A stretch of DNA of 64,000 nt from Adineta vaga (GCA_021613535.1 CP075496.1:3658001-3722000); one strand, 5' to 3'. Counted from the stretch's first letter, positions 1-64,000 are shown. Numbers and translations: made by a program. The notes: a model not told the origin generated them from the letters alone.

Positions 1-200
1 ACGGGTGTATGTTTAGATGGATCATAGATTTTTTTATCTAATATAGGCTTCTTCGATTCCTGAGAATCAGAATGTTTCTTTTCAGCATGAAGAAATGAAC
101 CTGGTGGAGCATTCGCTATGACTTGAGCACGTTTATTTGCATATTCAGCACATATTTCTTCCCATAAATTCGTTTCTTTATTTGCAATTATAACTGGCAT
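1..200 (-). CDS. 5' coding exon of an unidentified gene running off the left edge (MPVIIANKETNLWEEICAEYANKRAQV...)
   Basis: Open frame from ATG at 200-198 to the window edge with protein-like composition; no family recognised. Confidence 0.45.
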   Translation of the reverse strand, partial: MPVIIANKETNLWEEICAEYANKRAQVIANAPPGSFLHAEKKHSDSQESKKPILDKKIYDPSKHTP

Positions 201-1529
201 GATTATAAGTACAATTAAACAAAATCTAAAAGAAGATTGAAAGTTTAATAATCTTGTTCTTTGACAAGAATATTATTATAGGCAAAAATTAACTTCATTA
301 GTAGAATAATTCTTGATTAAATCGAAGAAATCAATCGAGTGTACTGAGATAAGACAAATCAGATAAAAAAGAGTAAGGTTAGTTTTTCTTCTTCTTGTTC
401 TTCAAAATAGTTTATGATCAAAAGAATCAAACAACCATCATAAAATCCTTCTCCATGTGTTTAACCTTTTTTTGATCGTTTCATTCGATAGATGTCGTTC
501 TTTTCATTACCGAATTGATTCGTTCTGTTCTATCCAATATCTATGAACGAAATGAATGAATGAATGTTCCTTCTCCTCTTCTTCTTTCATTACACTTTTT
601 TCTTCTTCTTGTTCTTTTTTTTTGATGATGTTTATTTTCTTTCGATGATTATTTAGAACTGAATTTCTTTTTCGCGTCGTTTTCATCTACCATCCTACGT
701 ACATATTTCGAACATAGGTAAAGGTTTCTAGTGTTTTTACTTTGTCCTTCTAGAAATGAACAAGTAGAAAAGTAATTAAATCTATGAGTTAATATCACAT
801 GGAGAAATAAATTGATATCAGTGTAGATAAATATCGATTTTTTACGTCCTACTCGATTAATATTTAAGTTAACACACACACTAGGATATCTAACTGTAAC
901 GATCATCGAATATAATCGCTACAATCTGTATTCAAGAGCGTAGAAGAATTTTTCCTTCCTGTTTCTTCTGACAAGTACATGACTCTTGTTCTTTCGTCAT
1001 TTTTCTTTCCCGTTTTTTTCCTTTTACCATAGTTTTCTGAAGGTTACAGACACGATAGACAGAGAGAAAAAAGAACAAGGCTGCAAGCATGCATCAAAAT
1101 CCTTTGGATAAACAAGCAGGCCCAATGTCGCTAGAAGCATTGACGTTATTTCTGTATTATCATTTTGATGTTGTCGTACTTAGTCTTTGTATTTCTAATC
1201 TTTCTTTGAATCGTCATGTGACAGATAGAAAAAAATAACGAACGAACGAATGATTCTGAAAAAGTGTGAGACGTTTTTAATCTGCATAGATATGTCTCCT
1301 GATCGGTATGCGAACTTCTTTCATCAACATCCTTGACATTCGGATTAGTCGATGCACAAAGCAATAGGATATTTCATCGATAACTACAAGAAAAAAAAGG
1401 TTGTCGTTTCTATTTGTTATTTTCTTTTTGTTTTAGATTCTGTCTCTTTCTCTTTTTTTCCTTTCGTATTCGATCGCGTTTTTTATTTATTAGTTTTTGT
1501 TCATTTAAAAAATGTCCTAGACTGGTAAC

Positions 1530-4500
1530 ATGTATGCTTATGTTGAATTATCAAACGTCGCACGAACAGATTCGATTATTCAATCATTATCATGGATGAG
1601 TTATGTATCTACTCCATCTTCAACATCAAATATAACCAATGAGGAAAATGAGAATCTTAATACTACGGCAACTAGTACCAATAATAATGATGACGATACT
1701 GATCGTTCAATTCCTGCCTCAACTCAACAACCAATTAATCTGTGTGATGGATGGTTAGCAACAGGTAATACAAATAATATTGTTAGTGTGACATATTCAT
1801 CGATTCGATCGAATGAAAATGCAACAATTCCTGATCGAACGAATTTTAATCTTCGGGCACATCGTACAGAAGTTTGCCTAGTATCATGGAATGTTCCATT
1901 TCAAAAATTAGCAACTGTCGATGAAAAAGGTGTTATTTTTGTTTGGGTGAAACATGATAATCGTTGGTCATTAGAATTAATTAATGATCGTAGTCATCCG
2001 GTTATTGATATGGCTTGGTCTCATGATGGACGTATGACTGTGATTTGTTATGAAGATGGTTTTGTTCTTGTTGGGTCTGTTACTGGTCAACGCTATTGGT
2101 CAACAGTTGTTAATACTCCACAAGCAAAAATATCTGCTGTTACATGGATGCCTGATGTTTCACAGTATGACTCGAAGAAGACAATGCGTTTTCTATTATA
2201 TTTATTTGTTTTTCTAGTGTTATTCTTGGAACAACAACAGGAAATTTAATCTTAATGGATCATCATGGAAATACAACCGACGGATTTTCATTATCAACAC
2301 AATCCATAACACAGTTGATATATTCATGCAATAAGTTCTATCCCGAAGCACCCGATAGCAGTAAATATTAGTTTTCAATAACAAGAAAATAAACAATTTT
2401 ATTCTTTGTATTTATTTTAGATGCAACAAAATTCGTTAATGATGATTATGTTCTTGCTTGTAGTCTTGCTAATGGTCAAGTACTTTTTCTCAATAATTAT
2501 CAAGATCAATCACCCATATCCGTCGATACAGATCTTCAAAGTATATCGATGAATATTTTCTTTTATTTTTGTTAAAAATTCTATACCTATAAAATAGATA
2601 TTAAAATGGATTGGTCATCGCCTGGTGAAATTCTTGCTGTTGGAGGTCATAAACGTGTCAATGATGTGACTTATACCAATCAAATTATATTCTATTCTCG
2701 TCACGGAGAATTTTTACATCGTGTTCATATTCCACAAATGGTTTGTATTTTATGAATAGAATTATTCTTCTCCGCACTTAGCTCAAAACAGAAATATAAA
2801 TTTAGTTGACTTAACATCATAGATGGAAAGAAAACTGAATAATTAATATATCAGTTATCTTTATACACAATAGTTTTTGTATGAGTAGGATTATTTTTCT
2901 CTCTGTTCGTAATTAAAGTTATAATTGATATTATCGAATGTCATTTCTGGTATTTTTCATATCGTTATTCCATAGAGATTCTTTTGGCAAGTTCTTATTC
3001 ATTCAATGAATTTCGATCAACGAGAATTGATTTTTCAACGTAAAACTAATAAAAAATGATGTCGAAAAGGAAAGAATTACGTAATAAACTTCTCGATTAA
3101 AATCATCTGTCACGCAGTAGTTATTATACATGACGAATTCTATAAAAACTTCATAGATAATCATTATAATCACGTATATTTTGAGTAAAAACTTGTTTAT
3201 TCTATTCTAGACACAACCATTATCTGCTCTATGTTGGGCACATGGCAATGGTAAGACAATTAAGCTAATTGAATAAAAAATATTTATAAATTCAATTTAG
3301 ATATCATCTTTGCTGCATGTGGTTCTTATGTTTATACAATCTGGATAACTCATAAATCTCTCCCGTCCATGTTAACATTATGTCAGATGAAAATCAAAGA
3401 ATGTTTATTACATAATACTTTACAAAATCTCGATAAATTATATCTACCAAATAATCTAAAACAAAATCTTCATAATTCATTTCGTTCAACTATCAAAGGT
3501 TTTTTACCTGATCAAAAATCTCTACGTTCATTTGTTTGTAATCCATTAAAATCTCAACTTCGATTACAATGTACAATGAAACGTATTGATAATGAAACAG
3601 AAAATTATTCGTCATTACCAACAACAACAACAGCAGCAACGAATCTATCAGGAGCAACTTATGTTTTATATTTAGAATATCTTGGTGGACTTATTCCATT
3701 ACTAACAGCAAAACGCGTTTCGAAAATTTGTCCAGATTTTATTATTTTCGATCCTCAAATGAAAACCAATCAAATTTCATCATTATCTTCGTCAAAACTA
3801 CGTTCACAAAAGAAACATTTTTCATCATTAAAATCGCGTTCAAATACATTTCATAATATGAATTCTGTTCAACAATCACCACAAACAAGATTATTCAATA
3901 CGAATCGTTCGAGTTTGATAACAAATCGAAATTCGATTTACGTGGCAGAAAATGGTGTTCATCAAAATGGAGATGATTTATTGACAAATAAGAGTAGTTC
4001 TGGTTGTAGTTCAGAAAATGATTCAGATTCGGAAGAAGAAGATGACGATGAGGACGAACAAAAATTAAATACAAACAGAACGAATCGACAAGAAAAACGT
4101 TCAAGAAAGAAATCCAAAGTAGTTAAACATAAACATGTAAGTAATAAAAGCACTCTTAGGACTAATATTAATCTTATCTGAACTTCATTTTGTTCATGTT
4201 CGATATTGTAATAAGACAGATGGATGATCTCATATCTGGTAAATGAAGCAGAATTGCCATTCTCTTACTTTTTGTAGTATAGATAAAGAAAGAAGGTCAT
4301 CAACTAATTGAATCAGTACATCGTTGTGAGTGATTATATCTCGAATAGATTAGTTGGATGCAGACCTTTTTTTGTTTCTGTCAAAATTTATAAAATCTTT
4401 TCTAATAAATTATTTTCTTAGCATCAATCATCATTATCAAAAGACGCGAAAAAAAGAATGTCTGCCTGATAGACAGGAGCAATGATATATATATATATAT

Positions 4501-6548
4501 TCATAGAACTAAGATCAGTTTTGACTTGATATTATCATACGAATTCAAGGAAACAATTTTCAAAGGTCAAATATGTAGATAATTAGTCTACCAATCATTT
4601 CTATCACCCTGATTTCTATACTAGATTGCACTAAGCACATAATTTAACACTTTTAAATGATTATAGATTGAAATCGGATTGTTTTCTTTTGACTTAAACG
4701 ATTTTTGTTGATTATTTTAGAATAACAAATTATGTACGATAGCTGCAAATATCTGGGGTACACGATTTAAATTCTATGGACATTCACCATTTCTACCAGA
4801 AACTCTTGGTAGTGTTACTTATAAAACATCATTTTTACATTTACAACCACGACAAATGACGGTGACTGTTGCTAATAATTATAATCTTCGAAAGCCAATT
4901 ATATCATATAAGAAAACGAAAACTGATAAACTTCTAAAACCAACGATTCGAAAAACGAAACAACAAATACGAAGTAAAATCGAAGAAGAAGATGATGATG
5001 AAACGATGATTGGTAAATAATGAAACTATAGTTTTTTTTCTATACTTTCTACGATTTTCTTTAGCTCTTTCGTCATCGAAATTAAACATTGCAGGAAATA
5101 TTCCTATTGCTCCAATGTCTCCACAATTACAAAATGTTCGTTCATCTTTACCATTAACTTCACATCCACGTTCATCGTCTTTACATGAATCGAAATATTC
5201 TGCTCAATTGAAAATATCTACGCAAACACCGTCAAATTCTAATCATCTTCTACAACGTACTTCTATAACAACAACGACAATGATGAATCATCGCCATCGA
5301 CCAACAACTATTGATTCATCAGCTGCAAATTCTTCGTCTACATCACCACTTAATTTAAGTCGTTCAACATCTCCAGCTGCTTCAATAGCGAATTTTATTC
5401 GTCCTATCTCACCTCCATGTATTCAAGTAAAAGAACCTTTATCACCAAAATTTTCACGAACTTCTTCCACAAATATGACCAACCAGCATCCCACACATTC
5501 TCGTCATCGTTCACCACCCGTACTAGTTCCTTCAATTGCAAGTAATATTAATGCATCAACAGCCAGTGCAATGACAACCTTATTGATCGATGATTCATCC
5601 GGTTATGATAGTAGTGAAAATCAAACAAATCGAACAAATAATCCACTTGCTTCAGCTGGTCCTATTTCATCCATTATATCTACTGTACCAGAAAGTTGTT
5701 TCGAACCTGAAACATATCGAAATTTATATCCATTTAATAGTAATCAACAGAAGTTAAGTTTAAGTGATCCAACATTAAATCAGACGACTAAACTTTCACG
5801 TCAATCTCAACAAACAACAGTTACTATGACAGCAGCAGCAACAACAACAACGACAGTGACTACAGCAAATTCACATTTATCGGCCTCATCTTTACAAAGA
5901 GAAATCTCGAATGAAGATGAAGAGATTCATAGTGATGAAGAAATAGCTGATTTAAATTCAAATGAAGAGAATGTACCAAAAGAAAAGCCAACATCCAATC
6001 GAAACGATTTTCGTAAAGTAAGTTTACTTCATTTGATACGGTTAGGAAAATTCACTTCTTCTTTCTTCCAGAGATATTCAAGTCCTCGACATCGTATGAT
6101 GACATGTACGAGTGGAACAAATGATTCATTGACACGATTATCACCCTCACCTGAATTAGATCAGTTGATAAATCGATTAGATAATCAAAATGATTCATCC
6201 TTTTATGTCATGCAAAATCGACCACCGTAAGTGTTCGATTCTTCGAAATTTCGAATATTTAAATAAATTTTGTTTATATAGCTTATGGAATGAACAATCA
6301 CAAGTATATCAGTTAGATTTTGGCGGACGTGTTACACTCGAGTCAGCAAAGAACTTTCAAATTGAATTTAAAGGAAAACAGGTATTTTGTTCAGCAATTT
6401 TCAATCATTTGTTGATAATATTTCTTCTTAGGTTATTCAATTTGGTCGTATTGAAAATAATTGTTATACATTAGATTTTGAATGGCCTTTTTCTCCATTA
6501 CAAGCATTTGCAGTCGCTCTTGCGAATATTACTCAACGATTAAAATAA
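1530..6548 (+). CDS. TULP4: Tubby-related protein 4 (WD40 repeats, SOCS-box region, C-terminal Tubby-like domain), multi-exon
   Basis: N-terminal NFNLRAHRTEVCLVSWNVPFQKLATVDEKGVIFVW...WSLELINDR and C-terminal [32 protein letters not shown]...FSPLQAFAVALANITQRLK* match TULP4 signatures; GT-AG introns link the ORF fragments. Confidence 0.93.
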
Positions 6549-6858
6549 AACTCTTCGTCTTCTCTGTGGATCAGCATTAGTGTTGTACAAAACTACTTTT
6601 CTCATTTTTTTTTTCTTATTTTTGCTCTTGCTCTCTCGACGAATGATCATATTCCTTATATTGTTTCTTTGTTTTTTCGTCTGAAATTTTTATCTGTACA
6701 TGTATTCGACTTTGTCCTCGCACCTTTTCTTTTTTTCGTCTGTATTCGTCCGTTATTTTGCCAGTATATATATATATTTGAAAAGGAGAAATCAAGTTGA
6801 AAGAATATATTTCTATATCTTTATGACATAAACTATCAATACATCTTGCAGATTTAAG

Positions 6859-8611
6859 ATGACAGGATGTTTCGGATATATCTTTTTACTGATCATTTGT
6901 GTCAGTGTATATTGTGAACATGATGAAACACCTAAGACACATGTTGGTAAGTATGATGCGAATTGAACGCATTGAATGTGTATTATGGTTGTTTTATGAT
7001 TTAGCAATTATTGGAGCAGGTATTGGAGGTGTATCAACAGCATATTGGTTGAAACATTATTTGAATCATTCAGTTGCAATTACAATTTATGAATCCAATC
7101 AAGTTTGTTACATATTTTTTGTTAGTTTTGTTATGCTTTTGAGTTTTAGATTGGTGGTCGATTAAAAACGGTGAATATTGATGGAAATGAATATGAAGCT
7201 GGTGGATCTATATTACATGAGAAGAATTTATATATGAAACGATTTACTGATGAATTAGGTAAGATAATGTTTTTCGATGAAATTCTCTAAATAAAATTCG
7301 AAATATCTTTGTATTTAGGTTTAAAACGATTGAATGTTCCAAGTTCAACTTCGTATTTAACAACTAATGATGGTTCTCAAACATTATTTTCTACTCTATC
7401 ACGTTACATTCCTAATCTCTTTCTTATCTTATGGCGTTATGGATTTGATGCAGTACGTTTAAAATTTTGGCTTGGAAGAAAATTATCAAATTTTGTTCGG
7501 TAAATTCTTTTGATTACCTTCGAACAGAAAGTTTATGAAAATAGTTTTCCTTTAGAATCTATGATTATCAAGATAATGGACGAACATTTCAAACTGTGGA
7601 CGAATTTTTCGAAATGCTTGATCAAGATTTTTCGAAATCAACTCGAGTGTCATTTCGAAAATATTTATCTGAAAAAGGTTTTCAAAAACGATTCATCGAT
7701 GAAATTGCTCAAATGGCTGCGTTAGTTAATTATGATCAATCCGTTGATTCCATGAATGCATTTCCAGGTAAATGAACATTTATATCGTTATATGTCTGAA
7801 TAAAATTATTCTAGGTCTTGTTTCTTTGATGGCTGCTGGTTCAACATTGTGGCATGTTAAAGGTGGTAATGTACTCGTACCAAAACAAATACTTGATCAT
7901 CTTTTAAAACAATCTGATGTTCAATACGTTAATGGTCATGTAAAAAGTGTTGCAGAAGTTCATCGTATTGATATTGATGATCAAGGTGGAAATGTTCGTC
8001 TTTCCTATCAACCAGCGAATAGTGAACTTGTTCATGCGGTTGATTATGATTATGTGATTATTGCTTTTCCACTTCACCGTGATAATACGAATAATTTTGT
8101 TTTACAATCAACGGATTTATTTAATCAATATGATTTCCGTATGCAATCGACACATGCAAATTTTCTTTCGGGAAAACTTGATTGTCAGATATATAATTTA
8201 ACTGATAGTGATTGTCAACGATTAAATGCAGTATTTTATACGAATCCATCCTTACCATATCGATCTGTTGCTCAACAACAAAGTGTCAATGAAAATGACG
8301 GGAAATATTCGAAATCTGTTTATAAAGTGTTTTCACCAGAAAAACTATCTTCTTCTGATTATAAACGAATATTTGAAAACGAAAACTTTCGATTGATAGA
8401 AGATATACCCTGGTTAGCTTATCCAAAATATGAATATCCACAAAAATTACCACCTATTGAAATTAATTCAAATATTTTTTATGTTAATGCTATGGAATGG
8501 AGTGCATCATGTATGGAAATTGAAGCGATTAGTGCACGAAATATTGCTATGCTTGTTACGAAAAAACTTGGAGTTCAACTCAAACGAAGTGATAAACATG
8601 TCGAATTTTAA
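6859..8611 (+). CDS. PCYOX1: Prenylcysteine oxidase-like FAD-dependent oxidoreductase with signal peptide
   Basis: Signal peptide MTGCFGYIFLLIICVSVYC; Rossmann motif AIIGAGIGG; YEAGGSILHEKN; WLAYPKY; FYVNAMEWSASCMEIEAISARNIA; C-terminal HVEF may be a KDEL-like signal. Confidence 0.88.
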
Positions 8612-8709
8612 TATGTCTCTTTCTTTTCTTTTTTATAAAAAAAATTTATCTTTACATTAAGTGATCAACTATATTCCTTCCAACCTTTTGTTTTTCAGAT
8701 AAATAAACC

Positions 8710-9965
8710 ATGGATTCTGAACCGAGAAAAACTGTTGATAATACATCGAGTTCTTATCTATCATTAAAAGCTGAATTATTACGGAAGAAACAAGATGTTC
8801 AACGTGCATCGTCATCTGCGACTTCGTCATCGGCGATACTCGAGAATTTACAATCAACATCGACTTCATTGAAATTAAAAACGAAAGCTGAATTGGATGT
8901 TGAAGTAGCAAATCCATCCAAAAAGAAAAAGAAAAATGATAGAGTGTCATCTTCTTCACCTGCTCCACCGCCAACATCCTCTGCAACTTTATCACGTGAA
9001 GATGAGGTTGCATTTGCTAAATCACGAGCTATTCTCGAAGCAAAATCAAAATTATACGATGAAATTATGTCAAATAATGAAATGAAACTATTAGCTGAAG
9101 ATGATTACAATGATGATGATGATGATAAATCATTTCTCGTTGATTTTGAACGAAAAATCTACGATACAAATCAAACAAAAAAGCAAATCGAATATACGGA
9201 TTCTTTCGGACGTACACGTTTAGTTACTCCCGATGAATATGAACAGTTACAAGTAACAAACAAGAAAAACTTTCGTGAAGAAACTCCACCAAGGAATACA
9301 TCCGAAGATGAAATTCGTCGTGTCGAACGTATACATCGTGAACAAATGCGTAGTAAATGGGAATCTGATATGGAAGCTTTGAGAAATAAAACAGATGTTC
9401 ATTATGAAGATATTTTATTCGATGAAAAACGTGAACATGGTCTTGGTTATTATAAATTTTCTACGGATGATAAACAACGTGAAGAACAAATGGCTACATT
9501 GAATGAATTGAGAGCGAATACAAAAACAGAACAAAAGAAATTTATGCAAGAAAAAGAAAAACGACAATCAAATATGGCTGAACGATTGAATAAAATACGA
9601 TTGAGAAAAGCCAAAGAAATGGGTATTGATTTAACAGAAAATACAACGATATCAGATCAATCACAAAATAAAGTAAGACTAAAGATTAATAGAAGTATTA
9701 AGTTTCATGCGTATTTGTTGAAGGAATCATCACATATTACAAAGGATGAAAAAGAAACAACAACAGATTCATCGATAGTGATAGAAACATTACAATCCCA
9801 ACAAGTTCGTTTTTTTTTCTGTCTATACATATGTTTTGTATGCTTTCTCTTTTATATTCCTAGAAAGTACAATCAATTCCTACTCAACAACAACCATCAG
9901 TACAAAATAATACCTCATCATCCATGGCCTATCCATTTCCTGTAATGCGGACTAATCATCTATGA
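8710..9965 (+). CDS. CCDC174: Coiled-coil domain-containing protein 174 homolog (introns ~9673-9723 and ~9805-9862)
   Basis: SSYLSLKAELLRKKQD, LEAKSKLYD, FLVDF, IEYTDSFGRTR and VHYEDILFDEKREHGLGYYKFS..REEQMATLNELR follow the CCDC174 motif order. Confidence 0.85.
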
Positions 9966-10251
9966 TTATTTGACATTTTTGTGTAATGTTATAAAATAAT
10001 TTGTTTCGGTTAAATAAATTTGGTTTTATAAATCACTAATATCGTTTTGATAAGAAGAAATATATCAATAGCAAAGGTAGAATATTTATTCTTCTCTTCA
10101 TATCGATAAAGAAAAAAACTACATTTGTAAATATTATGTAGTCCTTCAAAGAAGACAATTATAATAAAAGTTAAAGTCTGTTCTATAGTATATTTAATGC
10201 AATTTATTCAAAGAGAAAAAGAGAAAATATTATTAGAATAGTTATGTTGTT

Positions 10252-10748
10252 TTATTTTTTGCCAGTGGCTGAATTGAAGGCTTGATTCCATGCTGGCCAT
10301 GTTGCAAGATCTGGACAGTATCGTGGATGAAGAAGACGTTCGCATTTTTCTTCGTATCTTAAATAAATAGAAATAGATTTGAGAGTTTGTTTTATTATTT
10401 TCAAAAACTATTACTTCTTCTTGGCTTCTTTCATGTGACTTTTTTGATCAGAGAATAATCGACTTGATCGATCAAGAAATTCACTAGCATCTTCTTCATT
10501 TTCCAAGAAATCACGAATAGCACGTTTTTCACCTAAAAATCATATTATAGAAGAAGAATAACAATTCATATATTCTTACTACGTAAACCGGTATTGTCAT
10601 TGGTATATTCTTCATTTGTATTGTCATCATTGTCATCATTGTCATCGGCATCTTCTCCATTACTACGTTTAGTTAATCGTCCACATTGAGCCAAGGTGAT
10701 CAATAAACCAAAAGTAAGTAAAAGAACTGAAAGATATTTTGTATTCAT
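10252..10748 (-). CDS. Small secreted prepropeptide A, 130 aa, 3 exons (10748-10580, 10532-10415, 10357-10252); candidate Gla-type peptide
   Basis: Canonical GT-AG introns give MNTKYLSVLLLTFGLLITLAQCGRLTKRSNGEDADDNDDNDDNTNEEYTNDNTGLRSEKRAIRDFLENEEDASEFLDRSSRLFSDQKSHMKEAKKKYEEKCERLLHPRYCPDLATWPAWNQAFNSATGKK*. It has a signal peptide, an acidic spacer, KR and RxxR sites and a terminal GKK. The paralog at 11697 supports the model. Confidence 0.85.
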
Positions 10749-11696
10749 CTTCGTTTTTTGTCAATAAATCTACATGATATTCTATGTAAATGATATGAAT
10801 TTTGAAACTATAACACTTACCTTCAATGTTTTCTTTCGTTAAATATGAATAGGTCGAATATAAAATATATATGTTTAAGACTTTGGCTTTTATATCCAGA
10901 TGTGATTTGATTTCTCTCTCTTGCTCTCCGCCTCGTTTTTCTTTACATATACGATATCGCTTATTTTGATTGTGCATATAACGAAAAAAACATAAGTCGT
11001 ACTTGAAAAAGATCAATATAGCCAGGTAATGCTGGTATCAGGTATGATTAATGATTTTCTTTCTCTTAAATGTCTGTCCATAATCTTTTATCTTCACATA
11101 AAAAAAATATTTCTGTTCGACTAGCACCATTAAACTAAATAACGATGAATAAATGTATGTTTTTCGATTATTCATCGTTGAGAGCGAAAATCTTATGAAG
11201 TAATTGTAGAAATATCAAATATTATTCGTTACATAAACATACCCCTGGATGACAAAAAAAACTGAGTAATATTGACAAATTGTATTATGCTATTATATAG
11301 AAAAAAAGAACTATAAGATTTCATTAAATGAAAGCTTTTGAATTTTAATCGATAGCTTTAAATATTATTCTCGTCTTATCAGATATTTATTCAACATAAA
11401 CATATTATTCATACCTATACTTTTTTTAAAGCCGTATCAGAATCACTAGACTACCATGTTAGATTGTAGATCTTTCAGATGCAAAGAGCTTGATGCAATC
11501 GTTAATAATTTCTTAATTGATCCGAATAACTATTCATACAAAGTGCTTTCTTTGATTGCTCGAAGCATATACATGTCGTTGAATATATACAATATGAATA
11601 GAATATCAGATTTTATATGTGAAGCATCCTCATATATAAATTGCTTATCATCGTAGTTCTTCTTTCAAAAGTCATTTCTAAATCGAAGGAATAAGT

Positions 11697-12108
11697 ATGA
11701 AGCAATTCGTTTTGATTTGTGCTATCATTGTCATTCTTGATACAACAATTTTGGCAAGACCAGAAAGTAGTACTGATGATTTCGATATGGGTAAGAAAAA
11801 AGAAAGTTGACCGTGTATTATCTTTCCTCGTTCAATTGAATATTCCATTTAGATCATGAGATGGCAACAAAGTTTTTGAAACGAACATTTTTTCATCCAG
11901 GAAAGACTAGATGCGAAGAGCAAAAACGAGAAGCATCAGAAAAATATGAAGAACGTTGTGAGCCCAGTGTTAATAAATTAACTGGATCACGTTATTGTAA
12001 GATACATTCGATAAAGTTTCTTTTTCATATTTTTCAAATACAGGTCCTGATATTCAAAGATGGGAAGCATTTAAGAATTATGAAGTTGGCGGTGGCTATG
12101 GTCGTTAG
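11697..12108 (+). CDS. Small secreted prepropeptide B, 100 aa, 3 exons (11697-11790, 11853-11996, 12044-12108); paralog of A
   Basis: Spliced product MKQFVLICAIIVILDTTILARPESSTDDFDMDHEMATKFLKRTFFHPGKTRCEEQKREASEKYEERCEPSVNKLTGSRYCPDIQRWEAFKNYEVGGGYGR*. TATATAAA at ~11633 and AATAAA at ~12168 flank it. Confidence 0.85.
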
Positions 12109-12375
12109 ATGATGCTTGTTTTTTCTTCGTTTCAATTTATGTACACCAGCTTTCTATTTCCTACTGAATAAAGATGATGTGAAACTTGTTCTTTTCCAAA
12201 ATATTCTAAATCAAGAAAATTGTATACAGTCGACAAGGATGTGAGTGTAAGTATGAAATGATTTATAAGCCACAGTTACTCATATATGCATTTGAAGAAC
12301 AAGAAACCAGAATTTAGAAAAAAAACATTCAAAAAATCTGAAGAGGTAGAGCGTGGTTGTTTATGAACAGTTCGA

Positions 12376-13281
12376 TCATGAAACTCTCACTAACTTATGA
12401 CACGTTTTGTGTTCCCAACTATCTTCTATGTAGACAGCAGCTTCGATACTGATTGCCAAACGAATAGTTTCTCGTGGCGACAGTCTTGTATGAGAACATA
12501 TCGAAATCCATTGATGTTCGGATATGGAATATTCAATGGCCACAAACGTAATATTCCTACCAGACCAGTTGTTAAAGTGATTAGTAATAGAAAATCCCAT
12601 AGAACTTCTGCTATTCATCTATGAGAAACAATAAAATGAGTTTAATAATAGACTTTTATAATCTCGCTATATATGTATGACATCTTCAATAAAGAAACAG
12701 TTTTCGAAGTTGAGCGATTGGCATTTCGGACGAACATGTGTGTCGGGCATGAGGATGATTTCTTGTTCATCTGGAAATGTTGAAAATGCTGAAATGTCTT
12801 TACCATGAAGTGCATCGATAGCAAATATGGTACCCGTTGTATCTAAATACTTTTCAACTACCCTAAGATCTTTAGAACAAGAATTCACGCTCCACCAGAA
12901 ACACCTCGCCAAATAGTTTTATTCCTTGACGGTAATTTCTCGAGAACATTTATGAATAGTTTTAAGAAGGTAAACCATGATTTCAATGCATGTTGATTTC
13001 CATCTCGAAGAGCTTCGTTGAGACGACCAAAGAAAGGTACTGGCATTGAGTAAAGATATATTGTTGCTGACCAATTCATCTCTTATTAACAAAGTGAACT
13101 GTTGATTAAATTCATTTTTAGCTATGAACACAAAATTCATCACTTGAGAAACAAGTAAAACTAGTTTTTCTACAGCTTTTTCTTAGCGTCAATATGGGTA
13201 AGTCTTCATAACCAGATATTGGATTGCGATTAGCATCTTGAAGTTCTGAAAGAGTCTGTATACAAAACAATGATTCTCCAT
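12376..13281 (-). pseudogene. Frameshifted ADP-ribosyltransferase (ART) gene, paralog of the 17176 gene
   Basis: Fragments in different frames: SATIYLYSM..FFGRLNEALRDGNQHALKSWFTFLKLFINVLEKLPS..TIWRGV, then FWWSVNSCSKD..GTIFAIDALHGKDISAFSTFPDEQEIILMP; collinear with the intact ART domain. Confidence 0.8.
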
Positions 13282-14184
13282 AATTGTAATTTATAGTTAT
13301 TATATTGATTACAATGCATGTTGATTACACATTTACTTCTAGAAGAAAATTAGTTGAGATAAATTATGAGATTTAAATCACATTTGAGATCGCCATTATC
13401 TTCTCTATATTCTTCATAAGCAGTAGTGAACTCGAGCTCAAGTCATCGGTTATTTTTTCATCGTACAGAACTATCATTTTTATACGAATAAAATTCACTC
13501 TGATAATTCTATCATCAATGTATTTATCTTCATATCTTGTTTTTATTGAGAAGTGCACAAAAAGCCAAGTAAAAGATGCGTTTAAATATCAATGGAGTAT
13601 CCATACGGAAAATAGACAGGTATCAAGAGAAAGAATGACTATGGAAGAAAGAATCGTATTAGTTAGAATAAGATAACTTCTACTAAAAAAAAATGATATT
13701 ATTCAATTATTCACTTTTCTCTCGCTCTCTCTCTAGTTTCCCAATAGAATAAATAATTTGTAAATTTTCGGAGTATACATTAATCTTTTTTGTGATAAAA
13801 TAATTCATAACGTTACATGTATATATAGTTCAAAAAAAGTATAATCAACAATTTAGTTTCATCCAAATGATACGATTTACTTCATGAGTATATATAAATG
13901 ATATCGGATCCAACGGAAGAAAAACAACAGAGGATTGGTATATGTTTACTGCCTATCACATGTATGCAAGTATAGATTACATTTGACGTCTTGTTTTTGC
14001 AATTCGATAGAGGTAAGCATGGGTGTGGAACACAGCATGTAGTCTTCGTTTCGTTGGTCTATTTGATTTTCTCAGTGTTATTATAATGCTTTCCATCTCT
14101 AATCACACATATGTACAGTCGTACAATTTGGATATTCCTTTCATCTTGAAGATGATAATGTGACAGTGAATGAATAGCAGACAT

Positions 14185-14485
14185 ACACATTCTCATCGAA
14201 AACATCTACTGCTGTAGTCTGATAATAGACAAACATGGATTTCGTTATGTTGAACCTGAGAAGAAGCATGAAGTGAAACGATGGAAAAGAAAAACAAGGA
14301 ACGATCGTGGCTGGAGGAAATGATGAAGGTGACCAAATGATTTATCTATCTTGTAACATTGTTGATGACGAACAATCGATTTATGTTTCCGGTCGTTTAA
14401 ATCAGCATGTGATGTAATGGAGGAAAAAAGCTCGAGAAGGAAATGAATTGAATTGTAAGCTCTGATTCAGTTCGCAAATAAAAAT
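14185..14485 (+). pseudogene. Decayed NHL-repeat fragment
   Basis: Nucleotide similarity to 18325-18590 (aagcatgaagtga.acgatggaaa, gtggctggaggaaatgatgaaggtga, gaacaatcgatttatgt, aaaaaagctcgagaagg) with stops and indels. Confidence 0.8.
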
Positions 14486-14701
14486 CATCTTTATCTATTT
14501 ATCTTCTATAGGAAAACAAAGATTTTGTTTTTAAGAAACATATATTTAAAAGAATTAAAAATCTCTGAAAATGACAAAAAATGAAATAATTTCGAGAAAA
14601 GAATATTTTATTGAAAAGATACAAATGAATAAATCTCACTTACATCTAGATCATCATTAATTTGTTTTGAAAAACAGATAACTGTTTTATTAAAAGAAAT
14701 T

Positions 14702-15592
14702 TTATGAATTATAAGGCAATAAACCTTTTTCCTGCATTAGTTTCATCATCATTTGAATATCTTCCGTTTGTTTTTCGAGTGTTTCTTGTAATTGTTTAAT
14801 AATTGCATCTTGAATTTGTGTCTGTTGATCTTGTTTTTCAATAATACTTTCAAGTTGATGAATTGTCTCATTTTTCTCTTCGATTTCTTGTTCTTTCTTT
14901 TGTAGATTTGTTTTCAATTGAGTTATTTCATTTTGTATATCTGTTAAATCCGATTTCGATGATTGACTATTTGAATATGCTTGTTTTCGTTCAATGAGAA
15001 GTTCAAGTTTCTTCTTTTCACCATATGTAATCGAAAACTTTTGATAATCATTTTCATTAAAATTAACTAAATCAAAACCAGAAACACGTTCATTTTTCAA
15101 TTTATCTGCCAATGAATATAAGGTTGGATCAATTCGTAATAAATAATCGTACAATTCATCGACAGAAAATTTGTCAAGTGTTTTTGTTGAAGGTAAAGAT
15201 GCTTTGGCTTGAATATTATTAACGGATATATTCGAGAGAAATTCTATAATAACAAAAAAACAACATTATGCTTCTTATTCGTTTCCTATTTACTTGACAA
15301 ATATGATTCTCCAAGATTATTCATTTGACCAGTGTGTTGTTCTGTAAGTAAATTTGGATCCACTGATGGTGGTGGGTTGATCTGTAACATTAAATGGGAA
15401 TATAAATGATTGGAAGTCTGCTTCTTATTATTGTAACACATCAGGCATAAGTTATAATTTGGACATATTTGACATTTATAACGGTAATCGGAAAATTCAA
15501 ATGCATTACAACCATCACAACGAATACCTGGAAGAAAATGTATTTTTCTACTAAAATAAAAACTAATAAATCTTACCTATGTGTTTAGACAT
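14702..15592 (-). CDS. ZZ-type zinc finger + SAM-like domain + coiled-coil protein, 3 exons
   Basis: MSKHI|GIRCDGCNAFEFSDYRYKCQICPNYNLCLMCYNNKKQTSNHLYSHLML is a ZZ finger. FSVDELYDYL..LADKLKNERVSGFDLVNFNENDYQKFSITYGEKKKL is SAM-like. The tail is a Q/E/K heptad coiled coil. Confidence 0.8.
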
Positions 15593-16407
15593 TATGCTCT
15601 AATTTGAGTAAAAATATGAAACTATAATCTAAAATAAAAAAAAGACACTCAGAAAATTCGTCTTATTTTATGATGAATAATACAAAACAGATTGTAATGC
15701 ACTGAAATACTATGCAACGACAAACGCCATTTTATTTCATTATATATTCATCGTTTATATATTTTGTTCTATACAAAAACATGTTCGTCATCGAGAAAGA
15801 AAAAATACAAAACTATTGACGCATTGTTTTACTAAGGAAAGGAAAAAGAACAGTTACCTTGAAATGTGAGTGTGTGTATCATCCGTTTATCCACACTCTC
15901 ACCTTTCATAATCCTTCCTGTATTTTCTATTCATGTGACTGCTTTTTGCCTGTGGGAAATCAATCAACATGGATGAAGGAAAGTCTAGCATTGGTTGAAA
16001 AATCGATTACGAGAAAATGTTGTCTCTTCTGTGCCATAACTTTTGAGGAAATAGAAAGAAATGTGTGACATCTGTTGCTTTTATGATTGAGTGTAGTGAA
16101 AACAAGTTACAACTAATTTGCTTGAAAAATTTGTCGTCGTATCTCTCCTATTCGATTAAATTCCAAAAAGCCTAAAGTCGTTAAGGCTATAGAAAGTTAT
16201 TTGAGAAATATATCTTACCCATCCATACTCTCGAAGAATAAAATCTCGTATTTGTACCTAAAAATGAATAAAAACGAATAATATTCTTGTCATTTCATTT
16301 CATCTAAATCTTCTGATGATTTTTCATTTTAGTCGTACAGGTTTTGATATAGATATTTTCTGAGATGTCCTTTCTCGTATATTCTTTTTATCAATAGTTG
16401 AAATTCA

Positions 16408-16879
16408 ATGATAAATAGACTTGTCACAAATGGAAATGACGAAGAATCGAAATTAAACCAGTTGATTTATCCAACAGATATGATTATTGATCAAGAAAAT
16501 CGAAGAGTGATTCGTTGTAAAGACCAAAAGCAATGTATTATTATTACTGTAGATATTGACTATCAAGGTCTTGCATTGGATAAAAACCGATTTCTCTATG
16601 TTTTCAATATGCAGAAGTATGAAATGAGAAAATGAAAAATTGAAGAAAAAGGATACGAATTTTAACCTGATCATATTAGTTATCTTCGATTACTCTTTCG
16701 GATTTAGAAAATCATCGTGTCGTGAAATGGAAACAAGATGCTAAAGAAGGAATTGGTTATGGAAAGAATCCTCATTAATTGTCTCGTTCCACGGGTTTAT
16801 CATTTAATAATGAAGGAAACCTTTATATTGTTGATAAATAAAACGATTGAGTACTAAGATTTGATTTAATCTCTGAATG
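16408..16879 (+). pseudogene. Decayed NHL-repeat gene fragment
   Basis: LNQLIYPTDMIIDQ..RRVIR..IDYQGLALDKNRFLYV, then a stop and frameshifted remains ending tttgatttaatctctgaatga, like the intact gene's end (FDLICE*). Confidence 0.8.
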
Positions 16880-17175
16880 AGGATGTGTCTTTCTACTTTT
16901 CTTTTATAAAAATTTTATTTAATTGAATAAATGAAGAGAAAACATCATTATTTTGTTCTTTTCTCTTTTTCTTTCAAAACATTTATTCCCTATTTTTCTA
17001 AAGACTTGAAGATGTTGAGGTATGTGTTTATAATAAATACAAAGTAATTGTATGGAAAAGAAAACTAATGAAGAAAAAATGAAACGAAACAGGAAATTAG
17101 AAAAAATATTAATAACAACAAAATTTAAAGAAAAGAAAGGATGCGATTCTTTTTCTTTAATTCAAAGTTATTGTT

Positions 17176-18879
17176 ATGTCTGAGCGAATTATTCTTGAAC
17201 GATTTCTTGATGCTGACCAAGAACCAAATCAATCATTAACACCCATCAAAGGCTATGAAACTTATCCACTTGTTTCATTAAAAGAAGCCATTGAGCCAGT
17301 CAAACAATTACTTTATGATTTCGATACAATGGTTGCAATTGCAAAAAGAAATTGTAAGAAACCTAAAGATGGTTTAACACAAGATGAATCTGCTTCGATT
17401 CATTTATATACAATGCAATGGCCCCATCCTCATTCAAGTCTATTTACTCTACTAAATGAAAAACTTCGATCAAAAAATCGAAATGTTTTAACAACATGGT
17501 TTCTCTTTCTTAAACTTTTCTTCACTGCTTTATATAAACTACCATCAATGAAGCGTGTTATCTATCGTGGTGTTTGTGGAAATTTAAGTGACGAATATGA
17601 TGAAGATCATTTCTGGTGGGGAATGAGTTCATGTACTGAAACAATGAATATTATGGAAACATTTATTGGAACTGATGGTGATCGAACTATTTTTAACATT
17701 GAATGTTTAAATGGAAAATCAATTCAATCACATTCGTATTTTCAAAATGAAAATGAAATTCTTCTTCTTCCCGGAACTTATTTTCAAGTTGTTAGTAAAT
17801 GGAAAGCAGCAAAAGGATTATTTATTATTCATCTGAGAGAAAAAATTCCACCGTATCAAACATTGACATCCCCTTTTGATGTTGCTTTGTCGTCAAGAAA
17901 ATCTCTATCAAATCGTCAAATATCATCATCGAAGCTTTTGAGTAAGTCTTTTTTTTTTCGTTCACAAAAATTCAAACATTTCTTTACTTTACTTTTAGAA
18001 ATAATATTCAAACAATATGCAAAGATTGTTGCGGGTGGAAATGGAAAAGGAAAGAGATTAAATCAACTAGATTGTCCTGAAGGAATTTTTATTGATGAAA
18101 ACAAACATATTTATATTGCTGACTGGAGAAATGATCGTATTGTAGAATGGAAATCAAATGAAAAACAAGGACAGATCATTGCAGGTGGGAATGGAAACGG
18201 AGAGAGAATAGATCAATTGAATTATCCAACAGATGTGATTGTTGATCAACAAAATTATTCGATCGTCATTGCTGATCGAGATAATAGACGAGTGATTCGA
18301 TGGAAAGAACAAAAACAAGAAATCCTTATTGAAGATATCGATTGTTGGAGTTTGACAATGGATACAAAGGGATTTCTTTATGTTTCCGATGTGGAAAAGC
18401 ATGAAGTGAGACGATGGAAAACTGGAAAAGAAAAAGAAGGAACATTGGTGGCTGGAGGAAATGATGAAGGTGATCAACTGAATTATCCATCTTGTATCTT
18501 TGTTGATGATGAACAATCGATTTATGTATCTGATAATACGAATCATTGTGTGATAAAATGGAGAAAAAAAGCTCGAGAAGGAATTACTGTAGCTGGAGGA
18601 AATGGTTATGGAAAGAATCCTAATCAATTGTCTAATCCTGGAGGAGTGATTATTGATCATTTTGGTCAAGTGTATGTGGCCGATTGTGATAATCATCGAG
18701 TAATGCGTTGGTGTGAAGGTGATAGAGAAGGTGAAGTTGTCGTTGGTGGAAATGGTCAAGGAAATGAATTGAATCAATTATTTTGTCCTCGTGGCTTATC
18801 ATTTGATAATGAAGGAAATCTTTATGTTGGTGATAGTGGAAATCATCGAATTTTAAGATTCGATTTGATTTGTGAATAA
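17176..18879 (+). CDS. R-S-E class mono-ADP-ribosyltransferase domain fused to an NHL-repeat beta-propeller (probable 57-nt intron 17942-17998)
   Basis: ART motifs VIYRG, WWGMSSCT and QNENEILL; about six repeats of VAGGNGxG..LNQL..P.GI..D....YVAD..NHRV. Confidence 0.9.
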   Translation: MSERIILERFLDADQEPNQSLTPIKGYETYPLVSLKEAIEPVKQLLYDFDTMVAIAKRNCKKPKDGLTQDESASIHLYTMQWPHPHSSLFTLLNEKLRSKNRNVLTTWFLFLKLFFTALYKLPSMKRVIYRGVCGNLSDEYDEDHFWWGMSSCTETMNIMETFIGTDGDRTIFNIECLNGKSIQSHSYFQNENEILLLPGTYFQVVSKWKAAKGLFIIHLREKIPPYQTLTSPFDVALSSRKSLSNRQISSSKLLSKSFFFRSQKFKHFFTLLLEIIFKQYAKIVAGGNGKGKRLNQLDCPEGIFIDENKHIYIADWRNDRIVEWKSNEKQGQIIAGGNGNGERIDQLNYPTDVIVDQQNYSIVIADRDNRRVIRWKEQKQEILIEDIDCWSLTMDTKGFLYVSDVEKHEVRRWKTGKEKEGTLVAGGNDEGDQLNYPSCIFVDDEQSIYVSDNTNHCVIKWRKKAREGITVAGGNGYGKNPNQLSNPGGVIIDHFGQVYVADCDNHRVMRWCEGDREGEVVVGGNGQGNELNQLFCPRGLSFDNEGNLYVGDSGNHRILRFDLICE

Positions 18880-21433
18880 AAATGTGTTTAAAACAAAAAT
18901 TAAGAATAGAATAAATATGTGAAGAAATTTTATCGAATTATTCAATAAAAAAATAAATCGTTTTTTAATTTTAGCGAAAATATTCAGTTTTCTTTATTCT
19001 TTGTAAGTTTTGTAATGAGAAACGATTCATTTCTAATAGAAACTCTAATAGAAATATTTGATACTGTTCGAGATATTTTCATTGTTAACATAACATTTCT
19101 TCTTTTGGAGATTTGAAAGACCGTTCGTTTTATATCCATATCTTTATTCACGTCTATCCTCGTCATCCACACCCTCTTATTGGTAATCAAGAATGTTCAT
19201 AAAAAGTTTAAAGATCATCTTTCATCGATCAAAATCAACATCGTCATTTCTCACATAATCATTCTGATGATTCAAGCAGTCGATCATCATCATCATCGTT
19301 CATTTGTTTCTCGATTGAGTTCGACAAATATAAACAAGAAGTCTGATAATGCATCATCAAATTGTCGGCTAGTTTCTCTAATAATCATCATACGGTATGA
19401 TCTCAATGACTAGAACATCACATCTGGAAATATATTTGAACATGAACGACGATTGCTCAATATTGAATAGTCATTTATTACATAAACGAAATATGATATA
19501 AATCTCTTTATATTGAAGATGATCGATCATATGTCAACGGTGAAACTATGATGTTGAGTTTAAACATACCATGGTTATTATTAATGATCTATCTATGAAA
19601 AGAACAAGTAATGAAGAAGAAGAAGAAGAAGACCATTTTTCTTTAGATAAACAACATGTAAATATAATCAAGAATGTCGAATTTCTATTTGTTTTGTATT
19701 AATAACAAAAAGAAAGACTTGATGTTTATATAAAATGACAATTACAAGACAACAACTGTCGTTGTTTGTTTTTAGTTTGACATCATCTCGACGTGCTTGA
19801 CATAGTTTTCATATTCTTCAATGATTTATGACCACATAATGATAGCGAAAGAAAGATATTTGAAGATATAATCAATAAGATTGATTCATATTCTTTTGAT
19901 CTTCAACTAATCAAGACTTTCAATTACTTTTCGTTTCTTTCGAATAAACAGAACACTAATGAAAAAATATCTCTACTGGTGTTTATTCTAATCGTCGACA
20001 TCTGTATTTACATTGTTCTCTGAACATTCATTACACAGTCTCAGTAGAATATATGTATACGCAAGATTCAATTGAATTTTTTTGCTGGAATGTTACCCTT
20101 TTCTCTAGCTGATGTTTATATGTCTATTGATAAATAGAACAATTTTTTCCTTGAAGAACAAAGATATTTTGCCAAAATAGATGACATATTTGAAGACATT
20201 AGTTAGCTTCTTATTCTATTTCTAAATAGGTCAATATCAGTAAAGAAAATTTTTTTCTCATCAATAACTTCTTATATAGGTCATTGGCTAACAACTGTTG
20301 ATGACGGGCATTATGCCTGATTGATATGCATGCACAAACGTTTCATCACGTAGACTAAAGAAATAATAGAAGGAATGGCTCAGTAGTTCATCTTAACATG
20401 CCTTCACTTCTAATTGACTTGAAAATGGATGTTGATGAGAAAAGAAAAGCAAATGAATAGTATACATAGACAATCAACTCGACGACCGCGCCTCCTTCAG
20501 TTTTCTTTTTCCTGACTTCTTTGTGTATGTATATACATGTAGGTCTGCTTTTCATCATTTCTTTTCTCCTTCTTCCTACTTGCCATGTATATGTATAAAT
20601 CATACAGCAGTGTTGGAACATAGGATATTTTCCTATTGTATATGTATAGTAATAACGCCCCCGATTCCGTTTGTCGAATTATCCTCAAGAGGTATAAGCC
20701 AGTCAGAATGCAATGAGTATTATCCTTTTAGTTGATATATGGAAAAGAGAAAAAAATCGGATAATACAAAGAAAAGAGGAGAAGAAGAAGAAGAAGAAGA
20801 GAAAGAGAAAAAGAGAATATATATGTATATATACAATCCATCTGCCTGCATGATTCTGGTTCGCCGAGCGCAAAAGGCAACAAGACAGATTTGTGTAGCA
20901 TCACCGTTTGTTTGTGTGCTAAAAAGATTCTATTCTGGTAAGTAACCAAAACGAGCAATTTTTCTTCTTATAGATATTTGCAAAGACAAAAAGGAACTCT
21001 AAGCCAAATAAACGAGAATAAATCTATACTGACTAAGTCAAAACAGCAAAACCTATATATGATACACTTGTCGTCGTTATATTTCATATCTATATATAGT
21101 AAACACCAAAAAAAAAAATTAGCGAAATCTTTTAGTCAAGAGTTATCCTCGAAGGCAAAGATATTATCCTTTGCATGCAAATGTCAAGGAAGTCTAATCG
21201 ATAACTTTGTTCATCATTGATCAATCGAAATGATATCTTAATAATGCTTTTCTTTTTTACAAGAATTGAAAATTTTGTTTGGCTATGCGCCAAGTATAAA
21301 TTTGTTTATCATCTGGGTGGGAAACGGTCTTTGAAAAGTTTTACACTCGTATATGAGTATGTTACACAGCAACGGTATATCAACAATAACCAAACCTACC
21401 AATACCAACAGTGGTTCATCAACAAAAAAAATC

Positions 21434-22880
21434 ATGGGCAGGAAAAAAATCAATATTACACGTATTATTGACGAGCGTACTCGTCAAGTTACTTTTACAA
21501 AACGAAAATTTGGTTTAATGAAAAAAGCCTATGAATTATCTGTTTTATGTGGTTGTGAAATAGCACTAATGATCTTCAATAGCAATGATCGATTATTTCA
21601 ATATGCATCGTCGGACATGGATAAAGTCCTTTTAAAATATGCCGATTATAATGAACCACATGAATCATGTACTAATGTCGATATAATCGATGTAAGTTTA
21701 CAGAATATCGTAAAAAGAATTATTCATTCTCTGTTTTTATTGAAGATTTTAAATAAAAAAATCAAACCGACACAAATGAACATTTCGAATACAAATGAAG
21801 ATCATCAACTTATGGATCAAAATGATGACAATAGTGGTGAACAAACAGACAGTGGAATTAGTAGTACATTTACAAATGATATCGAACAAATGTTTGCTGA
21901 CACGGTTAATAATGTAAATATAAAATTTCACCTTTTATTATTATTGTAGAAAATTATTCTTAATCTTTGGATTTTAGTTTCTTGTGAATAGCAATTTAAA
22001 TTGTTCTTCAAGCAATGGACATGATTTAACATTCCTCAACAATACAAATACTACTGTTCTACCCGATTTTCAATATTTAACATCACCATCAAGTGAACAA
22101 CAATTGACGCCACCACCTTCACTAGGAACAACAACAACGAATCACATTCCCATTTATCCTATTCCGAAATCTGTTGATTGTAATCAGTATGGAAATAACA
22201 TTACCAATAATAATCATTCGAATATAAATCATGTAAAGAAAATTTCTTCGAAAAGAAAAAAAAGATTTGATATATCTCTGATTTTCCTAGATGAAACAAC
22301 AGCCAACAATGAACAGTTTTACAACTCAACAACCAATAACGAATATTGGTCGAATTATGACTGGTTTGTATTGCAATCAAGAAGATTAACTTATACTTAC
22401 GATGTTTGTTGTAGTTGGTCCGGATATGAGCGTTTCTGCTATTGATATCAGTGCACTTGCATCACAATTAACGTCGAATTTCTTAGCATCACTAACTAAT
22501 GCTGCTGTTGTAACAAATAATAACAATTCAACATCAAATTTACCAATCAAGTACCACAAAAGAAAATCTATGCTTCTCATTTATATTGATCGTCTTCTTT
22601 TTTTAGTATAATAAATCGTGATTGTCAAACAACAAATGTCGGGTCAGCTCAAACAATCATGTTAACAAACAGTCCGAATTCAATTATTCTTACCGGCCAG
22701 CAACAACAACAACAGCAGCAGCAGCAGCAACAACAACAACAACAACAACCAATGAATCGAAATCTAATTAAGCAAGAACAACTCGTCTACACGACAACAG
22801 CACCAATACAGACAAATATGGGTCGAAATGAGTTGTGTTATGAGCCAACGAGTTCTAAACCAACTCGTTTATGGCAATAA
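21434..22880 (+). CDS. MEF2: Myocyte enhancer factor 2 (MADS box + MEF2 domain); an in-frame upstream ATG exists at 21353
   Basis: [78 protein letters not shown]; downstream low-complexity and polyQ exons. C-terminal exon structure is approximate. Confidence 0.95.
22699..22748 (+). repeat. CAA/CAG trinucleotide repeat encoding polyglutamine in MEF2
   Basis: cagcaacaacaacaacagcagcagcagcagcaacaacaacaacaacaacaa. Confidence 0.9.
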
Positions 22881-23324
22881 AACATTTCCATCAATTATTA
22901 ATTCCGTTAAATATAAAAAGACATTTTCCAAAACATATTTAATAAAACACTTCTAAACATACACATAAAGAGTTCCTTTGTTCTTTCCTAATTCCGTCAA
23001 CCGTTCCTTCATTTTGCTTGTTTTTTAAATATAACCTCAATAATACCTTGATGAATTTTTTTCTTTTCTTTTTTTCGCTTTTTAATCTATTCCGACACAC
23101 ACACACACATTATCTATTTTCATTTTGTTCAATTCTTCTTTTGTCTTGTCGTTTTATGCATATATAAGTTATACGTACATACACACATATACATATATAT
23201 TTTAGAAAAATTCAAGTTTTCTCTTGTAAATTATCTGTTTGAAAGAAAGAAAAAATAGTTAGTTAGATTAAAAAAAAAATAATAATACATAGACAAAGGA
23301 AATATTTCACAAAACTAATGTTAT

Positions 23325-26300
23325 TTAATCATCAAGTGAATCGATATCAATAGAATCATCATATTCAAACTTATTTAATTTGATTGTTGTTGCATGATTT
23401 AATGAGAAATCAAATAATCTTTCATCTGTATCTGTTCTTGTATTATCAGTTAAAAATCCGATGGAATTATTCTTTTCTGTAACCATTGAATTCATATCAT
23501 ATCTAAATAGAAAGAAACAAAATAAAGATAATATTGATAATCTAATTTACATTAGTTCTACTCTATGATCAGAGTTAATAGAGAGTAAGTAGTCGTATAG
23601 TGATAACAAACAAATGTTATTTATGGATCATGTTTTGTTAAGATAAAATCTCAAATTTTCTTTGAAGAACATTGATTATTGAAAATCTTTGTTCTGATGA
23701 AAGAAAAATCAATTAGTTCTGATTGATGATCGACATTAATATTTGGGAAAAAAAGCGTTTCATTTTGACAGGATTATTTATTAGAATATCGGTCGAAAAT
23801 CACATTAGTTCGTCTAATGATGCTGTTTGTCTTTCTAGATATATAGTCTTTTCTTGGAAACTTCAAGGTCACAGATATATGTTGTCAAGTCTGTGCCATG
23901 TTATTTTACTCTTATGATAAAAATTAAAGTAATTCTTTAGATAAGATAAATAACTAAGCTTTTTGGTATATTATTTCTCCTTTAGATTTGATTGAGAAAA
24001 CGAGAATTTCTTATTTATCCATAAATTCAAGAAAACAACAGAGTAACTAGTACAAACATTATAAATTTCTGTTGATGAGAATACAATAGAGGTTGTTGAG
24101 TATAGAATTAATTATATTTTTAGCAATTCGACCCACTTTGATGACATGTATACCGATAAAAAACAACAGAATTTCTAATTATTTATTACTATTAGATTAC
24201 GATTAATATGAAATCAAAATAGACAGTTTTGATATGAGAATAATTGAATTATCTGTTCTTTTCTCCTGAATATTGTGCGGAAAAATAGAAGTAACTTACC
24301 GTCTTTTTGAATATCGATCAATATAACCAATATCAATAATCGAACGATTTGTTACATCTATAGAAAAAATTAATGGATATGTTCTCTGATATTCTATTCC
24401 TTACTTATTGTAGACGAATTCGAAACTTTTAATAAACAGGCTTGATAAGGTAAGATATTAGTAAAATATTCTTCTTCTGAACAGCCATAAACTATTCAAT
24501 ACAAATTCAAAATCAACAACAACAATAAGAATCATCAAACTTACATAATTTATTCGTTGTTAATAATGTCCGATTTTTCTGTGCCTGAACAAAAATATAA
24601 TTTATGTCATATTAAAAAAAACCCAATAATATGTACTCGAGATTTCACATCATTATCTTGTGGTTTACGCATTGGTTTAAAACCTCGTTGAACTGACGTT
24701 GAATTACATAATCGTACTGCTCGGCAAGCTATACTTGATGAAATTGAGACAAGTTGTGAACGTGTCTAAGAAATCCAATCAATCATTCACTTATCAGTAA
24801 AGATATTTTACCTCCCACTCGTTAAGAATATATTCTGTTGTACTAAGATGATCACATAGTTGAGCAATATCGTCAATTAAGGAATAAAAATCTAGGTAAT
24901 TCTCAAATAGAAATCCAATAAATGTCGATGCTGATATATGACATTGTTCGATAAGATTCTGACGGATAAAATAAGGCAACAAAAAAAAAATAGAAATAAA
25001 TTTTCAACAAATATATTTGCTTTACTTCAGGTTGTTGATTTGTATTTCCATAGATTGAATTTTCTTCTGAATCTATATAAAGATCATAGCATGATTTAGT
25101 AAGAATTATATTGAAGATTTTGTTTTTAATAAAAGAACCTTTTTTATATAAGATTCGACCAAGACCTTGAAACAATGATAAACACGTATCTTTCGAAATG
25201 TTTGTTGTCGACGATGATTTCACTTTAGTGTTATTACCTATAAACAAAAATTATTTCATTTGAAATTTTTTCATCGAATATTTACTTGAAAACTGTAATG
25301 TATTAATAGCTAATCGAAGATCGCCATTAGCTGTTTGAATAACATCATTAATACAATCTCGTGATGGTGGTTTTAATTTCTATTTTTTGAGAAAAAATAA
25401 TCAGATGATTACTATTGATGATATACGTACTAATAGAGATGCATGTTGAATAATTAAATCAAGACCTTTTTTCATATATGTCGGTGCAATTGCATTAAAA
25501 CTAGATAGAAAATGATAATGTTTGAAATAGCTCTTTAAGATGATGATGAAAAATAGTCACCTGATCTGTTCAATTTTTAATTCATCGATAATCGATAGAG
25601 AAAATAATAGATGAGGATTATTTGCTGCTGTTAATGAACTATTATCTGTTACTATAAATATGATTGGATGATATGCAACACGTTTTAATTCTCTATTATA
25701 TTAAGATAAAAAGAAGAAAATGTTTCAGTTCGTTTTCTTAGTTCTTTTTTTTTGAATTAATTTTTCTTTTTATCTAATTCACCTTAAAGTAGAATGAAAC
25801 GAAGTTATATCAGAATAAAAACCATTTGGTAAATCCTATAATAAAAAAAAGAACGAAGATATTCATATTTATAAGTTATATTTGTCCTTTTCTCTTATCT
25901 ATAAACAACAACATCAAACTATTTAACAAACTACTTCTGTTAGTTTCTCTTTTTGTTACAAACACTCATACTCTCTCTCTCTCTCTCTCTCTCTCTTTCA
26001 TTTGTGCATCTGAAAATCTTTCTTATCTTATCATTTTCTTTTTTACAGCAACTCAGCTAACATCTTCATATCATTTTCATTTATTCATTTTTTAAAGTAA
26101 CGATGCAACAAAAATACGGGCTTTTATGCCTGCTCTTCTTGTTTATCTCTGGATATTATACACAAGATCCGACAACTACGTTGAATCCTAACTGGCAAGG
26201 CGATCCCAAAGTATGTATAGTTAATCCACCACCAACTCCATCACCAGAACCAGCACCACCATTCCCTCAATTTTCTCAAACGGCAGAATTTACACTTGAA

Positions 26301-29300
26301 CGTGTTGAATCTAGTCGTTTAGTAACAAATATAACGCTTCCAAGTCAATTATCATTGTACCAATATCTTTATGATTATAATGCCAATAAATTAATCATGG
26401 TCAAGAATAAAAATGGTTTGATTGATGTCGAATATTACTACTACAATATTCTCAAGAAATCAACCTATTATGGAGGACAATTCTGTGTTGTTACAGATAT
26501 TCCACAAAATGCTGATATGGGTAAGTTTAGATATTTTATATTTTTGAGATAGAATGGATCTTTTACATGTCTATTTTAGATGGTGCATCGGCAATTAAGT
26601 TGGCAGATGGTTCATGGCATATTCGTCCTCTGAATGAATTTCTCTTGTTTTCAAGTGACAGCCCAGATCGACGAGTAACACCAATTTATCTTGGTAAAAC
26701 CATGGTTCGTGGTATTCCTGTTGATAAGTGGCAATCATGTTACATTGATCGATCACAATATCGTACAGTTCGACGTATTTGGTATTTCGCTCAACAAGGT
26801 GTTTCAACGCCAACTGGTCTTGTTGGTCAATACGCTCATCCAATTCAAGCAGAAATCACTGGTTCACTTGACCTTCCCAATGGTACACAAATAGCAGAAG
26901 TTGATGAACTCTACAATGTCATATCATACCGGCCATATATTTTGGAAACAGCTGATGCGTTAGCACCACCCAAAGGTGTATTTTGTAACAGTGGCCCAGG
27001 TCAATCATTAATTTCACTTCGAGATATTGGTGCAGGTTGGCCAAATCGCTTTAGTGTTCGTGTTGAAGCTTCAACAAGTCGAAGTGAACGATGGCAAAGA
27101 TTTCATTTACGTTATGATAGTGGCCGAGATGGCAATTCAAAACGTTTACGATATGATTATGCTCCACCTGGTTCAGAAGATTTTGTCTCTGTTATTCATG
27201 ATTATGCCAATGATATAACTTATACAATCGATCGTCGTGCTGGTGCATGTCATGTGAATCGTTCTGTCGACATACCTGATGTCAGTCCAACACGTGATCC
27301 AATTGAATTTTTCATCAAAAATGAAGCACGATTCATATTCGATCCACCAGCAAATGCTTGGGAATATAATGGATTTCGATGTAAGAAGCATAAAGAATTT
27401 TAAGAAATTATTATCTATTCGATTTCTTTTTTAGCTTGCCGAGGTAATACAATTAAATGCACAATCTTGACAACATCAATGGACAACTTTCCTGTTATGG
27501 TTGACATCGATACAGGCAAACCTACTGGTGAAACATGGGCAGCAACAAATATAGAATATGCATGGTCCATGCGCGCACCATTTGCTCCAACATTTATGAA
27601 TCGATCAAGACGATTTGATTATCCAACAACATTATATTTAAAACTTTTTCGATTTGAAGATCCAAATAACCCATCACCACTTACTGTTCGTAGTGAAGAT
27701 ATTGAATATGAATTCTATGAAATGTCTCATGAAAGACATCCACAAGATTTCGATGTTAGTGCATGTTATCGATCATTAGGTTATGAATATTTACATCTTA
27801 CGTTTGTGATGAAATTGAACAAAGGTAGTATCATTGATGGTAATCATTTAGATCGACGAGAATTAGAATTCTTCACATATTTTGCTATTCGAAATATGAG
27901 TGAAGTTAGTTTTTCACGTATCAGTGAAGTTGAAATTGACCATGAACGTGTCGGTAATGATGTAACTGTGTTTTTTACTCTTCTTGGACGAACACCAAAT
28001 CCAGGTTCACCAACTGGTTTTGTTGATGAAATTACAGCTGCTACTGCTCGTGATAAATTAAAAAATGCTATTGATGCAGGAAAATTTTATTTTGACTTTT
28101 CCTTAATGGATAATTCAACGGTACAATTTCGAGCAGAAGCTGGTTCATTAAAAGGATCAAAACTTTATATGTCAACACATGCAGGAGGTCCAGTTAAAAC
28201 TATTGATAAATATACATCGGGTTCAGAAGCACTCGCTATTATTGTTGGTTTACTTCTTGGTCTAATTGTAGGTGTAATTATAGCAGGAGTTGTAAGAGTT
28301 GTACGAAAAGAACCAATGCCTGCAGCAATATCATTATCAAATCCTCTTCCATCCATCAATTTCCATACAAAGAAAAATGCAGCTGCATCGAATGCTTAAA
28401 CAAATTATCTATTCTATGAACTTACATATATTTTCTATTCATTATTTTTTTTTCTAGTTTTTCTATAAAACATCAATCAATATGTAGTTTGAATTATGTC
28501 ATTTTCTTTTCTCTTTCTATTTGAATAATAAAACTTTGAACTTACTTCAATCAGAACTAGTTGTTTATTATAAGATGATTGTGATTCAATAGATTCTTCA
28601 TTGTCATCATCGAATGTTAGACCATTGCTTGAATTACCAGTTGAAGATGATAGATAACGAGTAGATTGAAAGACAAATGTACGAAATAAACGTTTTTGAG
28701 ATTCAGTCCATTGACGATCATCTGAAAAACAATGTAGATAGAAATCATTGTCATCGTTTGAAATAACAAGAGAGATATTGCAGTTTATTGAAGCAAATCA
28801 TCAGAGATAAACATTAGATTAATCAGATTCATATTATAAAAATATATTTGTATACATCAACGAGAACTACTACAGTTCAATCAACATATAACTTTTTATG
28901 CATTGGGGAATTCGTATTTACATAACATATTTTTCTTGTATCGATTTTCTCTTAATAAAGTTTGAATCCCGACTGTTGTATGAATCGAAATAAACCATAC
29001 TTTTTCAGACTCCAGACAGTCTCAGAGGACATTCGTAGTACGAAAGAATCAAATCTATTCATTCATCATGCAAATATTTATCATATAGACTCATTATTGC
29101 CTTATACAAATAATTCAAAAGAGTTCTTTTCATTGAGATCACGTCTATTCAATTAATTATTTACTTTATATTCGTATTTGAATGATTGATACTGTAAATT
29201 AGAACTAACCTTGTTGTTCATCGGATGCAGTTGCTGTTAATGTCGATGTTGTTCGTGTTTCCCATTCGATGATATTAATATTCATTGAAGATGCTAATAT

Positions 29301-29825
29301 TCGTAGACACGTTGATTTTCCAGAACCGGATGGACCAGACATCAATATTAATTTGGATGGTCTCTAATATAAAATCGAATATAAATGAAATATATATATA
29401 TATATATATAAACGTAATCTTACTTTAGGACTTTTAACAAGTTCACATGATCTTTCTAAACTTTCTTCTAATTCTTTGATTTTTTTTGGATGTAAAATTA
29501 GATCATGTCGTGTTTTCGGTCGAAATAAAGTAGACCAAAGTTCATCATTTTGTTTCGTTTTCGTTTTCGTCATGATGGATCGAGCTGTAGATGACGATGT
29601 TATTGATGATTGTTGTGATTGTGAAGACAATTTCGATACAAATGTTTTAGGACTTTTCGTTTGAATATTAGTTATCAATGTAGGAGATGGTGGAACGTCA
29701 TTAAATTGTTCAAATATATTTCGATAGGATGATGGATTAAGAGAATTTGGAGATGTTTTAAAACGTTTTATCGGCTGTTCCGATCGAATATTAAGATCCG
29801 AAACTGAAGGAATTCGACGAGACAT
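23325..29825 (-). CDS. RAD17: Cell-cycle checkpoint clamp loader RAD17, multi-exon
   Basis: ELWSTLFRPKTRHDLILHPKKIKEL; Walker A GPSGSGKST (~29340-29315); Walker B-like LVLIE|DLPNGF; FNAIAPTYMKKGL; ANGDLRLAINTLQF; KDTCLSLFQGLGRILYKK; acidic tail ..DDSIDIDSLDD*. Confidence 0.92.
25971..25996 (+). repeat. (CT)n microsatellite upstream of the nested membrane-protein gene
   Basis: ctctctctctctctctctctctctct. Confidence 0.85.
26103..28399 (+). CDS. Type I membrane protein with repeated ependymin/LolA-like beta-sheet modules, nested antisense in a RAD17 intron (exons ~26103-26521, 26580-27380, 27436-28399)
   Basis: Signal peptide, Pro-rich linker, repeated YDY..N...C and YxG...RG..(D/K)xW/C motifs, FDVSAC, TM segment ALAIIVGLLLGLIVGVIIAGVV and a short tail. 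The gene is clear; the fold assignment is inference. Confidence 0.8.
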
Positions 29826-30385
29826 TTGTCTAGTCGATAATAATTATAAAGAGAAGAATGACAAATTTCGAATTAATTGTAGTTTTAATTCAATTTCAGT
29901 TAAACGTTAGTCTTCTTTTCTATACAAATTCTTTCATGGCGCTACGATCTATTTCTTTATTGACATGGCATGTAACTCCATCATCTCGATCTAACAAATT
30001 GTTGGTTCCATTCTTTCATTTGTCATTTCAGTCGATCAAAAAAAATGTTTTTTCATACACAAAAGTAAGATCAATCGTTTTCCTTTTTTTTGCATGGAAT
30101 CTGATTGTAAAAGATGACTTTATTGATTGCATGTATGTTTTATTACAACTAAAGATTGATAATGATGAGTACTTCTAGCAAAAGAAACTCTCTCAGGACT
30201 CATGCAGTGAATTCGCAAACATGCATAAGAGAAGAAAAAAAAGAAGAAGAGAAAATTTGATCAAATTTACTCTACTCTTTCGATAATCTGCATATTGAGA
30301 GAAAGAAAGAAAAAAAGTTGCTCTACACTCGAAACATCTTCGAAGAAGAGTACTTGATTAGTTATTTAGCTTATATTGACTATAG

Positions 30386-30417
30386 TGATGATGATGATGA
30401 TGATGATGATGACGATG
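30386..30417 (+). repeat. (GAT)n microsatellite between RAD17 and APBB
   Basis: tgatgatgatgatgatgatgatgatgacgatg. Confidence 0.85.
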
Positions 30418-30936
30418 TTGTTGTTTTTTTCTCTACATTCTAATCAAATAATGTTTTTTTTTCCTGCAGCTGATTATTACTATTCTTGGAAAGGACGCCT
30501 AGATTTTTCAATCAACTTCTAGCCAATCTCGCATCGTTGCTTTCATTTCTCGATGCAAATTTATAAAGCTCAATAGAGAAAAAATGGAGAATTTGATTTA
30601 TAGTATACATAGATTTAGTTTTTCTCTTCTATATTTCTATTACTCATATGCTAATTTGAACTCTTGAGCTTAACGAATATATATATGATGAAAGATACGG
30701 ACTTCTCAATAATCGTAAATTGTTATTATATGCATAGAAGGAAAAAAAAGGGAACACAAGAGAAAAAAAGATTGTTTGTCTCGCTTTTCCTTCGTTTCTT
30801 TTTTTTTGAGCGAGTCAAAGGAGAGAGAGAGAGAGAGAACGAAGAGAAGAACATTCGGTGATTATTTCAGTAGTTTTTATATATATTTTCTGATCTGAGT
30901 AAAAGAAATCTTGATCAGTATAACAGTATATCAAAC

Positions 30937-33153
30937 ATGATTCGTGATAGACACAGTAAATCGAATCATGGGTCAGATAGATCATTGAATACTTATCGTT
31001 TAAAATATTCTCATCATTTAAATTATTGGAAAAATCTCAGAAAAACGAATTATTGGATTACTTTCGAAAATCCATTATTTCAGAATTCAGGTAAAATGAA
31101 AGTTCTACTTTTAACCAAAGTCCCTATCAAAAGATTCGATTCTAATTTATATTATTTACTTTGTTTTTCTAGTTCATCTAACTAACGAATGTCATTTTCA
31201 TTTGTAAGTAATTCTTCTTTCTTATCGAAATAAATCTAAAATTTTCTAATAGAAATTCGATTCCTACGGACAATCTATCATCACCAACAGAATCAACGGA
31301 TAGTGGAATACACATACATATGGAACGAACAATTACAGTTCGTATTGAATTCATTTTTTTTTATCTTTCTAAGAAAAGAAAAAAATTTGTTTTTGTAGAT
31401 GGATGATATGAATCTTCCAGTTGGTTGGGAACGATTTGAAGGTAAGAACTCTTCATAAAAATTGATTTTATGACATTTTTGTTGATATATATAGACGAGC
31501 AAGGTATTTATTATTGGCATAAACGTACTGGTACTGTAACACGTGATCGACCTGAATCTCTTACAACATCTCCATCATTGACACTTTCTCCATCACCATC
31601 AACTGATACATGTTTCGAAATTAATTCTCTCTTATATAGAAGTGAATCGGAAATGTCATTTCAAGTAATTTAATCTTTTGTTAATCATCATTATATGCGA
31701 CATTGAGAAATGAATTTGTTTTTTGAAGACATTGGATAATAATTCTGAACAACATCGTTTCTATGTTCGTTCACTTGGTTGGACAAAAGTTGATGAAGAA
31801 GATTTAAACAATGATCGAAGTAGTCGTTCCTATTAATCGATGTATTTCAGAATTAACAAATGGAATCAATGATGGTATTAATTGTTGGGGAGATGGTAAA
31901 GATCTTTATATGGATATAAATAAAAAAGATATACTCCTAATTGATCCGAGTGAAATGATAATCATACATAAACAATCAATACCATCGATTAGAATTTGGG
32001 GTGTTGGAAGAGAAAATTCTAGGTTTGAGAACATCTATTGTTGTTTTTGGTTTTTTCGTGATTGAAAATTTCATTTCATCTATCTAGGGATTTTGCTTAT
32101 GTAGCAAAAGATAAAGATCGAATGAAGAATATCTATAAATGTCATGTTTTTCGATGCGATAATACATCAGCAAGAATAATTGCTAATACATTGCGTGATG
32201 TATGTAAAAACTTAATGATCGAACGTGGTTTATTAGCGGCTACGAAAGAATCTTCAACTGATGAAATCTCCGGACAAAAACGGTAAGATTATAAATAGAA
32301 TTTTTCTCAGATATGAATAATCTAAAGTTTGATCACTATAGACCAACATCGTTTCCAGAATCGATTGAGAATGAATTAACTCATGGTAATAGTTTAAATT
32401 TGTTTTTATTTTGAATAACAAAATATGATTTTATTTTAGTATCATTTCCAACACCAATGGAAGAACAAAAGAAACATGTACCATGTAAATATTTAGGTTG
32501 TATATATGTTGAAAAACCTGGTGGAATCCATATTTTACGACCAGCTATTGAAAAAGTTTCACAGACAGTTCCTGAAGATAAATGGATTTCAGTTACAGTG
32601 AATATATCACCAACATCGATTATTGTTTCGTCAGATGATGTTCGTTAATTTGTGGAACGAATTCATTGTCTTTATAAAAGATTTTCTAGGATACAAAAGA
32701 ACAATTACTTGATTGTCGTATTCGTTATCTTTCATTTCTCGGTGTTGGTCAAGATAACAAGTAAATCTAACATTTATTTTCGATTTTGACGAAATTCATA
32801 TCTGTATGTTTCTAGTTTTTGTGGAATAATTATTCATTGTGCAGATAATTCTTTTAAATGTCATGTTTTTTATTGTCAACCATCTTGTGTTCAACTTTGT
32901 AAAAATATTGAAGCGGCTTGTAAAGTAAATATTGAATATCTTTCGATTGATTCCATTTTCATATCATTCATTCTAGTTACGCTATCAAAAATGCCTTGAT
33001 GCTCATCCACAGGTCATACGACCAGTGGAACAAACAAAAGTTTGTTAGAATATTTTTGAGATGATACATGTGTTAAATTTGATCTTTTTTTTGTAGAGTT
33101 ACGGTGCACAAATCAAAAGTTTGGTTGAATCATTTTGGTTTGGAAATAAATAA
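30937..33153 (+). CDS. APBB1: Fe65/APBB family adaptor (WW + two PTB domains), multi-exon
   Basis: WW LPVGWERFE|DEQGIYYWHKRTGTVTRDRP; PTB1 FYVRSLGW..SIRIWGVGRENSRDFAYVAKD..KCHVFRCD; PTB2 CKYLG..DCRIRYLSFLGVG..FKCHVF..ACKLRYQKCLDA. Start codon uncertain; the symbol marks the family. Confidence 0.88.
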
Positions 33154-34498
33154 TCTATTTGTCTGATTTTTAAGTCAATCGAAATTTGATGTTCCTTTTC
33201 AATATCAGATCATTGTTTTGTCGTTTGTTTTTTGATGTATTTTATCAATTTCTATTCGCAATTGAAACGTCAGTAATAATAATAAAAAAAAAGATGATGT
33301 TGTATTGTAAATACCAAAACCATAAAGAAATTTCAAAGTATGTATGTGAAGTGAAGAAGATGTGCAAAGACTAATGGTATACTTTGATCAAAATGCAGAT
33401 GAAAAGTAATAATCGGAAATGGTATTTAGTGTGATTCGCTATGATACAATTACTCGTTTCTGTTCAATTTTCTTCTATTAATACAGACATCGTTCAATGA
33501 TCACTTATGTAGATTATAGTACTTATATTCAGAGACATAACTCGGAAATCTACGATGCAAGAGAAAGATATAGTATCAATGAAAAAATTCAATATATTTT
33601 CTTTCCATTCGTTGTCGGCAGAGAGTAATTTGACATGTGAAGGTTGAATAAGTTTTTGTGTATTCCATTAGATATATTGCATTTTAATTGTTTACTATTC
33701 AATTCTTCAAGATAATTTAAATGTTCTAGAAGGATGTATAACCTTGTTTGAAGTTTACATTTTTATTGATTTAATATCGATCAATCATTCTCTTTTCAAT
33801 AGCAAGATATAGGATTAAAAAAACCAAGAAGAAAAACAGTAACCTTCAATTATTCATTGCATGATATATGTGTATTAGGAGACATTTGATTTTCAATTGA
33901 TTGGTATTAATTATGAATAGTATTTTAATCGTATTCCTTTCTGTCAGTTTCTATTAGGAAATGATAGATGTATGAAGGGTCTCTGAAAACATTTGATTGG
34001 TTTTAGTGTAATAGAAAATAAACACACTAGAAAAGAATATCACAAGGTGAAAGAGTAGAAGATAATATAGGCAAAAACATTCTGTTGTTGTTTCTTTCTA
34101 GTCTAGAGAGAATTGAAATGTTGAATCGCTTCGAGACAAATATATTGTATATGAAATTAATTTTCCTGAAGGAGATATATAAAAAAATAAGCAATATCGA
34201 ACAGGTGGTTTCTTGATTGCGATGCTGTTTTTCAATTTTATACTAAATCCGTCAGTCAGGGCACAAAAGTCAATCAAAAATTGTATACTATTTTAATAAT
34301 AGATCTTTCATGAATTTTTGCCTATTTGAATCGATCACACTATGTGTGGTTTTTTGGGTTTTATTTTCTTCTTTTCCACTAAATGTCATTAATGACAATA
34401 AAATGAAAACTAAAATAAACGATTGACAATCATATTCTCCTAACAAAACATAACAATAACTGATTGTTTTCACATTTGTTAAAAATAGATGTCTTTGT

Positions 34499-36203
34499 CT
34501 ATTCAGCATCACCACTTTGTAATGATTTGAGATAATCTGTTTTACGTTGTTGAACACGATTTTTACGTGATGATCGAGCAAGTCGAACTTTATTCCATCT
34601 AAATAATTTAATGAATTTATATTTTAATCATTTGTTATAGAAAAAAAATAATAAAAGCAAATTTACCGTTTAGCTTTTGGTGCGTCAGCTTTCTTTTCTT
34701 TTCGTGGTGAGGGTGATGGATCTGCACGAATAGCTGCATGTGCTGCTTTATACAAAGCTTCAAACTAAAAGTCGTAATATTGAGGTAAATAATCATCAAT
34801 CAATAAAGAAAATTATTTACCGAAGTTGGTGCTATACCAGCTCTAACAAAACGTGAAAATTGTTTTGCGTAAGCATCAGGATTCTCTTCTTTCAATGATG
34901 TCATATAATTAGCAACGTGTGAGCCAAAGATATGTTGACGATGAACGTCGGCATTGAATTTTTTGCCTTCACGACTGTATCCGGGAAAGCGTCGAGTACT
35001 AAAAACAAAAATATAAACAATAATTCATAAATATCATATTATATAGAATGAAATGCATCAGAAATGGATAATCGTCAAGTTCTATATCAGAAGAGATGAC
35101 AGAAAAGGTAAATATTCATCATATGCATTGATAGTGATTCGAAAAAAATATAATTCATTGTGTAAAATCAGAAAGGGGCGAAATGTCCAAATAAAGTGGA
35201 ACTCTTCAGTTTATCATATCCGATGAACTTACATCTCATCATGTTTTACACATAGAATTCATTGTAGAAAAGCAAAATCAGAAAGGGGCGAAATGTCCAA
35301 ATAAAGTGGAACTCTTCATTTTATCAAGTCCGATGAACTTACATCTCATCATGTTTTGCATTTTCTTTTAGTCATCGAAAAAAGAAACAAATCATTATCT
35401 TTACCTATGGGGAATATCGAGTCCACCATCTACAGCACCTTTTAATGCGCCAAAAACTTTTGCGCCGGTTGTTGTTCTTGCTAATCCAACATCAAGATAA
35501 CAGCGAAATGGACGTTTTTGTCCATCTACTGGTTCATTCTCAAATTCGCCACCTGTTATATCAGTTGTACCTTTATAGATACCGTCAAGTTTGTGTTTTT
35601 GTAATGTTCTTCGTGCTAAAAGTAAACCGGTACAGTAAGCAGCTGCATAGTTTGTAAGACCAAGTTTAACACCATAGCGTGGTAATTCATGTGCATACGC
35701 TGATGTTACAATATAGTCGCCTTCAATTCGGGCATAAGCAATCTAAATATTTCAACTTCAGATGGACAATAATGAAAATTATTCAAATAAAATCTGCATC
35801 AGAATTTTGCACAAAAAGTTTTCGACATATCTTCGTATTCAGAAGAGATGACAGAATATATGGAAAATCATCCTATGCAGAAAAAAATGTTTTCTAATCT
35901 TACTTGGCAAATGATATCTTTATTTGTTATTCGAACAATAAGACGATATTTGGGTGTATTATATTTATTTTTATCTTGATGAATTAATGCATGACGAGCA
36001 TAAAAATCAGTTTTTCCCTCTAGAACAATATCAAGAATATAGATCGAATCAATTGGCGAAAAAAAAACAACTTACGTCGACGACGTTTGGATTTGACTTG
36101 ATATCTTTTAAAGTATGCTTTATTTTTAACCACTTTAACAAAAGCCTATGAGAAACGAAAGAAAACTATATTCAGAATGAAACTGAAAACGAATGTTCAC
36201 CAT
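34499..36203 (-). CDS. RPL5: 60S ribosomal protein L5 (uL18), multi-exon with an ATG-only first coding exon
   Basis: M|[102 protein letters not shown]; missed by the ORF track. Confidence 0.96.
35052..35129 (-). ncRNA. Intronic box C/D snoRNA, probable snR48/SNORD60-like (copy 1)
   Basis: Terminal stem AATGCAT/ATGCATT, C box ATGATGA, D' CTGA preceded by CTTTTCTGTCATCTCTT (complementary to the LSU rRNA AGAGxTGxCAGAAAAG region), terminal D box CTGA. Confidence 0.8.
35161..35250 (-). ncRNA. Intronic box C/D snoRNA, probable snR60/SNORD80-like (copy 1)
   Basis: Stem TGTAAAA/TTTTACA, C box ATGATGA, D box CTGA preceded by TTTCGCCCCT (complementary to LSU rRNA AGGGGCGAAA). Confidence 0.8.
35272..35359 (-). 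ncRNA. Intronic box C/D snoRNA, tandem duplicate of 35161-35250
   Basis: Near-identical body with the same boxes and guide; stem GCAAAA/TTTTGC shows a compensatory change relative to copy 1. Confidence 0.8.
35793..35881 (-). ncRNA. Intronic box C/D snoRNA, diverged paralog of 35052-35129
   Basis: Stem TCTGCAT/ATGCAGA, variant C box AGGATGA, same guide TTCTGTCATCTCTT before CTGA, terminal CTGA. Confidence 0.72.
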
Positions 36204-36470
36204 GATTCTAAATATGTGGATGGACGACTTCTGGAATATATTCTAAGCGAAAGAAAAAAATAAACAATCGATCGAAAACGATCCTCCACGTTTGACGACC
36301 TCCACGTTGATCAGTTATTCTTCGCCAATGAGAACTATTTAAATGATTAATGCATTCTAGTCTGAAAGGGTTATTGATCGATTAGGATTGGCTGAAAATG
36401 ATTCTCGTTTTATAACAATTTGGTTACATCGATTTTCGAACGAATTTATTATATTATTCATCGTATAACA

Positions 36471-37490
36471 ATGTCGACGATATCAGGTGGATTGATTTGA
36501 AATAAAATTCTCATTTGAATGTCTCTTTTTTGTGTTGTGAACTTAGATATCGAACGAATTAATCATTTAGAATGGCGTTTGAAACGTTTAGAAAATTTTG
36601 TTGGTAAATCCGATAAATGTGATAATAAACGAGTAAAATATTGCTTTCACTCATTTGAATTTTGTCTGATAAATTCATTTTTAGATTACAGACACGATTC
36701 ATGATCTGAATGAGCAGGTTCTTCGGCATGCAAACAATAATAATAACGCAAAAACGTTATTAAATAAAGGTATTTACTATTCTAAATGCGATCATAAATC
36801 GTTTGTACGAAGCACGAAATGAAATAGATACTTAAGAATATTATTCATTTCAATTATGAAGATTTCTAATATGTTTATTTTTATACGTAGCGAATGAGAT
36901 TAATCATTTTACAAGTTCTAAATTTCAACGTCATTTAATGGCTGATCGCGCAACAAAATTAGAATTAGTTCTTGCTGGTAAAATCTTATATTTTACAGGC
37001 TACTATATTGATTATTTATCATTTAGATGAAGATCGTATACGTGAAATGACGAGAAGTCTGTCGGAAATCGATACATTGGCTCGGATCCTCGACGAAGAA
37101 CAATTACAAGGTACGGAAAAGAAATCTTCTTCTATTTTTTCTTTTTGAATAAATCTTATGATATGTATATAGAAATTCCAAAATTAATGACAAATTTGAA
37201 TAAATTATTGATTAGTCACAGTGACATCAAGGTTTGAGAGATAGACATTGAATATTCATTTCTTTTATTCTGTTCTATTATAGAACCACCATAGTGAATT
37301 TACACAAGAACTCAGCAGTTTTCTACAGAATTATGCTGCATTTGTAAGACCATATATCTTTAATCATTGATTGATTCATTATCTATTTATTTAGACTTTA
37401 ATGATGGATGAAAATCTTCAACAATATAAACAAATTATAAGTAAAAACCAGAGAGCATCAGTAGAAATACAAGATAATCCAGTTGAATAA
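36471..37490 (+). CDS. DCTN3: Dynactin subunit 3 (p24/p22), multi-exon
   Basis: INHLEWRLKRLENFVG...ATKLELVLADEDRIRE..LARILDEEQLQEIPK..FLQNYAAFTLMMDENLQQY parallels the DCTN3 pattern (LE..V.G; KL.FILA.E; LD...I..VP; LL..Y). Confidence 0.75.
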
Positions 37491-37941
37491 ACATCGGCGT
37501 TTTTTTTTAAATTTGATTTAGAAAAAAAAGAAAGACAAAACAAGCTCATATCGATAATCTTGGTGTATATGATTTTTTTTGTTCGTTTGTTTATTCTTTC
37601 TTTTTATTTTTTAAGAATTTCTTTGCATTTATTTGTTTCATTTTTTACAACTTTCCATAATGGTTTATTATAATCGGTAATATGATATATTATTCTATAA
37701 AAGCTTGGTATTTTAAATATCGCATGAAAGTTTAAAACATATTCTAGGAAAGTGAAATTAGCAAGACAATTGACAATAATGATTGATAGATTGTTTATAG
37801 AAAGAAAAACCGATTCTTTGAATGAGAATAAGAATGAAATTTATATTGAATAGGCGATAAGTGTAATCTAAAAGTTGTAAAGTAGATCGGTGTGATTTAT
37901 GATAGAAAAAGTTTCATTCGTGAATGTATCCGTTTTAGATA

Positions 37942-40900
37942 ATGAATACTAATGAAAAGACGAAATCGTCACCAAATGAATCATTTTTCAGTTTGGACGC
38001 TCTTGTGAGTCATAATTAGATTGATTGGTATCTTTCTCATTCTCTTCGACGTTTTTTTTAGCATGACCATCCTCTTGAGCCATCGAATTCTAAACGATCA
38101 AATCCTCAAACAACAACTGCATCAGGAACAGTATCTATGGTAGTCATACCGATCGAAGAAAATGATGTAGCACAAACAATGGCTGATTTTAATATAACGA
38201 ATAGTCCAACAACGGTTAGTCCAGAAATAATAATTGTTACTTTGATGACAACTATTTTAATATAGATACATATGAATACTGAATCTGAACGACATGATTA
38301 TTCACCGATACAACCATATTGGTTCTATTCAAAAAAAGTTCAAGATCGTATTACATGGATACCTTTTTCTTTAATTGATGTACAACGACTAGATGAAGCT
38401 TATGCGCAAAGTAAGATAATTATCGACTGTCTCGTAATACATGACACCAAAGAATGTAATTCTAAACTGATAGAGTGTATATTGTTCATAGAGAGAAATA
38501 TGAAGAGAATAATAATAATAGTTGATCCTATACTTAATCTAGATCGAGAAGTGATTGCTACAAATGGTAACCGTTATGATGCTAATCTTGTCAAACGAAT
38601 ACGTACACCTGTCTACTGGGAAGATGAACCAAATCCAATTCGACGTTCCAAATGGTTTTATCTACCAGAACAAGAAAGTCGATTTGTTCCATATGATGAG
38701 AAAATGAATGCAATACTTGAAGTAAACAAAATCTTTTTCGAATTGATGATTTTCTTTACATTTTTTTTCCAAATAGAATCTTTATGAAGAAACATGTCGA
38801 AAGCAATCATGGCATACGAAACATGAAATGAACAATGGAAAAGAAATTTTGATCTTCCATAGTCCTCTTCTTATAACAATACAAGTAATCGACAACGAAC
38901 AATCACCTTGGGCAAATCTTTCTGTACGTTTAATTTGATAGAAGAAGTAGAAAATGAGAAGAATTAATTTACAATTGAAATTTAGTATGAAACAAGAACA
39001 TTAAAACGTGGTTTACCCGAAATGTTTTTTGATGAAATCAAATTCGGTGATAAAGATCCTGTTCAACATGTATGTTTTGTTGTACATGGTATTGGTGAAG
39101 CATGTGATACTAAATTTCGACCACTAATCGAATGTGTCGAAGATTTTCGTGAAACAAGTCGAATAATTTTACAAAGTCACTTTAAATCTTATGTAGAAAA
39201 TGATCAAATTCATCGTATAGTACGTATTTATTCTTGTCTTCTTGTATTTATATCTTCCAAAATACTTACATGTCGAGAGTGAAAAATAAAGTTATTCATT
39301 AGTCTAATTGAATGATTATTTCTAGGAATTTTTACCGGTTTATTGGCATGGTGATTTGCATATGGATGTATGTATTCTCAGAAAAAGTAATCGATATGAA
39401 TGAAATCAGTTTTCTTCAATCTAGGCTTCTGGTGTTGATAGTCATTTATTACCTTTAACATTACCGAGTGTTATTAAACTTCGAACATTTATCAATACAA
39501 CTCTATCAGATATATTGTTTTATACAAGTCCTGTTTATTGCCAAGTATAATTGTCTATACGTTGATATTTTGAAAGAAAATTTTCAATTTGTAGAAAATT
39601 ATTTCACGTTGTATAAGTGAAATGAATCGGCTTTATGAGATATTTTTACAACGGAATCCATCATTTCATGGACAAGTATCTGTAATTGGACATAGTCTTG
39701 GTAAATATTGATTGAATTGTATTATTCAAAATAATATTATATGATCTTTGTTATTGTAGGTTCAGTTATATTGTATGATATATTAGTCAATCAAACACCT
39801 GCGAATCAAGAAGAGGCATTGATTAATGAAGAAGGTAAATTTACTTGGAAATTTTTGAAGCTTTTAATTATCTTTTTTCATACAACAAAATTCAAATTTT
39901 ATAGAAAATAGGTAAGTTAACTCGAAGCATTCTTTTTTTGAAAATATTCCTATTTATTTTTATTCAATAAGTAATGCAAAGAAGAATGTCTGTGTATCGG
40001 GTACTGGTCAAATATCAATTCAATATGAAAAACTTACATTTCCAGTGTCATATTTTTTTGCATTAGGTAAAATTTAATACGAAACTATTATTGTCTTTAT
40101 TCGATCTATATATTTAGGATCTCCTATTGCCATGTTTTTAACAGTACGAGGTGTAACATCATTAGCTTCCGATTATGCATTACCAACATGTAAAGGTTTA
40201 TTGAACATATTTCATCCTGTACGTCTTGATTCAGAAGTTCTACTTGTTCTTTATGATTATTATTATTTTTGCACTAGTACGATCCAGTTGCATACAGACT
40301 TGAACCATTGATTGATCCAAAATGGACTGTATCACCAGTATTATTACCACATCATAAAGGAAGAAAAAGACTTCATTTAGAATTAATCGATGGATTATCG
40401 AGAGCTACCGATTTAAAACAAAAAATGCTCGATGGATTTAAGAATACGATGATATCTATTACAGATTTTGTTCAATCTTATCGGTATATCTGTTCTATAC
40501 AACTAAAAAACAAATTATTTTCTTCGAAAATTTTACTTTTTAGAAGTCCAATATCAACAGCTACATCACCAGCATCAACAACACAACCAACAATTACGAC
40601 TACAATAGCTGCAGACACTGAACTAGAACTTGAACATGCAAATGATGATGAAGGTAAATCATTATCTACGAAATATTTCAATTATCTTATTACTAATTCG
40701 AACTATTCTAGATACTCATATTGATGAATGGGATAATCGTCCAATTGGAAAATTAAATCAAGGTCGCCGTATCGATTATGTTCTTCAGCATCGACCAATC
40801 GAAGTTCTTAATGATTATCTCTTTGCTTTTGCAAGTCATGTTTCCTATTGGTAAGCAAAATGAATAACTAACTAAAAATCGTTTTTTGTTTTGTTCTGGT

Positions 40901-41143
40901 AAATTTTTCAGGGATTCTGAAGATACAATGTTGCTAATAATAAAAGAAATTCTTAAGATGGATAATTTCGAACCCGATCCACAGTATGAAACGATTGAAC
41001 AAATGATTAAATCGAATGTTTTAAATTATTTTGTTAATAATCAAACAGCAAAAGTCAATGAACTTCGACCATATCTTGCCACATCTGAACAAATCTCTCG
41101 ATTAATTATCGATCCAATAAATATCGTCCAAAGATTACCATAA
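37942..41143 (+). CDS. Intracellular phospholipase A1, DDHD2/SEC23IP family (WWE-like, lipase, DDHD domain)
   Basis: IQPYWFY..WIPFS; PVYWE..IRRSKWF; [10 protein letters not shown]; EFLPVYWH; GHSLG nucleophile motif; [15 protein letters not shown]; GRRIDYVLQ; SHVSYWDSEDT. Confidence 0.92.
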
Positions 41144-41260
41144 CATGATCGTTTTATTTCTCTAATTACTTTCGAATGTTTTCCTTGTTTTACTCATATT
41201 TCTGCTATACATGTATCTAATAAAATATGATAACTTCGCATTGATCCAATTCTAGATGAG

Positions 41261-44200
41261 ATGATATTCATAAGACAGTACAAGAATTCTTTTTTTGCTA
41301 TTCTCATTAAGAATATTTCTATTCGATATATTTCATCCAATGCAACGACTAAGTAAGATATAATAGTGAATTTCAAAAGCTATCTTCTGACTAATAGTTC
41401 TAGTTGAATTTATGAAAGCATTAATCTGATAGGTGTCATGCTTTCTTTTTTTCATTAGCGGGAAAAAAGTTGATTGACATCAAATCATGATAATCTTATG
41501 TATATCTCTTTGTTCTAGGCTACGTGAAGTTGGCCTTTTTACAGCTGTCAAACAAGAGGGAAATTATGAGACAGGCCAGGTATGTTATCTGATGATGGAT
41601 AAATGTCAAAAATACATTATTATATAAAAAAAGACTATGTTTATGTCTCTATAATTAAAGTACACTTGTTAGAAGTTACATTCCTTCCGTTAAAGAAATT
41701 CAATTTTCCACATGCACAGTATCTTGTGTATACTGTAATAATTATCATTAAAATAAAGGGGAAAAAAAGATCTAGTAAACATAAGAATAATACTATGAAT
41801 ATGAACAACAGAAACTACGTTTTGATGTTCGATCATTTAATTGTACAAGATCATTTAAAGTTTTAGTTGCTGTTTGACTATTCGTTGTTGTAGAATCCAT
41901 TTGATCAAGTAATGCTTCACTTACTGCTTTAAAACAAAATTCAACATTTAAACCCGTTTTTGCTGATGTTTCAACATACGATACATCATATTCATTTGCT
42001 AGTTTTTCACCCATTTCACGTGTAACAACACGTTCATTGGTTTTATCGACTTTGTTAGCGATTAACATAATAATAACGTTCGATTGTGCATATTCTTTAA
42101 TTTCACTTAACCAATCACGAACATGATTAAAACTGATTATTGATGAAATATCATAGAGAAGAAGAAGAGCATTTGCATCACGATAATACGAATGAGTAAC
42201 GGACCGAAAACGTTCTTGACCAGCCTAGAAAAAGTTTTTATTTTCTAATTAAATATGAAAAATTTATCCGAGTTCTTTCGTGATCTTTGCTTAATTTGAT
42301 GCTCAATTGCCTTGAAGGCAGATTAGAGGAAAAAGTCTTGGCTTAACTTCTTTCTTTCTTTCTTTCTTTCTTTTTTCTTTCTCGTCCAATTAATTCTTAA
42401 TTAGGTGTATGCATATTTGAGCAAAGGATTCTTTTTTGAACTTTTCTTCATGTTGATCTTTATCTTCGACAATTAAATCAAATATCGATCTTTTCTTTTT
42501 TTTCTTTACTGTAGAAGAAATCATTTGTATTGATGATTTTCAAATACACTCGAACATTTCCGATAATGTTTACCATCCTCGACACACTTGTCTATGCTCT
42601 CTCTCTCTTCCTAAGAAGAAGAAAACGATGATGATGATGATGAAGATAAAGAAAAAAAATCACATTTTCTCATTTCCGTTCTTAGTTTAACTCAAGATAA
42701 ATAAATATTCATAGAAAAAAAGATCTGATTAGATTTTTCTTTACTTGCTCAACTAAAGAAATCTAATAAATAATCATAAAATGATAATATTTTTCTTTCA
42801 AATACATACGGTATCATAAATTTGAAGTTTTACTTGTTTATTATTAATCACAATAATCTTATTACGGAAATCAATGCCAACTGTAGCAATGAAACTGCCA
42901 GAGAGAAATGTATCATCTTTAAAACGTACTAATAGACATGTTTTACCAACACCACTATCGCCGAGTAACATTATCTAGAAGAACAATAAATCAATTGAAT
43001 TGATTATTTTCTTTTATATTACTTTAAATGTGCTTTGTTGAGTATTCGTACTGAAATTCGGATAATCTTTCGTTGTTGATATAACTGGACGGGTCATATC
43101 TGAATTAGTTTTTTTTCTATGCAATCTAAAACTAAATTTTATAACGTCAATAGTTATTTAATATATATATCGAACAAAATAAACTTCGAAATAGTATGAA
43201 GAGAGGAAGGAAAAGAGAGTACACGTGATTTAATACTCCGTAACGATGTGTTCGTTCGTTCGTTTCGTTTTTGACAACTCTTCCAATTTGTATTAGGTTA
43301 TGTTATTTTTTCGTTCTATTTACCTGTTGAAAGCAATCCTAGGTGTATATACATACATCAATTATAAAAAACATACGGACAATCGTTTTATAAAAAAAAA
43401 CTACTTCGCTGATGTTTTTCTTTTTCGTCATCAAATGTCATGTCATTAACTCGTGCCTATTTCTCTGTTATATACAAAAGAAAGAAGAAGAAGAAGAAAA
43501 AATAAGCGTTAAGAACGTCAATAGGATAGATTCACATTATTCTGTATGGAAATGACAGATAGCGATAGATTGCCTTTTCTTTATTTCGTTGCATGATTAT
43601 TGTTCTTAAAACTATGAGAGAGTTTCAAATGAAAGAAAATACTTTCGAATTTACTGTGTTCATTATTGTTTTTATAGAAGTTCGCGCTTGAATAAGTAAA
43701 TCCCATAGAGAAACATCTACGAGGAAACGAAAAGTAATAGATGAAGCGTGAAGTCAATGTGGTTGCGATTGTCATTGATAAAAGAAAGAATAGAGAAACA
43801 AACAAGAAAATATTCAAGGAAAATAATCGTTTTCTTTTTCAGATCTTTGCTTTTGTTTTTATAATCGTTAGGTCGTCAAAAAAACGAATGACGAATATCC
43901 ACCAGATGTTTCTAACCATATGTCTGAAATAATCTCAGTTTAATATTAAATTAATAAGATAAGTTATTGAAAACCACCTGAGATGACATCATACCTCTTC
44001 CTGTAAGATTTTCAAGAGTAATTTGTGATGCCAGTTGTCAATTGCATTTACATCGATGCATTGTAATCATTGCACAGTTGAGTGATTGAATTATATATAT
44101 ATATATATATATCGATATATTCAAGAAGACTAAAATAAGAGACAGAGAGAAAACTTAGAACTGTTTCAGTCAGTAGAATGTTGAACAGATGAACAATATA

Positions 44201-46072
44201 TGAAGAAGAGATGAAGTCGGGTACTGAGCTCAAGCGAACGGAGAATAAGTAGCGAACGGGAGGGATGAAGAATGAAAAACGGAGACTTCCTGTTGACAAG
44301 CCCTGCTGATGGTGTTTTCCTCCTTTTTTTCTACCGCCATTACTACCGGTTCTGCTTTTCTATGCTAAATACATTCTGACAAATCGAATAAATCTTTCTC
44401 TCTCTCTCTCTCCGTCTTTTTGTCTTCAATAGCATTCAACACACATACGCATACAGACATACATTTACTCGCAAAGCAATTATCGATTTGAGCCTATTCA
44501 TTGCTCGTTATAGTCGTTCACTAAATGCTCATGTCGTCTTTCGAAAGTTCTCTTTACAGAAGAAGAAGAAAAAAAAAAGTGCGAGGCTAATTCGATTGTT
44601 GTTTTCTAAAGACGATTAACAGCAATTTGCCCATCGGCATATAAAAATAAATGTATATATTTTTACCCGAAAGAAAAAAAAATACATCTAAATAGCCCAA
44701 GTCTATTTTAAAAATTTATTTTTATTGATGATAATAATAAAAGAAAAATCTTCTTTCGCTTATAATTGTCTTAGATGAGCTAATATAGTCAACAATCACA
44801 ATGATGAATGAAGAATTTTATCAAAATAAATCATGCGTTAATTGTCAGATGAAAAGATCAGTTCGTGCGTGTTTATTAACTCATAATGATTCAGAAGTTT
44901 TCTTTTTTCTCTGATTTCTCTCTTATATGCTCTAGTTATTTCTTCATCGAACATTTGGATATCGAGGTATAATCCTTTTTTCTTGGCTTGCAAGAATTTT
45001 TGATCGATATGATGGTCGATCTAATCTGCCACCACCGTCATCGATATCATCACCATCAAATATTCATGAAATTCATGCTCGATCAGCTACGTACTATCAA
45101 GTTTTAATTGATTCACGTGATATTCCATATATTCGAGCTCAAACAGGTTGATTTGATTGAAATTTAATGAGAAGAAAATGATGATGAAATATTTCGTTTA
45201 GAAGCTGTGACATTTCTAGGTAATCAAGAACGAGATCGAAATCTCTATGCTATTCCTGGTTTCGATTATGTTGCACATGATGACGTGATTCCTTACACAG
45301 TAATAATCAGTTTTGCATATATATATATCAAGAAACAGAATGATTGTCTTTTAGAGTACAGAACGAACACCAATTGAACATGAATTATTTCATAAATTTC
45401 TTATGTATGATGCAGAAACAAGTAGGATTGATTGAATTATTTATATATATTTATTTCATTATCGATATAATCTAGCTCCAAATTTCCTCCCTCGTGAATA
45501 CTTAAAATCATGGCAAGAACGACATCATCATTGGCTTGAATTATCTGATGTATCAAAGGATGTAACACATCATATTCGAGTTACTGTTATTCCATTTTAC
45601 ATGTAAGTTTGAAGTCAATTTCAAATTTATATATCTTTTGTTTGTGAATCAGAGGTTCTCGTTTCGCACAACGTAATAATGTACATTGGTGGCGTTATTC
45701 AATTCGAATTGAAAATTTGAATCCTGATGAAGCTGTTACATTACGTGAACGTCATTGGAGAATATTTAGTTTATCAGGAACATTAGAAACAGTACGTGGC
45801 AAAGGTGTAGTCGGAGAAGAACCAAGATTATCAAGAGAATATCCTGCATTTCAATATTCATCTCATGTGTCCTTATCGGCAGCAAGTGGTCATATGTGGG
45901 GGTAAGAGAAAGTTAATCGAAGAAAAAGGAAAGCTTTTTTTTCTTCATTTAAATTTTTATTAGAACGTTCAAAATGGAAAAAGATGATGGAACATTTATT
46001 GAAGTTCGAATACCACCTTTTAATCTAGAATGTAAATCTGATTCAATGATTGGTGGCAAATCATCGATATAA
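41261..46072 (+). CDS. POLDIP2: Polymerase delta-interacting protein 2 (YccV-like + ApaG domains); exons 41261-41352 and 41519-41579, then 44936 onward
   Basis: Presequence-like [26 protein letters not shown]; [20 protein letters not shown]|[11 protein letters not shown] joins in phase across a 3356-nt intron; ApaG domain [59 protein letters not shown]. Confidence 0.92.
41793..43097 (-). CDS. RAB26: Rab26/Rab37-family small GTPase, 3 coding exons, nested antisense within POLDIP2 intron 2
   Basis: [35 protein letters not shown]; DT|[25 protein letters not shown]; NKVD; [10 protein letters not shown]; C-terminal CCSYS prenylation motif. Confidence 0.88.
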
Positions 46073-46552
46073 CATGTCTTTCTTATTTCTGTTTGTGATC
46101 TTTTTCTTGTAGAGTGATTTGAAACTTTTGTATGTGTATATGTGAATTGAATTCGTTATTTCAGCAACGTTCTTTCAGATTTCTTTGTAAATAACTTATT
46201 ACTTGATACTTTTGAATATACTGATAACAAATTTTTAACTATTATTGATTTTATTCAGATTTTTCATTAATAATCGAGCTAAGAGTGAGTGTGAATGCGT
46301 GTATTTCTCTCTTCCTCACTAAGAATTTCTCGCGTTGCATAGATGGATAGAACTTCACTTTCTCGATATGAAATGAAAAGGCATATTTTCGATAAAAATC
46401 TCTAGAGTAACGAACAAAATGCGTCATCTATTTCATAAACAAATCTTGCGATTGGTTTGAAAGTTTTTAAAATCTCTTCTTCTTCTTCCTTTTCTATACA
46501 CACGGAACTTTCTTGACATCTCTTTTTTTCTTTTGTCAAGAATCTATTTGAC

Positions 46553-48076
46553 ATGGCAGTGTCTGCAAGCGTTACTATAATCAACAAAATTCTTCAAAAT
46601 TGTTTGTATAGATTATATCATGCTAGAATTTTAAAACTAAAACTATTCATTATTTACTAGCAAAATATAGTGATACTCGAGAAAAATTACAAAAACTATT
46701 AATCGATCGTCAAATTCCTTATCTATCGTCGAATGATAGTTTAGAAGTATTGAAAGGCCTCGGTATTGGTACTTTTGGTAAAGTTGAAATAGTTTGTTAT
46801 CAAAATAGACTCTATGCTTATAAACATCCAATTTATAATTCTTTCAAACAGCGTAATAATATTCTTGAAGAAGCAATAAAATTAACTGATATTGTGGAAT
46901 ATCATCCAAACATCCAACGGTTATATTTTATTAATTTGAATACATTTGGCTTTCTCATGGAATATTGTGGATGTGGTTCACTTGACGCTCATGTACTCAA
47001 TGATAGTACCACATACACATTCATGGATGTACTTCATTGGAGTTATCAACTAGCGGATGCATTAAGTTTTTTACATTCAAGAAATATCAGTAAATAAAGT
47101 GGTTTTGACTAATTCAGATAGAGATTTATCTAGATTTTTCTTGTTCATAGTGCATCGAGATGTTAAAATGCAAAATGTTCTTTTGAAAGATGATTATCAT
47201 ACACTTGTTCTTACTGATTATGGTACAGCAACAGAACTAGGTAGAAGTTTACTGACAAATCAAGTTGGAACACCAAGTATGTAATTTTTCAAATAAATTT
47301 CATAGTTGTTATTTGGATAATGGTTTTGTTTTAAATATTGGATTCGTTAAGTTTCATTTGTAGGTTACTAAACATATGCTTGTTATATTTAGTTATAATG
47401 GCACCTGAAGTTTGTAGTGGTACAAAATATACTGAAAAATGTGATATCTATTCATGGGCTATTGTATTTCATCAATTACTCTCAAAACAAAGTAATCCAT
47501 ATGGCGATTCAAAATTCACTTCATTTGGTATTTTATTAAAATCTGTTTTGAAATTTTTTCTTTAAGAACTTATTCATTTTCTTTACAATAGCTTTATTGA
47601 TCAAAATAAGTATGGAGAATTATCGTCCATGTAAGTTGGAGAAGTGTCCAAAGTTACTCGATGCATTAATGTATCGTTCATGGCACTCTGATCCGAAAGA
47701 ACGTCCAACATTGTCATTCATAAAGAAAGTTCTTCGCTTAATAATCAACACATTACCAAAAGACAAAGCAGAATATTCTCAAGCAATGATTCTTGTTGAT
47801 AAACAGCAATGGGTAAATAATTGCAGTGAACCGGAAAAACATTTGCTAACTGAACCACTTTCGAATAATGAAACATCGATGAACATTTATCAAGATTGTT
47901 TAAGAACAACAAAGCATGTTTTAGACATAAAAAAGGACCTTTCAGACATAAATCAACAATTAAATCAATGTTGGAAAGAAAAAGAAACAAAATCTGATCA
48001 TTACGATCAAATATTGACTGAAAACGAACGATTACAACAAGAAATCGAACGATTACGTGGAAAAATCCATTCATAA
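46553..48076 (+). CDS. TAK1/MAP3K7-like kinase, tandem copy 1
   Basis: GIGTFGKV, YAYK, ILEE, HRDVKMQN, DYGTA, MAPEVCSGTKYTEKCDIYSW, WHSDPKERP; C-terminal coiled coil SMNIYQD..YDQILTENERL. Confidence 0.82.
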
Positions 48077-48592
48077 TGTTTGTCTGAAATAGTGAATATT
48101 TGTGTAGTTGTTTTTTTCCTAATAATACACGCATAATCTTATGAAATACAATAATAAATTGATATAATCTGTATTTAATCGAAGCTATTTGCTTGTTTCA
48201 GAAATCAATACTACTTCTGTGAATAAGTTATTTTGAAGGACATACAATATTCTATCAAGAATATTTGTATCGAAACTATTATGTTTCTGCCTGTATAAAC
48301 ATTGAGGATTTCGATAATCTCAACTATTCTTCGAAAGTTTGATTATAGTTCCGTTCAAATTATTATCGTTTTACGAGTATGAATTGATATTTCTTTCTAT
48401 TCGAATACAAATTCGACTAAATGCGCCATCTATTCTATTTGAAAATAAATAAAATGATTCACATTGATAAAGAACCCCTCTATTGGTTATTCTTTTGAAA
48501 AAAACATATGTTTGCGTCTACTTTATTTGTCTTTTTCCCATTACGAAGAACATTGAAAAAAATTTCCGTTTTTTCTTCAACAATTCCATCCT

Positions 48593-50246
48593 ATGGATAT
48601 TGCAACTAAAGAACAAATTGTTAATGAAATACTACCAAGAGCTCAAAAAGGTTTGTCATATCATCGATGCACTCATCCTACCCTACAAGAAGTTGGAAAA
48701 AAATAAAAATTGTATTGTGTTTTTCTTTTCAAATAGAAGGTGGTAATGTTCTTCGAGAGAAATTACGTAAACTGTTAGTGGAACGTCAAATTCCATTTAT
48801 ACCGTTAACAACTGAAATAGAATCACTTCGTTCATTGGGTTATGGTGTATTTGGTATAGTTGAATTAATCCGCTATCAGAAGAAACTATATGCACATAAA
48901 CGAGCACGACAAACGACAAATGAACAACGTAATAGTATTCTTGAAGAAGGCATAAAATTAACTGATATTGCCGAACATCATCCAAATATTCAACGTTTAA
49001 ATTTTATCAATCTTCGAACATTTGGCATTGTTATTGATTATTGTAGTAATGGGTCATTAGACGTTTTTGTTCGAGAAAAACATTCGAATTATACACTAGT
49101 TGATGTACTCAATTGGGGTTATCAATTAGCCGATGCATTGAGTTTTTTACATTCTAAAAAGATCAGTAAGTTTAAATTATTTCTATAAGATAGTTTACTT
49201 GATTAATCTTTTAGTTCATCGTGATGTTAAAATGCAAAATATTCTTTTGAAAGATAACTATCATACACTTGTTCTTACTGATTATGGCACGGCTACACAG
49301 CTTGGAAAAAGTTGGATGACAGATAATGTTGGAACGCCAAGTATGTACACTATCATATATATATATATATATAAAACGATATTTTCCAGTTTATTCTCTA
49401 TTCTGTTATCAAAATGCAAAAGAACATAAATAGTTACGTTAATCGATACATGAAGTATTCTGTAAGAAAATGTGCATAGATTCCCATCTTAATTTTTGAT
49501 AACTATTTCTCGTCGACTAAAGTGCAAATCAACAGAAAAAGAAACAGACTTGACTAGAATATATCGAAATTTAGATAACTATATAACAAGAATCTTCATT
49601 TAGTCACTATGGCACCTGAAGTTTTTGCTTATAATCAATATGCTGAACAATGTGATACTTATTCGTGGGCAATCGTTTTTTGGCAATTGTTTTCGAAACA
49701 ATTATTACCGTACGGTAATCAAGGCAAAGGTTTGTTTTACTATATATTCGAATCATTTTCTCAACGATGCCTTATTTTCATATAGGTTTTTTGATATCTG
49801 TTGTTCGAGAAAAACTTCGTCCACCAAAATTGAACCATTGTCCTGAACTATTCATTGCTTTATTATATCGTGCATGGCATTCTGATCCGAATGAACGTCC
49901 AACATTGTTATTGATTAAGAAAATTCTACGATTAATATTAAATACATTACCAAAGCAGAAAGAAGAATATTCCGAAGAAAGAATTAGTGAACTTTATAAT
50001 CAATGGACCAATGAATATATTCTCTCAGAAAAATATCTTCCGAGTGAACCACGTTTAATCAATGAACAATCTATGAATCTTTATCAAGAACATCTCACAA
50101 TTATGGAACGAATCATCGCTATTGAAAAAGATATTCGTGAATTAAAACAAAAACAAGCTAAACATGATCATTACGATCAATTATTAGATGAAAATGAACA
50201 ATTAAGAAAAGAAATTGATATGATACGACCAAAAGTAGTTCAGTAA
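48593..50246 (+). CDS. TAK1/MAP3K7-like kinase, tandem copy 2
   Basis: GYGVFGIV, YAHK, HRDVKMQN, DYGTA, MTDNVGT, MAPEVFAYNQYAEQCDTYSW; tail SMNLYQEH..LLDENEQL resembles the TAK1 TAB2/3-binding helix; same intron positions as copy 1. Confidence 0.84.
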
Positions 50247-51453
50247 AGAAGGTAATCAATATTTGTGTACAGTGAAATGAAAATATATTTATATATCAAT
50301 GTGCTATTTTGTTTTTTTTTCCAATCGATTTTCATTTTGTTATGATTTTATTGTATTGTTCCTTTTTTTTTTAAGAAAAAAGAAAGGTGTAAAGCTTCAC
50401 ATATGGGTCTTATATTATAAGCATATAGAATATGGATTGTTTTTCTCTTTCTTTTCTAATTTCGACAAAATAATCGATCGGGTAAGATTGTTTATTTCAG
50501 AAATATGTTTAGTGGATTAAAACAAATCCGGGAGAGAGTATGTTTTGGTAAGCATTTGTTTTCTTTTTCTTGAAAAGTTTGTTTGTTTGTTTGTTTTTTC
50601 ATTGAAAATAACATCTCTTTTTTATTCCTTAAGATTCATATTCATAATGTTGCTTTTCATGAAACAATAATCGTAAGTTGATTAATATACAATGAAATTC
50701 TTAGCTATGCTATCTAACTGCTTTGAGTTCTTCTAATCAAATGAGACAAATATTTTTCATTATCAAACGATCGTATAGGATCTACTTTACAATAAATAGT
50801 TCTTGATGAGTGTTTATAAGACAAAAGCTAAGGTAATGGAACTAATTCATTGTTAATATACACCGTAAACTTTATCTAGAAGAATCAAACAATGAATTTG
50901 AGTTTGTATGTGTTTTTCAGAAATTGAATTAATTATTTTTTTCTTTTCTATTTTAGTTTACATTTATAATTTGACTTTTTTTCCCCTTCTGAACAAATTG
51001 TTTATCTAAAATCTAATATTTTCATGAAAACTATGAAAACATCAAAATATAGGAATGCAAGTTTCTCGATATACTTCGTTAAGAGAAAGTAAACTGTCTC
51101 TATATATAAGTCTTCTATGGGATATGTCATTATAGAGCAGTTTTAATTAAAACTACTCGTAGCTCTGAATGATTGTATAACTTAATGTATATTAATATAT
51201 CTTTTTCTATAAAATTTTATTTTTTGTTTTCATTTCTTGTTCAAGATAATATTTTTTTTCTATTTTGAATTGTCAATTTATCTGTCTTTCAAAGGGGAAT
51301 AGTTGTATATTGGCCTAATCTAGACTCGTGTTTTGATATTTTTCGAGGTAAATTAAAAGTGACTTTTGTTTTGCGAAACATCAATCATTTTATTTATTTA
51401 TTCTAGTCATTTCCCCATTCCAATTAAATAATTTCAAATCAAATCAAGCTCCC

Positions 51454-54400
51454 ATGGCTGTCAAAGATGATTATCAAGATTTTAAAAATGCGTTAGAAGA
51501 TTTAAAACTCAATAGTAAACCACTAATTAATTTTTTAACAATACTTGCTGAAGAAAAAGTACATAATGCACCGCAAATTGTACGCGCTATCGAAGAACGT
51601 ATACTTGAAGTATGTAACAATAAATTTCTTTTTCTTTTATTCAATAAAAAAATATGAATTGAACATTATTTTTTAGAGTAAAGGTGATTGCGTTCTACCT
51701 GTATTGTATGTACTTGATTCAATAGTAAAGAATTTACGTTCAAAAATTTATATACAATTGTTTGAAAATAAACTACCTGTCGTCTTTGCAAGTGCTTTCA
51801 ATAAGGTTTGAAGAAGAAACGTGACTTTTAAAGAACAGAAAGAGATTGATGCAAATGATTTTAGGTTGATGAACGTGTACGTTTAGCGATGTTTAAGCTT
51901 CGTCAAACATGGCCATCACACTTCTCAAATGCGGTATTACATAATCTCGATAGTAGAACCCATTACATCGATCCAGCATGGCCGATTACAGCTCGAGTGC
52001 CCGAAGCAAGTCCGTCCACCCCAACCATTCATATCAATCCAGATTTTATTCAACGTGTAAAGAAACTTTACATACATCGCTTTATTTTTTCTTATGCAAT
52101 TTATCTTCTTCTAGAATCCAACAACAACTACCAATCAACAGAAATTACCTGTAAAATCAGATGATCATGTTCGTAGTGGAAATCAAACAACTATGAAAAG
52201 TTCTGAAGTATCATCATCATCGAGAGATGATAGTTATCATATGATACCAATCGATCGAAAAGAAATTGAATCAAATTTACACAAAGAGAGTAATGGTGAA
52301 AATCAATTAAAAGCGAAAAAAGAAGGAAATAGTTCATCAACGAATAGTAAAGAAAGTTCAACAATAGATAAAATGAAATCACACTCAATGGTTAATAACG
52401 AGATTAAGACAGATAATCATGAAGATGATGAGTAAGATTTCCTTGAATTATATGTTAAAAAATTTATCTTGATTTTTGTTTTGGAATATTAAGTGAAGTA
52501 TTGTTTGGTGGAACGGATATCGATTATCGAGATACTGATGTAGCAACACAACAAAAGACAACAACAGCAACGACGACGACGACAAATACAGATATGGATC
52601 GTTTATTTGAATTGAATTCTGAATGTTTTTCATTAGCTGAACAAAAATTTAAATCCAAAGAACTGTCATCAGAAGAATATCAAGCAACATTGAAATTACT
52701 TCAAAATATACTTCAAAGTGAAGTTCATAGATTAACTGTATCAACAAGGTTAGTATTGTTCAATTTTTTCCTTGATTGCGAATTAAGTTTCTGTGATATA
52801 AGAGATAAACTAACTAAATGAATGGATCATAAATATTACATACGGAAAGAGTCTATGAACTACGGTTATAATTCGTTTTAGTACAACTTCATCTGGCATT
52901 AATGGCAATAATCAATCGATTGCAATCGCTTCTACTGCAGTCAATACGATTCCAACATCCAACAATTTATTTCCACAATCATCTCTTCAATTTCCTTCTG
53001 CTCATCCAACAACAACAATAGCAGCAGCTACCACAACACCTTCATTATCAACATTTCCATTTGCTGGTTTCGGTAATGATACTCAACGTCATGCAATGCA
53101 AATTTTAGCTGCTGTTAGCGCTTCTCCATCGTTTGCTTCCCATTATAATATTTTACCATATATTCCACCTTTACCACCAGCTCCACCTCCATTTACTCTT
53201 CTTCCAAATGCATTTCCATCATCTACAACATCTGATCGACTTAGTCCATCCATCAAACGTCCACATGATGATACGTCTATCAATAATCATCATTCTGATG
53301 ATGATTCAAAACGAGCACGTTATGATGGATCATTGACTCGATCACATAATTTTGATGGAGAAAATATTGCAGCTGTACCGTCACTGCTCGATGCAAATAT
53401 CAATACATTAAAAAAGTATACAGATAAAAATTGAATTTGGAATAATTTCTTAATGTTATGATTTTTCTTTTTCTATTCGAAGAAAATATTTGGGTGTTAT
53501 TCAACAATTATATATTGGTAAATATCAATGTCGTGTTTGTGGTCTTCGTTTTTCTGCTAAACAAAAACATCTCTATACACATCATCTTGATTGGCATTAT
53601 TGGCAAAATCGGCAAGCAACAGCATCGCAAGCATTATTAGAAAGTTGTAGAGATTGGTATCCATCTCTACAAGAATGGACAGTTTATGAAGAAAATATCA
53701 ATGAACAAATACGAAATCATCAAATGATGGCAGCACAAAAGCGACATACAAAAGACATTGATCACAAATCTATTATATCCAATGAAGTTGTACCTTGTTC
53801 ATCGAAAGGCAATGGTGATATTGATGATGATGTAAGTTTAGTCAAAGTAGCATTTGCACTCACATATGCGATGGAAGAATTTAAATAAAATCTTTTACTT
53901 CTAGCGTTGTTATGTTTGTCATGATCCATTTGAAAATTTCTTTGATGATAATCGTGAAGAATGGTGTTTGAAAGATGCAATACGTGTTGATGGTAAAACG
54001 TATCATCCAATTTGTTATCAAGATGTAAAATTTCATGTAAATAGACGATTATTATATAGTTTATATTTAAAATTTTTTTTTTCAAATAGGAAACTGATGA
54101 GAAACCATCGACTTCGGATTCTTTAACATTACCAGAACCGTTAATTGATGAAACTAGCAGTCATTCATCAGATTCTCAAGTGGTTGATAATGCCATGGCA
54201 TTTGTGAATATTAAATCTGAAAATGAAGATACATTTGATAAAGATCCATCATCCATATCAGAAGAATCAACAAAACCAAATTATGTATCATCAATGTCAT
54301 TTGTGAATCTTGTAGAAACAATATTTATTAAAAAAGAAGATCTTAAACCAATTGAAAATCTCGATTCTGTAACCATGAATGTCAAAGAAGAATTATTAGA

Positions 54401-54509
54401 TCCAAGAACAAAATCAGACGAAATACCATTTTTATCAATAAAACCTGAAAATGAATGTGAATTTCTGATTGATAGAGCCACCGACAATATTGAAACACTG
54501 TCGGAATAA
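51454..54509 (+). CDS. PCF11: Pre-mRNA cleavage complex II subunit Pcf11
   Basis: CID domain DFKNALEDLKLNSKPLINFLTILAEE..LPVLYVLDSIVKN..MFKLRQTW..IDPAWPI; zinc fingers QCRVCGLRF..HLDWH and CYVCHDPFE..EEWCLKDA..YHPIC. Confidence 0.93.
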
Positions 54510-57026
54510 GATTTTTTTTCTTTGCCTCTCATTTGATTTCTACGAGTTTATTTTTTGCGTATAATGTATGTGTGTTTCTTCATGTGCTCTTATTTTTTAA
54601 ATTGTGCGTGGTATTTGTGCGTACATAAGACTCAAAATAAAGAATATATATATGTATACAGGTTGTATCTTCATTGTCTACGGTTTCCAGTACAATCTGA
54701 ACAAAATATTTATGCTCATAAGTCTGAGAATCTCGTGAATCAGTTTTATTAAGACGTTCATTGTGTACGGATCGTCCCTACGCTCAATTGTATTTTCCTC
54801 TAAATCATCCGGATTTGGCTTCATCCATCTTACAACAACATTGGTTTGATGCATGAAAAAATTTCACACAAGATTTTCATACTTTTCTCTGTACATTAAC
54901 AAAAGTTATTTTAACTTTGAGTTATTTTTTTCCTTTACATAGGTATTATAGGATGAAAAGAAAAGAAATTTTTTTCGAACGAATGAAAACAATATTTTGG
55001 AAAATATTTTTTGAAAATTTCGAAGATTGCTGTCTCTCCCTCTCTTTCTTTATTATTTCAGACGGTAAAATGTCCCTGTCTATTGATGATTAGAATATAT
55101 ATATGTTTGTTTTGAAATACTTATTACAAAAATTTACTGTTCTTCGTAATGGCAGAATAACCGATACGATTCTTTGCGATGGCATGTTAAACATTTCTGT
55201 TTTCCGTCATCCTCTATCGTCTGTAGTAACGATTGGTGGGCATTCTATTCTACTACAATTGATTGAGTAGAAAAGACAACTGGTGAAGATGATGGTATGT
55301 GAATAAAGAATGCCACAGCTATCTGCTTGCATAATATAATTAGTAATTCATTTTTCTTACAAATTTTTTTTCTCTAAAATCATCATATCATCTGATAGTT
55401 TCGTTTTGAATCAGTTTTAAATCTGTTTCTCAATCTAAGACGTTTTTGATCTCCTCCACCATCTTTCACCAACGATCATTTATGCATTATTATGCAATCT
55501 AGTCTCGATTACTTTTGTAAATAATACTATAACGTATAAATTAACATTTCGAGTACGTTGTTTTTTTTTCTCTAAAGAATTTAGGATGTTACTTCGTATT
55601 TGTTAAGTAAATCTTTTCCCATCATGTATCTAATTTGTTTATTAAACTCAAGCAAAAATTTAGAATGAAATTAAAAGTTGCATCTTTGACTTTAAGTTTT
55701 GTTTAGCTATGTTAGGTTCATTCGAAATTATGCATTTGAACCTTCACACATATTTACAATGGCAATTAGACATAACTTCAAGCGCATACTAATGTGTTTC
55801 TGTGTACATGAGATAACCATATAATTATAGTATGCGAAAGGCTTATTTAGATTAATACTTTTCTCTAGGTAAGTTGATACCTCTATGTTTTTGTGCAAAT
55901 AAATCCCTGTATATATCAGTCATTATTGTTAAAAAGAAGGAATAATTTAACATCAACGATATCAGGGAATTTTCTTTTCTTTTCTGTGGAGTAAACTATT
56001 TATATTTTGAGTCTTGAAATCGAGAAATATATTACTTCGTAATTTGTATTATCTTTTTCGATACGCATGCATGATTACAATCATTATATGATTTTGTAAA
56101 TATATGCGTGCAAATATTTATGCTCTCGCTCGACCCACATCATTATTAGTATAAAATAAAAGAATGACGTTCGTTTCATCATCCTTTTTCTCGTTCATTT
56201 CTTGTCATTATCATCGTTCTCAATCTTTGAGTTTTCCATTAATCATTCATTCAAGAAACGGGGAAAAGCTTTTTTTTTCTTCTAAATGTGTAAAAAAAAA
56301 ACTTATTGTATGATGAAGATAAGCATTTGTAAGGTCTAGCTTCATTTTATCACCAAAAACACAAAAGAAATCGATTTTAATAAGTAAAAACAAACTTTCC
56401 TTGGTTTTCTTCCTTTTTTTGTATATTTATCAAAATAATCGAACTTCTCTTGTCTTTCATTCTATCTCATTCATAAGCAATTTTCTTCACGTTGTCTTTT
56501 CTATAAGATTATGAAAAGACTAGTTCTGATGACGGTTTTTCTTTGTCACAATTTTATACTAAGATATGTCATTTGAATACAGAACTGAGATACGTCGACA
56601 GACATCTGAGTACTTGTGAAGAAAAACAGAGCAGATGTTATATTCATCATCTAATAATTAATGTTAAGAAAATATTCTTAGAAAAGGACGATTTGTGACC
56701 TTCCTTTCAACTTTGATAGTTTACCTACAATATATAACAGACCATAAAGCAATGGTCTAACTTGTCATTTTAGAGTAACCTTCGTTTCTTTGATTTTTAT
56801 GCTTTGTTGCATGCTCGCATTTTGTTCATTTTATATAACCATAAAAGTCTTTCACGTGTAAATCATTTTTGAGAATAATGCATGGGAGTATGATGTACGG
56901 ATGCGATACTTCATAAACGTTGTAGTATTACATCATTATGTCTAAGATAAATACATTCTCATACTTCAAACTATGAACATGTGTGAAGTGAAATTTTCTT
57001 TTTCTTTCTAGAGTTGAATTTTAATC

Positions 57027-59440
57027 ATGAAAAAGAATAAAGAAGTTTATGTAGTTAGTGGAACTACTGAGCCAACAAAAGGTAAGAACAATACGATATT
57101 AATCTAAGAGTGAATATAAATAATAACTTTATTTTTACCAATAGCTCCACTTGTGTGTTCAGTACGTCTTCTTCTTGCTTGTTTGGCATTTCTTGGTTTC
57201 TTTCTTTGTTATGCACAACGAAATGGACTCGCGTATGAATTTGATATATTTTCTTAAAAGAAAATTAGCTTCCTGTTTTATGTTTTTTTTTGTTAGAGTT
57301 GGTATTGTTTGTATGGTTAATCCTGCTGCAGATACTTTTAATTTAACACGAAGCAGTGATTCTCCTGTTGTTCATCGTAATATTCCAGCATCATGTCATA
57401 AACATACAATACAACGAACTCGATCTGTAAGCATATGATACTTAATTATAATTAACATTTTATTCAAATATGTATGTGTCACAGGAGAGTCAAGTACTTC
57501 TATGGCCAAAACAAACACGTGGAGTAATTCTTGGCTCGTTTTATTGGGGCTATGCTCTGACGCAAGTTGCATCATCAGTAGCTGTGAATATATTTGGACC
57601 AAAACGTTTTCTTGCATTACTAATATTTATTTCCTCATTCGCTACCATACTCTTACCAGTGTTCTCAAAACTTCATCCATCATTTGTCATTTTATTACGT
57701 GTTGTGGCTGGAGCAGCTCAGGTATAGCTAATAATCTATTTCCTTTTATTGTCTCTTGTTCATGTGAAAGCAGACTAGTCTGATCGTTTGATTCATTATT
57801 GAGAATATTCTTTGTTTTCTCATGGGATTTCTTGCAAGATTTCACTCTTGTCATCGGTGATGCTACTCTTGAGTAATCACTCTTAACTCTCAGCAAAATA
57901 AAGAAGGAAACTTCTTCTTCTTCTTCTTCTATCCGTTTATAACGACTTTCATTACTTCAAAGGGTGGTCTATGGCCAACAATATTTCGTTTTTGGGCATC
58001 ATGGGCACCAGCATCCGAACGAACAACTCTCTTATCTCTTCAATCTTCGGGTAAAATTAATTATTTTACTTTTTGAGACGCGATATAACCTCTATATTTA
58101 GGACCATCCATGGGTACAATCGTTTCATTGATAATTGGTGGCATTTTTTGCACATTCTCATTGAGTGATGCATTACCATTTATATTTCGATATGGTTGGT
58201 CATTCTTCTTCTATCTTCTTGGTAAAAAACGAATAATAGTAACATTGTAGAAAACAATCTAAAATCTGCTTTTTGAATAATTAAGGTAGTCTTGGTGTTG
58301 TTTGGTCAGTTATATGGCTTATTATGGCTAGTGATACACCTGCAACGAATCGAAACATATCAGAAAATGAAAAAGAATATATTCGATCATGTAAAGCTGC
58401 TGAAAAAATTCAAGATGGAAAAACAGTAAGAAGATGCAAATTATTTTCTGAATATTTTTGATTAATTATCTTCTTTACAGAAGACTCCATGGGGAGCAAT
58501 GTTACGATCACAAGGCTTTTGGTGTATACTTATAGCAATGGTTTTCTGTGATTTTGGTCTTTATGGTATGCATATATTGATAAATTTCGTTTAAAAAGCA
58601 CGCAATTTTTTCTCATCCAATAGCTATTTGGGCAGTTGTACCAGAATATATGAACGAAGTTTTATTATTCAGTATTGAAGAAAATGGTTTTCTATCGGCA
58701 TTACCACATGTAGCTAGCTTTATTGTGGTAATATTAACAGGTGGTTTAGCAGATTTTATTATAAAAAAAAAGTATTTATCACGTGTTAATACACGAAAAC
58801 TATTTCATGGCATTGGAACATTATCACCAGCTATATGTCTTCTTTTAATATCATTTCTTGATTGTGAACGTCGATATTTAGCTGTTACCTTATTAATTAT
58901 TGGAGTTGCATTAAAGTAAGAATAAGTAATCATTTGAATAGTTTATTTTTCAAAATTTATTTCAGTGGTTTGATGATGTCAGGAGGATATGTTGTCAACG
59001 TTAGTGATTTTAGCGGTGTTCATTCAGGTGTTGTTTTTGGTATTTGTAATACAGTTTGTAAGAAAAATATATAATCATAAATTCTAAATGAAAATAATTG
59101 CTTTATTTAGCAAGTATTGGTGGATTTTGTGCACCATATATAACAAGTATTATTACAAAAAATGTTTGTATTATATAGTAGATTAAATATAATTTTGTTG
59201 TATACAATTGATTTCTTTTCTTTTTAGAAAACAGCAACGGAATGGAAATTAGCATTTATGCTCTATGCTGCATCATTTCTTATTTCTGCAATAGGATTTT
59301 CTCTTTTAGCTCGTGGTGAAACCGAAGCATGGGCACGTGATGATGTTCATGATGAAAAGATCAATTATGATGTTGATGCAAATAAAGAACTGATGGAAAT
59401 GAACACAGCAGGTGTTGTACCACAAGATGTAGTTGTTTAA
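57027..59440 (+). CDS. SLC17 (sialin/inorganic phosphate cotransporter-like) MFS anion transporter, multi-exon
   Basis: YAQRNGLAVGIVCMVN; W....RGVILGSFYWGY; WAPASERT; GWSFFFYLLG; ISENEKEYI; TPWGAML; ENGFLSALPH; NTRKLF. Confidence 0.9.
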
Positions 59441-60277
59441 AATTGACCAAAACAGTGGTTCTAGAGTTAGTTGGTTTCATTTATTTTCTGCATGTTGTCA
59501 GTCGCAACGCTCAGTCTCCTTTTTTTTGGTTTATCGTACGTTTTTCTCGTTTTTTTTATTCGTTTTATTCTTTATATCTCTCTCGCTATTCTATGGATGT
59601 TTGTGATGCATGTGAACAATAAAATAAAGAACAAATAGAACATTTCATATTCTTCGATTTCTGCCATTCAATTAAGTCATGAATGTCATACTATTGTTAA
59701 GATTTGATCTTCTACGTCTGTCAATCAATGTTTTTCACTTCCATTTGTACTACTTGACAGAAGTGTCAATAATAAATTTTGCTCATTCTTATGAGAAAGA
59801 TACGAATATTGATTGAGAGACCTTGTGCAGTCAACGTTTGTAATATCCGGAATCATTATTCACTTGATTTTAATATGAAAATGGAATTACTATGATGCCG
59901 GAAATATGAACTTGTTCTATTGCTTTAAAGAATTTCCATCATATTCTCATTCAAAAGATAAATAAAGTTTTCATCGAAATAACGAATTATTCGAATTTGT
60001 AATAAATTTAGTGTTTGTCTTTGAAGAGAGAAAAAAAACAGACGACAACAACGATAAATACCAACAACAACAACAAGTACACAAAAACAGATCAGAAAAC
60101 GTTTCTTACATGAATAGTAATATTATATGAAAATTTATATATAGATATATACACAAAGGAGGCATTAAGGTTTATTTCCATTTTTGTCAAAACTGAGTAA
60201 TCCTGAGTTGAACAATGATATTTGCACATAAATATAAAACAAAAAAAAGAAAAACAAAATTGTTCCTGAGATTAAAA

Positions 60278-63200
60278 CTATTTGATGCGTGGAGCGGATT
60301 TATCTCTATCAATCACCGCTTTACGTAATTTTAAACCACGTTGAATTTCAGCAAGTAAACATGAATGAGAATCTGTGGTGGTTGGTGTTGTTGTCGTCAT
60401 TATTGGAGTCGGTTTCAGATTATCGTTGAGTAGAAAATCAGGTGGCGGTGGAGGAAATTCATCTTCGGAAGGATTTGATTGTGAAACAATTGTTGTGTTC
60501 GACATTAATTGTGTTACTGTTGTTATTTGTTGTTGTTGTTGTTGTGAATTGATGAGATCAGCTTGGCCAGCAATTTCTTCAGCACGTTTCAAACGAGCTT
60601 TTAATCGTGATTGTAATTCAACATAACCATTATTAATCTGTGGTTGATGATAATTTGTATTCATGGATGGTGTTCGACGTATGGGTGGTGCTGGTTTTTC
60701 ACCTGGATTCAAAGCAATTGACATTCCTCGACGAAGTGTTTCATTCTTTTGTTGTGGAATCGGTGCATGAGTGCCTGAATAAATTTTATAGGATAATGAT
60801 CTTCTTCTAGAAGAAAAATAACATCAAGACTTACTTTTTGTTAAATATTCATACACTAAACATTTAGAAATATATATTAATAAATTAAAAATCTTTTCAA
60901 AATAAATAAATAACTCACTTTCATCTAAGGTTTCATCGGCAGATTCAAATGATGGTCTACCATAGTAAGTTCCATATTGAGAGGAAGAAACACCACCGTT
61001 CTGACGTGTTCGATCACGCCATACAATTGTTCGTATATCTGGTGCCTTTAATGAGCATATAATCATTTTTAAATATGAAATAGAAGAAATATTCATTTCT
61101 TACATTTGCTTCCGAAGGTAATGTAGAGCTTCGTAAACGTTGGTTTGTATCATCTAAAAACAAATTAAATTTTCTATTTGTGTCATGTTTGAGTCTTTCG
61201 ATTCAGATATTAGATATACTGAAAAAAAACGTTTATTTACCCGGATTTGATCGATTTGTCATCATCGTACCATAATAATCTAATGGAACTGTGGGTGGTT
61301 GAGTAGGTTTGATACGCCCATTGGCAATATTATTATGCATAGTCGATTGATAATTTTGTTCACGCATGGGTGAATGTCTTTCCAAACTTAGATCACGTAT
61401 TCGACATCGCCGCGATGGTATTGAATGTTGACGAGATATTGTTCCATATGGTCCATCTTCAGAAATCTATTTAAAAAATAATCATTGTTTTTTTTCTTGT
61501 TAGTATTATTTAAAAAAAAGAATGAATATATACTGTTATAGTTCGATGATTTGCTTCTTCATAGATTTGCCAATTAGGTTTTTCAAACAGACTAGGCGAT
61601 GGCGGATCGAATGTGTGTGCTGTTATTGCTGGTCGACAAGTTTTTACTAGTTCAGGTGCACCGGTAACTGTTGCTGGATGTTTTCCGTTAAGAGGAACAT
61701 CAGGACGTTTTGCCCAAGCATTCAATGTTGAACAAACGACTAAGAGAGGACTAGAACTACCATCAACTTCACGCTAAACAAGAAGTACATTTGTTATAGT
61801 ATTGGTAGACAAACGCTTGCATATAAAGGCACATACTTCTGCTTCTTCAAGTGGTGAGGGTGGACGTGCAAAGAACTGTTCTTGAGAAGTAAATCCTGAA
61901 TCTTGAGACGATACACTCGATAAACGACTTACAGCAACATTTGACTTGAAAAAAAACAAAAAGAAAAACAAATGAAATTTTTCTCGTTTCAAAACAATAA
62001 CAATATCCTACAGGCATTGACATTGAACGATTTGTATTATTCGAATGACAGAATTGATGTTGAATCGGTATAGGTATTTGTGATTGCATTTGATGTTGTT
62101 GTTGTTGTTGCATTTGATTTTGTTTATGATTTGAACTACGTGAATGATTTGTAGAACTTGATGATGAACTGCTAATACTATTGATTGAACAAACACTGGA
62201 TTTACGTGAACTTAATGAACCTGGTGATGATGGTGGAGTCTAAAGATTTATATTAAATATAATACATTCAAAAAAAACCCAATGATTCCTCTTACTTTAA
62301 ATGCTACAATTGTACTGTAATCAATACCTTTGATATCTTTAATCACCTGTTCACTTGTCGTTGGTAAAGAATGTGGTTCAGCTGTATGCTTGGCTAAACA
62401 TTGAACTAAATCTTCGATATGACTCATTTCTGATGCAAGAGAGACTTCCAATTCCTAGAAAAAAAAATCAAAAATAGATAACCTTGAAAATTTATCATCT
62501 GCAAAATAAAAATATTGTTTCCCGTCGGAAATAACAAAAAATCCATTACATCCGTGAGGAAATTGCTCAGATTCGGAAAGTCTCTTTCGGAATCTGTCTT
62601 TTTCTTGTTACATCCGATGATCGGAAATCTTAATTGAATAGTTTTTAGTCAATTTTTATTTTATTTACCATAACAGGTTTTAATAATGTAAACAATGTAC
62701 AAAATCGACTTCGTTCTTCAATCATTGCTGACCGTAATGCCTGTTTTTCACGTTCTTCTAACATTCCATAATAATTGGAAACTTCTTGAATGGTAGAATT
62801 CAGTTTATTATGTAAAATATCATGTTTCGGTACTAGAAATACAAGTAATTATATTATTAAAATCTTGAAATAATCAAATAGAACAGACATTTTCGACATT
62901 TTTTCTGTAATTTAGTTGTTTCAATTGCTTTCTTTCGTAGTTCATTACGTAATTTTTTATAATCTATATTAAAACAAATTATATAAACAATAAGAAAAAG
63001 ATAAAAAATTAATCAATGAATACCTTTGAGACCTTTTGCATGATCTTTATCTAAAGTATTTGCTGATTTTTTCCATTCTTCAATACGTTCATTCAATGGT
63101 TGAATAAATGTTTCTACTAATGAGCATGTAAATGATTTTAATTTCTGTTCAATTGATTTATGACGTAAAATTAAACGTGTTAATGCAGTACCAATATCTC

Positions 63201-63283
63201 GCGTTGCACCTTTTGTATTTGTTGCTAAATCAGCAATACGTTGAAATGCATCCAAAAATAGACTAAATGTGGTGATAGTTGAT
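60278..63283 (-). CDS. MTSS1: MTSS1/MIM-family I-BAR (IMD) + WH2 protein; 5' exon(s) not identified and probably beyond the window
   Basis: FLDAFQRIADLATNTKGATRDIGTALTRL..LDKDHAK; ALRSAMIEERSRFC; SRLSSVSSQDSGFTSQ; PPIRRTPS; WH2 LLAEIQRGLKLRKAVIDRDKSAPRIK*. Confidence 0.92.
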
Positions 63284-64000
63284 CTAAACAAATACAAAAG
63301 ATAATAATAATTCAAGTTTAATGATGAATGAACACACATGTGTGAAAAACGCGAGTAATGAATGATCAAATCACTTTCATCATGTCAGAGTTTGTAAATA
63401 GAAGCGACAGAAAAGAAAAGTAACTGACATTTGACAAGAAAACGATAAAATATACATTAGACAATGAACATTCGAGGTTATGGTTTATATTAAGAAGACG
63501 AAGAAAAAGAAAAGATAAGAAAGAATTAATATGTAAATGTCAAAATGCCTATTTTTTACATCCTCACGTTTGTCTACCTAGTGTGTCACCTAAGCTGAAG
63601 GGCATATATACAACAAAAGTGACCGCAACACTTTAGTCTTTCTTTTCATTTATATCTCTTAATGAATGTCTAGCTCTTTAACAGTATTGAGCATTAGTAA
63701 TAGTTCAAGTGTTAATTATTTGAAGAGAAAATATTGTGACAGCTGAAGCTAGCTGCTGCGTTTTCCTTCTCTCGCTATCGATGGAAGTCGTTCATCGAAT
63801 ATAACTTCGTTTGTATATATCATTCAATTATCTATTGCTCTTTTCAATGAAGATAAACTGATGCTTCTTATAGACACAAAGACGAGGAATACGCTTTGTC
63901 TGTTATTATAAAAGTACTTCTGTTGAATGTTTTTTTTGTCATTTTGATCAGGCGAATACGATGAGTGTTTCGTGCCTGCGTATATTTTTCTCTTTTACTA

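Follow-up and report, generated by a model that had tools for sequence, protein, structure and literature searches.

The window analysed here, a 64,000-nucleotide stretch of Adineta vaga DNA (GCA_021613535.1 CP075496.1:3658001-3722000), contains two small genes that are transcribed away from each other. Gene A, on the minus strand, encodes a product of 130 aa, and gene B, on the plus strand, one of 100 aa (Table 1). Both gene models come from an enumeration of GT-AG pairs, and their coordinates and deduced peptides agree with those of a first-pass annotation of this DNA. The A. vaga hypothetical proteins I4U23_018240 (P0042) and I4U23_018241 (P0003) match products A and B as printed. The window DNA is AT-rich and eukaryotic, and its introns are short.

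A and B are real, spliced genes. All four coding introns are skipped in Logan contigs from RNA-like runs, the two of A in X1 and X8 and the two of B in X1, X5 and X8, and the DNA-like run X13 has no exon joint; the RNA-like status of these runs is a guess of the tool. Splicing, which the first-pass annotation had proposed to check with RNA reads, is borne out in this way. Its description of two divergent three-exon genes holds for the head-to-head orientation and the coding introns, but A has an additional intron in its 5'UTR, seen in run X8, and therefore has at least four exons. The middle of the A-B intergenic region is without cover by RNA-like contigs. A conserved non-coding element in this region is matched at 19 to 30 of its 32 bases in five related A-B loci, against a chance level of 17-20 of 32 bases at six unrelated loci; by count alone it is clearly above chance only in L007 (30) and L014 (26).

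Table 1. Features of the A-B locus, with positions counted from the first letter of the window
Feature	Position	Strand	Content and basis
Gene A 5'UTR intron	10770..10820	-	Ends approximate; seen in one run only (X8)
Gene A coding exon 1	10580..10748	-	Signal peptide (predicted, about aa 1-21) followed by an acidic spacer; exon joint in RNA-like contigs
Gene A coding exon 2	10415..10532	-	KR site, pro-helix, RSSR cleavage site, start of mature helix; contig joints
Gene A candidate GGCX recognition segment	10459..10509	-	F65 (-17) to R81, with A72 (-10), F75 (-7) and L76 (-6); putative function
Gene A coding exon 3	10252..10357	-	YEEKCE, RYCPD, both conserved Cys, G-K-K amidation signal, stop
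Region between the A and B start codons	10749..11696		948 bp; 5'UTRs and a likely shared bidirectional promoter (putative role)
Conserved non-coding element	11016..11047	+	Core AGGTA-n-RCTGRYA(T/C)CA; intergenic in 5/5 related A-B loci
Gene B coding exon 1	11697..11790	+	Signal peptide (predicted, aa 1-20), a short spacer of acidic character and F29 (-17); the exon closes with a phase-1 donor at propeptide position -14
Gene B coding exon 2	11853..11996	+	A36 (-10), F39, L40, KR site, Cys52, Glu-striped helix E53-E68, Cys67
Gene B coding exon 3	12044..12108	+	Remainder of Cys80, PD-x3-W, G-R amidation signal, stop

Predicted precursors and their processing signals

The predicted layout of the precursors is a signal peptide, a pro-helix, a basic cleavage site, a Glu-striped helix and two invariant Cys, with an amidation signal at the C-terminus. 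In pairwise alignment the paralogues A and B are 36% identical over 77 columns (E 5e-11), and the motifs that the first-pass annotation had described, F-x6-A-x2-F-L-x-R and EA-x2-KYEE-x-CE-x5/9-RYCPD-x3-W-x-A, are literally present in the products. An N-terminal hydrophobic stretch, judged by eye and with a hydropathy rule, is found in A, B and the full-length homologues, as expected of proteins that enter the secretory pathway. The Cys pair is C101-C110 in A, with a C-x8-C loop, and C67-C80 in B, with a C-x12-C loop.

Both A and B end in a Gly-basic amidation signal that is absent from the earlier account. Among the complete sequences checked, amidation-type ends were seen in every A-type one (16 of 16) and every B-type one (13 of 13); of the other complete members, 7 of 12 have G or G-[KR]1-3 at the C-terminus. 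Having a signal peptide, a basic cleavage site and a C-terminal G-[KR], the precursors carry the features from which processing as amidated prohormones is predicted. The first-pass annotation had set gamma-carboxylated (Gla) peptides against neuropeptide or antimicrobial precursors as an either/or. That division is too sharp, because prohormone-type cleavage and amidation signals are present with or without carboxylation.

Family members in bdelloids and beyond

Searches and alignments place A and B in an unnamed, strongly conserved family that comprises two old subfamilies and extends to Acanthocephala. With B exon 2 as query, 38 of 38 candidates were 76-98% identical, the named ones coming from Adineta, Rotaria and Didymodactylos. 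The B-type alignment has 23 invariant positions, seven of them Glu; A has a separate orthologue set. Mean pairwise identity among 9 B orthologues is 43% in the signal, 34% in the spacer, 67% in the pro-segment and 92% in the mature part, and the corresponding values among 12 A orthologues are 61%, 41%, 68% and 88%. The pro-segment (67-68%) is thus better conserved than the signal (43-61%) or the spacer (34-41%), although it is predicted to be cleaved off.

A metagenome scan yielded 48 loci. The A-B head-to-head arrangement is present in L001, L002, L007, L013 and L014, and the pair, as read from these loci, recurs in other bdelloids; two upstream genes are common to L001 and L014. In A. ricciae, the records of A and of B come from contigs of equal length. 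Copies of B without a partner were found at L004-L006 and L011. In a second type of cluster, a 'GIPFP' paralogue lies head-to-head with tandem plus-strand modules.

When 1.84 billion representatives were searched with a profile, 92 matched at E<=0.001; two long repeat proteins were then removed from these. These false positives, P0095 and P0157, have 10 and 7 short repeats that match the R-x-C-x-D-x-x-T-W part only, resemble bacterial Excalibur-type repeats, and are excluded from all counts. The divergent matches include the acanthocephalan Pomphorhynchus laevis, with two modules, and the other divergent members are presumably monogonont rotifers. In a tree of 54 rows and 78 columns, several of whose 'bdelloid-type' rows were assigned by similarity, a B-type clade (91/98) contains both bdelloid-type and divergent rows and lies apart from the A-type rows. 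A clade made up of the 29 bdelloid-type rows, a group chosen after viewing the tree, is rejected by an AU test (p 0.011); long branches are present in the tree. Because the bdelloid-type rows are rejected as a clade and the B-type clade mixes both kinds, the A/B split probably predates bdelloids.

The A/B family is a real, new peptide family. A literature search with poor coverage of subscription journals returned, in the portions of text available, no description of the family, of a rotifer GGCX substrate or of C17orf67 as a Gla protein. The first-pass annotation had suggested an undescribed invertebrate family of gamma-carboxylated peptides; the conserved family stands, with no description found, but A and B miss the Phe-16 of the recognition site for gamma-glutamyl carboxylase (GGCX).

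The propeptide and the GGCX recognition rule

Structures of human GGCX define three propeptide sites: a hydrophobic patch at -17 to -15 in which Phe-16 is invariant (PRS1), Ala or Gly at -10 (PRS2), and hydrophobic residues at -7/-6 (PRS3), as given in the available parts of PMC13187478 and PMC12647623. The residues of human GGCX that PMC12647623 names as binding the propeptide are Y415, Y425, L426, V430 and F431. We set these sites beside a table of hand-listed precursors without obvious intron read-through, anchored on [AS]-x2-[FY]-[LFIM]. All modules have this site ahead of the core (B-type, 16 of 16; A-type, 13 of 13; divergent, 25 of 25); as the site is the anchor itself, these counts are no free test. 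The residues at PRS2 and PRS3 are A72/F75/L76 in A and A36/F39/L40 in B, and A-10/F-7/L-6 are invariant in alignment A5 and nearly fixed across the bdelloid-type modules.

At the unanchored positions, divergent modules have Phe-16 in 12 of 25 cases and hydrophobic residues at both -16 and -15 in 18 of 25; aligned in this way, the -16/-15 pattern of many divergent members is the vertebrate register. None of the 29 bdelloid-type modules has Phe-16, and 27 of them have Phe/Tyr-17. The A-type modules have F-17/L(M)-16 (13/13), and the B-type modules have F/Y-17 (14/16) and D, E or N at -16 (16/16). PRS1 accordingly lacks Phe-16 in both A (F-17, L-16, E-15) and B (F-17, D-16, M-15). A stricter propeptide pattern matches 16 of 25 proteins and 0.07% of 50,000 composition shuffles, an enrichment that counts as one event because the homologues are not independent. 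In the divergent set the spacing from -16 to -6 is mostly constant, and the distance from A-10 to the core Tyr ranges over 26-54 aa. A-x2-F-L ahead of a basic site is also a generic amphipathic helix.

The Glu-striped helix

The Glu residues E53/54/58/61/64/65/68 of B are invariant in 38 of 38 sequences of alignment A1 and form a Glu cluster of the kind expected of a Gla peptide. A keeps four of these seven core Glu and has lost three, with some Asp substitutions; position 61 is Lys in 12 of 62 core segments, and acanthocephalan modules have lost several core Glu. The E-x3-E-x-C motif that the first-pass annotation had assigned to B and not to A is literally present in B and absent from A, and the column in question is E in 47 of 62 segments. 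On a helix, E54, E58, E61, E65 and E68 of B fall within an 80-degree arc that points away from C52, A59, Y63 and C67. An AF2 model built with 65 sequences predicts a pro-helix and a Glu helix, with a block pLDDT of 82 over the core and the remainder ill-defined (mean 65.6); an earlier AF2 model had a pLDDT of 58.

Across the seven Glu columns of 62 distinct 18-residue core segments, extracted with a pattern that permitted Asp at only some columns, we counted 348 E and 5 D. Another helix position, the K62 column, has D 6 times and E once, and the CP[D/E] column has D 32 times and E 20 times (of 66). Helices favour Glu over Asp. Because helix propensity and the extraction pattern both favour E, the bias is supportive and not decisive.

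The evidence on the propeptide and the helix leaves the proposals of the first-pass annotation partly intact. In the register given for peptide A (A-10, L-6, R-4 and R-1, with F at -17), A-10, L-6 and F-17 are kept, but R-4 is Q in most orthologues. Across homologues, positions -10, -7 and -6 are fixed and the Glu residues mostly kept, but none of the bdelloid-type modules has Phe-16 and some Glu are lost. The idea of a GGCX propeptide gains from the fixed A-10/F-7/L-6, from F-16 in divergent relatives, from a sub-threshold UCMA match (below), from Glu residues that avoid Asp and from VKOR; against it stands the lack of the invariant Phe-16 in A and B.

Probable alternative cassettes at paralogous loci

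An AG acceptor lies exactly at propeptide position -14, in phase 1, in 76 of 84 modules from the loci and the window. Seven of the remaining modules belong to a subfamily with the acceptor apparently one codon earlier, and one is intronless there. All of the second or third tandem modules (22/22) have the -14 acceptor, and none shows a signal exon of its own to the detector used, which is imperfect and missed some first exons. At L030, one signal exon ending F-E-E stands ahead of three modules. A polyprotein reading of these tandem modules is ruled out, each having its own stop and acceptor. The gene models P0076, P0077, P0002 and P0017 chain modules.

At L047, A. vaga RNA-like contigs cover all three cassettes. 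Four of the seven contigs begin 29-30 bases 5' of the acceptor (for cassettes 1 and 3, which share their first base, the distance is 29, and for cassette 2 it is 30); the starts of the remaining three lie 28, 8 and 2 bases upstream of it. If a 31-mer de Bruijn graph is assumed, branching after a shared exon would give starts at 29-30 bases. Runs X10 and X12 gave no contig at L047. The records P0076 and P0080, each a transcript or a gene model, join a signal exon of the L030/L047 type to cassettes 2 and 3. These arrangements suggest, as indirect evidence, that paralogous loci likely splice one signal exon onto two or three alternative peptide cassettes. Gene B has the same exon boundary as the cassette loci, and a downstream cassette is present in some species (P0002, P0017, L012). 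B itself shows one cassette, and no further (third) cassette was detected downstream of it within the window.

Searches against known families and enzymes

When 42 members of alignment A7 were searched against 24,736 Pfam models, the best E-value was to UCMA, or Gla-rich protein (PF17085), with P0125 at 3.3e-4 (21.1 bits) and P0092 at 0.022 (15.2 bits); both scores are below the gathering cut-off of 27.6 bits, and 40 of the 42 members are unmatched. The match spans the signal, the pro region and the early mature part (model positions 14-81 of 134). In the Pfam scans neither A nor B matched UCMA, and no family came near its cut-off for A, B and their bdelloid homologues. The one strong Pfam match, to TspO, came from P0052, a fused gene model. 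The Pfam scans gave no match to the Gla domain PF00594, in two of them as judged among the matches listed (25 of 37 and 25 of 39 families), and Conotoxin matches (E 0.43-3.7) were non-significant and confined to signal and spacer.

The first-pass annotation had seen an osteocalcin/MGP-like core, including a C-terminal parallel to osteocalcin, and had suggested fold comparison with the Gla domain, osteocalcin and MGP. Searches of PDB sequences gave chance helical matches only (best E 0.024) and none to these three; with the model of mean pLDDT 65.6, Foldseek gave 0 matches at E<=0.001 and VIA-align a best Z of 3.8, none reaching 5. The combination of E-x3-E-x-C with the short disulfide loop of osteocalcin and MGP was not found, the loops being x8 and x12. 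The likeness is therefore one of resemblance only, and by the tests run the A/B family falls outside the Gla-domain, osteocalcin/MGP and UCMA families.

In the ESM Atlas, where scores below 0.9 are leads only, the top cluster for B (0.84) and for P0092 (0.83) was C17orf67/DUF4543 (PF15076); of 256 features, 134-137 were shared, and the two queries are treated as a single source. DUF4543 had no Pfam match among the matches listed. Triangle DREP, considered for its size and single disulfide, was set aside: compared by eye with supplement file 1 of PMC10501145, its motifs and layout differ, those of the two Brachionus ones included, and in the available parts of that source its mature peptide directly follows the signal peptide, starts with C-G-x-[NS]-P and has a C-terminal Cys. 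None of the families named in the available text of a rotifer neuropeptide survey, which used models of known families, fits A/B (bioRxiv 10.1101/2024.07.20.604414).

The first-pass annotation had proposed looking for GGCX and VKOR in the genome, and the VKOR half is borne out: the available part of the A. vaga annotation table has a VKOR row with read counts (FUN_003511, PMC12220480 supplement). There is no GGCX row among the rows listed from that table, an absence to which we give no weight, or in the available parts of the supplements of PMC10809525 and PMC11258130. Two down-regulated gene sets of Brachionus manjavacas are enriched for GO:0008488 (gamma-glutamyl carboxylase activity), annotated at a permissive cut-off, according to the available parts of PMC5333405.

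Discussion

The reading that we favour, and hold to be moderately probable, is that A and B are predicted secreted prepropeptides that GGCX gamma-carboxylates and that are then cleaved and amidated into short calcium-binding signalling peptides. Gene structure, splicing, family conservation and motif positions are observed, and each of the processing steps that follow is an inference. The signal peptide would take the precursor into the ER. GGCX would dock on the pro-helix through the aromatic residue at -17, Ala-10, Phe-7 and Leu-6 and would convert the Glu residues just downstream to Gla, all seven core positions in B and the four equivalents only in A. A convertase would cut at KR (B) or RSSR/RR (A), and a carboxypeptidase and PAM would produce the C-terminal amide. 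The two invariant Cys would close the loop in each peptide, and the extra C52 of B is perhaps free for dimerisation. Ca2+ stabilises the Gla helix in osteocalcin and in conantokins; bound along the stripe at positions 54, 58, 61, 65 and 68 on one helix face of B, it could stabilise this helix as well. The peptide of 46-56 aa may then act on a conserved receptor or membrane surface, a ligand role suggested because mature parts are 88-92% identical across the orthologues compared. The A/B family is, in short, a good candidate for endogenous invertebrate GGCX substrates.

Alternatively, A and B could belong to an ordinary family of unmodified amidated neuropeptides or hormones. The pro-helix would then be for sorting or folding and the Glu stripe for binding a receptor or forming salt bridges, and any similarity to a GGCX site would be chance. 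Signal peptides, dibasic sites, the uniform G-K/R ends and the highly conserved mature part all agree with this; several neuropeptide precursor clusters score 0.76-0.78 for B in the ESM Atlas, as leads only, and alternative last exons recall calcitonin/CGRP. We nevertheless think it rather unlikely, as it leaves unexplained why Phe or another hydrophobic residue at -16, a hydrophobic residue at -15, A-10, F-7 and L-6 should be kept at fixed spacing in a segment that is predicted to be cleaved off and lies at a variable distance from the mature part. The UCMA match would also go unexplained, and no known neuropeptide Pfam family was matched. The peptides might also be unmodified and serve as antimicrobials, in defence or as structural material of an adhesive, the cuticle or the egg. 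In favour of this, they are small, cationic-acidic, predicted to be secreted and amidated, and encoded by a multigene family with likely alternative cassettes. Defence peptides are fast-evolving, however, which does not suit the 88-92% identity of the mature regions across the orthologues compared, and the Pfam scans matched no AMP family; we judge this account highly improbable.

A third account accepts an ancestral GGCX substrate that is still one in other rotifers, and supposes that the bdelloid copies, A and B included, have drifted and are weakly or not carboxylated. The contrast at -16 between bdelloid-type and divergent modules, with Phe shifted to -17 and an acidic residue at -16, is what such drift would leave, as is the retention in A of four core Glu with some Asp substitutions. 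Yet the aromatic residue at -17 is held in nearly all bdelloid-type modules, A-10/F-7/L-6 are nearly fixed, VKOR is retained, and a co-evolved bdelloid GGCX would fit equally well, so that drift seems very unlikely to us.

We also consider, as an unlikely extension of the carboxylation reading, that these peptides form a protostome lineage of GGCX substrates, endogenous and non-venom, and are distant kin of GRP/UCMA, osteocalcin, MGP and C17orf67. If this were true, the module of propeptide plus Glu helix would be older than the protostome-deuterostome split, human C17orf67 would have gone unrecognised as a vitamin K-dependent protein, and in bdelloids several Gla peptides, made by alternative splicing, would draw the aromatic anchor of their recognition site from one exon.

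In the available parts of PMC5578492, GGCX and VKOR occur in invertebrates without a clotting cascade, and both are functional in flies, whose GGCX knockouts have no apparent phenotype. The A/B family likely carries the vitamin-K-dependent calcium-binding modification of clotting and bone proteins and would supply the missing natural substrates of invertebrate GGCX. Its peptides are concrete, small, synthesisable candidate substrates in culturable animals, and the natural contrast between F-16 (divergent) and F-17/acidic-16 (bdelloid) probes the flexibility of the GGCX recognition rule. Even without Gla, this is an unnamed, deeply conserved family of predicted amidated peptides of rotifers and acanthocephalans, with a likely splicing switch in the style of calcitonin/CGRP.

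Comparison with known systems

In the calcitonin/CGRP gene, alternative last exons yield different amidated, Cys-loop peptides. The paralogous rotifer loci are similar in organisation only, with one predicted signal/pro exon and alternative last exons for distinct amidated, Cys-loop peptides; the rotifer peptides have no sequence similarity to calcitonin/CGRP, and gene B of the window has a single cassette.

Osteocalcin and MGP are, like the rotifer family as we read it, small secreted vitamin K-dependent peptides with a propeptide, Glu at i/i+4/i+7 on one helix face and one disulfide. A closer likeness than that to the C-terminal segment of osteocalcin may be the one between E-Q-R-R-E-[AV] of the family consensus and the osteocalcin/MGP core E-x-x-R-E-x-C. 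Unlike that core, the rotifer family has no Cys after R-E-x, and its loops are those of A and B. Many divergent members follow the F-16/A-10/L-6 rule of coagulation-factor and PRRG/TMG Gla domains (PF00594), and B resembles Gla domains in its literal E-x3-E-x-C, but the rotifer proteins lack EGF, kringle, protease and transmembrane parts and have another Cys spacing. C17orf67 is a small secreted chordate protein of similar size.

Conantokins provide an invertebrate comparison, being secreted, carboxylated under the direction of a propeptide and C-terminally amidated, with a Ca2+-stabilised helix. The rotifer family is alike in its predicted secretion, amidation signal and propeptide; it is endogenous and highly conserved, whereas the gamma-carboxylated conopeptides evolve fast, belong to venom and use another recognition sequence. 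UCMA/GRP, according to the available parts of PMC8430550, is carboxylated via a GGCX propeptide and cleaved by furin. It shares with the rotifer precursors a signal peptide, a short spacer, a GGCX-type propeptide directly before a basic site and a small Glu-rich mature peptide; the rotifer peptides differ in their invariant Cys pair, their R-[YFW]-C-P motif, their amidation signals and their 4-7 candidate core Glu, compared with 14 Gla in GRP (PMC8430550, same parts). Our reading is that the A/B family may work like a small vitamin K-dependent peptide such as GRP or osteocalcin, with amidation like that of the conantokins.

Discussion

The divergently transcribed peptide genes A and B are separated by a conserved non-coding element that recurs in five related loci from the metagenome scan (see table). 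It is a candidate shared regulatory site of both genes. The upstream neighbours of the pair are syntenic in L001 and L014. Our homology check of related loci covered these upstream genes only. By eye, the downstream block has more NHL- and ART-like fragments near window 12400-16700.

Features of the A/B region and of related loci
Feature	Position	Context
Conserved non-coding element, core AGGTA-n-RCTGRYA(T/C)CA	window 11016-11047	between genes A and B
Counterparts of this element	L001:7210; L002:753; L007:582; L013:1404; L014:4958	between-gene region
Prenylcysteine lyase gene and CCDC174/DUF4078 gene	window 7772-9600	upstream neighbours
ORF with ART (ADP-ribosyltransferase) and NHL repeats	window 17161-18876	within downstream block 12380-18876
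B Cys52 codon	window 11912-11914	
One signal-peptide exon, then 2-3 tandem terminal peptide cassettes	L030:7800-9430; L047:1480-2900; L016, L024, L025, L029, L035, L038, L042, L046	

RNA-like contigs (Logan contigs with run type guessed as RNA), including loose contig ends at window 11879-11997, reveal expressed A. vaga paralogues outside the window: a second B copy, a 'GIPFP' gene, a K-A-Y-E-E-K-C-T subfamily and a three-cassette gene. Among divergent relatives, P0110 and P0113 are one A-type and one B-type member, each on a contig of 19,673 bases. These contigs are probably one and the same, in which case A-B linkage would predate bdelloids. Two records, P0149 and P0146, one of them the acanthocephalan homologue, carry two peptide modules per precursor, and the acanthocephalan modules have lost several conserved Glu. 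In two long repeat proteins, P0095 and P0157, the family-profile match is confined to an R-x-C-x-D-x-x-T-W stretch, and we regard them as chance matches rather than members; their repeats resemble bacterial Excalibur calcium-binding repeats.

The B-type peptides contain three Cys, of which A-type members lack the first (B Cys52). Several divergent B-type members have Asn in its place. This Cys may thus be free to form a disulfide-linked dimer.

In Brachionus, the genes whose expression falls between egg and neonate, and between early and late reproduction, are enriched for the GO term gamma-glutamyl carboxylase activity (PMC5333405, supplement file 2). This hints at a role for carboxylation in rotifer development or reproduction.

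Each cassette of the tandem loci has its own stop, and its acceptor is phase 1 and falls at propeptide position -14. We predict that these loci are alternatively spliced, and that the candidate recognition site for the carboxylase (GGCX) is thereby split, one part being encoded by the shared exon and the other by a variable one. In this predicted splicing pattern, the tandem-cassette loci are similar to calcitonin/CGRP.
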